DNA from: the human T2T-CHM13v2.0 reference genome, Homo sapiens
Reading direction: 5' to 3' (one strand)
Assembly: GCF_009914755.1 (NCBI RefSeq)
Contig: NC_060935.1
DNA: 64,000 nucleotides
The notes beneath the pieces are model-generated. The model did not search any database and had not been told where the DNA came from. It saw only the letters and a program-made list of their open reading frames with translations. Positions 1 to 64,000 of this stretch are shown in pieces. How positions within the stretch are numbered: the stretch's first letter is position 1; each line of letters opens with the position of its first letter. Both the position numbers and the translations under genes were made by a program.

Positions 1-290
1 TAACATCTGTGTCTTTTCTGAGTTGGTTTTAATTAACTGGATTTTTTTCATTATGAGACATATTTTTATGCTTCTTTGAATGTCTGTCAGTTTTTGATTG
101 GATGCCAGACATGAAGTAACTTGTTGGGTGCTGGCTAGATATTTATCTATGAATTCATATAAATATTCTTGAGCTTTTTTCCAGGACAAAATTCAGATAC
201 TTGAAAATACTTTGATTCTTTTCAGTCTTGGTTTTAAGATTTATTAGGCAGCACTAGAGCAGCCTTTAGTTTAGGAAAAATTTTGCTAAT
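1..290 (-). mobile_element. Ancient L1M fragment (L1MC/ME-type 5' region)
   Basis: Motifs 'ttggatgccagacat...ttgttgggtgctgg...aaatattcttgagcttt...agagcagcctttagttt' resemble old L1M consensus (from memory). Confidence 0.5.
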
Positions 291-567
291 TCTGGTCTTT
301 CATACTCCATCTTGGACAGAAACAAAAGTCTTTTTGACAAGTTTTTAATTTTAGAAAACCTATTAAAAGCCTAAAAGAAAATTGCACCACTTAAGGTGCC
401 AGCATCAGGAGTCAACCCTGTTTAGGTTAGTATTTCACTCCTCTTAGTTTTTCTGGATAATGTTACTGTCCTCTAATATTTTCTTTATCTAATAAATAGA
501 TATATTCATAAATAGTGATCTACATTCTTACTCTTTTACAAAATTTTACTTCTTTCTTTTAGTTCAC

Positions 568-670
568 ATATGTTATATATATATACAACATATAAGATAT
601 ATATAACATAAGATATATATATATAACATATATATATAACATAAGATACATATATATTCATATATCTATA
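568..670. repeat. (TA)n-rich degenerate simple repeat
   Basis: tatatatatacaacatataagatatatataacataagatatatat... seen directly. Confidence 0.9.
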
Positions 671-762
671 ATTTTGCAATTTCTCTGATCTGCAATGTTT
701 GATAAGGGGTGGACTTAAGCAGTATTTTAAGTGATAAGATTTTAAGTGGACCTATGTCTATA

Positions 763-1353
763 TGTTCCAGTTTCTATTGCCTATAACAAATTAAATCTAA
801 ATGACTTTTTAAAAAATACTTTATTATGTTCATGGATCACACAAGCTGGGAATTCATATGGAGTACAGTAGTGTTGGTTTAGCTCTGTTTCATGATGTCT
901 GGCACTTCTGCTGGGACGTCTCACTGGCTGGGGGCTAGAATCATCTGGAGATATCTTCACTTACATATCCAGTAGTTTATGCTAGCTGTAATCTGCAACC
1001 TTATGTGGGGCAGTCAACCTCAGCATGTACATACGGTCTCTCCCTAAGACCTGGACTTTCTCACAGTGGTTTCACGGCAGTTGGACTTCTTATATCATGA
1101 CCAGGGCTCCAAATGCAAGTGTTCCAGTGTACAAAATTGAAACTGTATCACTTTTTATCACCCAGCCTTGGAAGATGTATGTCATTATTTCTCCTTTACC
1201 CTATTTGCTAAAGCAGTTGCAAGCCCACGTGGATCCAAGGGAAGGGATGAAGGCACCACCTCTTGATAGAATACTAGCAAGATTACATTGTGGAAGTGCT
1301 TGTGAGATGCGAGATATTGTTGCAGTTGTCTTTGAGAAATATAATCTGCTACA
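763..1353 (-). mobile_element. MLT1 (MLT1G/H-like) MaLR LTR
   Basis: Starts tgttccagtttctattgc..taacaaa and ends ..aaatataatctgctaca; typical MLT1 internal motifs. Confidence 0.7.
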
Positions 1354-2925
<1,572 letters not shown>

Positions 2926-2929
2926 CATC

Positions 2930-3078
2930 TCTACTGGTCAAAGTAATCAAAACTCTGCCCAGATTCACAGGGAAGAGAGTGGCAAATCTTGCTGGGGGTG
3001 TGGTAAGGTTACACCATAGAAGGGCAAGTAGGACAGGAGATATTGCTGCAGCCAGGGTTGGCAAATACAATCTGGCAC
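2930..3078 (-). mobile_element. Second (partial) MLT1 LTR of the same provirus
   Basis: gagatattgctgcag..caaatacaatctggcac (3038-3078) aligns with gagatattgttgcag..aaatataatctgctaca (1311-1353). Confidence 0.55.
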
Positions 3079-3679
3079 CTTACATATAAAAAATTCAGTG
3101 CTTATGGGCAAGTGAGATTTATCACAAGATGCAAAAAGCCCACAAGAAGACACTATTGTGGGATAAGACTAGAGAAAGCTACTCCAGGTTGGGAGCAAAG
3201 ATGCATGATTGGGCTTGTCCCTTTTGTATCTTCTAAGAATATTCTTGCTGCTTGTTATAAGATAGAGTTGTTATGGTGAGGGCAGAGGAGGAATACTGAA
3301 AGGAAATGGCCAAGAGTAGAAGGCATCCTGAGGTCCCAGAGTTACTAAGATAACATAAGCTAAAATGGCCTTTGCTTTTCTCTTTATTATGCTATACCTT
3401 AAGGAGTTCACACCTATTAAATAAGTGGTCTTGCAGTAATAAAGCAGTTCAGTGGGACTTTTTAAAAAATCATCCCACGTTTGGCCACCTATTCCATTTT
3501 CATATTCCAATGCTTTCTTTATTCATATTTAATGAGGATCAACATTGTGCCTCTTACTGCAGCTATTAAAAATATGGGCTTGACTTAAATTAGCTCAAAG
3601 TGATGGGCAGAGATAAACGTATTAACACATATTTTATATATATCTGGATAATTTCTAGGAAAATATTTTTAAAAAACAG

Positions 3680-4510
3680 CTAAGGGAAGAACAGAAAAGT
3701 GAAGAAAGCTTTAATGGTAGGGTGAGTGGCTGGAGTATTGCTGGCAGAGTTAATTCATGAAAAGTAAAAATTAATTTCCAGGTAGAGAAGTAGTAGACCA
3801 TGTAAATAGTATTTCTGGAAGAAGGAATAACAATTGCAGAAGCATAAAGTCATGAAAGGACATAGCTTGTTTTAGAAAGAATGAGAAATTTAGCATGGCT
3901 GAGCCCTAGGGGTCCTAACAGAAAGTAAGAGGTGAGGCTGGACCGGAGAAGGTTGGAGCTAGATCGCTAATCCTTCTACATTAAGTTGAGTAATTTAGTG
4001 TTTATTTTATAGGCACTGAGAGACCAGTAAATGTCCTTAAATAGAAAGTGATGAGGAAGATGACACTGGTGGTAGTGTGACAGAAAGAAAAAAAAATGGT
4101 GGCAGAAAGAACACTTAGAGAGTTGTTGCAATAGTTCAGTAGAGAGAATAGCAAGCCCTATGCTGAGACAGTGGCAGTGGGGACTCTGGGAAAAGGTCAG
4201 GTGCAGAAGATTATGCTGCAGCTTATTCTGTAGCATGTGGAGACCGATTGGGTGGATGGTGTAGCATCATCAAGGCTTCTAGCTTGGGAACTCAGTAGAC
4301 GGTGTTACCATTAATTGAAACAGAAAATATATATAGAGAAACAGATTTGCAGGAGTATGGAGTAGAAACACAGAGTTCAGTTTTACACCTGTTAGGTTTC
4401 TGGTGCTTCTGGGATATTAAAAAAAGAGATGTCCAGAACACCATTGGAAATATGGGTCTGGAGATTGGGAGAGAGGTTGAAACTGAAGGTGAAGTTGAAG
4501 TCATGGATGT
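3680..4510 (-). mobile_element. L2 fragment
   Basis: Purine-rich L2 motifs (gagttcagttttacacctgttaggttt, gagatgtccag..attggaaatatgggtctggag). Confidence 0.7.
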
Positions 4511-6386
4511 TCTTATCTTTTATATGATGCAAGTTTGGGGACTTGGGATTTGTCATTGTGCTAAAATAGAGCAGCCCAACTATTGACAAGGCTTTGCTCA
4601 GTTTAAAATGCAGAAGGCTTTCATCATTTCAAAAGATCTAACATCTCTTCCTAGAGAACACTCAGAGAGGCCTTGGGGTCTGGCTCAGAAGAGGGGTCAG
4701 ATGATGATTAGTGAATTGAATCAGGGTTAATGTCCAGTCCCTGGAGATCTGTCCCTGCCCCAGTAGCTGATATATTATTTATTAAAAGTACTCCACTCAC
4801 TTCCCAAGAAAAGAGAGGGCATATAATAGAAGATATATACACATTAAGGAAGAGTGAGAAAATCCAGTTGTAAAAGGAGAAGATAATTATCAAGGACCTT
4901 CAACTAAGGATAAGACATATCACTGAACACAAAATATCACTATGAGTTCACTGATAGCCAGGGAAAGGAGGCACAAAGCAAAGAATACCCATTTACCAGG
5001 AAGGACAATCTGTTTCCCTGGCATTTAATTCAAGGAGAAACTCAAAACATAATATGAAGCCCATCTTCAAAAACAATCTTAGAAAATACCAAATATTATT
5101 CTTAATATTGTTTCCTTATTTAGACTAAGTCCATGATGTTAAATCCTATTTCTGTGTGGACATTTCTATGGATAGCCAATGCGATATTATTTACCCTTAG
5201 TCAGTTCTCTCCTCTGCTTCCCCCACGGAAAGGCCAATCAGAGATGAGGAACTTTAGCTCCAGAGACAGTGTTCCTTAAAGACCAAGAGAAGGGAGAAAA
5301 AGCATTCTTAGATTGTGTTGAAGTGAAAGCTGAGAAAAAACTATTTATGAGGCAACAGCCTCTCCCCAGCTCAGGAAGCAAGGTTCATGGCCCCAAGGAT
5401 TATCTGTGGCTTGAGGCTTCTTGCATTTCTGTAGGAAAAAGGGGAAAATTGTGAGAGGATTAATTGCTTGATATAGAGCCAAGGAAAGGGCATTCCCAGC
5501 AAGACTTTGTCGTCCGAAGTCCCTGTGGGTCAGAGATTCTGACTAGCATGGGAAGCCAGAGCTCAGCAACACAGGTGTGTGCCGGCCACTCCTGGATTTT
5601 CATCCAGTTTCTAGGTCCTTACCAGAGGTAGTGGAGGCCTGGCTATGGAGAACAAGGAGAAATAGGCTTTATCTCCTGAACCAACTCTGATTGGTGGTTG
5701 CTGCCTCAAACACTGTGCTGAGAGGGTTTCTGAGGCCCCACCTAGGCCCAATAGAAAAGGGTATCATTACAGAATAACAATGTCTGCCATAGACATGGAA
5801 TCAAAGTAATTAACATACTGTAATTTATTCCTATAATTAATATTAATATAATTAATCAGCACTCACATATTAATGAACACAAATACCATTATTCAATATA
5901 ATTAATATTATTTGCCATCTCTGATGTTGAGGTGTTAATAACAATTGCATGTGGACTTTCTAGCTAGTACTGAATCGAGCACCCAGGACAGTTAATATTG
6001 CCAGAAAGGAGCAGCAGAAAAGTGAGAGCTGTGACTAACCCTGGAATCCCTCCCCTCCACCTTCACTTTTGAGCCAGAGGGAAGAGATTGGGTGGCCTGA
6101 GGCTGTGCTATTAATTTGCCTGCTGGCTGTAACCCTACTATGTGACCCTAAAGGGCTTATCTGTTACTCCAATATATATGTTTCTGGGTAAGACTTAAGA
6201 TACAGGTTAAATCTTAGAGAACACTGGCAGGGTTTTACAAACACCAGCATTCTCAGTGGCCTCAGCAAGGCAAACAAATGAAACCTAACCAGGATGTGGC
6301 AATGACACCTGATGAGGTGTAGGCAACCTGAAAAGTGAGAATCTGGCCTAAAAGCCATCCAAAGCTACATTTTTGAAAAACAGGCT

Positions 6387-6449
6387 GCGTGTGTGTATGT
6401 CTCTCTCTCTCTCTGTGTGTGTCTGTGCGTGTGTGTGTGTGTGTGTGTG
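6387..6449. repeat. Compound (TG)n/(TC)n microsatellite
   Basis: Seen directly. Confidence 0.9.
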
Positions 6450-8459
6450 ATGGGGATGGAGACGCTGCACACACATCTGTAGCTGAAGTCAGCCAATTGG
6501 CAACCAAGTTGCTACATCTGATTGGAGGAATGAGTGGCTAGAGAATGTGTTGGCTCCATGTTTTGCTAACAAGATTGAGGTTCCTGGTGAGTGCAGCAAG
6601 CTCACATACTTGCTGGGGTCGATGAAGAGGAGCTCCATACGTTTTGGCTTCCAAAGAAAGAGGAAGCAATGATGACGGCAGCCATAGGCATGAAGTGGGA
6701 TGCACTGTCATCTCCCTGGTGGAGGTTAGCCGTGCAAGGTGGCAAAAGGCTCCAGAATGTTCAAAACCAGAGCTAAGATTTTTTCAAAGAAACTATTTTG
6801 TATTTGTTCATAAGTTTAACCAGATTTCTGGTGAAAATCTTAAGTGTTCTAGCCATCTAGTGCAAGGGTGAGATGACATTGACTTGAAAGATTTAGAGTT
6901 CCTGCTTTTACTTTAATATTCCTGCTGAATATACCTAATTTTGGCCAGGACCTGGTCTTCTAGGGCCCACAAGGATGAGCTGGCTATAAAAGGACTCTGC
7001 AGATAATGAAACTAATTGTCCTGCTGAATGGAGATATTCAAATCTTATCCATCTGGATGCCGAATAGCCTCTGCCGAGTATGACTATTTGAATTTAGCAC
7101 AATTGATATTGAGCTGTTCTTTCTGAGAGTAATTGGCCACCTGGTTCATGGCCATCCTGCTAATGTCAGTAATACTGTGTCATCAGTGTATTAAAAGCTA
7201 CTTGTCTTCCAGTCTGGCAGCCAGCATTCATAGTATCTAAGAGCTGAATTATACTTAGTAGGTGTTGATTGCAAAACAAGAAAGCCGGGACCAAGCCCTC
7301 CTTTGGGTCATCTAAGGTTAAATTTGCTCAGTTACAGCCTCCTTCCTACCTAGTCACTTAACTTAGCACTGTGGCCTTTGGAGAAATGACACCTGTCTCA
7401 TTTTTTTATGTGAACCAGGAAAGCAGAGTGTCGGCTGTGAGGGAAAATACCCATTAAATGTATAGAATCCGCCAGATGGAATCATGAAGCCAAATGTGTT
7501 TCTGAACTTGGCATTATTTTAAAGGGTGAAGTTCAGAATGGTATCAGATAAAAGTTTATTTAATTCTCAATTAGGAATTGTTTTTATGCAGTGTCGGTGG
7601 CATTAGGACTTCTATGAGCTGTGCTATTGATTGAAATGATGCCCTCATTGGGTGTTGATTGAGTGATCTTTTGATTCCCTCCCTATTAACATGCTAATCA
7701 TTAGGGGTACAGCTCCTCTCAAAGGCACCTGTTATTCCAAGGATGGATGTCTCTGACCTTGTACATTTCTCCCAAGATGCTGGGGGTGAAGGGGTTCTTC
7801 AAAGTCCTCATTAGCATAATGTAGCTCAACTCCCAAGGGTGATAAATTAAAAGAACAGGAACACAATTAGGAAGATTTTTTAAAGGTTACAAATGGTGGA
7901 TGCATTCTGAGAATGTCTGGATCTACATGTCAAGGGCATCTAAGTTAGTCCTGAGAACAGCTGGAGCCCAAAGGCCAGCTCCTCTCTGTGCACCAAATTT
8001 ACATAAGCTTTGAAGATATTTTTAGCTTTCTGCACTCCTCTTAATATGCTCCTGCTTCTCTGTCTCACAAAGAGGGAATGCTGCAAGCTTAGGATTCTGA
8101 TCTTTTGGTCTTCAGAAGTTCTGATGTTGTTTTCTTTTTCAGATCTTCTAGGGATAAGCAAAAGCAGAAACTGATGAAGCAGCCATAAGCCTGTTGTACA
8201 TAAAGCCCCTATACATGGGTGCCAGGGGAGGGTGGGTCAACTCCTTTCTGGGGCTGTCTGCTCACATGTGGTTGCTCATTTTAAAATGAGATTAGCTGAG
8301 AAGATATACATTCAAGACGCTGGCATAGTGCTCTGCATATAGGACCTTAACAAATGTATTGTTTTTTTTTCTCTCTCCTTTTACCCCTCCCATGTTAAAA
8401 TGGTCTCTGAATCAAGGTTATGGTGAAGACCACAGGAATTTTGGGAAGACAAACATCCA

Positions 8460-8600
8460 CTAACATTCATTATTCATTTATTTTATTCAACAAGCAATTA
8501 TTGAGCAGCACAGCATGCCGGGCATTGAGTTAGGTGAAATCCAAAATGATTTAAAAAAAAAAAAAAAAAAGACCTAGTCACTGTCAATAGTCTAGAAGTC
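8460..8600 (-). mobile_element. L2 3' tail fragment
   Basis: cattcattattcattt..ttcaacaagcaattattgagc..tgccgggcattgag. Confidence 0.55.
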
Positions 8601-8678
8601 TAAACTCTGTGTGTGGGGGGTGCATCTGTGTCTGCTGGGAGGTACAGGGGCCTTGTGCAGGCTGCTACCTCATTATGG

Positions 8679-9136
8679 TGTGAACCCAGAAAATCTGAGC
8701 CAGGTCTCAGTTAATTTAGAAAGTTTATTTTGCCAAGGTTGAGGATGCACCTGTGACACAGCCTCAGGAAGTCCTGACAACATGTGCCCAAGGTGGTCAG
8801 GGCACAGTTTGGTTTTATACATTTTAGGGGGACATGAGACATCAATCAATATATGTAATAATTACATTGGTTCTGTCTGGAAAGGCAGGACTACTTGAAG
8901 CAAGACTGGAAGACTCAAGCCGGGGAGGGAGCTTCCCAGTCACAGATAGGTGAGACGGTTGCATGCATTCTTTTGAGTTTCTGATGAGCCTTTCCAAAGG
9001 AGGCAATCGGATATCCATCTGTCTCAGTGCCCAGAGAGATAACTTTGACTAGAATGGGAGGCAGGTTTGCCCTAAGCAGTTTCCAGCTTGAGTTTTCCTT
9101 AGTGATTTTGGGGGCCCAAGATATTTTCCTTTCACA
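8679..9136 (-). mobile_element. MER4A1-like ERV1 solo LTR
   Basis: TG...CA termini (minus strand tgtgaaaggaaaat...gggttcaca), 458 bp, 4-bp TSD atgg (8675-8678 / 9137-9140). Confidence 0.9.
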
Positions 9137-9239
9137 ATGGTAACGAGTAAGCTCATGGCACTCATTCATATCTCCTGTCCAAGTAGATCAAAGGAGAGCC
9201 AGAGACTTCTGGGGTGAGAGAGTACTGCTCTGCCATAGG

Positions 9240-9320
9240 AGCCTTGGGTTTGGCCCTGGTCCTGTCTCTGAGTAGTTGTGTGATCTTGGGCAAGTCACTG
9301 TGCCCCATGGGCCTTCAGGC
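9240..9320 (+). mobile_element. MIR fragment
   Basis: tagttgtgtgatcttgggcaagtcact core motif. Confidence 0.55.
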
Positions 9321-10301
9321 CAGCAGCAGAATGCAGCAGGTTGGCAGCCTGAAGCAAGTAGGGGAGGCCATCTCCTGCATCAACATGTTCACATTGTTCA
9401 TTTTGTGGTTGCAATCAAATGGGATGATAGGAAGAATTCTGCTCCAGGCTCTGAGTTACAAACATTGGATGAGATGATCTCGCTTCTTACAGCTCCAGCA
9501 TTCAAGAATTGAAGGACACAAACCACCCGCCACTCGGCCCTATGTTCTTCCCAGTAGAGTTAATCTTCCATGGCAATAATTACATGAGTAAAATAACATG
9601 ACAACATTAACCTTTGAAAAAAGACAGATTTTATTTCTATGTCAGTGAGTCATAGACCTTTTGAGAAAGCATTTGGTGAAGCATCAAGTTACAAAGGAAG
9701 AATGAACCACTGCTAGAACCAGCCTGGACCTAATGCCAGAAGCTCCAGGGCAGGCAGTAACCTGGTTTTCTCATTAGAGTTGGGTCATGGACACTCATCT
9801 CTGCTGATCTCTCCTCCAAAGTCCATTTGTTCATTGGATGTACTGTGTACAAACACTGCACTGGACATATGTCCTTTGATAAGGAAGAATTTGGGGGTAC
9901 TGGCTGCCAGGAGAGGTTCCATTTCCTAACTACATCAAACTGTCTTCAAGGCTGTCCCCAGGTCCTCTCCTCTCCTGTCCTGAATTTGGGGAGTTAAGAC
10001 TTCCAGGGTCCTTTGGACAGGACTCTGACCCAGGAGACAGGCCTCATGGCAGATACTGCTGTCCTGACTTCTAACAATAGAGTGAACAGCAGGGTCGGGT
10101 CCTGGAGATGGAGACTTGCTCAGGGTGACATGGCCCCCAAAGCCCTATTCAGACCTTTCTGGCTCAGGAAACAGTCCAGACATGACAACCCTTGAGGGGG
10201 CCCAGCAGAGATATCCAGTGGGGGCTAAATCTATTTGTAGTCAGTTTTCCCAACTGCGCATTTTCATGAAGCCTGCCAGCAAGGAGTGCCTTTTAAAAAT
10301 C

Positions 10302-10373
10302 ACCTGCATATTGTGCACATGTACCCTAAAACTTAAAGTATAATAATAATAATTTAAAAAAACACCAAGAAAA
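10302..10373 (+). mobile_element. Severely 5'-truncated L1PA (3' tip only)
   Basis: acctgcatattgtgcacatgtaccctaaaacttaaagtataataa + A-rich tail; TSD aaaaatc; preceded by tttt. Confidence 0.85.
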
Positions 10374-10659
10374 AAAAATCTGTGTAAGGAAGCCTTAGTA
10401 GGTATCTCCTCTCTCACCCCAGAGTAAGGACCGAAATCAATTCTCAGGAGGGGCCATGACATCTTCCACTTCACATCCCACATTCTATACCTTTCTCCAG
10501 GCCCAAATTGACAAGAGATAGGAAGGAAGTGAAGGGGCCACTGAAGCAAGGTGGATGATCAGGTGGCAGATACCAATGCTCACCTCCTGGGCTCCTGCAG
10601 TGCTGCCATGGTCCCTGATCCAAGAGAGGGCAACACTCCACAGACAAGATATATAGGGG

Positions 10660-10736
10660 CACACACACAGATACATGCACACACCAACAGACATGCAGAC
10701 ATACATCAACACACTCAAGACACACCCAAACACACA
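10660..10736. repeat. Degenerate (CA)n low-complexity tract
   Basis: Seen directly; a similar tract lies at 11148-11211. Confidence 0.7.
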
Positions 10737-12024
10737 GTCTTTGTAGTGGACACTAGGATGCACTACCCACATATGCCATTAGTAATGAGGGACTTACTTT
10801 CCCTGCTGCTGGTAGTGCCAGAAGTCAGTCCTCAGCTGAGGGAAAGGAGACTGCCTTGCCCAGGTCACATCTCTTCCAGGGAAGCTGGCATTCAGTGGCT
10901 GGTTATGGAGGTAATGAGGGCCTGGTCTCCTTGCCCAGCTCGGGACATCAAGGTCATCCTAGCTCCAGAGTTCCCATGGAGTTGGCTGAGGCCTTCCTTG
11001 GGACTACATGTTAGCTCAAGTTCTCCCTCTGTACATTCTACTTTTGTCCTTTCTCTTCCACAGGCATTGGCCCCAAAGGCACCCCCTAAAAAGGTGCTAA
11101 ACTCAGTCTCAAGGTCGCTTCTCAAAGGATCAAGAGTGCAATGCAGATACACACCCATAAACAAAGACACACACAGACATACTCACACACATACACAGAT
11201 ACACACACACATTCCTCAAGGAAACCAAAGAGTGAGAGGTAAGAAGAGAGTTTGCCCTGTGATTACAGCTGCGTGACACAATCACTTTTATGATATGAAT
11301 TTATCAGGCTTTTTCTTTCAAATGTTCACTTTTTTAAATCCAAAGTGAACATTTCATTATTATAATGAGAGAGAGAAAAAATAAAGGTATTTGGAAAACT
11401 ATTAATAAAACCAGCTCTTCACAAATAACTCTCTATGCACAGGCCCTAATCCTCTAAGAACTTGTGGTTTTGCTTCAGACCTTCTACTGTCTTTGGGAAA
11501 ATCTCTAGTGTCCCAGTTTATCACCACCAAAGATATGCTGCATTCTTTCCTGACCCCCCACAAATTAGACCTTGAGTTTCAAAGATCTGGTCTACTAGCT
11601 GCACTTGTTTTAAAATTGTTATTCATCAAAAACACGAGGAACAGCTGATCAAAGTTCAGAAGCGCTCCATAGAAGTAACATTCCGACCTCAAGTGGATTT
11701 TATTCCAGCCCCAAACAGATAGGGTTTCTGAAAATAAGAAGGGCTTAGGAAACCTTATTCCTGCCGTTGAGGACCTCTGGAAATCATAGATTCTATATTT
11801 TCATACCCCTGCTTCTGGGCAAGGCTTCACCCATCACACAGATGTGGATGGTCTCCTCAAGGGACCAGCAAAGTTTTGCTCTTCCTTGATGGGAAATCCT
11901 TCCTGTGTGCAGCTGGAATTTCCACCATGAAACTTCAGTCTGTTTTATTGTTTTTGTGTTTTTGCTTTGACCTCACTAGGGGTCAGCAGTCTGCTAGCAC
12001 TTCATCATTGTGTCATGGACTAAG

Positions 12025-12200
12025 TGAGAGCACCAGGGCCTTGGAGCTCCACCAACTTGGCTCTGAGTCCTGCCGTGCTACTAACTAAGTAGACTGAATC
12101 CGACTGGGCCTCTGCCTCCTCTTCCTTAAGATGGGATAACAATTATAACAGTCCCAGCTGTTGGAGGGATCAGGGTGATTAAATGAGAAGGCATTCCATA
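12025..12200 (+). mobile_element. MIR
   Basis: agagcaccagggccttggag..ctctgagtcctg..ctgggcctctg..aagatgggataa..gattaaatgag. Confidence 0.55.
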
Positions 12201-12829
12201 AACTTTGTCCCTTAAGCCTTCATTTCTTGGCCTTGAGTTGCAAATTCCTTCATCCTTTTATTTTTCTCCAGTCCTTCTTCATTCTTCTTTACTGGCTTTT
12301 GATTTTGTTTCCCCAGGGCCTGACACTGCAGCAGGCACGTGGTGAGTGCACAATAATTAGGTGTTGAATGACTGAATGGACAGATAGCACCAGGAGGGGT
12401 GCTGTAGAGGAGAGGCCTGTACTGAAAGGGAGGTCACCGCGAAGGTTCAATGGTACAGAGAATTGATGAACACTTTTTCTAGAATAGGAGAAAGACATCT
12501 CCTTTGTTGCTTTCCCCTCACCAACTTGCCTCTGCTTCCATCCCTTGCTCCTTGCTACTCCTTCATTCTCCAAGTTTCTGGCCCTCAATCTGCACGTACT
12601 GTGAGTCCCAGGTCTTTTCCTCTCCCACAGATCTCGCAACTCCATTCCAGTCTTTCTGTTGCTGCCTTCCGGGCTCAGCTCCTCCCTTGCAGACCCTGGG
12701 GAATCTGGGCGCCCAGACTGCCCTCTCCCATCTATCCTCCTTGGTGCAGCAGAGCCTTCCCTCTAAAGAGCAGCGCTGTTCATCCCTCTCCTTCCCAAGC
12801 CCTCTCCTCCCCTCACATGGCACACAGAG

Positions 12830-13260
12830 CCCTTTAAGACTTCCTGGCTTCCACTGCCCACCACCCCACCTGCACCTCGTGTGTCCTGTTCTCCATACAC
12901 ATCGTGAGCTTCCACATCTCTACCCTTTTCATTTGTGTTTCCTGTGCCCCAAAGGCCCTCTCACAACCTCCTTGCCCACCTAGTTACTCCTGCTCTCCTT
13001 GAAGATTCTGACCAGCACGGTCTCACCCAAGCCCAGAGTCTGACTTAGGGGCTCCACTTCTGTGCTTCCCCAACACCCGCTGCCTCCTTCTGTCATGCCA
13101 CTTGGCACTACAGCATTGTGCCTATTGGTTCTCTTATTCAGATTCTCTGCAGGGACAGTGTCTCATTTCTTAGTGTGTCCTAGCACCTAGCACAACCTCT
13201 GGTATTTAGTAGAATCTCAATAAATATGGAGCAAATGAATGACTAAATGAATGAATGATT
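12830..13260 (+). mobile_element. L2 3' end
   Basis: gcagggacagtgtctcattt..cctagcacctagcaca..ctcaataaata..gaatgaatga terminal repeat. Confidence 0.7.
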
Positions 13261-14439
13261 ATATGAATCCTTCTCTGCCATTGCCCTTTTTGAGGCGCCT
13301 TGGTGTGGGACAGATCCTCACCAGTCAGACAGGCCCCACTGTGTGAGGGCAGCTAGTGAGTGTGGGAAAACCACTTTGCTATACTGAATTTCTTTTCAGC
13401 TATGAGAAACCAAGAATACACCAGAGGATCTCACTTCCCTTGACTCTCTTCTTGCTGCAAAGGGTGGCTCCAGGCTTCATATCTACCACTGGTCTCTTTT
13501 CTTGGGCTGGGGTTGTAGGGTGCAGGTGATAAGCCACTGGAATTCCCACATCCTTCTCTGTTTCCCTCCTGCCTACCTCCCCTCTCCTCTCTCTCTCTCT
13601 CTCTGGACCAGTTGCCGAGTACTCAGCGTCCAGCTTGCATAACACGAATTCTGTCATCTGAGTCACTCCAATTTCTGCCTGATGACTGAAGATCATTTCA
13701 AACATTCTCTGAGCTCAATTTGCAGTGCCCAGCAGGGAGTGTATCACTGAGTCACGATGTAACATATCCCTTTCCTGAGCTTTCTGTGGAAGGCCAATTA
13801 AGCTTTTGCTCCAGAAGCCACAGAACTCCTGAGATGCACAGGAAGGACAGGCTCTGCCAGGACCGGCAGATGTCCACACCCAGGGGGGCCCACAAGACCC
13901 AGAAGAACCCTCTGCAGGCCCTGGAGGGGTCAGTAGAACCTCCAGAACTCATCTAGCCCATTGCCCTGACCTTCCTCAGCATCACAGTCATAGTTTTGGT
14001 TGCCTTCACATTCTATTAATTGAATTTTTACTTGTATCTAACCTAGATCTTTCATGCTGCAGTTGCTTTTATCTCCATATTTTCTTGTAAAAGTCACTTA
14101 GGGCAAGGCCTATCCTAGACAAAATTGTGTGCTAGGACTTTAGATGCATGATTCCCCCACTTCCCTTCTTTCTGGATGCTTTACCCTCCCCCTGTCCCTG
14201 TTCTCCATAACAAGTGCCCTTATGTTACCCAGGGACCATTTCTTTTTGGAAGAATTAATCCACTCCCATGTATTACTGATGTCATACCCATCAATCACCC
14301 CCAGGACCTATTTTCTCTGTAGAAGGGAGTACAGGGGTAATGAATTTGTGCACCTTAAAAGCTTATATTCCTAATGGTGAAAATTTAGACACTAGAGTGC
14401 CCAGGATAATTTGGAACAAAGTAGACCAGGAACACCAAG

Positions 14440-14810
14440 TCAAGGTCTTAGAATACTGGGGCTGGGAGAGAAGGTTGATATTATCTAGTCCCATGTCTTC
14501 TTTACACAAATGAGGAAGCTGAGGCTCAAAGAGGTCTTCACCTGGTCACTGGCAGCATCAGCATTAAAACCTAGTCTTCTGTTTCCTACTCTAGCGGTCT
14601 TTCCATTGTAAACATAGTTAACCTTTCTTGAGCACATACTATATGCAAAGTATGGTTTTAATCTTTTTACAAGTATGTATTCATTTTTTTAAATCTTCAC
14701 AACCCTGTGAGGTAGGTGTTATTATCCCCATTTTACAGAAGATGTAACTGAGGCCCAGACAGATTATGTCAGTCTCTCAAGGACACAAACTGGGAGGTGG
14801 CAGAGCCTCT
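14440..14810 (-). mobile_element. Two adjacent MIR elements
   Basis: aaatgaggaagctgaggctcaaagagg and cacaaccctgtgaggtagg..tatccccattttacaga cores. Confidence 0.7.
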
Positions 14811-15587
14811 GCTCATACCCACAACATTCTGCTCATGCAGCCTCATCAACCGGATTTCACGAAGTTCCTTGAAGCCTTGTTGCAACGGCAATTTTCTACC
14901 ATGTTCCTTTTTTTTTTTTTTTTCTGTCAGGCATCTGTGCCTTCTCACTACTAAACATGCATCTCACATTCCCCACCCTGGCCTTAAAGGCCACCAACAC
15001 CTCATTGAAAACCCTTGTTCCTCACAGGAGGTGCTGCTGATCCCTGACAGACCCGCCTGTTTGTACCCCTCTCCTGTGGTTGGTTGTCACCAGGGCTGTT
15101 ATTAAAGCCAGAAATAGGATGCAGAGCTCTAGTCCTCCTCCAGACTTCTCACCCGGGAAGTTCCCACATGGCTGTGATATCATGGCATCCCCTCCCCCTC
15201 CCATGATGTCATTCCCACAGCCCAGCTCCCTCCCCTCCCCTCCCCAGATTTCCACCTGCACCCAAGCAGGAGTCACAGATCATCTCACATGACTAGGAAC
15301 AGTTAAGAATGAGACCTGTGAGAAGTAGAATCTTTCTTTGGTTGGGGCCAGAAACTATTCCCTCCCATCTGCCTCTGCCCCTCCCAAGAGGATAATTCAT
15401 CCTGGCTACCACATGTTAGCCCCTCATCTGCCTGGGAGTGAGGTGGGGGACTTCACATACAACTCCTTCTTCCTCTTCCCTCACCTCCTCTTCTTCACAG
15501 GACCAGAGCCAAGATCCTTCCACTCTGAAAACTCCTACACCCATGTGGCATCTCAAATCAGCTGTGTGTTTGTCTGGAGTATGTGTC

Positions 15588-15589
<2 letters not shown>

Positions 15590-15644
<55 letters not shown>

Positions 15645-15645
15645 G
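15590..15645. repeat. (TG)~21 microsatellite
   Basis: Seen directly. Confidence 0.95.
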
Positions 15646-17059
15646 GCTGAGCTGTAGACCTGTGGAGGACATGAAATCAGTCCATCGTTGGGAAGTTGGT
15701 TGAAAATAAACTAGGTTCCCGGGCATAGGATGGATGCTGGCACCAGCTTTAAATGGGCCTGTTGCCTTTTTCCTCACATCCAGAGCAGTGAGGCTCTGGG
15801 TGTAGTCCTGGCATCAAGATTGGGGAAGGGATGGCCACGGGCCAAGGGCTGTGTTCTATGCAAAGCATGCATATTGACTAGATTACATCTTGCAGACATG
15901 GGATGCAGAGAGCCAGATAGGACTTCTTGTTGTTCCCCAACTTTTCTTTGTTAGCATGCAGGCTCACAGCACTTTTCAAGTGTGATTCTGTGCTAGACAC
16001 TGTGCTAGGAGCTAAGCATACACATAAGGGAAGAAGGGTTACAAAATTTAATCCATTACAACTCAGATATGAGAGAAAATGAGCTCTATTATCGAAAATG
16101 AATTTGGGATTCTTTCCCAGAAAAATAGGTGAAGGGTGGGGGAAAAGTAACTAAACGTCCAAACTGGTTTAGAGCTTGATCTCATCCAATAATGCCACAG
16201 CCCTTTTTGGAAATGCCAGTCTCCAAAACAAAGCTGCTCAGTCTCCCACATTATCCCTCTGTCCTCCTAGTCCTCTTACTCAGGTGGAAGAAAGAAGGAG
16301 GGGGCTTTATGTAACATCATGGTAGAGGGAGAAGTTTCAGAGTTCTCCAGCCCCTTTGGTCTACAGAGCCACACCCTTGTCCTCATGTCTGGTCTTTGTT
16401 CTGTTGGCATTTTAAGCCAAATCTGTGCCTTGTATACTTTGTGATCTAGTCTCTTTCTTTGGATTTGGTTAGAGCCCATGTCTCCCACCTTTCCAGGTGG
16501 ACTCAGCCTCACTTTGGCCCTGCTGATGTTATGGGCCTCATAAAGTTGAGCCATGACTCTCATCAGGCCCAGCCTGCATGGTGGTATCCACGGCCTTGCC
16601 CCAGGTCTATGGTGGCCTGCTGTTCAAGACTCCACAGAAGGGCCCCTGGCTACTTCTAATTCTTGCCTTTGCCATGAAGCAGCCAAGGATAGTTGGGTCA
16701 GCAAAGCCCTACTTTAGGAGTTCCTTCTGCCTGTTTATGCTACAGACTCCTCCAGCCTGCCAGGTTGCTTCTAAGTCTGTCTTGTCCAATGTCAGTAAAT
16801 TCTTAACGGGATGGTGTATTAGTCATGTTTTTATCAGCAGAATCGATTTTAGTGCTTGGCACATAGTAAGAGCTTTGTAAATGTTTGTTGGATAAATGAA
16901 TGAGTGAAATGTGTTTGGCTGGGGCTCCACATTACGAAGGCCACATAGCATCCTTTGGATAAAATTAGCATCTCAGAGAGAGATGACAGAAGTTTCCAGA
17001 ACAATTGGAAGACAAGTTGTCTATGAGAGTAGCTAGTTTTGTTGAAAAATCACCAGGGG

Positions 17060-17250
17060 TCAGGCACTGTGCCAAGGGCATTACAAACACATTTTCCTAC
17101 TTGAAGTCTGCAACAACCCTTTGAGGTAAGGGGTGGGTGTACTATGATTATCGTCATGTTACAGATGAGGATACAGGCCCAGAAATGCTCAGTAACTTGC
17201 CCAAGCACACACAGCTGGAAGTTGGCAGAGTTTGGACTAGAAATCCATAG
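17060..17250 (-). mobile_element. MIR
   Basis: caggcactgtgccaag..caacaaccctttgaggta..ttacagatgagga..taacttgcccaag. Confidence 0.7.
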
Positions 17251-18344
17251 CTAAAGCATTGTGTGCCCTCCTTTCAGCCTGGAAACATCATAGGAGTTTC
17301 CAGTAGATGGGTCTCCTAGGACTCAAAGAACTATTAGAACTGTAAGAAATCCCAAACGGAATGAAATTCTGACCTAATGGAGCCTAAGAATCAGCAGGAG
17401 CCCAAGTCCCAGTTTAAAAAGTAAAGAAAAGACAAGTATAAATACAAGGAAGAAATTCTGTAAAATCAATGCTTTAAACAAGGTCAAATAATTAATGTCT
17501 TCCAGCAGCTTCCATCCTCTGAGAAGGGCCTGACCTGCATGCCACCATGTCCCTTCAAGTGCAGGCAGACAGGGAACTCAGGATAATGGCTCCTTGAGCA
17601 TGGCTAATGTATGATGGAAATGCATCTTTCTCCTCTGGGGCTGGCAATGTAATTTCATACTAAATTTACTGTGGTTTATGTAATTCTTTTCATTCACAGC
17701 AGAAGGAGTTTCTTTGCTGCTTCCCTTTTCAGAAACTTGGAGACCATATATCTTTGCAAAGTGGATTTTTAAAAATAAAGAAGAAAAGATTAAATCAGAG
17801 AAGCTCCCAAGTTTTCTGCCTTCTGCCTGGACCAGCTTCCTGTGCTTCTTCCTTTCCAAAATTGATGTGGTAAATGTTATTGCAGTAGCACTGGCTCAGA
17901 AAAGCCCAGGCCTTCCAAGAATGTAACCTTCATGGAGAAATTCTGCGACTCTTTCTCCTCTTGGGAGGCTAGAGAGGTAAGACGTAGAAGGAGAGAGAGA
18001 AAAAGAGACACGGAGAAATTTGCCTTGTTAGTGGCTTTCAGGAGAACAAGGCCAGAAGACACAGAGTCCCGGACCTTATCCACGTGAGTCCCTCTTCTTT
18101 TTCCACTGTCTGTCACCTGAGCCTTTTCTTATTGCTTCAAAGGCCTTTGCTTGTCAGTCTCCAAAGTGCCCAAGCCCCTTTGTGTCCTAGAAGAATGTAC
18201 CTCCTTCTATCCCTCAAAGAAGGCAGGCCTGAGCCAGGAGATTGGGCAGAGGAGGGGCAGGTCAGACTCATGGGTGGGTGTCAGAGTCCTGATGACTGGA
18301 ATTCTGAGGAGTTTGGACATCTCAGTGATCCTTTAAAAAAATCC

Positions 18345-18381
18345 CTAAAACTTAAAGTATAAAAAAAAAAAAAAAAAAAAA
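18345..18381 (+). mobile_element. Ultra-short L1PA 3'-tip insertion
   Basis: (cc)ctaaaacttaaagtat + A21; TSD aaaaaaatcc (18335-18344 / 18375-18384). Confidence 0.75.
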
Positions 18382-18479
18382 TCCTTACTGCCTCAGTCCC
18401 CGAACAGGAAATTCTGATCTTGAATTGATCTTAGAATAAAATCCTCCCCCAAACCCCAAGAAGCCCTATAGAATCTTCT

Positions 18480-19095
18480 TTCTGTCTTTTTTCTGACCTC
18501 ATCTCATGCTATTCCATCTCATGCCATTGCCTTACACACCTGGCCCTGTGATTTTCTTTCTGCCTCTTTAACACACTAAGACCTTTCCTACCTTTAAGGT
18601 AGCTACTCTCTTTCCTTGGAATGCTCAGCTCTGCACTCCTTTGGCTGGCTGCATCTTGAGCTTTGGGTAGACTCCTAATTGCCTTCTTGTCAGAGAGATT
18701 TCCCCAAATATCTGCTCTTAAAACAGGTCCCTATCTCTCTCACTCTGTAGTCCCTTGCTTTTAAAATTTCTTTCATGGCACTTTGCACAACATATATGAT
18801 CTTTATATATAACATGCCTGCTGTCTGATTCCCCCACTGGAATATACATTCCCCAAGACAGAGATCATGTCTTGCTTGTCCCTGCTAAAGCTGCAGTGCC
18901 TAGCACAGAGGTCATATTCAATTGACATTTACCAAATGAACAGCTGAATTCCAACTCCCTATTACTTCCATGGCTGCCTTCCCTATAGACTGTGAGCTGC
19001 CTGAAGGCAGGGACTGTCTTTCTTCTCTACGTCCTCCATACATAGCACAGATCCTGGAGTAGAAAAGACCCTCTGCACATGTTTGTGAATAAAGG
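18480..19095 (+). mobile_element. L2 fragments
   Basis: cccccactggaatata..cagagatcatgtcttg..cagtgcctagcacag; tagactgtgagctgcctgaaggcagggactgtc. Confidence 0.65.
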
Positions 19096-20444
19096 AAAAT
19101 CTGCATCAGACTTTCTGCTCAAAATGTCTGCAGATGAGTCTCTCTGATCAGTAAGAGATCAGGAAAGCAGAGCAGGCCAGCCAGACAGTAGGCCATGTGT
19201 GAGTGTCCAATTATCAGATGACTTCATCTCCAGATGAGTTGAAAAGAAAGTGATCATCGGAAGCAGTCACAGCCCATTGAATCTTTCTTTGGCATTTGTA
19301 TCACAGTTATGCATCTGCTCTTGGTCCTTCTACCATGCCTGCTCCTGAAAGCTGAGGTTTGGTGTTGGGTTTTTGTGAGGGTGTTTTTCCCTGCTCATTG
19401 CTGGAAGGGATCTTGACAAGTTTCTAGTATCTGGTCCAACTTTTCAGTGAGCAGAAAAATCTCTGCTCAGTCTCAAAATTCTTCTAGTGGCAAGGAATGC
19501 ACCACCTTGAGAGTCAGAACCCCCAGGACTGTGTGGCCATGGGGTTTAGCAATGCCTTGCTCAGGGAGATCCCAAAATTGCCTTGTTGTGACTTTACCCT
19601 TTGGTCGCAGCTCCCCGACCAGGGATTACCTTCTATGGGATGGCCCAGTAGATATGGGAGCTGAATACTGAGCCTTTCTTTCACTCCAGCCAATTAGTCT
19701 ACTCCAGAGACACTTGTCCATTCCTGGGTTTCTCCCCACTCTAACTGACATGCTCTTGCCCAAACTCAATTAGTAGGAAGTGGGTACCCAGTCTCTTCAA
19801 TTCCCTCTGTGGCATTAGAGGTATCTCTCAGCCATGAGAAGAAATGAAGGGCTTTTCTGCTTTCTTGATTGGGGGTGACAAAGAAACCAAAAGCGAAGAG
19901 GTTGTGGAATTTTAATGTCATTTTACACATCACAATCTTTTGTCTGTAACTCTGCCTCCCTTGCCAAAATAGTAACTGGAAGCCTCAATGAGCACCTACT
20001 TTCACTATCTTGAGAGTAGGATTCGTAATACTCTCCTTTCTTCTACCTCTTCCATCTTAGGCTCCTCATCCCAGAAGATGTTGCCGTTAGGCATGCCCTA
20101 GTCTCAGGTGGGCAGTGTACCTTTCCAAAAAGCTCTATATAAGGGAGCAGCCAACTGCTGATTTTCCCCTCCAAGGAATGGCCCCACTGAACAGATTTCC
20201 TCACAGCCCCTCCCTCCTTTTAGGTGAGGTTAGCAGCTCTACCCCTAAATCATTCTCAAGTTCCACGGTCTCAAGTCCCCCTCTTGCCTGGTTATGTCCC
20301 TCTTGTCACTGTCTAGCCCATCAATGTCAGAATAATGGTGACTTGATGTTATGAGATGGCATTATGATGGTGCAATATGCCAGCAAGACAAGAATACACA
20401 GAGCATGCCTTCAAACAATCTCTTATCTTCGTAAGTTTCTGTAA

Positions 20445-20780
20445 TCATATGCTTGAGGTAATATATAGCAAAATACTATAAACTGAGTGGCTTAAACAAC
20501 AAACACTTATTTCTTACCATACTGGAGCCTGGGAAGTCCAAAATCAAGGTGCTAGGCTATTTCGTTCCTGGTGAGGGCTCTCTTCCTGGCTTGCAGGCAG
20601 CTGTCTTCTTGCTGTGTCTTCACATAGTAGAGAAAGAGAGAGGTGGAGAGAGACAGGGAGAGGAAGAGGGAGAGGGAGAGGGAGACAGAGAGAGAGAGAG
20701 AGAGCTCCAATCCTCCAGTTTTTCTTATTATAAAGGCACTAATCCCCTCTGAGGACACCATCCTGATGACCTCATCTGAT
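20445..20780 (-). mobile_element. MLT1A-like MaLR LTR with an internal (GA)n-rich tract (20629-20704)
   Basis: aaactgagtggcttaaacaacaaacacttatttct..ctgggaagtccaaaatcaaggtg..tggtgagggctctcttcctggcttgcag. Confidence 0.75.
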
Positions 20781-21489
20781 ACATGTAGACGAAGCAAAGA
20801 AGAGCAAACCCTAGTGCAGATCTCAACCGAGCAAAACCAGTGCAGTAGAAAACTCCTTTTGTCAGGCCCAGGCCAGAGTCAGTGTAGAGCCCAGAACCAG
20901 GGCAACTCCCACAGTCTGCCTGGTTCCTTATCTTCTCAGTGGGCACACTTGAGTCTCAGATACTTGCCTCCAAGGAGAGAAATGACAGATCCAATACCAC
21001 CCACCAGCACCAGGAAAAAAGGACCAAGAGACAGAGCAAGAGAGACTGGTGGTGCTGATGTGCAGAGTAGGACTGGTTCTGGCCTCCTGTTCCAGGTCTT
21101 CTTAGGCTTGGTCGGTGGCCCTGGAGCCTAAATCAGTCATGTGGGAAGAGAGGGAAGGAAGAGAGAAAGTCAGAGAAGAGAGAGAGCTGGGAATAGGTAT
21201 GGTCAAGAGAAACTGAAAAAAAAAGGACAAGACCACACCCATGTGTCTGGACATAGTAATTCTTTCATAAGGTTTTACCCCTTGAAAATATGACTCAATT
21301 AGATGACCTTGAACTTGACCAATCCAAACTCTGGGGGTCGGAGGTACAGTTAGGGCAAGGCCTGAGGGATCCAATGTTATTCCTGGAAGCCCAAAATCTA
21401 TATCCATTTAAAGGAGAGATACCCATAACTGCATTAGTCTTTATATTTGGTCATTTTTACCTCCCTTGACCTCCTGGCACAATAAACAT

Positions 21490-21800
21490 ATGCGACTTAA
21501 GACTGCTTTAGATCTTTTGGTAGCTGCATCTCACTGTTGGGTTATTCTGAGTTTATATATATTCACCCAAACCCCCAGTTACTTTTCCTATGAAGTGCTT
21601 TCAAGTCAGCTCCACCCCACCCTGAAATTGTATAAATGATCATTTGCACCTTCATTTGGAAGTTCACATTTGTCTCTGCAAAAGGTTGTCATGCTGATTT
21701 TGGCCTATCATTGAAACCCACCAAAATTATTTTGAATTGTAATTTTGCTGTACAACATATGAACTATTTCTGCCTTCTCCACTTTACTGAAATTTTCAAT
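21490..21800 (-). mobile_element. L3/CR1 fragment
   Basis: ttttggtagctgcatctcactgttgg..aaacccccag..ttttcctatgaagtgct..agtcagctccaccccaccctg resembles CR1 consensus (from memory). Confidence 0.55.
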
Positions 21801-22304
21801 GCAGCGTCTCAAGAGTTGCTGCTCAAACTAAAAATGTCCTACTTAGCATTCATCCAGCTGCCTCCTTCACTGCTTCCAAAACAGAGCTCAAAGCTAAACT
21901 CTCCCAGGAAGGCTTCCAAGATTAAATGGGGGCAGAAATGAGGCTCCTTCCTTCTAGGACAAGAGGGAACTCCACAGAGCTGCATCTCAGAGTGGCCCGG
22001 GGCTACTTGTGGATTTCAAAGAGGAAACTCTGTTCTTAGAAATGAAGAGCACAGAATGTGAAACTGCATAATGTCAAATGTGCTGCTTCTGGGGAGAGTC
22101 TTGTGTCCTCAGACACCAGGTGCCTCATTGGCCCCAAAAGAGATACTCATCCCTGCCTTCATGCCATACCTTCTGGGCTATTAAAATACTTACCTCTTCC
22201 TGAGAGAGAAAGGAGTTGTCCAAGAGCCTGCTCTGTAAGTTCTCAACCCTCCCAACCCCAGCCTGCAATCAGAGGAAACAGTTTGACCATTCTGGCTCAT
22301 GAAA

Positions 22305-22560
22305 GGCAGTAAAGCTTGGAGGTCAAGTGCTCAGATCCTGGAACCAAATGGCTCTGGGTTCAGATACTTGCTATGCCGCTTATTAATGGTTTAACCCTGG
22401 GCAAATGCTTCTGCTTTCTAAGCCTCCATGTCTCCTCATCTATAATACAAGACACTTCACAAGTCCGACCTCTAAAGGATAAAATGAAATGACAACGGTA
22501 AAGTCTGGTGCAGAGGGCTCATCACATGGGAGGGAGGCACTCAACAAATGAGAGTGCTCA
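22305..22560 (+). mobile_element. MIR
   Basis: ctgggttcagat..taaccctgggcaaat..ctaagcctcc..ctcatctataa..aggcactcaacaaatg. Confidence 0.6.
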
Positions 22561-22777
22561 TCATTGTGTGGTCACACTTTCCTTACCTCGTCTCTGATTA
22601 CAAATCTGTGACAAGTCTCAGTTATTGGCACTGAGTTCCTACTTGCCCAGCTGGCCACAGTGTCTACTTAAAATAGATGTTTTATCAAAAGTACAAGTGA
22701 TCAATAAGCATTATGTTCTGAAACTGGGGAATCAGTGAAGTTAACTGAGCTGCCTTTCAGTGTCTCTAAACAATTGC

Positions 22778-23313
22778 TATTTCAGTTATCTGTTGCTGCC
22801 TAAGGAACTAGCCCCAGACTCAGCAGCTTAAATTACAAGGATTTAATACCTTTTCATGAGTCCATGGGCTGGCAAGGCTCAGCTGGGTGGTTCTTCTCCA
22901 TATGGGGTTGGCCAGGGTCATGTGTGTAGCTGCCTTCAGCTGGGAGCTGAGCTGGATCACTCTCAATGGCTTTACATGTGCCATGTGCTTTAGCTGGGGT
23001 TGCTGGAACAGCTTGGCCTGGCTGAGCCATTCTCTTTCGACACAGCCTCTCCTAATTTAGTGGTGCCTGGTGACCACTGTTACATGTTGGCTGGATCCTA
23101 GAAGGGTGAAAACAGAAGCTGAAAGGCCCCTTAAGGCCTAGGACTGGAAATTACACTGCATAGCTGCCGCTGCATTCTGTTGGTCAAAGCAAGTCATGGG
23201 ATTGGCCTAGATTTGAGAGAAGAGGAAATGGAATCTACTTCCTTATGGGAGGGACACACATATACAGAGATGGGAGAGATTGTTGGTGGCCACCTTTGCA
23301 GAAAATCTACCAC
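22778..23313 (-). mobile_element. MLT1H-like MaLR solo LTR
   Basis: cagttatctgttgctg..ggctcagctgggtggttcttc..gcattctgttggtcaaagcaagtca..gaaaatctaccaca. Confidence 0.75.
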
Positions 23314-24034
23314 ATCCCTCTGCTCTGATTTCTCTTCCAGTCTCTTTATGTGAACCATGCAAACAGGTGCTACCCAGAGGACACCAGCCATTGGCTCTGG
23401 CCCTGGCTTCCTCCATTTCCCAATCTCACTTGCACGTGGCCTTTGTGCTTCTACCACTATTTGCTTCTTCACACTTAGCTCCTCATGTTCACCCTGGGCA
23501 GAGAGAGAAATGGTGGTAATTTCTTCTAAGCATATTCTCTCAAACTGGCACTTTTACAACATACTTCCTTTGGAAAGATGTTGACCTGACATTTCTTAAG
23601 ACCATGATGGAATGACATTAGAGACAGCAATAAAAAATATGAACATGGCACATAGAGAAAGTAGCAGAGGTGGCACCTATTCTAGGTGTTTTGCACTGTC
23701 TGATCTTGTGGAAAAATCTACGTAGATCCAGCAATAAAGTGCCAGGGCAAGGATGCCCCTGCTTTTTGAGACAACCTGTGTCCTGTCCCTGGGCAGAAAA
23801 CAGCCTCAGCCAAGAGGAAAGACAAAATGCCTCCTTGCAGCCTCTGGACCTACACTCAAGACAGCCAATGCACCAACTCCAGTGTGTAGAGGGGCTAAAG
23901 CTTTATGCCTCATCCTAAAAGGGCTCCCTTTCATTTCTCCACAAGGAGGTAAGGAGTGCCTTTCTCCAAAGTCCGTTTCCTATTTGCTTCCACTGAAAAG
24001 ATGGCTCAGTAATCTCTTGGATCTGGGCGGGATG

Positions 24035-24055
24035 CTGCTGCTGCTGCTGCTGCTG
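24035..24055. repeat. (CTG)7 trinucleotide repeat at a MIR tail
   Basis: Seen directly. Confidence 0.9.
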
Positions 24056-24059
24056 ATAA

Positions 24060-24260
24060 ACAAATAATAAAACAATAGTGCTTACTGAACACTTTATATG
24101 TGCCAGGCACCATACTAAGTGCTTTCAATGCACTATTATTTAAAACTTACACATTCGTAGTAATTTGCCAAGGTCACATAGCTCACAGTCAGTAAGTGGC
24201 CAACCCTGGCTTCAAACCCAGGTCAGTCTAATGCTGGAGACACAATACCTTCACCATCAG
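24060..24260 (-). mobile_element. MIR
   Basis: cttactgaacacttt..tgtgccaggcac..taatttgccaaggtcacatagc..ttcaaacccaggtcagtct. Confidence 0.7.
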
Positions 24261-25099
24261 ACCAAGCACAATGCTTCTGGAATCATTTCATCCAGAAGCC
24301 CCTGCCCAGTGCCAAGTGCCAACTCCTGTCTCAGATAGAACTGGACTGTCAGCTGCTGCTGAAGTCAGCATACCCAAAAGCCTGCCCAGGCCCAAAGACA
24401 GCATGGGACACGAAGCTCCAGACTCAGGTTCTAATTAAACAGAGTGCAATTTCCCTGAAAGGTTTGAGAGAAGAACCCAGAGAAGACATAAAGGGAGCAC
24501 AAACAGCAAGGCAGGCAGGATGCCTTGGAGATGGGAGCTTCAACCTGTTTCACAGGCACAGGTTCCTCCTAGAGCCTCCACTAGCTCCTGTTAGCAGCAT
24601 CCTCCTCTGCTATAGAAGGAGGAAGCATCATTTTCCCAGTGCCTACATGAGGCTTCAGGCACCTTCTCCTTTAGCTTTACTCTGGCTCCCAATGCCAGAC
24701 CCATGGGAAGCTCCTGGGCTGGAACTGTGGGACTGGGCTCTAAGGAGACTACCATTTTGATTAGCCCCCTCTACTGCCACATCTTCCCAAACCACCAGAG
24801 AACCTCTGCAGGCCTGATTCTGGCTTCTCAGGCAGCTGCCATACAAACAAATTTTTGTGTTTGGCTCATTACCAGCCCTGCCACCCTCCAATGAAGCAGA
24901 TCTAGCTAGTTTTACATCTAATTTGCATGACAACCTACACTTTTGCCTGGGAGGACCCTCCACTAAGTTTCCAGGTTATTTTCCTTTTGTTCTGATGGGC
25001 ACCGCTCGGTCTAAAGAACACTAACAAATGCACTGATTTCAACCTAGAAGGCAGTCTCCCTGGAGTTCCTAGGGTCTGTGTCACCAACTCTATCTCTCT

Positions 25100-26660
25100 T
25101 TTGTTTCCTAAGTATTTATTGTTGAATGTGACATATGTAACAGAAAGTGACTTAAAAATGTACAGCTCAATTAATTACCACAAAGCAAACATCCACAGAA
25201 CCACCACCCAAATAAAAATGGAAGAGTGTCCCAGAAGACCCCTCAGGCCTGCTACAGGTCACCCTCCTGTCCCCCGCTGTGATAACTACTGGCCAGATTT
25301 TTGTGGCTAGTATTTGCATTTCTGAATTTTATCACTTAATCAGGCATCTCTACATACTACTATGCATGTCTTCATTTTACTTGCATTGCTTAATTTTACT
25401 TATTTGCATTTTTAAATTGTATCATTTCATCCGGCATCTCCACATACTATAGTTATTAGAATTATTAAAAAATGAAGTCATACAGTATGCTTTTTGTGTC
25501 AGGCTTGTTTTGATCAATGTTATGTTTATGAGATTTATATATATTATGGCTGGATTTCATCTATTTTCATTGTTATATCAAATTCCTTTTTTTTGTCTTT
25601 GAGACAGAGTCTCGCTTTGTCACCCAGGCTGGAGTGCAGTGGCGCGATCTCAGCTCACTGCAAACTCTGCCCTCTCTGCACTCCTCCCCCACCCCACCAC
25701 CACCCACTTTAAGCAATTCCCCTGCCTCAGCCTCCTGAGTAGCTGGGACTGCAGGCATGTACCACCATACCCAGCTGATTTTTTTTTATTTTTAGTAGAG
25801 ATGGGGTTTTGCCATGTTGGCCTCAAACTCCTGACCTCAAGTGATCTGCCCACCTCGGCCTCCCAAAGTGCTGGGATTATAGGCGTGAGCTACTGCACCC
25901 CACCTCAAATTCTTTTTTATAAATACAGCACAAATTATTTAACCACTCTTTTATTGATAGACATTTGGGTTGTTTCCAGTTTGGGACTATCACAAACAAA
26001 GCTGCTATAACCATTATTGAGCATGTCTCTTCGTGTTCATGTGGAATTGCCGGGTAACAGATATGTATGCTTGGTTTTGAGAGACATGCCAAACTATTCT
26101 CCAAGGGGATTATACCAATTTTCAACCCTACCAGTAGTGTATGAGAGTTCTTTTGCTCCATATCTTTGCCAAAGCTTATTATGGTCATTTCTTTTAATTG
26201 TAGCCATTCTGGGTAGTGTTCTCTTTCAGTATACTTCAATTTGCTTTCAATTTTTGCATTTCACTGATTACTAATGAGACTGACTTCCTTTTCCTATATT
26301 TATTGGGCAATTGAATATCCTCTTTTGTGAAGTGCCTACTGGTGATTCTTGCAGATTTTTCTATAAGGTTGTATATATTTTACTTACTGATTTGTAAGAC
26401 ATCTTTTTTATGTTATGGCAATGAAGTCTTTGTTGGTTATGTGTTACAAAATCTTTTCCATTTATGCTTGCTTGCCTTTTCGCTCTCTTAATGGTATGTT
26501 TTGATGAACAGAAGTTCTTAATTTAATGTGGTCCAATTAACTGATCTTTTATTTAGGCTTAGCAACTTTTTTGGGTCTTATTACAGTTAGATTTCCCTAC
26601 CACAAGGTCATAAAAATATTCTATATTTTCTTCAAGGAGTCTTATGGTTTTGCTATTTCA
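25100..26660 (-). mobile_element. Old L1M (L1ME-like) 3' region, interrupted by an Alu
   Basis: tacagctcaattaattaccacaaagcaaaca..gacatttgggttgtttccagtttgg..ttgtgaagtgcct..gatgaacagaagttcttaattt. Confidence 0.75.
25587..25904 (-). mobile_element. AluS/J SINE with a C-rich internal insertion
   Basis: Dimeric Alu; TSD tcaaattc (25578-25585 / 25905-25912). Confidence 0.9.
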
Positions 26661-29600
26661 CAGCCTTAGCTGTTGTTGCCTTTGGGGTCTGGGGAATCTG
26701 AGGAGACTAGGGACTGGAGTGGTCCTCTGGCATGTGCAGCAGCTCTGGAGAGGTGGCCAACAGCTTTTTCATGCAGGTCTGATTCTGTTTCTCTTTACTG
26801 GGCAGAATCTCCTGTCTGAGGTCTATGACCACCCCCACCAGTGTTTTCCAGCCAGCAGTAGTTCCAAACCTCCCTGGGGTGAAGCTCCCAGAGGAAGGGG
26901 TGGGCTGCCATCTTTGCTCTTTGGCAGCCTTAGCCGTTCTGGCTTTCAGAACTTGGAGAGTGCAAGGTGACTGCGGGCTGGAGCAGACCCCTAGCACGGC
27001 ACAGCTGCTGTATGAAAAAACCACCAACTGCTTTTTTACAGAGGTCCCCAGTCCCATTCCTTTTAACTGGGTGGGACCTCCTGACTGGGGTCTCCAGCCA
27101 CCCCCTCCAGTGCGTTTCAGCCAGCAACATGTCCATATCTCCCTGGGATGGAGCTCCCAGAGGGAGAAGCAGGGTGCCACGTTAGTTGTTTCACAGCCTT
27201 CACTGTCGATACCTTCAGGTACTGGAAAATCTAAGGTGACTAGGGACTGGAGCAGACCTTCAGCATACTCCAGCAGCCCTAGGAAAAGTGGCCAGACTGT
27301 TCGTTACATGGGTTCCTGATCCTGTATCTCCTCACTGGGTGGGTCCTCCCAGCCAGGGTCTCCAGCCACACCCTGCTGGGGCTATTGAGCCAGAAGCAGC
27401 TCTGCAACAACCTGGACAGAGCTCCCAGTGGGAGGGGCGGGTTGCCATCTTTGCCATCTTGCAGCCCTGGCCCTTGCTGTCTCCAGGCTCTGGAGAGTCC
27501 ACAGGGGCCAGGAGGTGATGGAACCCCAGCACAGAGCACCTACCTTATGGAAATTGGCCGGGCTATTCTCCACGCAGGTGCTGGTCCTCACTTCTCCTCA
27601 CTGGTTAGGGCCACTAGACCTGGGACTCAACACTACCACCCTGTCCCCACCTGACCACTTCAATCAGAGGCAGCCCAGCATTTCTCCAAAGAGGAAATCC
27701 CAGAGTCAACCTACAATTCCTCTGCTACTGCAGTGGCAGTGCTACTGCCCTAACAGTGCTCAGGCTGGAGAAAGAACAAAGGGCCTACTCACTATGCTGG
27801 CACCTCCAGCACAACACAGCTACCATACAGAAAGGATGGTAGTTCTTCTTCCCTGGGAACCCCCATCCCCCACTCCACTAGGAAGGGCTCCCAGGTCATG
27901 ATGGCGAAACATTGCCCCACCCACGGCTGAGCATACCCACTAGTAGTGGCCCTGAGTTTCCCTGGGGAGAGGCTCCTGGAGGCATCTGACAGCCTATCTG
28001 CTACTGCTACAGAAGTGGTCCTATCCCTGCTGCCCTCAGTCTGGGGAAGAAACAAGAGTCTCAGGGCTACACCTGAGCTTACAGCATGCCACAGTCACCA
28101 TACAGAGAGGAAACAAGTCTCTCTTCCTGATGAGCCCTTAACCCCCTGCTCCCCAAGCTCATGCCAGCAGGGCAGCTGCCCTACCCCACTTGCTGAACAC
28201 TCCCAGTAACAGTGGGTCCACGTTTCTTGGAGTTGGAGCCCCCAGGGGAAACCGAAAGCCCCTTTGCCATTTCCTCTACAGTGGTACTGCCCATGCTACC
28301 CTTGGACTAATGAAGGAGCAAAGACCCTAAGTACCCTATCCACACCTCCAATAAGCAGCAGTCAACCCAAGAAGAGGTGGCCAGTCCATCTCCCACAGGT
28401 CCCACCCACTCCCCCTGTTCATCACCAGGCAGGGAATCCCCCAGCTTGGGCCCACAGCACAGACCCCCATCCTGTTCTGATCACATAGAGCAACTGCTGA
28501 TCTGCATCTCTCTGAGGTGGAGTCCCCAGGATACAAGCAAAAGACCATTGGCCACAACCACTGCTAAGGTCCCTTTTCCTGCTGGCTCCAAGTTGGGGAG
28601 GAAACATAAACCCTGAGATCACCCTAGAGCTGTGATGGGCAGCTTGGGAGTGCCAAGCCATGATCTACAGTCAGCACTCAAGTGGGAGAGGGACCCACAG
28701 TTTCAAAGCATTGAAAGGGACTATGGCTGCAAATGTGAGGAAATATAGGGGAGCGACACAGCTGAGCAAGAGTCTACCTACTGACCACTATGCATAAATT
28801 AACAACTTAACATCACAACTAAAAGAAATAGAGAAGCAAGAGCAAACCAACCCCAAAGCTAGCAGAAGACAAGAAATAACATAAATCAGAGCCAAACTGA
28901 AGGAGATTGAGACACAAAAAAATATTCAAAAGCTGAACGAACCCAGGAATTGGTTTTTTGAAAAAATTAATAAGATGGGCCACCAACTAGACTAATAAAG
29001 AAGAAAAGAGAGAAGATTAAAATAAACACAATCAGAAATGACAAAAGGGATATTACCACTAACCCCACAGAAATACAAAAAATTATCAGAGACTACTACA
29101 AACATCTCTATGCACACAAACTAGAAAAACTTGAAGAGATGGATAAATTCCTGGACACGTACACTCTCCCAAGACTGAACCAGGAAGAAATTAACTCCCT
29201 GAACAGACCAATAATGCGCTCTGAAGTTGAATCAATAAGAAATAGCCTCCAACCAAAAAAAGCCCAGGACCAGAGATTCACAGCTGAATTCTACCAGATG
29301 TACAAAGAAGAGCTGGTATTAAAACTATTCCAAAAAGCTGAGGATGAGGGACTCCTCCCCAACTCATTCTGTGAGGCCAGCATCATCCTGATACCAAAAC
29401 CTGTCAGAGACACAGCAAGAAAAAAAATCCTCAGGCCAATATCCTTGACAAACACAGATGCAAAAATCCTCAACAAAACGCTTGCAAACTGAATCCAGCA
29501 GCACATCAAAAAGCTAATCCACCACAATCAAGCACACATTATCCCTGGGATGGAAGGTTGGTTCAACATATGCAAATTAATAAATGTGATCCATCACATA

Positions 29601-31905
29601 AACAGAACTAAAGACAAAAACCACATGATTATCACAAGAGGGGCAGAAAAGGCTTTTGATAAAATTCAGTATCTTTTCATTCTAAAAACTCTCAATAAAG
29701 TATGTATTGAAGGAACATACCTCAAAATAATAAGAGCCATCTATGACAAGCCCATAGCCAACATTGTATTGAATGGGCAAAAGCTGGAAGCATTCCCTTG
29801 AAAAGGGACAAGACAAGGATGCCCTCTCTCACCACTGCTATTCAACATAATACTGGAAGTTCTGGGCAGAGCAATCAGGCATGAGAAAGAAATAAAGGGC
29901 CTCCAAATAGGAAGAGAGGAAGTCAAACTATCCCTGTTTGCAGACGACATGATTCTATATCTAGAAAACCACATAGTCTCGGCCTCAAGGATCCTTCAGC
30001 TGATAAACAGCTTCAGCAAAGTTTCAGGAAACATAATCAACATACAAAATAACTAGCATTCTTATACACCAACAACAGCCAAGCCAAGAGCCAAATTAGG
30101 AATGCAATTCCATTCACAATAGCCACAAAAAGAATAAAATACCTAGGAATACAGCTAACCAAGGAGGTGAAAGATCTCAACAATGAGAATTACAAAACAC
30201 TGCTCAAAGAAGTCAGAAATGACACAAAAAACATTCCACGCTCATGGATAGGAAGAATCAATATAATTAAAATGGTCATACTGCCTGAAGCAATTTACAG
30301 ATTTAATGTTATTCCTATCAAACTACCAATGACATTCTTCACAGAACTGAAAAAAAAAACAACTACTTTAAAATTTATATGGAACTAAAAAAGAGCCTGA
30401 ATAGCCAACGCAATCTCAGCAAAAGAACAAAACTGGAGGCATCATGTTACCTGACTTCAAACTATACTACAGGGCTACAGTAACCAAAACAGCATGGTAC
30501 TGGTACAAAAATAGACACATAGACCAATGAAACTGAATAGAGAGCCCAGAAATAATACTGCACATCTACAACCATCTAATCTTCAGCAAAGCTGACAAAA
30601 ACAAGCAATGGGGAAAGAACTCCCTAGTCAATAAATTGTGTTGGGATAACTGGCTAACCACATGCAGAAGATTGAAACTGGACCCCTGCCTTACACCATA
30701 TACAAAAATCAACTCAAGATGTGTTGAAGACTTAAATGTAAAACCCAAAACTATAAAAACCCTGGAAGACAGTCTAGGCAATACCATTCTGGACAGAGGA
30801 ACAGGAAAGATTTTATGATGAAAATGCCAAAAGCAATCACAATAAAAACAAAAATTGACAAATGGGATCTAATTAAACTTAAGAGCTTCTGCACAGCAAA
30901 ATAATCTATCAACTGAGTAAGCAGACAACCTACAGAATGTGAGAAAATTTTTGTAAACTATGCGTCTGACAAAGTTCTAATATCCAGCATTTATAAGGAA
31001 CTTAAACAAATTTATAAGAAAATAAAGACAACCCCAATAAAAAGTGGCAAAGGATGTGAACAGACACTTTTCAAAAAAAGATACAATACACATGGTCAAC
31101 AAAAGTGTGAAAAAAAGCTCAATATCACTATCATTAGAGAAATACAAAACAAAGCCACAGTGAAATACCATTTCATACCAGTCAGAATGGCTACCATTAA
31201 AAAGTAAAAAAAAAAAAACAAAAAAACAAAAAAAAAGATGCTGGTGAGGTTGTGGAGAAAAGGAGATGCTTATAAACTGTTGGTGGGAGTGTAAATTAGT
31301 TGAACCATTGTGGAAAGCAGTGTGGCAATTCCTCAGAGCTAAAAACAAAACTACAATTTGACCCAGCAATGCCATTATGAGCATATATCCAGAGAAATAT
31401 AAATCATTCTACCACAAAGACAGTTGCATATGTAGTTCATTGCAGCACTATTCACAATAGCAGAGACACAGAATCAACCTAAATGCCCATCAATGGCAGA
31501 TTGAATAAAGAAAACATGATGCATATACATCATGGAATACTATACAGCCATATAAAAGAACAAGATGATGTCCTTCGTAGGAACATGGATGAAGCTGGAG
31601 GCCTGAGCAAACTAGCACAGGAACAGAAAACCAAACACTACATGTTCTTACTTGTATGTGTTAGCTAAATGATGAGAACACATGGAAACAAAGACGGGAA
31701 CAACTGACACTGGGGCCTACCAGAGGATAGAGGGTAGAAGGAGGGAGAGGATCAGAAAAAATAACTGTTGAGTACTAGGCTTAGTACCTGTTTGACAAAA
31801 TAATCTGTACAACAAACACCCGTGACACAAATTTACCTACATAACAAACCTGTACATGTACCCCTGAACCTAAAATAAAAGTTTAAAAAATTAAAAATTA
31901 AAAGA
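26660..31905 (+). mobile_element. L1PA13-15/L1PREC2-type LINE: tandem-monomer 5'UTR joined directly to ORF2 (ORF1 and EN deleted), plus 3'UTR and A tail
   Basis: ORF2 peptides in the ORF track ([50 protein letters not shown]); 3'UTR ending cccctgaacctaaaataaaagtt. Confidence 0.9.
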
Positions 31906-31924
31906 AGACACACAACAGCTCTTT

Positions 31925-32787
31925 CTCTCTCCCCAACTTTCTAATTTCTGTACTGTTTTTTTTCTTGCTTCTTTGTTCTGAATCAGACCTCCAGTTTGAC
32001 ATTGACTGGGAATAGCGTTGGCCAGCTAACTGTGTTATTCAAATCTTTCATTTGTTATTTCAAAAGGAAAGTTTTCAACACTTCATCATTAAGTTTGCTG
32101 TTTGTTATAGGGTTGTTGTAGATTTACTTTATCAGGCTAATAAGTTCTATTTCTACTTTGCTAAATGATTTTTGTTTGCCTGTTTGTTTTAATGATGAAT
32201 GGATATTGAATTTTAATGCTTTTTCTTTATCTATTAAAATGATCACATGAATTTTTTTGTTGTGTTAATTGTGAATTAGATTGATTGAATTTTGAGTGTA
32301 AACTAAATTTGCTTTCTTGGAGTAAATCCTATTTGATCTCATGCCTTAGCCTTTGTACATTGCTGATTCCATTTACTAATATTTTGTTTAGTTATTGGCT
32401 TCCATGTTCTGAATGAGACCACCTATAATTTTTCTTTATCATCATGTTTTTGTAAAGATGGATGCTAAAATTATTTTGGCCTCATAAAACAAGTTGGTTA
32501 GTGCTACTTTATCTTTATCTTTATTCTTTATTCTCTAGAATAATTTGTAAAAGATTAGCATTATTTTCTTTCTTAAACATTTGGCAGAATTCACCATTGA
32601 AGCTACGTGGGCCCAGAAATATTTTCTTGGGGAGAAGATTTTCAATTACATATTTAATTTCTTTAATAATTTTACATTCATATGTTCAATATTTTTCTCA
32701 TGTCGATTTCAAGTTGTGTTTCTCCTAAGAAGTTTTTCATTTTATCAAATTTTCAAACTTATTGATATAAAGCTATTTATACTGTCC
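31925..32787 (-). mobile_element. Old L1M ORF2 region (probable continuation of 25100-26660)
   Basis: AT-rich degraded ORF2 (aatggatattgaatttt, tttggcagaattcaccattgaagc). Confidence 0.65.
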
Positions 32788-33721
32788 TGGTCGTTCGACA
32801 TAATCTTAGACTTCTTAGAGGCATTGTTTATATTTTCTTATTCTTGTTTCTTTGTCAAAATCTTTTTTGGATTGAGTTAATTGGAAGACCTTGTCTTTGA
32901 GCTCTGAATTTCTTTCTTCTACTTGTTCAATTCTATTGCTGAGACTTTCCAGAGCATTTTGCATTTCTATGAATGTGTTCAATGTTTCCTGAAGTTTTTA
33001 TTGTTTTTACCTTGTGCTATCTATTTCCTTGAATATTTCTCCCTTCATTTCTTGTTTTTTTGGATTTCCTTGCATTGGGGTTCACCTTTCTCTGGTGCCT
33101 CCCTGATTATCTTAATAACTAACCTCCTGAATTCTTTTTCAGGTAAATCAGGGATTTCTTCTTGGTTTGGATCCATTGCTGGTGAGCTAGTATGATTTTT
33201 TTGGTGGTGTTAAAGAGTCTTGTTTTGTCATATTACCAGAGTTGGCTTTCTGGTTCCTTCTCATTTGGGTAGGCTCTGTCAGAGGGAAAGTCTAGGGCTG
33301 AAGGCTATTGTTCAGATTCTTTTGTCCCACAGGGTGTTGCTTGATGTAGTACTCTCCGCCTTTTCCTATGGATATGGCTTCCTGAGAGCTGAGCTGTAGT
33401 GATTGTTATTTCTCTTCTGGGTCTAGCCACCTAGCAAGTCTATCAGGCTCTGGGCTGGTACTGGGGGTTGTCTGCACAGAGTCCTGTGATGTGAACCATC
33501 TATGGGTCTCTCAGCCATTGATACCAGCACAGTATCTGGGGTGTCTCCCCGGTCTGGCAGGAGCAGTCTGCTTCCTTCAGAGGGTCTGTGGGTCCTCTCA
33601 GGATTCCTGATTTATTCCTGCAGTCGTTCTGGAGCTAAAATTCACCATGCGGGCCTCTGCACACTTCTCTGTCTGTCCAAGTCAGAGCTGCAATCTAGTC
33701 CTGCCTCCTGTCTGCCATGAT
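32788..33721 (-). mobile_element. L1PB (L1PBa-type) 5'UTR plus start of ORF1, with an internal 5'UTR junction at 33530/33531
   Basis: Minus strand begins atcatggcagacaggaggcaggactagattgcagctc; ORF1 start cctacccaaATGagaaggaaccag at 33264. Confidence 0.8.
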
Positions 33722-33792
33722 ATGCAATTCTGGTGGAAGAAATTCTCCTCTGGAGAACTGACGTCACTAGGTGTTCTCCTGAGAGTTGTGCC

Positions 33793-33854
33793 AGTCTGGG
33801 GCCTGGGAAGTCCAAGGGCATGGCTTCTGCTCAGCACTGGTGAGGGCCTCCTTG
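33793..33854 (-). mobile_element. MST-type MaLR LTR fragment (62 bp)
   Basis: Minus strand caaggaggccctcaccag..cccttggacttcccaggccccagact matches the in-window MST at 42328-42386. Confidence 0.7.
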
Positions 33855-34007
33855 ACAATCACAAGGTTCCACAATAGGCCATCTGCAAGCTGAGGAGCAA
33901 GGAAGCCAGTTTGAGTCCCAGAGCTGAAGAACTTGGAGTCTGATGTTCAAGGGCAGGAAGCATCCAGCACAGGAGGAAGATGTAGGCTGGATAGCTAAGT
34001 GAGTCTA
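33855..34007 (-). mobile_element. MLT2A1 (ERVL LTR) fragment (153 bp)
   Basis: Minus strand ccagcctacatcttcctcctgtgctggatgcttcctgcccttgaacatcagactccaagttcttcag..cttgctcctcagcttgcagatggcctattgtgg. Confidence 0.85.
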
Positions 34008-34166
34008 CTATTCAAGCCTTTTGTCTGAATTTTAAATTGGCTTGTTTGTCATTTAATTTTTGAGTTGTGAAAGTTCTTTATAGATTCTATTTACAAATTC
34101 TTTGTCATGCATATATATACAATGCAAATAGTTTCTCCCATCTGTAGTTTGCCTTTATGTTTTCTT
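34008..34166 (-). mobile_element. Old L1M host fragment (continues at 41029-41450)
   Basis: tttctcccatctgtagtttgcctttatgttttctt | aatggtatctttgat is collinear across the L1PA insertion. Confidence 0.7.
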
Positions 34167-34199
34167 TTTTTTTTTTTTGCTTTCTGAAAATTTATCTAT

Positions 34200-34260
34200 T
34201 TATTTATTTATTTTTTATTTTATTTATTTATTTTTATTATACTTTAAGTTTTAGGGTATA
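34200..34260 (-). mobile_element. L1PA 3' tip with (TAAA)n tail, inside the transduced segment
   Basis: ttattatactttaagttttagggta is identical to the L1 3' end at ~35003-35027. Confidence 0.7.
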
Positions 34261-34359
34261 TTCTTGTCTTTGGGTATAGTCTAGGGTATATTTTTAAAGT
34301 AAATTTTAAAAGGGGAAAACAAAAACTAGAGGTTTTAATGGATTTTATTTTATTTTTAT

Positions 34360-34425
34360 AGCCAGTCAAATTCAGCAGTGGCGGGGGGTTGTATACCAAC
34401 TTTAGTGAAACTAATGTTAATAAGT
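34360..34425 (-). pseudogene. 5'-truncated Y4 RNA (RNY4) retropseudogene
   Basis: Reverse complement acttattaacattagtttcactaaagttggtatacaaccccccgccactgctgaatttgactggct matches the 3' two-thirds of hY4; A-rich tail; TSD taatggatttta (34336-34347 / 34425-34436). Confidence 0.9.
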
Positions 34426-35209
34426 AATGGATTTTAAAGGTTAAATTTTTTTCTGACTTTCAGACATTGCCTTAAAGATAAGTTCAGTTTATTGTAAGTT
34501 GAAAATTAATTTCTGTTACCTATGGGATAAAATATGAAACATTTGAAATATAAATTCCTTGTAAGATTATAGCTTACAACATAAGTTGTTGCGAATGTTC
34601 CAAAATTATTTTTGTGATTTGAATTGGGAAATTATGAAGACAAAAAGAGTACATAAAATTTAGAGTAATTTACGAATAGACTCTTACTTTTTCAAAGTCT
34701 CCCAGAATGTTACTGTGGACATTCAGTAAAGTGATGTGTATGTGTATTTGTTGGTAGGGACGGTGTTCAGGGGGAAGGTACATACACATGTCTGTATAAG
34801 CATATACAAACACATGAACACATATATTTTATTAGCCTAGTCTTTAAGGAGTAATCACACCATTGGTGTCTGTTCGTATAACTAAAGAATGAGAGTAATT
34901 TAACTAAATAAATTTATTCATTTAACTAAATAAATGTATTAATTTTCACATATTTCTTTCATTGTGAGACAGTTTCAGTGGTTGATTTTATTATTATTAT
35001 TATTATTATACTTTAAGTTTTAGGGTACATGTGCACAATGTGCAGGTTAGTTACATATGTATACATGTGCCATGCTGGTGTGCTGCACCCACTAACTCGT
35101 CATCTAGCATTAGGTATATCTCCCAGTGCTATCCCTCCCCCCTCCCCCCACCCCACAACAGTCCCCAGAGTGTGATGTTCCCCTTCCTGTGTCCATGTGT
35201 TATCACTGT

Positions 35210-39029
<3,820 letters not shown>

Positions 39030-39092
39030 TATGATGTTAGCTGGTTATTTTGCTCATTAGTTGATTCAGTTTCTTCCTAGTCTCGATGGTCT

Positions 39093-40106
39093 TTACATTT
39101 TGGCATGATTTTGCAGTAGCTGGTACCGGTTGTTCCTTTCCATGTTTAGTGCTTCCTTCAGGAGCTCTTTTAGGGCAGACCTGGTGGTGACAAAATCTCT
39201 CAGCATTTGCTTGTCTATAAAGGATTTTATTTCTCCTTCACTTATGAAGCTTAATTTGGCTGGATATGAAATTCTAGGTTGAAAATTCTTTTCTTTAAGA
39301 ATGTTGAATATTGGCCCCCACTCTCTTCTGGCTTGTAGAGTTTCTGCTGAGAGATCCGCTGTTAGTCTGATGGGCTTCCCTTTGAGGGTAACCGACCTTT
39401 CTCTCTGGCTGCCCTTAACACTTTTTCCTTCATTTCAACTTTGGTGAATCTGACAATTATGTGTCTTGGAGTTGCTCTTCTTGAGGAGTATCTTTGTGGC
39501 ATTCTCTGTATTTCCTGAATCTGAATGTTGGCCTGCCTTGCTAGATTGGGGAAGTTCTCCTGGATAATATCCTGCAAAGTGTTTTCCAACTTGGTTCCAT
39601 TCTCCACGTCACTTTCAGGTACACCAGTCAGACGTAGATTTGGTCTTTTCACATAGTCCCATATTTCTTGGAGGCTTTGCTCGTTTCTTTTAATTCTTTT
39701 TTCTCTAAACTTCCCTTCTTCCTTCATTTCATTCATTTCATCTTCCATCGCTGATACCCATTCTTCCAGTTGATTGCATCGGCTCCTGAGGCTTCTGCAT
39801 TCTTCACGTAGTTCTCAAGCCTTGGTTTTCAGCTCCATCAGCTCCTTTAAGCACTTCTCTGTATTGGTTATTCTAGTTATACATTCTTCTAAATTTTTTT
39901 CAAAGTTTTCAACTTCTTTGCCTTTGGTTTGAATGTCCTCCCATAGCTCAGAGTAATTTGATCATCTGAAGCCTTCTTCTCTCAGCTCGTCAGTCATTCT
40001 CCGTCCAGCTTTTTTCCGTTGCTGGTGAGGAACTGTGTTCCTTTGGAGGAGGAGGGGTGCTCTGCTTTTTAGAGTTTCCAGTTTTTCTGCTCTGTTTTTT
40101 CCCCAT
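39093..40106 (-). pseudogene. L1 ORF1, disrupted
   Basis: ATG at 40106 (atggggaaaaaacag); the ORF track recovers only a 128-aa internal piece (..EIWDYVKRPNLRL..TPRHIIVRFTK). Confidence 0.9.
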
Positions 40107-40561
40107 CTTTGTGGTTTTATCTACTTTTGGTCTTTGATGATGGTGAGGTACAGATGGGTTTTTGGTGTGGATGTCCTTCCTGTTTGTTAGTTTTCCTTCT
40201 GACAGACAGGACCCTCAGCTGCAGGTCTGTTGGAGTACCCGGCCGTGTGAGGTGTCAGTGTGCCCCTGCTGGGGGGTGCCTCCCAGTTAGGCTGCTCAGG
40301 GGTCAGGGGTCAGGGACCCACTTGAGGAGGCAGTCTGCCTGTTCTCAGATCTCCAGCTGCATGCTGGGAGAACCACTGCTCTCTTCAAAGCTGTCAGACA
40401 GGGACATTTAAGTCTGAAGAGATTACTGCTGTCTTTTTGTTTGTCTGTGCCCTGCCCCCAGAGGTGGAGCCTACAGAGGCAGGCAGGCCTCCTTGAGCTG
40501 TGGTGGGCTCCACCCAATTCGAGCTTCCCGGCTGCTTTGTTTACCTAAGCAAGCCTAGGCA

Positions 40562-40870
40562 ATGGCGGGCGCCCCTCCCCTAGCCTCGCTGCCGCCTTGC
40601 AGTTTGATCTCAGACTGCTGTGCTAGCAATCAGCGAGACTCCGTGGGCGTAGGACCCTCCGAGCCAGGTGCGGGATATAATCTCCTGGTGTGCCGTTTTT
40701 TAAGCCCTTTGGAAAAGTGCAGTACTCGGGTGGGAGTGACCCGATTTTCCAGGTGCCGTCTGTCACCCCTTTCTTTGACTAGGAAAGGGAACTCCCTGAC
40801 CCCTTGTGCTTCCCGAGTGAGGCAATGCCTCGCCCTGCTTTGGCTCGCACACGGTGCATGCACCCACTGA
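40562..40870 (+). CDS. LINE-1 ORF0 (antisense 5'UTR ORF), open for 102 aa
   Basis: MAGAPPLASLPPCSLISDCCASNQRDSVGVGPSEPG matches the known ORF0 N-terminus; Kozak context gcaATGg; expression unknown. Confidence 0.6.
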   Translation: MAGAPPLASLPPCSLISDCCASNQRDSVGVGPSEPGAGYNLLVCRFLSPLEKCSTRVGVTRFSRCRLSPLSLTRKGNSLTPCASRVRQCLALLWLAHGACTH

Positions 40871-41028
40871 CCTGCGCCCATTGTCTGGCACTCCCTAGTG
40901 AGATGAGCCCGGTACCTCAGATGGAAATGCAGAAATCACCCATCTTCTGCATTGCTCACGCTGGGAGCTGTAGACCGGAGCTGTTCCTATTTGGCCATCT
41001 TGGCTCCAGCCACCTCCTATGTTTTCTT

Positions 41029-41450
41029 AATGGTATCTTTGATTAGCAAAAGGAGGAAGGCCGATTTATCAATTTTTTTCTTTTAGGGTCTTTCTCTTTT
41101 TTCTTGTCTAAGAAATCTACAACAAAGTTGCAAAAATATTGCCTTATGTTTACTTTTAGAAGCTTTATAGTTTTAGCTTTTATATTTAAGTCTATGACTC
41201 CTCTCAAATTAATTTATGTACATTATACAACTTAAATTTTGTGTTATGGATAAATTTTATATATCTTTCTATAAGGATAATCAGTTCCAGTATCATATGT
41301 TGAAAAGACTACACTTGTCTGACCTTTGTCAAAGATCAATTAAGTGTAAATGTATAGATCTATTTCTGGACTCTTTTTTTCATTGTATTGATTTCCTTGT
41401 GTATTCTAACATCAATACCAGACTATCCTGATTACTGTAGCTTTGTCTTG
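41029..41450 (-). mobile_element. Old L1M host (continuation)
   Basis: agaagctttatagttttagcttttatatttaagtctatga..cagttccagtatcatatgttgaaaagact. Confidence 0.7.
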
Positions 41451-41509
41451 AAAATAGTTTACTGCATAGATTACTGTAACTTGCACCCCAGAAACAGTTA
41501 GGTAAGTCC

Positions 41510-41967
41510 TCTCCGATTAAGAGATGGAGTCTATCCCTCTATCTCTTGAATACATGTGGGCCTGTAATTGCTTTGACTAATATAATATGGTAGATATGTT
41601 TCTATGTGACTTTTTAAACTAGGTCAGAAGAAGCCTTGCAGCTTCTGCCATGGTTTCTTTGAATGCTCACTCTAGAATAAGCCAGGCAACACGTAAGCAC
41701 TCTGCTTATCCTGACACCACCATGATGTGAGGAAGTGATGCATGACCAGCCACAGGTATTCTAGCCATTCCTGCCCAGATTCCAGACATGTGATCAAAGT
41801 AGTCTTCAGATGACTCTAGCCCCACATGACTTTAACTTTGTCAAAGACCCTGAAGAAGAACGACGCAGCTGAGCCCATGTGACCCATAGAGTTATGAAAG
41901 ATAATGATTGTTTGTAAGCAACTAAGTTTTGCTATAATTTATAATATAGAAATAGATAACTAGAACA
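41510..41967 (+). mobile_element. MLT1 (G/H-like) LTR
   Basis: aagagatggagtctat..ctaggtcagaagaagccttgcagcttc..cagctgagccca..aatagataactagaaca. Confidence 0.7.
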
Positions 41968-42102
41968 GTAGAGTATTAGAAAAAAACAAAATTTTGAGGG
42001 TCAAGGGGACATGGACTCAAATTTTGAATGTGACTTTGAGCAACCACTATCAAATTACCAGTCTGAGGGCTAAGGAACTTATATACAATTTATCACATCA
42101 TT

Positions 42103-42463
42103 TACTCCAGTTCAAATGTGTTCCCCAAAAAGTATGTGTTAGAAATTTAATTGCCATTGGTGAGACCTGTAAGAGATGCCTAATGGCTATGTGAATTGTG
42201 CCCTCATGAATGGATTAATGCTGTTATCACATGAATGGATTTGTTATTAAGGGAAGGGAGGGTTGGCCCCTTTTTACTCCCTCTCTCTCTCGTCCTACTT
42301 TCTGCATTCCACCATGAGATGACATTGCAAGAAGGCCCTTGCCAGGTGCTGGCACCTTGATCCTGGACTTCCCAGCCTCCAGAACTGTGAGAAATAAACT
42401 TCTGTTTATTATAAATTACCGTCTATGGTATTCTGTTATAGCAGCACAAAGTGGACTAAGACA
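42103..42463 (+). mobile_element. MST (MSTB1-like) solo LTR
   Basis: ggacttcccagcctccagaactgtgagaaataaa..ggactaagaca; 5-bp TSD tcatt/tcgtt. Confidence 0.85.
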
Positions 42464-43049
42464 TCGTTGAAAAAATGTTTAAGTACCTACTGAGGACAGG
42501 GAGTATGCTTAGGATATACAAATATGAGGATAACACAGCTCCTCCTGTCACAGAATTTACAGATCAGTGGAGAAAATAGACATGTTTCCCTACTAAGGTA
42601 GCTGATGAAACTGTTTTTTGTTAGTAGCAATTGCTATGGCAAATTCTAAGAGAAATAGCTTTGCTAATCTGGATTCACACAAAACCAATATGTACAAAAC
42701 ATCAGATAATGAGTATGTCATGGCCCATCTGACTTCCCTTTTGTACTGGTTACTAGGAAGGTCAGAACTGAAGGTGAGATTCAGCCCTAGTTGTTTCTAA
42801 TGTCTCCACTCTTTTTCTTCAACATGATTTTCCATTTTCTAGTTCTAATGTTAAATTCTAACTGCAAAGGTATTATTGTATTTGGAATAAGTTGGGGTAA
42901 AATTGTGAGTAAAATGTGTACTATTCAAATTGAAAGCGTAGTTCCAGATCAATTAGAATTGTCCCATTCTTGTTTTTGTGCTTGGGACAGCACATGCTGA
43001 GAATGTGTCTTTACTACAACCACTATTAAAACTACAACAGTTTATGCTA

Positions 43050-43255
43050 CTGCTAGTAACAATCACAGCTGAATGTCTGAGCATAGTACACCAGGGACTG
43101 CACTAAGTACTAAAATGAATCATTCAATATCATTTCACAACAATCCTGTTATGTAGGTATCACTATGATCCCACTTTTAGAGATAAGGAAGCTGAGATTT
43201 GGAAAGGTGAAGTCATTTACTTCAGGTAATACTATGACAAGGAGTGTCAGAGGCA
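43050..43255 (-). mobile_element. MIR
   Basis: tcacaacaatcctgttatgtaggta..cccacttttagagataaggaagctgag. Confidence 0.65.
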
Positions 43256-43854
43256 GCTCATTACATAGTTCGTGCTTCAGCATTAGGTGTTTGATGCTTG
43301 TGGGTCTAGGGAAACAGTGCTTGGATGGACTTTATTGATGGTCCAACCTGGCACAACCCTATTCTTTATTCAAAGGCTTTTCCTGGCAAGACCCAGGAAT
43401 TCTGGGTTCCTATAGGGGATGACTAACCAAGGTCCTCTCCATCTCCCCCTGTACAGGGAACCCCATTTTTATAAATACTTGTATTCATGGTCCCTGAATC
43501 CAAGGCAAATATTCATAAAATAGCCTGTGTTTGCATTCATAGAGACCAGAGGAAACCAGACAATGGACAAAAGAGAGAAGTTAAGTTCTGGCAATTGTTT
43601 CAAAATGTTTGAAAAGTTAGCAATGATGTTCAAAGCATACATCCCTGGCATCATTAAAGCCCCCTTCCTTAAAAGCTCAAAGGAATATCTCCCTAATCGA
43701 GAAAATACAGACAGTGTAGTGGGAAAGGGTGGAAGACATATTTATTCAGAAGCAGAAAGGGTAGTAACAGGTATTAAGCACCAGCATGTGCCGTTCTTTT
43801 TATATGCATCTCTCATTTAATCTCCCCTCATCCAACCATGAGAAGTGAGACCAA

Positions 43855-44040
43855 AGACCCTGGAGTCCGATGGACTCCGCTGCGCAGCAGTGACCTTGGC
43901 AGGTTGTGTATTCTTTCTGGGCCTTGTTTCCTCATTTATAAAATAATAATAGTACTCACCTCATAGTGTTGCTGTGAGGATTAATTAAGATAAGACATGT
44001 ACAGCATTTTGTAGGGGTATGATAAATGTTAACTACTATA
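43855..44040 (+). mobile_element. MIR
   Basis: gtgaccttggcagg..tctgggccttgtttcctcatttataaaa..gtgaggattaattaagataa. Confidence 0.7.
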
Positions 44041-46560
44041 ATTATATCAGGTGCTGAGCTTCCATAGGGGGAATGTAGTTTGCCCTTTTACTTGTTTCAG
44101 TGGACAGGGCAGGAGGGGCGGGAGGGGAAGCAGTAGGCTTGAGGGTCCGGGGAGACAGTACAGCTGGTAGTGTTTGGGTCCTAGGTGGCTAGCATCTCAA
44201 AAATGTTGAGTGTGCTTGTCATATTCCAAATCAAAAGCGATTTTGGTAACATTTAATAGTGGTTTTCTTTTTTAAAAAAGTCTGTGCTTGTCAAATAAAT
44301 TATGTGTGTGTCAATCCTATAGCAGCTTCCTCTAGAAATTGTGATGATTTTGTCTCTGTGATTAGTTGAAATGTTATTAAGTTGGATATTGTGTACCAAT
44401 TCCAATTTTAGAACTTCTGCAAATTTGTTAAAAGCCCCTTTTGTTGTTGTTGTTGTTTTTCTCAGCTAAACTAAGGGAACAGGTGTGGGCTGCCTAACTT
44501 GTCATCTAGTTCCTAGGGGAAGAGAAGTGGCAAGTTCCAAGGCCACTTCCTTGGAACTGGAAGAGGAAGCAGAGATGGGCCACCCTCCCTACCAGCATGA
44601 AGAGATGGAATATGAGTCAGATGTAGTGTGAGTATAGATGTGGGTTCCATCCTGCTTGGCCCTTCCTGGCTTGCTGACTTTAGGCACTTCCCTTCCCTCC
44701 TCTGCTAGTTTCTTTTTTTGTAAAACAAGAAGGTTAGAATCCTTGATATAACACGTTTCTCCAAACTCTACAACTTAGGGCTTTGGTGTTCATTTACAGA
44801 AGAGCTTGCCCTGTCAGGCAAGCTGTCTGTTCTACCAGGCAGATTTGGAAATGCTTCCCAAAGCAGATAGTGTGCACCTTGAATGGTGGTGGAGAAATGT
44901 CTTGGAGAATAAGCAGGGCTTGGCATTATAGTCAGAGAGCACATGCTGAGAGTGAGTGGGAAGAGGGTCTGGGAAGGAATTCAGAAGAAAGAGTAGGTTG
45001 GGAAGCAGACGGAAAAAGAGGAGAGTGAAGTAGAGAAGGCACCATAGCAAAATGCTCCAGGTCCTGGGGAGTCATCCTGGGTTGTCCCACAGCAAAAGAA
45101 ATGTACAGTTACTGATGGACATTGAGAAGGAGAGGTCAAAGGGGCCTTAAATCCAAGGATAGAAGGGAGGCAGTGGGGGACTCAGACAAGACCCCAGGAA
45201 CATGGGCTCTGTAAGTTCCTACTCAGCCTGACCTCAAGCAAGAGACTTCTCTTCAGGCCTCCATTTCTTTGCCTATACTATGAAGCAGATGACACTCTTC
45301 CCAACTCAGGAGCTATTGTGATGAGTAGATGAGATCACGCAGGTGGTGGACAGCATATTATCTGTCTGTTGTGAACTTTTAACAATGGTTGCTATTTTTA
45401 TGATTTAGCCAGAAGGAGCTCATAAGAATAAAGGGGGATAATGGGGGCCAATCCTGGAGCCTTAAGAAGAGATGTAGGGGGTCCTAGCATGGCAGGCGTC
45501 CTAGATTTAGTGGTGGAAATGTTCCCTAAGGGACAGAAGCAAAGACTGCAATAGGTGCTTAAGATTCAGAGATCCTGGAGGTCAGAAGAGAGAACAGCAG
45601 CAATGACAAAGACTGAATTTCCTGCCAGCCAGTGTTTGGGGGACAGGAATGGTGGTGAAATTAGATTTATTTTAATTAAAGAGAATAAAGCAGTGTGAAT
45701 GTCTCACACACTTGAATTTGTGGAGTAAGATTTGCGCCCTTATATCTGCTATTCCAATATGTGGTGTGATTGTGTGTAAAGAGAGAAAAAAATAAATCCA
45801 GAAATAATGAACTTCAGGGAGGAGGAATAGAATTTCAATTTGAGTTTCGTTCAAGAAAAGATGAGAAAGATAAATTGTTACACATAACTACATGGCCCAC
45901 TTACCTCTCACTTTCATACGTGATCCTTGGGGCCTCTGGTTTGGAAAGTCAGAACTTTGAAGGAGCAGAATTGTTTTTCACTAGAGCATGAGGCTGGGCT
46001 GTCTTCAAACTGTTCCCCGCCTTCAGAATGGAGGTAGTATGTCCCCAGTTTCCAGGCTCACCTGGGCAGTCTCCCCACCCACCTATACTATGTTCACCTC
46101 CCTTATCCCCAATGCTACCTTAATTACCCTGAACCTTGGGAGACAAACACACCAACCACATAAGCTCTCCAGGGGAGGGTCTGAGCCTATGAGTTTAAAG
46201 GGCAAGATATCACAGTGAAACCCAGAAAGCTGGCCTGGCTGGATCATAGACGACAGCTGGGGGATGAGAAATAAGCTTGAGTTGAAGCTTCCTTTATAGG
46301 AAGCTGAAAATGGGGCAATTTCTATAGGGAAGGAGGGAACCGCAGTGTGGAGGGAGAGAGGAGCAGACAAGGACAAAGGAAAGGTTACTTCCCATGGGGA
46401 GTGGGGGAGCTAGGTCTGGGGATAAAGAACAGACCTAACATGAGGCTTGAGAAGCCAGATAAACCAAAACATGACCTTAGTAACAGGCACGCTTGCTGGA
46501 GCATCCCCTAGGGACCAAGGGAACACGCAGAGCCTTTGTCCTAGGAGGTTACCTCTGCTT

Positions 46561-46917
46561 GATGGTTTCCAGGCTGCGCTCCTAAGAGTCCTGGGGCTCT
46601 CAGTAGGTGTCCCAGGGGCTCTTGTGAAAGTAGGGGAGAAGGCCGGGTGCGGTGGCTCATGCCTATAATCCCAGCACTTTGGGAGGCCAAGGCGGGCGGA
46701 TCACGAGGTCAAGAGATCGAGACCACCCTGGCTAATACGGTGAGACCCCGTCTCTACTAAAAATACAAAAAATTAGCTGGGTGCGGTAGCAGGTGACTAG
46801 TCCCAGCTACTCAGGAGGCTGAGGCAGGAGAATGGCGTGAACCCGGGAGGCGGAGTTGCAGTGAGCCGAGATAGTGCCACTGCAGTCTGGCCTGAGCGAA
46901 AGAGCGAGACTCCGTCT

Positions 46918-46955
<38 letters not shown>

Positions 46956-47170
46956 GGGGAGAAAGGGGAGGTTAAACTGCTGGGGGTAGCGGGGAAGACG
47001 AGAGGGTAGAAGGAGCCCTCGGCCTTCTGATTTGCTTCAACGAAGCTGCTGCAATCTTATGTTTTTAGTATATTGGGATTTTTAATATTTTTGTCCAGGA
47101 AAAAAAAGGTCCCCCCCCCCCCTTTTTTTTTTTTTTTTTTTTTTAAGAAAAAGGTTTTAAAATTAGTCTG
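46561..47170. mobile_element. hAT-Charlie MITE remnant (MER112-like), interrupted by AluY
   Basis: tggtttccaggctgcgctcc..aggtgtcccaggggc and ttcaacgaagctgctgcaatcttatgttttt..tatattggg. Confidence 0.4.
46641..46952 (+). mobile_element. AluY-family SINE
   Basis: ggatcacgaggtc, gagaatggcgtgaacccggg; many CpGs retained; pure A34 tail; TSD aaagtaggggagaa (46627-46640 / 46950-46963). Confidence 0.95.
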
Positions 47171-48124
47171 GTGATATGGACATATGATAAAACCCAGGAA
47201 AAGTGATTTTTCTTCAATTATTTCAAGTCAGCTGGCAAGCTGACTCTCCAAGGAAAATAGCCATCAGCCGAAGCCGGGAGCACCCCTGGCTGCTGTGTTC
47301 AGCTCAGACAACACCACTGAGGAGCCAAGGTGAGGCTATGCAGTTGGAAGGGATCCTGGGGGATCCTGGGGGCTGCTGGCTCCTCTCCAAAGCAGGCCTA
47401 GACCTTTCTTGCTGGACAGAAAGGAAGAAATGACACCAGAGAGGTGGACATGACTCCCCATGGCTGAGTCTTTGCTTCAACCCTGGGGAATTCCCAAAGC
47501 TCTCACCTGTTTGAGATACTTCATTAAATGCCTGCGTGAATTTCTCTAGCTTCATCCCCCACTTTCTTCCTTGCACTTGACACTCCAGTAGCACCAAACT
47601 GCTGATAGTTTCCTCAGCCCCACAATGACATTTAAAGATTAATTATTTCATTAACTTACTTGTTTACTTCCTTATTTGCATCTTGTCTCTACCTGGAATT
47701 CCTTTTTCTCCTCTCTGCCAGTTTATCCTAGTTCAGACTTCACCTCTTCCAAGCAGCTCTCCACTTTCCCTTGTGTAATATTAATCATTTGCTCTTGGGG
47801 TCCCACTCTTTTGTCTTAAACTAAATCCTATTTTGAATTTATTACCCAACTATAAAGAGAAATCTCTATATCCCTTAAAATGTAGGTAAAATTAATTTAT
47901 CCTCACATTCCATGATCTATAGAAAGTTAAAGCCTTTCCTAAGATGTTTGCTAATTAAGGAGCTTGGGGAGAGAAGTGAATTGTGAAATTACAATTACTC
48001 TAGTTTCAGGCTTCAACATCTCCTTAATTTATGCCATTTATGTATATTCTAATTACCTTGTGCATGCAATTTTTAGTTTAAGGTTGTTGATCAAAGCTTG
48101 GAACTTACCCTTCCTTGATTTCTA

Positions 48125-48388
48125 AAAGATATAAGGTATAGAAAAGACAATTCTAATCTACAATGGCGGAAAGCAGATCAGCGGTTTTGTAGGGCCAGAG
48201 GTGGTAGGAATTTTCTGGGTAGAGTTACAAAGAAACTTTTTGGGATTACGGAAATGACCTATATCTTGACCAAGGTAATGATTATACAGCCATATATATT
48301 TATCAAAACTTATCAATGAGTATACTTAAAGTGTATGCATTTTGTTGTATGTAAATTATACCTCAATGAAGTTCATTTTTTAAAAAAA
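48125..48388 (+). mobile_element. Old L1M (MD/ME) 3' end
   Basis: gaaagcagatcagcggtt..ttgtatgtaaattatacctcaatgaagt. Confidence 0.75.
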
Positions 48389-48389
48389 G

Positions 48390-48640
48390 TATCTTCCAGA
48401 GAGGCTTCCCTGACTTCTCCAACAGATTTAAGCACTACCTCCTTAGAACTTCCATTGGTCCCTGTGTCGTTATTATAGTATGAATCATACTGCTATGATT
48501 GTCTGTTTAGCTGTTTGCTCTCACTCTATCCTATAAGCCTCTGACAGTCAAGAACTATATTGCATTCAACCATTGTATTCACAAGAGCTGGTACAGTGCT
48601 CAATCCATAGTAGGCACTCTGTATGAGTGAATGGAAGAAA
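48390..48640 (+). mobile_element. L2 3' end
   Basis: tcttccagagaggcttccctgac..catagtaggcactc..gagtgaatg. Confidence 0.6.
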
Positions 48641-48716
48641 GACTGAAACACACTCAAGACAATGTCCTGAGAGCTTCTGAAAGTTGAGAGGCTCCAAGCA
48701 TCAGAATGAAGGAATA

Positions 48717-48836
48717 AAGGTGGTGCCTACTATCCTAAGAAAGAAGCTGGGCTCAGACTGCTGAAGACCAAGAAGCACAAAGAAGTCTTCAGCAGTCTCA
48801 GCCCAGCTTCCTTCTTAGGATACTAGGCATCACCTT
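48717..48836. repeat. Inverted repeat: 52-bp arms (48/52 complementary), 16-nt loop
   Basis: aaggtggtgcctactatcctaagaaagaagctgggctcagactgctgaagac / gtcttcagcagtctcagcccagcttccttcttaggatactaggcatcacctt. Confidence 0.95.
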
Positions 48837-49321
48837 CAGTCTTCTCTTGCCTCTCCTCAGATATTCCAATTCAGAGAGCATATGTGTGCATGTGTGAGCC
48901 CATGAGTTTGTACATGTGTATGTGTGTGTTCTTTTGCATTATGTATAAATTTGATTGCATGCTTATGTACAAAATATAATTTTGAGAGTGTCCCTAATAT
49001 GTCCCTACAATTATTCCAAATATCAAGATAGGTTCCAAGTCATTCCTAGTGATTTTGGCTCTGTAGTCTCTGCTAGAATTGCCTTTACCAGTCAAGGAAG
49101 GGATACTGGACACAATGAAAGATTGCTGGCTTGGTTCCCATATTTGGCTCTCCCAAGAGACTTCCACAGGCTAGTATGAGGTTGGGGGAAAAAAGGGAAT
49201 GGGGAAACAGCTAGATAACAGGAGAATATCTAGTATACCTTTATAACCTGAATCCATGCATGCATTTTTGGCTTCAACTTGCTTGTCCAAAGGCAATTCC
49301 TTATTATATAGCCTGGGACCA

Positions 49322-49645
49322 GATTTTGGCCACATTAAGCAATGAAATGAAGATGTAATCGCTTGTGTTTGCTTTTGTTTACACCCAAAGTTGTTAGATG
49401 GATGGCACGTGAATAGAGCAATCTTTCTGGGCCTGCTTTCTCACCACCCTTAGATATGACCACTGAGCTCCCTGTGGTTTGTGCTGGTTGCTCTCACATT
49501 TCTGCCAGCTTGGGGGACATCTGCCAATCACAGTTCACTGGGCACAACAGAAGTGAGGTGGGGAGAATCTCCCTGTACATGCCAATGCAGTTAGCTTCCT
49601 GACAGTGCCTTCACCCATCCATTCAGTTCAACTGTCCATTTATTC
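49322..49645 (+). repeat. 324-bp direct repeat, copy 1
   Basis: Ungapped match to 51747-52070; about 30 mismatches by manual count. Confidence 0.95.
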
Positions 49646-49850
49646 TTTCATTTATTTATTCACCTGATGGCCTGAGAGTCTCTGAACTTACAACCTGAGG
49701 ATCCAAGGCCTTGAGTGACAGAGCTGTATGACAAAGCAGGAAATTTCCATAGTAAAATGTAAGGGTGAAACCTGAAGGATTTAAAAATATGTCTCTGGGA
49801 CAAGATGGGAAATACTGAATTGGGGAGTAGGTGGGTTCATGGCAGGGGAT

Positions 49851-50503
49851 TGTATCAATTAGGGTCCAGGCAAGAAAAGAGAAAAATCACTCTAGGTGTT
49901 TTAAATATAAGAGATTTAATGTAGGAGTTGTTTGCAAATATTTAAAGGGTTAAAGAGCAAAAGAAGGACACCGAGGCAATCTAGACATCACTATCCTCAG
50001 GAAGCAGTTACCACTCCTAGGCATGTGTGTAGTAGGAAGAGGTGGGATGATCGTCAGAGATGAGGAACATGGAGGAGAGCCCCCTGCCCCCCACCCCTGT
50101 GACTGGTTCTTGGGCATGTGGGGCAGGAGTGGCTCATGGCTGGACCTTGGACCTCTGAGAGGTGGAAGACGGTTGATGCTTAGACACCAAAGGAGCCTAT
50201 CCGTAGCCGGCTGGGGCTGGTATCTGAGACACTATACCTAGGGGGACCCAATGAGGCTGGCCACTGAGGCTACAGCTGTCTTCTTCTGCTGGAGAAAAGT
50301 TGACCAGAAGTGCAGACAAGAGGAAACACCTTCTCTCCTCCTACCGCCTTCTGCTCACACCCTAGTGCCTCCCATGGGCAGGATATAGCAGGAGGCCAGC
50401 TGGCAAGGGAAACTGAGAGTGAATTATTCAGGCCCCAGCATTGCAGAGCAGCACCTGGAAGGGTGAGCTCATAGCTGGGAGGCAGTAGGTAAATAACCAG
50501 CAC
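49851..50503. mobile_element. Old ERVL-type LTR remnant
   Basis: tgtatcaattagggtccaggcaagaaaagag...aggtaaataaccagcaca; TG..CA ends, family uncertain. Confidence 0.45.
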
Positions 50504-51174
50504 AGGCACCCACAGTTGCAGTGGCACAGGGGTGGGGGTGCGCCTTGCTAGCTCCCAAGGGATGAAGTTGTAAGAATAGCAAGGAAGAGCCAGGGAAGTC
50601 ACTGCCATTCAGCTGCCAGAGAGGGCAATTTCAAACACCTGGCCAGTCTCACAGAGCTCTTGCTCCTCAGGGCTCAATACAGGCCCAGCCCTTGATCTGG
50701 GCTTCAGCTCTGCAAACTCAAACTCCAGTCTGTGAATTCACTCTGGGTGATCAGGGCCACACCAACCATGTTGACTGGGATGAACCTGGGAAATGGTTAC
50801 TGCTGCACCATACAGGAGGGGGCTTTAGCAACAGGACAAGGTATGTTGCCAACCAGCTTGCAGCCTCAGATCACAGCAGCCACACCCTGGAACAGTCAGA
50901 TTCTCTGACTCGGCATTTCCTGGGCTCTACCACATCAACAGCTTTACATATTTCTGTTTATCTTCCTCTGATCACATTTCAATCTTGGGGACATTTGGGG
51001 GACACTTTTGTCTGTGCACATTTGTAAGCTAACCCCTCATGGAGTGCTACAGAGGACATCTGTTTTTTTGGTTTGGGGTTTCTTTTTATTCTCCTTATCC
51101 TTTATCCCCTTCCTCTATTAGCAAACTGACTTGCTCCCTCTCTCTCTCTTCCCTCCCCCATATCCCCCTTTTTT

Positions 51175-51570
51175 CCAGGTAGTTTTGATGAGTCTCAGTA
51201 CCTTGGTCTCCTCTGATCACTAGGCTGGGAATAGTATCCATTACTCTGACCACAGGGCTTGAGTCAAGGGTAGGGGCATGAAAGCCAAGCAGCACCAATT
51301 GGTATCCTTCCCTGGAATTGTAAACACATAAGGCCTCTCTCTTTCTTCCAGGGTTCCCACACTGGCATGATGAAAGCCTGGAGCTGTCTACGAGCATACA
51401 GACCTTGGGGAAAGAGGAGGAAGTCATAGTGTAGCGCAAAGCTGAACCTCAAGAGGGCAGGAATGCTGATGACATCATTTGAGTCTCTGGGTCCACTCCG
51501 CCCTGTTCTTCCCAGTTATGTGAATCAACCAAGTCCCTTTATTCCTTCACCTAATGTGAACTGACAAATC
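51175..51570 (+). mobile_element. MLT1J/K-like LTR remnant
   Basis: aagcctggagctg..ctgatgacatcatttgagtctctgggtcca..ttcccagttatgtgaatcaa. Confidence 0.5.
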
Positions 51571-51746
51571 TCATTCAATTTATGGCAAGGGAGTGAGATT
51601 TAATAATCTGGTTCTTAGATTCTGGAAATGATTCTTATTTAGTGCCAATACTCCTGTATGGGTGAATACATATCTATTTTTGAGAAATCAATACACATTT
51701 GTATGCCAAGGCCAAATTTTGAACTTTTCTTTTAACATCAGATGTG

Positions 51747-52070
51747 GATTTTAGCCACACTAAGCAATGAAACTAAGATGTAATCACTTGTGTTTACTTT
51801 CATTTGTACCCTAAGTCATTAGATGGATGGCATGTGAATAGAGCAATCTTTCTGGGCCTGCTTTTTCATCACCCTTAGATATGACCACTGAACTCCCTGT
51901 GGTTTGTGCTTGTTGCTCTCACATTTCTACCAGATTGGGGGACGTCTGCCCATCACAGTTCACTGGGCACAATAGAAGTGAGGTGGGGAAAATCTCCCTG
52001 TACATGCCAATGCAGTTAGCTTCCTGACAGTGCCTTCGCCCATCCATTCAATTAAATCATCCATTTATTC
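51747..52070 (+). repeat. 324-bp direct repeat, copy 2
   Basis: Ungapped match to 49322-49645. Confidence 0.95.
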
Positions 52071-52423
52071 ATCAGTTGTTTTTTGAGTTCAGACCCAGAG
52101 ACAGTACTTGGTGTTGGGGACACAAGTGAGACACATGCCTGTCCTAACTAAGCTTATGGCCCAATGCAGAAAGCAGACCAGGCAAGTACACTAGAGTGGA
52201 GTGTTGCTGGGATAGAGGAAGTGCTGGGTGCTAAGGAAAACATAGAGGAGGCACCTAGTTCAGCTTTGCCAAGGAAGTGGGACACATGAATGGTGAGTGG
52301 GAGCTGGCTAGACAGAGATGGCAGAGTGAGGAGGCCATGGAGCCAGTGGAGGAGGAACAGATCACAGCTAGCAGATAAGAGCTCTTGGTAGAGCAAACAT
52401 CAGGTGTAAAGACTGGGAGCTGA

Positions 52424-52679
<256 letters not shown>

Positions 52680-53189
52680 GAGCTGAGAGGAACAAAGAGA
52701 ATCTCAGTCCAGCTCAAGTTTTCAGCATGAAGGGACAGAGAAAAGGCTATCGTGGCTCATTTTTCCCTGTTGAAATGAGCAGCCATGGCAGCTCTTCCCT
52801 GGCACCAAGCTTGGGAAGTCGGCACCTTCTCCAGTCTTCATGTCAGCTGTGGAGATGCAGGGAGTCCTGCTTGCTAGCAGAATAAGAAAATGGATTCCTT
52901 CAATTCAATGCTATCCAGTCTGTAGCATTAATCCTCTCTTCCCCTCTCTTCCTGTGGAAAAGCTTACTGGCTCACCTATTTGGAAGGAGTCCTAAGGACA
53001 GGGAGGGTAAAGGAATGTTAGCAGGAAAGCTGCAGGAAGTTAGAGAAAGTCTAGGGCCAGTTTCTGGCAGAAAAAAAAAAATTTCCCCCTTCCCCCTTGG
53101 GCAGTAAAGAAGAAAATTAAATGAGAGTGTCAAAACGGTTTGCTGATGTGCAAACCGTTTACTAGACCTTGGTCAAGGTCTAATATCTT

Positions 53190-53500
53190 TTTAAGAATGA
53201 CAGCTTTGGAATTAGACCTTTTGGGGTTCAGATCTCAGCTCTTCCTTTTGATTGGCTGTGGAGCTGTGGGTAATTTGCTTAATCTCTTTGAGCTTTCAGT
53301 TCACTATGAAACACGACCATGTGGAGATTAAAGAATCAAATGTACTACCCAATACACAGTAGGTATTCAATAAATGACAGATATTATTACTTTTAGGTGA
53401 TATAGATATCATATTTTTGTGAGGATTAAATATTTTAATCCGTGTAAAGTGATTGGCCCATGAGAAGCACATGTGTTAACTGTTACTACTACTGTTAGCT
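53190..53500 (+). mobile_element. MIR fragments
   Basis: agctttggaattagac..gctgtggagctgtgggtaatttgcttaatctctttgagc..gtgaggattaaat. Confidence 0.6.
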
Positions 53501-53594
53501 ATTATCAGAGATAGCTGTGTATGGAGAATTCCTGAAACCTCCAATCCTCTGAAACTAGAGTCAGGAAACAGACTTTGACACATAGACCAAAAAC

Positions 53595-53783
53595 AGAGGT
53601 GACAGGTTCATCTTATGTACCAACTGGCCAGTTGGCAATGAGTGCCTAGAATGTGCCTGAGGCACAATTCTAAGAGCTATCTGGCTCAGTAGGGAAGAGT
53701 ATGCTATGATCTATTAGTGAGATGTCTGTTCTGGGTGGCAGAGAGAGTCATGTCAGCATGTGTGCTATAGATTTGCCTTCTTT
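53595..53783. mobile_element. hAT-Charlie MITE (MER103-like)
   Basis: cagaggtgacaggttcatcttatgtaccaact..ggctcagtagggaagagt..attagtgagatgtctg..atttgcc. Confidence 0.45.
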
Positions 53784-55358
53784 AGACTGAAGCTTCATTC
53801 TAGACAGTTTGGGAGCCAGTAACAAAGGGCTGGGGCTGGCCTTGTCCACTTGTGCTAGTCTCCACTTGCTCCATGTTTTACTCCTAGCACAAAGTTGAGA
53901 CATGGCCAGAGCCCAAACCCAGCTGCCTTTTCCTCAAGAAACTTTTGCTGGCATTAATCAAGACCTGTAAATCCACCATGTGGATGACACAGGCTGTGTG
54001 CCCAGCCCAGACTCTGCGAGCGACAGAAGAGGAGGGAGTTGCTTAGTGACATGACACAAAGGGCGTCTTTGATTCATCACCCGGCCCCAGCCCCAAGCCC
54101 CTGGCCAGCAGCGAGGAACGGCTGCAAATGAGCAATAGGACTCCTTTACAAATGTCACTTTGCTGTAAAATGTAAATGTTTAACATTTAGACACGAACGC
54201 TGACTCCCAAAATGCCTAGTGCTGGGTGGCTTTTATTCATTCTCTTAGGGATTCTTTGTCCTCCCATGGTGAGAGATTTCACTGCATGATTTACACCCCT
54301 GTGCTTGTTAAATTGCTGGCATGTCTTGCCCCAGATAGGGCAGCAAAAGAGCAGAGATTTGCAGGGGACTTTATACCTTTCCTGTTAATGCAGAGTATTA
54401 AATATACAGTGCAATTCCATCGGCAGCCACTGCTCAGAGGTGCTATGAACTCTGAACAGAGGAGATTTCATTTTATTTCCAATTATCCTGGACTTCAAAA
54501 TATAAGATTGTGTCATTGAAGGTCGAGAAAGACCAAAAACAGCAATAAAATATATTCCCTGGGAGTTCTGTCTTCTAGACCTGCTCATCAGCTAATTCTG
54601 TCTTAGTGGTCTGGGACTAAGGGGCAGGTACATTGAGGATATGGGTGATTGTTCTTGGGGCTAAATTCCTTTTCCCCCAAGACAATTCTAATGAGGGTAA
54701 GCCCTGTAGCCACTCTCAGCCTCCTGATGATTGGCCTTTGGATAAAGATGGACCTAGCATAAAAAGTAAGTCAAAGTTCAGACATCTGGCAAGACTCAGA
54801 GCCAGGCAAGGAAAGCAATAGGGTCACAGGAATCACTGGGCGTAGGGGCAGGAAGATCTAGATGGCAGTTTCACCCAACTTTCGTTTCCTCTAGAACATA
54901 TTGTTTGTTGAATTTTTCTCTGCACCCACCCCACGCTTGCTGCCTCCCACAGTTTTGATCACAGTAGGCACTTAATGCCTATTTGTTTAATTAATTAAAT
55001 AAGTAGTGAGTCACTGGCAAACCTAGCGCTGGCTGAAGAGATTATGTCTAAAGTTCCAATGGCTGAATTTTACAACTTCGGACAAGTCTCTTAACCTCTC
55101 CGTATGAGATTTTATGTTATTCCTGTCACATTCTTTGGAAGTAACTGAGATAGAAAGAGATTATTATTAATTTACCAATAAGAAACAGAGGCTCAGACAG
55201 GCTACAGGTTTTTCTTGATATCATGTTGAGTTAGTAATAAAGTCAAAATGAAAATCCTGCTTTTTTGATTTCTCATTCGATTTTTGTTTTTCTTCAGTTC
55301 ACCATACTGAATGTTCACACTTTGCACCATGAACCCAGGTGAGGTACCTATGATCATC

Positions 55359-55479
55359 CAGGCCAGGACCAGGGTGAGGCAAGTGAGGAGCTGAAGGTAT
55401 TTGCAAAACTGTGAGAGTGGTGTCCCCTTCAATGTTGTGTCCTAGATGACTTGCTCACTTCACCTTTATCCCAGCCCTG
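55359..55479. mobile_element. MER53-like hAT MITE
   Basis: Terminal inverted motifs caggccaggaccagggtgaggcaagtgagg / ctcacttcacctttatcccagccctg. Confidence 0.55.
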
Positions 55480-55841
55480 GGGATCTCACATGTGGAAGCA
55501 GGGATGAAGGGGTAGTGCTCAAGAAAAGAAATCTGCAGGTGAGCTTCGAAGAATTCATTTTCTTCAGGACTAGTACCTGGAAGTCTGGGCTCTCAGAACA
55601 GAAAGCTGGAAAGGAATTGCTTTTTCAGAGATGTCAAAATAGCAAAGAAACATGCATGCATTTAAACACCAACCCAGGTTGAGTCTGGGGGCTCTCTTCT
55701 CATCCTTCCTCAGCAGGGTGACAGATGACACTTGCCAGTAGCTTTTGATCAAATCTGCCCCCATCGGAAGGTAGGGGGACCAGAGGACTTGGGGAATTCC
55801 TGTATGACTGATTGGTATGGTTTACTACCATGCAGGGTCTT

Positions 55842-56210
55842 TGTATTAGGATGCTTTTGATCACAGTGTGTTAGAAATGTATCTCAAACGATCTTAGGCA
55901 CAAATGGGAATGTATTGGATGCATACTGAAAAATATAACTATAGATGGAAAGAGACCTCAGAAATCATTGGAATTAAGGAATTAAATGACCTAAGGAGTT
56001 TAAAAAAAAATCTTTAGCCTCCATTTCTTTTCCCTCATTTGTGAGAAAGGGGTTTCCTTGGCATTGAGGAAAATAAAGTCACTAAAAGTTATCAAGCTTC
56101 ATGTCCTAGACCCTGCCATCAGTGAAGAAGTAATCTTCTTCCCTTACTTGCAGTTTTCAAAACTCCACAGAAAGACTCTGATTAGCCTAGTTTGGTCAGG
56201 TGCTCACTTC
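55842..56210 (-). mobile_element. Old MLT1 (J/K/L-like) LTR remnant
   Basis: tgtattaggatgctttt..aatgggaatgtattgg..aagactctgattagcctagtttggtcaggtgctcac. Confidence 0.5.
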
Positions 56211-57590
56211 TGTGTCTACTATTAGGCTCAAAATCATGTTCATATAGAACCAATACAGCCTCTGGGCCACTTCTGTGTATACAAGCTCTCACCAAGAGTG
56301 AGATCCTTGTGAGCTGGGCAACCAACTCAACCTAGCAATTTTCTCAGCCATATTCATGATCAGCAATGGTGCAATAGTGGACATTCTACTTTGGAAATCT
56401 GGCCCAATGAGGCTTGCAGAACCAAAGCAGGTGGAGGGAGTTACCTACAGGAAGCCCATGTTTTGTACAGCCCATGTAAATAATATAAAGCTCTGAGTTA
56501 TTTCTAGGAATGATGTGAAATTCAGCAATTCTCATGGGAATTTCTTGGCTCTAAAACCTAGCACCTGCTTGGGCTATCCCCTAGAGCTTTACCGTCTCCC
56601 CAGAAAAGTGACAGTACTAGTTTTGGTGTCAATGAAATTCTTCCTTCCCTGAGCTGAAGTTCTTTTTGTTGTTTTCAAGGAAAATCACAACCTGGCCCAA
56701 CCCAAAAGCTCCACAGGGAACTCCGAGTTGTATTCCTACTCTTCCTTGCTTGGATATATTTTCATTAAAACCAGAAGGTCAAAAAAATTAAGAACATGTT
56801 CTCTAAAAATTGGGTTCCTGGAGTTCAATGGGTAGAAAGGCATAAACCCCTCTTTGAGAAACTTTTTCAATGAATCCAAAGAAGGGATATTAGAGGTAGT
56901 ATAATTTGTTGGAAATAGCACAGATTTAGTTTTTAAAGTTATTTAAATTTTAAAAGCAGAAATATCTCTAAGCAAACTTGGGAAAAAGAGAATTTTACCA
57001 GTAATTCCTCCACAATAATATTGTTTTTGTGTTGACTCCTCCAGGCTTTCATATAAATGGTTGTACTTGGCATACATGTGATCCATGTGATAGGGAGCAT
57101 GAAATGATGTACTATTATGCCAGTAAGTTCCGACTACCAATATGTTATGGTATTACGCAGAATGTATAATGGAAAGCCATCTCTAGGTTGAAACTTAATA
57201 AGGAAGTTATACTTCTTATCAAAGGAGTTTAGATATTTCCTCCCTCTAGAAACACTTATCAAGACCAAGGGGAATATAGTTGCATAAACAGTGCCTGGGG
57301 CAGAGAGAAAAAGCCATTCTTAGGATTAACAAATAAAACAAGCACCCCACATTTTATAGATGATTTTATAGAGAAACCAAGTGTTCCAGGTAAATCAGCT
57401 GGTTCTTAAAGACTCCAGTTCGAAAATGGTTTAAGCAAAGACTAGAACTTGAATAAGAAACAAAGAACCCTACAGAGCCAGACATTGCTGCTGAGCAATA
57501 TGGGATATGTATAAAAAAGGACCTGCATAACATGGAAGAAGGGGCATTTAGACGAGGCCAGACAGACTCTGTTCCATTACTAACATGAAG

Positions 57591-58707
57591 TTTTTTTTTC
57601 AGCTTTTATTTTAGATATAGAGGGTATATGTGCAGGATTATTACATGGGTATATTGCACCCAAGTAGTGAGCATAGTACCTAATAGGTGGTTTTCCAGCT
57701 CACTCCCCACTCCCTATCTCCCCTCTCTATCAGTCCACAGTGCCCATTGTTCCTGTGTTTATGTCCACGTGTGCTTGAACGTTTAGCTCCCACTTATAAG
57801 TGAGAACATGCAGTATTTGGTTTTCTGTTCCTGCATTAATTCACTTTGGATTTTGGCCTCCAGCTCCATCCATGTAGCTGCAAATGACATTATTTCATTC
57901 TTTTTTATGGCTACATAGTACACCATGGTGTATATCTATCACTTTCTTTATCCAATCCACTGTTGATGGGCACCTGCGTTGATTCCATGTCTTTGTTATT
58001 GTGAACACCACAGCAATGAACATGTAAGTACATGTGTCCTTTTGGTGTAATGATCTACTGTCCTTTGGGTATATACTCAGGGATTGCTGGGTCAAATAGT
58101 AGCTCTGTTTTAAATTCTTTGCAAATTCTCCAAACTGCTATTCACAGTGGCTGAACTAATTTACATTCCTTCCGACAGTGTATAAGCATTCCCTTTTCTC
58201 TGAAGTCTCACCAGCATCAGTTATTTTTTGACTTTTTAATAATAATCATTCTGACTAGTGTGAGATGGTATCTCATTGTGGCTTTGATTGGGATTTCTGT
58301 GATGATTAGTGATGATGAGCATTTTTTTCATGTTTGTTGGCTGCTTGTATGTCTTCTTTTGAGAAGTGTCTATTCATGTCCTTTGTTCATTTTTTAATGG
58401 GGTTATGTCTTCTGTTTTTTGATTTGTTTAAGTTCCTTATGGATTCTACATATTAGACGTTTGTCAGATGCATAGTTTGCAAATATTTTCTCCCATTCTG
58501 TAGATTGCCGGTTTACTCTTTTGATGGTTTCTTTAAAACTAAAGATGGAAGCTCTTTAGTTTAATTAGGTCCCACTTGCCATTTTTTATTGTCGTTGCAA
58601 CGTTTTTTGGGGACTTAGCCAAAAATTCTTTGTCAATGCTGATGTTGAGAAGGGTGTTTCGTAGGTTTTCTTCTAGGATTTTTATAGTTTGAGGTCTTAC
58701 ATTTAAA
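57591..58707 (-). mobile_element. L1PA16-like 3' segment (non-inverted part of a 5'-inverted L1)
   Basis: T tail, tacatgggtatattgcacccaagtagtgagcatagtacc 3'UTR, ORF2 C-terminal remnants. Confidence 0.85.
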
Positions 58708-61171
58708 GGGAAAAGAACAAACCAACCCCAAGTTAGCAGTATAGAACAAATAACTAAAATTAGGGGAGACCTTAATGAAATTGAGATGCAAAAATCCATA
58801 TAAAAGATCAATAAAGCCAGAAGTTGGTTCCTAAAAAAAAAACAAGATTGATAGACTATTAGCTAGATTAACAAAGAAAAAAATGAGAGTATCCAAATAA
58901 ATACAATCAGAAATGACAAAAATGACATTACAACTGATCCTACAGAAATACAAAAGATCCTCAGAGAATACTATGAGCAACTCTATGCACACAAATTAGA
59001 AAATCTAGAGAAAATAGATATACATTCTTGAAAACACAATCTCCCAAGATTGAATTAGGAAGAGACTGAAACCCTGAACAGACCAATATTGAGCTCTGAA
59101 ATTGAATCAGTAATAATAATTAAAAAAAAAAACTACTAACCAAAAAAATCTTCTGGACCAAATGGAGTCACAGCAAAATTCTACCAGATATACAAAGAAG
59201 AACAGATACCAATTCTACTAAAACTATTCCAAAAACTGAGGAGGAGAAATTCCTTCCTAACTCATTCTATGAAGCCAGCACCACCCTAATATCAAAATCA
59301 ACAAAGGAAGAAAACTTCAGGCCAATATCCATGATGGACACAGATGCAAAAATCCTAAACAAAATACTAGCAAACCAAATCCAGCAGCACATCAAAAAGT
59401 TGATCCACCATCAGCAAGTAACTTTATTCCTGGCAATATGGTGTGTCTCTGTGTCCCCACCCAAATCTCATCTCAAATTATAATCCCCATAATCCCCATG
59501 TGTAGAAGGAGGGACCTGATAGGAGGTGATTGGATCATGGGGATGGTTTCCCCCATGGTGTTCTCATGATATTGAGTGAGTTCTCAAGAGATCTGATGGT
59601 TTTATAAGTGTTTGACAGTTCCTCCTTCACACACACTCGTACTAGAGGGGTGATAAGGTTTGGCTCTGTGTCCCCACCCAAATCTCATCTCAAATTGTAA
59701 TCCCCACTTGTGGAGGGAAGGGCCTGTAATCCCCATGTGTTGAGGGAGGCAGGTTGGATCATGGGGCAGGTTTCCCTATAGTGAGTGAGTTCTCACAAGA
59801 TCTGATGGTTTTATAAGTGGTGGTTTCCCCAGCTCTTTGCCCTCCTGCCATCTTGTGAAGAAGGTGCCTGTTCCCCTTCCACCATGATTGTAAGTTTTCT
59901 GAGGCCTCCCTGGCCATGTAGAACTGTGAGTCAATTAAACTTCTTTTCATTATAAATTATCCAGTCTTGGGCAGTTCTTTATAGCAGTGTGAATATGGAC
60001 TAATACACCTGGGATGCAAGGTTGGTTCAACATATGCAAATCAATAAATGTAATTCACCACATAAACAGAATTAAATGCAAAATGACATGATCATCTCAA
60101 TAAATTCAGAAAAAGCTTTCAATAACATCCAACATCTATTAATGATAAAAACCATCAACAGACTAGGCATTAGAGGAACATATCTCAAAATAATAAGAGC
60201 CACTACGAGAAACTCACAGCCAACATCACAGTGAACAGGCAAAAGCTGGAATCATTCCCTTTGAGAATGGAAACAAGGCAAGAATGGAAACAAGGCAAGA
60301 ATATGCAGCATAGTACTGGAAGTCCTAACCACAGCAGTCAGGCAAGAGAAAGAAATAAAAAGTACTAAAGTAAGAAAAGAAATCAAACTATCTCTCTTCA
60401 CTGACAATAGGATTCAATACTTAGAAAACCCTGAAGACTCAACCAAAAAGCAACTAGAACTGATAAACAATTTTAGCATGGTTTCATGATACAAAAATCA
60501 ATGTATAAAAATCAGTAGCATTTTTATACAGCAATAATGTCCAGATTGAGAGTCAAATCAAGAGTACAATTCCATTTACAATAGCCACCAATTCAAAGAA
60601 AATGAAATAATTAGGACTATAGCTAACTAAAGAGGTGAAAGGTTTCTACAAGGAGAACTACAAAACACTGCTGAAGGAAATCAGAGATGAAACAAATAAA
60701 TGGAAAAACATCCCATGCTCAGGGATTGGAAGAAGGAATATTGTTAAAATGGCCATACTGTCCAAAGCAATTTACGGATTCAATGCTATTTCTATCAAAC
60801 AACCAATGACATTCTTCACAGAATTAGATAAAAATTTTCTAAAATTCATATGGAACCAAAAAAGAGCCTAAATAGCCAAAGAAATCCTAAGAACAGAAGA
60901 AGAAAGCCAGAGGCATCACATTACCTGGCCTCAAACTATATTATAAGGCTACAGTAACCAAAACAGCATGGTACTGGTACAAAAACAGAGACATCATCCA
61001 ATGGAACAGAATACAAAATTCAGAAATCCACACATTTACAACCATCTGATCTTTGACAAGACTGACAAAAACAAGGAATTGGAAAAGGAATCCCTACTCA
61101 ATAAATGATGCTGGGATAATTGGCTAGCCATATTCAGAAGAATGAAACTAGACCTTTACCTTTCACCATAC
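58708..61171 (+). mobile_element. Inverted ORF2 segment of the same L1, with nested THE1 LTRs
   Basis: Sense-strand ORF2 ([24 protein letters not shown]); ends at ctttcaccatac, just upstream of where the other segment begins. Confidence 0.85.
59434..60007 (+). mobile_element. THE1D-like MaLR: partial LTR (59434-59638) plus complete LTR (59651-60007)
   Basis: ctctgtgtccccacccaaatctcatctc occurs twice; ends ggactaataca; single 5-bp TSD cctgg (59429-59433 / 60008-60012). Confidence 0.85.
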
Positions 61172-61699
61172 ACATGACAGTTCTGAAGAGGAATTGGAAG
61201 CTTACAGCTTTGTAGTATGTATGTATTTATTATAAGTAATTTGGGTTTAGAATTTCAACAATTCCTTTCATAGTCTTAATAAAGTCCTCTGTTAAAGAAC
61301 TCCTCTGGCATTATCACATTCCTAATTTATGTTTACTCTATTAGGGCATCAAAACCAGATATACAGCAATGTGCACTGTACTCACCCTGACAATACTGGC
61401 ATTTTAATGTGGTGGGCTACATGTTATGTTCTGCCAGGCTAGGCAAGAGGACACAGGGACTAGCATTTACCTTAGGAAATAACTATCTGAAGTCCATACT
61501 CCTGAAAAATCTGTTGTACTAAACCCCACAGACATCTCAGCTACCTATGTTTCTTTGCATCACAAATTTCTACCATCTACTTATTGATTAGACATGAGAG
61601 GTGGGCCAAGAAAAGGTGAATTTCAGAATGATGATATGTGTGTCACCAGCTATGGAGAGAGGAAGAATAAAGAATTACAACCATCTGGAGCCAGATCTG

Positions 61700-62120
61700 T
61701 CTCCAGTTGGAAAGCTGGAGCATCTGTTGGCACTGGAATGTCCAACACAACTTCTTCACTGGCATGACGAGTGCCTGATCTATGGTGGCTGGAACAGCTG
61801 GGCTAGCCAGGATCTCTTTCTCCACATGGCTTGTGCAAGTGGCTAAATTGGGCTTCTGCATAGCATGGTGGTCTCAAGGTACTTGAACTTCTGCAGATAG
61901 ATGGCTTCCTCCAGAGCAAATGTGCCAAGAGGCATGGATCGAAGTTGCAAAAGTTCTTATGACTTAACCTGAGAAGTCCCAGAATGTCCCTTCTGGCATA
62001 TTCTTTTGTGCCAGTCAAGAAAGGCCTTAAGGTCAGCACAAATTCAAGGGGAGGTAAATAGTTTCTACCTCTCAGTGGAAGAAGTAGCAAAGAATTTGTG
62101 ACCATCTTTAATCTACTGCA
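61700..62120 (-). mobile_element. MLT1 (G/H-like) LTR fragment
   Basis: ttgggcttctgcatagcatggtggtctcaagg..ctacctctcagtggaagaagtagcaaagaatttgtgaccatctttaatctac. Confidence 0.7.
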
Positions 62121-62332
62121 GTCATATAGTGGATGAACTCAAGAAAATATATAAGTTCTTTGAGTTCTAGGCCAAGAGTGACAATACTCTAACCAGCTTT
62201 GTTAGCCTCCTGTTGCACTGGTCCCTGAAGCTACCAACAAGGTATGCATGAGGTTCACTCTAAGTCAGAAGGTTAACTTGACTAGCTCAATGAATCTCAG
62301 TATTCACCTCACAACAGAATTATCTGGGAAGT

Positions 62333-62741
62333 TGTCTTAGTCCATTTGCGTTGCTACAAAGGAATATGTGAGGCTGGGTAATTTATAAAGAATGTATGTT
62401 TATTTGGTTCACAGTTCTACAGGCTGTACAAGAAGCATGATTTCAACATCTGCTTCTGCTGAGGGCCTCAGACTTCTTCCACTTATGATGAAAGTTTAAG
62501 GGGAACTGGTATGTGCAGACATCACATGGCAAGAAAGGAAGCATAAGAGAGAGGAGAAGGCTGTCATGCCCTTTTTAACAACCAGTGCCCACAGGAACTA
62601 ACAAAGTAAGAACTCACTCAATAACTCAAGTGTGACATCAAGCCGTTCATGACCCACATACCTCTCACTAAGCCCCATCTCCAACATTGGGGATCAAATT
62701 TCAACATGAAGTTTGGAGGGTCAACTATCCAAACTATAGCA
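62333..62741 (-). mobile_element. MSTB solo LTR nested in a MER5-like element
   Basis: tgtcttagtccatttgcgttgctacaaagg...tatccaaactatagca; TSD gaagt/gaagg. Confidence 0.85.
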
Positions 62742-62779
62742 GAAGGTTTGTTTTGATTTGATTTGTTTTGTTGTGTTTT

Positions 62780-62895
62780 TCATATAGATGTCTGGGTATC
62801 TCCTCTACAGAGCCTGATTAAATTGGTCTGTTGGATTTGGGTAGTGTTATTTTTTAAGTTTCCCAGATGATTCTCAGCCCAGGGTTGAGAATGAC
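62780..62895. mobile_element. MER5-like hAT remnant
   Basis: tagatgtctggg..aagtttcccagatgattct..ccagggttgagaatgact. Confidence 0.55.
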
Positions 62896-63859
62896 TTATG
62901 GCTTCTTCTTGGACTCAGGAGACTGCATAGATGGGTGCTATGGAGTGAGGAGCACCTTCTGGGGTTGTGGTGGGGTCAGAAGTAACTGAACAGGATCTAA
63001 CAGGTTTGGGAAAGCCTCTTATAACACAATTCACAATTTTCTAACCTGTTTAAACACACATATGCAATATATTTGTGTGTGCATGCATGTGTGTATATAT
63101 ATATCTTTATAAATTTCATTATACTTGTAATATTTGTATAATAATATAAAAATATATTTATATTTATAAATGTAACTTTAATCACTGTATAGTATATTAG
63201 CTTGTAAATTACCTAACTATTCCCATCTTCTCAGATATTTGTGATTGTTATTGTTGTTGAAATAAAACTAATATTTTTTAACACTTAGCGCTTTGCTTCT
63301 CTTGAATTATTCTCTGAGGACTCATTTGCCAGGGTAGAAATCTGAGTTTTCAGAACTCTTGGTTCTGATGCTAAATTAACCATGTGATCTTGGTCAAATT
63401 AGTTCACCTCCTTTGGTTTATATATTGAAGGGATTGAGACATATGGTCCTTTCTAGATCTAAAATGCTTTGACCTCAGGGGTACATCAGCAGGGGTGCCA
63501 CATTGCGCAATTCCAGGACACCAATATTGAACAGCCAAGCAGACACATGCAGTTTTAGGAATTTTCCTTCCTAAAAGTCTTACCCTGTAATGCCCATCAC
63601 ATGGCTGAGACACCTGGGTTTTACTGCAGATTGATGAAATCTCTGGTACAACAAATACCCACTCAGTTAAGTGACTGATGTTTTCCTTTCAGGCTAGCTG
63701 ATCTTTTTTGTTTTTTTTTTTCCAGAGGATGATATCTGGGGCCTTACCCTTACCAGTGACCTTCCACACTCCCTTCCCCACCCCTACTCCCTACCCACAG
63801 CCCCTTAGATTTACCAGTGTTTTAGGAAAAGCCACAGGGATGACAAGGATCCGGAGCAA

Positions 63860-63975
63860 TGCCTTTTAAACTTGAGAAAATGCCCAGAGAGTTCTTTAAA
63901 ATACAGATTCATAAGCCTCCATATCAGAGGTTCTGACTCAATAGGTCTGAGATATGGCCTCAGAACTTGTACTGT
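63860..63975. mobile_element. MER5-like hAT remnant
   Basis: ctttaaaatacagattc..cagaggttctgactcaataggtctgag. Confidence 0.55.
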
Positions 63976-64000
63976 TTTTGTTTTGTTTTGTTTGTTTGTT

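What the first reader, a model, noticed from the sequence alone, without database searches (positions are those of the whole stretch)
32788..34007. Possible fossil of an MLT2A1-initiated, multi-exon spliced chimeric RNA retrotransposed with an L1PB (LTR-driven 5' transduction)
Seen: on the minus strand, five pieces abut with no spacers: MLT2A1 153 bp (34007-33855), MST LTR 62 bp (33854-33793), a 71-bp orphan (33792-33722), L1PB 5'UTR start 191 bp (33721-33531), and L1PB distal 5'UTR plus ORF1 start (33530-32788). From remembered consensus sequences: the MLT2A1 piece starts at tagact, just downstream of the LTR TATA-like box, and stops at ccttgtgattgt, where the consensus continues GTGAGT (a splice donor). 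The MST piece starts at caaggaggccc (consensus gcAG|caagaagg) and ends at ccagact. The intact MST in this window shows the donor directly: ccagaact|GTgag at 42381-42391. The L1PB joint also fits donor/acceptor sites. Inference: several splice-exact joints plus a 5' end near the LTR start site are hard to produce by DNA deletion, so this looks like the cDNA of a spliced LTR-promoted transcript reading into an L1. MLT2A1 is known to be active around human zygotic genome activation, so this could record early-embryo LTR-L1 chimeric transcription. No poly(A) or TSD survives because the 3' part is cut at ~32788.
Basis: partly seen in the sequence, partly recalled or inferred. Interest (0 to 1): 0.9.

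Follow-up and report, generated by a model that had tools for sequence, protein, structure and literature searches.

The report
Fossil LTR-started RNA fused to LINE-1
This stretch is an intron-less copy of exons, two of which still sit as separate exons on another chromosome, headed by the first exon of an embryo-type retroviral promoter and fused to the front of a LINE-1 element; five similar fusions elsewhere suggest LINE-1 has likely been picking up such RNAs from early primates until recent human evolution.

Summary
Confirmed and extended. The insert (34007-32788, minus) is a processed copy. Exon 1 runs from the MLT2A start site (median LTR position 209) to its GT donor. Exons 2 (MST) and 3 (unique, 63 nt rather than 71) are found 6.5 kb apart, collinear, at chr3:28.11 Mb, with AG/GT at all four ends. 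The L1PB joint is a 961-nt GT-AG splice shared by many copies (67 spliced versus 441 unspliced motif hits). Not found: the donor LTR, a source L1PB in cis, sibling copies, a TSD or poly(A). Five more MLT2-exon-1/L1-start fusions turned up. Three carry poly(A) and TSDs. One is an L1HS-Ta-like element on chrX whose donor LTR matches 134/136 and is apparently listed as active in 4/8-cell embryos. It works like the 5' exon-L1 chimeras of Law and Burns 2026. An LTR-promoter version was not found in my searches.

The parts
33855..34007 (-). Exon 1: MLT2A1-type (HERV-L) LTR piece from the transcription start region to the splice donor
Evidence: 89-92% to intact LTRs over 1-153; median LTR positions 209-361, GT next in 25 of 29; published TSS 205-215 and donor near 350 (PMC8559712).
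33793..33854 (-). Exon 2: internal exon from an MST-type LTR; donor copy at G000:C3:28112978-28113039 (-), AG before and GT after
   Evidence: Best non-self hit, 87%, ungapped; all 6 other MST hits need gaps
33730..33792 (-). Exon 3: unique-sequence exon; donor copy at G000:C3:28106459-28106521 (-), T-rich AG before and GT after
   Evidence: Only other hit in the genome, 60 of 63 identical
33722..33729 (-). 4-8 nt linker between exon 3 and the L1PB start; origin not found
33531..33721 (-). L1PB 5'UTR from its start to an internal GT donor
   Evidence: 10 of 10 long copies fetched continue with a GT donor here; the same donor sequence is in a copy labelled L1PB1 in Table S5 of PMC13174262
32788..33530 (-). 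L1PB distal 5'UTR after an AG acceptor, then the start of ORF1 (ATG 33264, frame lost after 25 codons); cut at 32788
   Evidence: Acceptor AG and 961-nt intron in a long copy on C6; ORF scan
34008..34175 (-). 5' flank: old L1 fragment, late ORF2
   Evidence: 65% to the C12 L1PB body at ruler 3997-4134
32100..32787 (-). 3' flank: old L1 fragment from earlier in ORF2, so the two flanks are out of order (fits a later deletion or two separate old fragments)
   Evidence: 32400-32100 aligns at ruler 2544-2833, score 60 against shuffled maximum 24; 32787-32400 itself scored no better than shuffles

Best explanation
The insert is an intron-less copy of an MLT2A first exon plus two chr3 exons, likely joined in trans to the 5' end of a separately made, 5'UTR-spliced L1PB RNA and likely inserted by L1 reverse transcription, with its 3' part likely lost later by deletion. 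Shown: exon boundaries, the chr3 donor exons, the L1PB internal splice, and TSD-flanked co-insertion for three relatives of the same build. Inferred: that exon 1 belonged to the chr3 transcript; that the join happened RNA end to RNA end (a reverse-transcriptase jump from the finished L1 5' end onto a transcript ending at a splice donor, such as a free 5'-exon splicing intermediate, or trans-splicing); insertion by TPRT at this site; an age of roughly 40-55 My (11 of 125 differences to the chr3 exons; the rate and the L1PB age are recalled). The core claim, a retrocopy of a spliced LTR-started RNA fused to L1, I put at about 0.92; the number below is for the version with the join in trans.
For: Exons 2 and 3 are collinear on chr3 with AG/GT at 4 of 4 ends. 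Exon 1 spans start site to donor with no U3 and no post-donor LTR. The L1PB joint is GT-AG. Same build at five other loci; poly(A) plus TSD enclose LTR exon and L1 together at C12:92.30 Mb (18 nt, 1 mismatch), C6:161.82 Mb (16 of 16) and C23:74.76 Mb (12 nt, 1 mismatch). For trans: in all six the L1 starts within about 0-8 nt of its own 5' end with no shared acceptor. No L1PB in C3:28,086,001-28,106,000. None of the 67 spliced L1PB hits is nearer than 1.9 Mb to exon 3. No L1PB start with this flank lies on C3. For the young chrX case, none of 29 exact AG-preceded L1 starts lies near its donor LTR. Law and Burns found no intronic L1 at 15 of 17 such loci.
Against: No TSD, poly(A) or endonuclease site at this locus, so TPRT here rests on the relatives. 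The donor LTR for exon 1 was not found: none in the 20 kb above exon 2, and the nearest listed MLT2A1 copies, about 330 and 530 kb away, fit poorly (24 and 22 substitutions and 4 and 6 indel blocks, against a median of 14 for top-scoring, hence selected, relatives). Only about 43 kb of the chr3 region was read. One search showed 100 of 441 unspliced L1PB donors, so a cis source further down is not excluded. Cis splicing onto an acceptor just above an L1 is documented (RAP1GDS1; 8q21.11), and a source could have been lost or never fixed.
Confidence: 0.55

Rival explanations
1. Cis 5' transduction: one MLT2A-started pre-mRNA ran on into an intronic L1PB on chr3 and was spliced onto an AG a few bases above the L1 start; that source element has since been deleted, was never fixed, or lies beyond the DNA I read. 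An L1 target site of the T-rich/AG type would itself supply such an acceptor.
For: Exon 3 ends exactly at its GT donor and a short linker follows; published cis cases exist; the L1PB internal splice would simply be one more intron.
Against: No source found; linkers of 0-3 nt at C12 and chrX leave no flank; no cis source seen for the young chrX case.
Confidence: 0.37
2. Same fused RNA, but captured at a DNA break without the L1 endonuclease, so it never had a poly(A) or TSD and was 3'-short from the start. This concerns the integration step and can go with either join.
For: No TSD, flanks out of order; the C10 relative also lacks a TSD and stops only 35 nt further into ORF1.
Against: 7 of 30 spliced L1PB copies examined end early or are interrupted, so 3' loss is common; three relatives show ordinary TPRT marks.
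Confidence: 0.15
3. DNA-level patchwork: nested LTR and L1 insertions trimmed by deletions, or a DNA copy from chr3 that lost its introns by chance.
For: Repeat-dense region; no TPRT marks at this site.
Against: 7 of 7 testable ends at GT/AG, a 6.5-kb and a 961-nt intron removed exactly, a unique exon from another chromosome, and a start at the mapped TSS.
Confidence: 0.03

Closest known systems
mRNA/lncRNA 5'-exon-LINE-1 chimeric insertions (Law and Burns 2026, PMC13174262)
   Same: Spliced first exons in sense, ending at a donor, joined to the first bases of an L1, often with no acceptor, a short untemplated linker and no intronic source L1; includes an L1PB1 case.
   Different: Here the first exon is an ERV LTR promoter exon shared by independent events. 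'MLT2' occurs 0 times in the 6 readable supplements, and none of the 17 rows of Table S5 is at these loci. The window copy lacks the TSD, poly(A) and near-full length they required.
SpIREs, spliced integrated L1s (Larson et al. 2018, PMC5860796)
   Same: GT-AG intron removed from the L1 5'UTR before insertion.
   Different: Different family and junction. They report SpIRE97/622 in 116 of 6,609 L1PA1-6 and none in L1PB; this L1PB junction makes 67 of 508 motif hits, about 13%. Repbase lists a separate L1PBB_5 entry; whether it is this spliced form was not tested.
Cis L1 5' transduction from a hijacked upstream promoter (RAP1GDS1-L1PA2; 8q21.11 source)
   Same: An outside promoter and spliced exons ahead of an L1, in the RAP1GDS1 case a 5'UTR-spliced one.
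   Different: Those have a source L1 in place and several daughter copies; here no source and no sibling were found.
MLT2A-started spliced RNAs of 4/8-cell embryos (Hashimoto et al. 2021, PMC8559712) and MLT2A1-TE chimeric RNAs (as reviewed in PMC13690279)
   Same: Same start window and donor; fusion to LINE-1 is common among these RNAs according to the review.
   Different: Those are present-day transcripts, described as read-through or spliced; here such an RNA is fixed as DNA at a new site together with an L1 5' end.

Membership tests
5'-exon-LINE-1 chimeric insertion (Law and Burns) | 5' piece maps to spliced exons of another locus, in sense | tested here: met
   Exons 2 and 3 at C3:28.11 Mb; exon 1 donor not located
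5'-exon-LINE-1 chimeric insertion (Law and Burns) | Last exon ends at a splice donor | tested here: met
   GT follows exon 3 on C3
5'-exon-LINE-1 chimeric insertion (Law and Burns) | TSD, poly(A) and endonuclease site enclose both parts | tested here: not met
   None at the window copy or at C10; met at C12, C6 and C23. The window copy therefore works like a member but is not filed as one
5'-exon-LINE-1 chimeric insertion (Law and Burns) | L1 near full length | tested here: not met
   5' end complete but only 934 nt remain
5'-exon-LINE-1 chimeric insertion (Law and Burns) | Both parts arrive together in multi-species alignments | not testable with these tools
   No other primate genome is held
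SpIRE | GT-AG intron removed within the L1 5'UTR | tested here: met
SpIRE | One of the described L1PA junctions (97/622, 790, 853, 976) | tested here: not met
   L1PB 5'UTR, donor after about nt 191, 961-nt intron
Cis L1 5' transduction | Source L1 downstream of the exons at the donor locus | tested here: inconclusive
   None in 20 kb read or by flank patterns; the rest of the region was not read
MLT2A embryonic spliced RNA | Start at LTR position 205-215 below a TATA-like box | tested here: met
   Median 209 in 29 relatives
MLT2A embryonic spliced RNA | GT donor near LTR position 350 | tested here: met
   Median 361, GT in 25 of 29; the published figure is approximate
MLT2A embryonic spliced RNA | Expression in 4/8-cell embryos | not testable with these tools
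   No RNA data; the donor LTR of the chrX relative matches a table row marked active

The most novel reading that the evidence does not exclude
HERV-L (MLT2) first exons have been joined again and again to the 5' ends of L1 RNAs and inserted with them, from L1PB some 50 My ago to a human L1HS-Ta element. The join is made in trans onto RNAs that end at the LTR donor. These copies stamp individual heritable L1 insertions as made in cells with MLT2A switched on, that is the 4/8-cell or DUX4 state.
Probability: 0.4. Interest if true: 0.8.

Novelty: new variant of a known kind. Interest (0 to 1): 0.65.

Why it matters
When in development heritable L1 insertions arise is a long-open question. An insertion headed by the first exon of a stage-restricted promoter carries a label of the cell state in which its RNA was made. 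The chrX copy, with an identifiable and apparently embryo-active donor LTR, makes this testable in embryo long reads and pangenomes. The set also gives six natural junctions for deciding between cis splicing, trans-splicing and template jumping in exon-L1 chimeras. As a side result, 5'UTR-spliced copies are much commoner in L1PB (about 13% of motif hits) than reported for L1PA1-6. The window copy itself is a dead fragment with no sign of function.

Tried and rejected
Sibling copies of the three-exon head: none among the 40 scored of 2,594 candidates; the exon 3 query gave 2 places, self and C3. Donor LTR: a private-variant pattern gave self plus 2 unrelated hits; the C3 LTRs at 28.44 and 28.64 Mb fit poorly; searches of the published tables showed no listed MLT2A1 or MLT2A2 row nearer (the tables appear to omit short elements and some places were not displayed). 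Source L1PB: the two C7 hits are not L1 (one read); the 3 other hits are off C3. Twin-priming inversion: no L1PB 3' part on the + strand next to 34007. My early note that the L1PB joint was doubtful, because 29 of 29 hits were contiguous, was wrong: the query selected spliced copies. MST donor fused directly to an L1PB start: 0 hits. Two-mismatch candidates were not MLT2: 0 of 5 read and 0 of 1; 6 other rows, 17 and 2 were not read. No donor LTR stood out for the C6 and C11:27.3 Mb chimeras (best 88-91%). The 3' end of the C11:27.3 Mb L1 was not where I looked. The chrX chimera was not found in the searched supplement of PMC12350158, which was cut when stored, so polymorphism is unknown. No long ORF in the fused exons (longest 59 codons).

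Full report
Observation. Contig numbers are read as chromosome numbers because the window is C11 and chr11; C23 as X is my inference.

Exon 1. The 153-nt piece matches intact LTRs at 89-92% (40 of 2,594 candidates scored). In the 29 best non-self copies fetched it begins at median LTR position 209, about 25-30 nt below a TATA-like box, and ends at median 361; GT follows in 25 of 29. Hashimoto et al. 2021 (PMC8559712; passages read) map embryonic MLT2A starts to consensus 205-215 and donors near 350. So the piece is the known first exon, with neither U3 nor post-donor LTR.

Donor locus. The 'orphan' has one other place in the genome, C3:28,106,459-28,106,521 minus, 60 of 63 identical. The MST piece's best non-self hit is C3:28,112,978-28,113,039 minus, 54 of 62 and ungapped, while the 6 other MST hits need gaps. 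The two lie 6.5 kb apart in the right order. Both are preceded by AG and followed by GT. Chance for these four ends is about 1e-5 under independence.

L1PB joint. All 29 non-self copies fetched were contiguous over 33531/33530, but that query favours such copies. Using only the first 177 nt, I fetched 10 of the 39 non-self hits, chosen from those not listed; all 10 leave the alignment at the joint with a GT donor. I extended three of them; one reached the acceptor, an AG 961 nt on, and the other two gave no match in the 1.6 kb read. Genome-wide 26-nt motifs with up to 2 mismatches gave 67 spliced and 441 unspliced places, reversed controls 0: about 13%, a rough figure since the two motifs need not be equally sensitive. 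Larson et al. 2018 (PMC5860796; passages) report their main spliced form in 1.8% of L1PA1-6 and not in L1PB. So 7 of 7 testable junction ends are GT or AG; the eighth, at the L1 start, has no source to test.

What is missing. No TSD or poly(A). The flanks are old L1 pieces out of order, so DNA was probably lost. No MLT2 or L1PB was seen in C3:28,086,001-28,133,000, read except for 3.5 kb inside the intron. The nearest MLT2A1 rows in Hashimoto's tables (Table S1 part 3 read; number searches of S1 and S2) lie about 330 and 530 kb upstream and fit poorly. No L1PB start with this flank lies on C3. No sibling copy was found. That exon 1 came from the chr3 transcript is therefore inferred.

Relatives of the same build. 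(1) C10:117.966 Mb, found among the 29 spliced copies: MLT2A exon from the same start to the donor, 6 nt, then spliced L1PB, ending 35 nt further into ORF1; no TSD. (2) C12:92.30 Mb, found with the C10 junction as query: a longer MLT2-type exon, starting at the equivalent site with an internal deletion and ending at the donor, then a full-length unspliced L1PB, poly(A) and an 18-nt TSD with 1 mismatch around both. (3-5) A donor-to-young-L1-start pattern gave 21 hits, control 0; the 3 with 0-1 mismatch were all MLT2A exons (LTR about 216-232 to 359-362) and the 1 two-mismatch hit read was not. C6:161.82 Mb has poly(A) and a perfect 16-nt TSD; C23:74.76 Mb has poly(A) and a 12-nt TSD with 1 mismatch; for C11:27.30 Mb the 3' end was not found. 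With assumed round numbers of 8,000 LTRs and 10,000 L1 starts, chance adjacency at a donor is about 0.1 genome-wide, before asking for a missing U3 and an enclosing TSD.

The chrX case. Its 3'UTR has ACA and G where the window's young L1 has GAG and A; that these mark L1HS-Ta is recalled. Its LTR exon matches one intact LTR, C3:5,969,926-5,970,061, at 134 of 136 (next best 95%), and that LTR continues with GT at the break. One extra G sits between the TSD and the exon, as expected for a copied cap (interpretation recalled). By strand, length (about 402 nt) and neighbours this LTR is very likely row 604 of Hashimoto's Table S1 (hg38 chr3:5,976,138-5,976,540), marked active and seen in 18 four- or eight-cell samples; the coordinate conversion is my inference. 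None of 29 exact AG-preceded L1 starts lies near it, and a 3'UTR variant of the chrX L1 is unique. These are narrow tests in one genome.

Mechanism. In all six the L1 begins within about 0-8 nt of its own 5' end, straight after an exon that stops at a donor, with no shared acceptor. I favour joining in trans (0.55) over cis splicing into a lost or distant source (0.37). In five of six the first base after the exon is G, which a template jump at a capped L1 end would give, but G-rich L1 starts and AG/G acceptors would give it too. MLT2 elements are also DUX4 targets in testis and muscle disease (PMC3836709, search listing only) and are active in pineal gland, so the embryo label is likely but not exclusive.

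Prior work and novelty. Law and Burns 2026 (PMC13174262; abstract, passages, sections 10, 13, 14, all 17 rows of Table S5 with long cells cut, term search of 6 supplements; one file too large to read) describe the class, favour trans-splicing, and do not list these loci or MLT2. PMC12350158 (passages and one cut supplement) documents a cis source. PMC13690279 (passages) reviews MLT2A1-LINE1 chimeric RNAs; I did not see the primary study, which may bear on novelty. PMC5753468 (passages) lists L1PBB_5. Nine full-text searches showed no report of MLT2-headed L1 insertions or of this L1PB splice; the library lacks most subscription papers.

Verdict. A real processed chimera; a new LTR-promoter variant of a known kind, recurrent across L1 families. 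Interest 0.65, carried mostly by the recurrence and the young chrX case.

Noticed in passing
L103/L105 (G000:C23:74,756,560-74,762,740, minus) and L108: Young L1HS-Ta-like full-length L1 headed by an MLT2A exon copied from the LTR at C3:5.97 Mb; TSD and poly(A) present.
   Followed up: yes
L074, L091, L100 (G000:C12:92,291,000-92,304,030, minus): TSD-flanked MLT2-exon/L1PB chimera; an Alu and a full-length young L1 later inserted into it.
   Followed up: yes
L101/L107 (C6:161.82 Mb), L102 (C11:27.30 Mb), L045 (C10:117.97 Mb): Three more MLT2A-exon/L1-start fusions; donors not identified.
   Followed up: partly
genome-wide: A 5'UTR-spliced form of L1PB makes up 67 of 508 motif hits.
   Followed up: partly
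window 32788 and L045:2466: The window and C10 chimeras both stop in ORF1 within 35 nt of each other and both lack a TSD; unexplained.
   Followed up: partly
L054 and L068: Spliced L1PB copies whose 5'UTR jumps directly into what looks like ORF2 sequence (recognition recalled): second splice or internal deletion.
   Followed up: no
window 28500-31900 (+): Older L1P in which 5'UTR-like sequence joins ORF2 directly near 28790 (ORF2 match starts at 28813); 5'UTR label recalled; deletion or splice untested.
   Followed up: no
L057 and L061 (C7:104.11 and 78.32 Mb): 97.7% identical over 3.3 kb including flanks: a segmental duplication, so not independent copies.
   Followed up: yes
window 34980-41041 (-): Full-length young L1PA with the older GAG/A 3'UTR letters.
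   Followed up: partly
PMC13174262 Table S5, TPK1 row: The last exon before the L1 looks like a MaLR LTR exon ending at its donor (recognition recalled), so LTR exons may already sit unremarked in that set.
   Followed up: no
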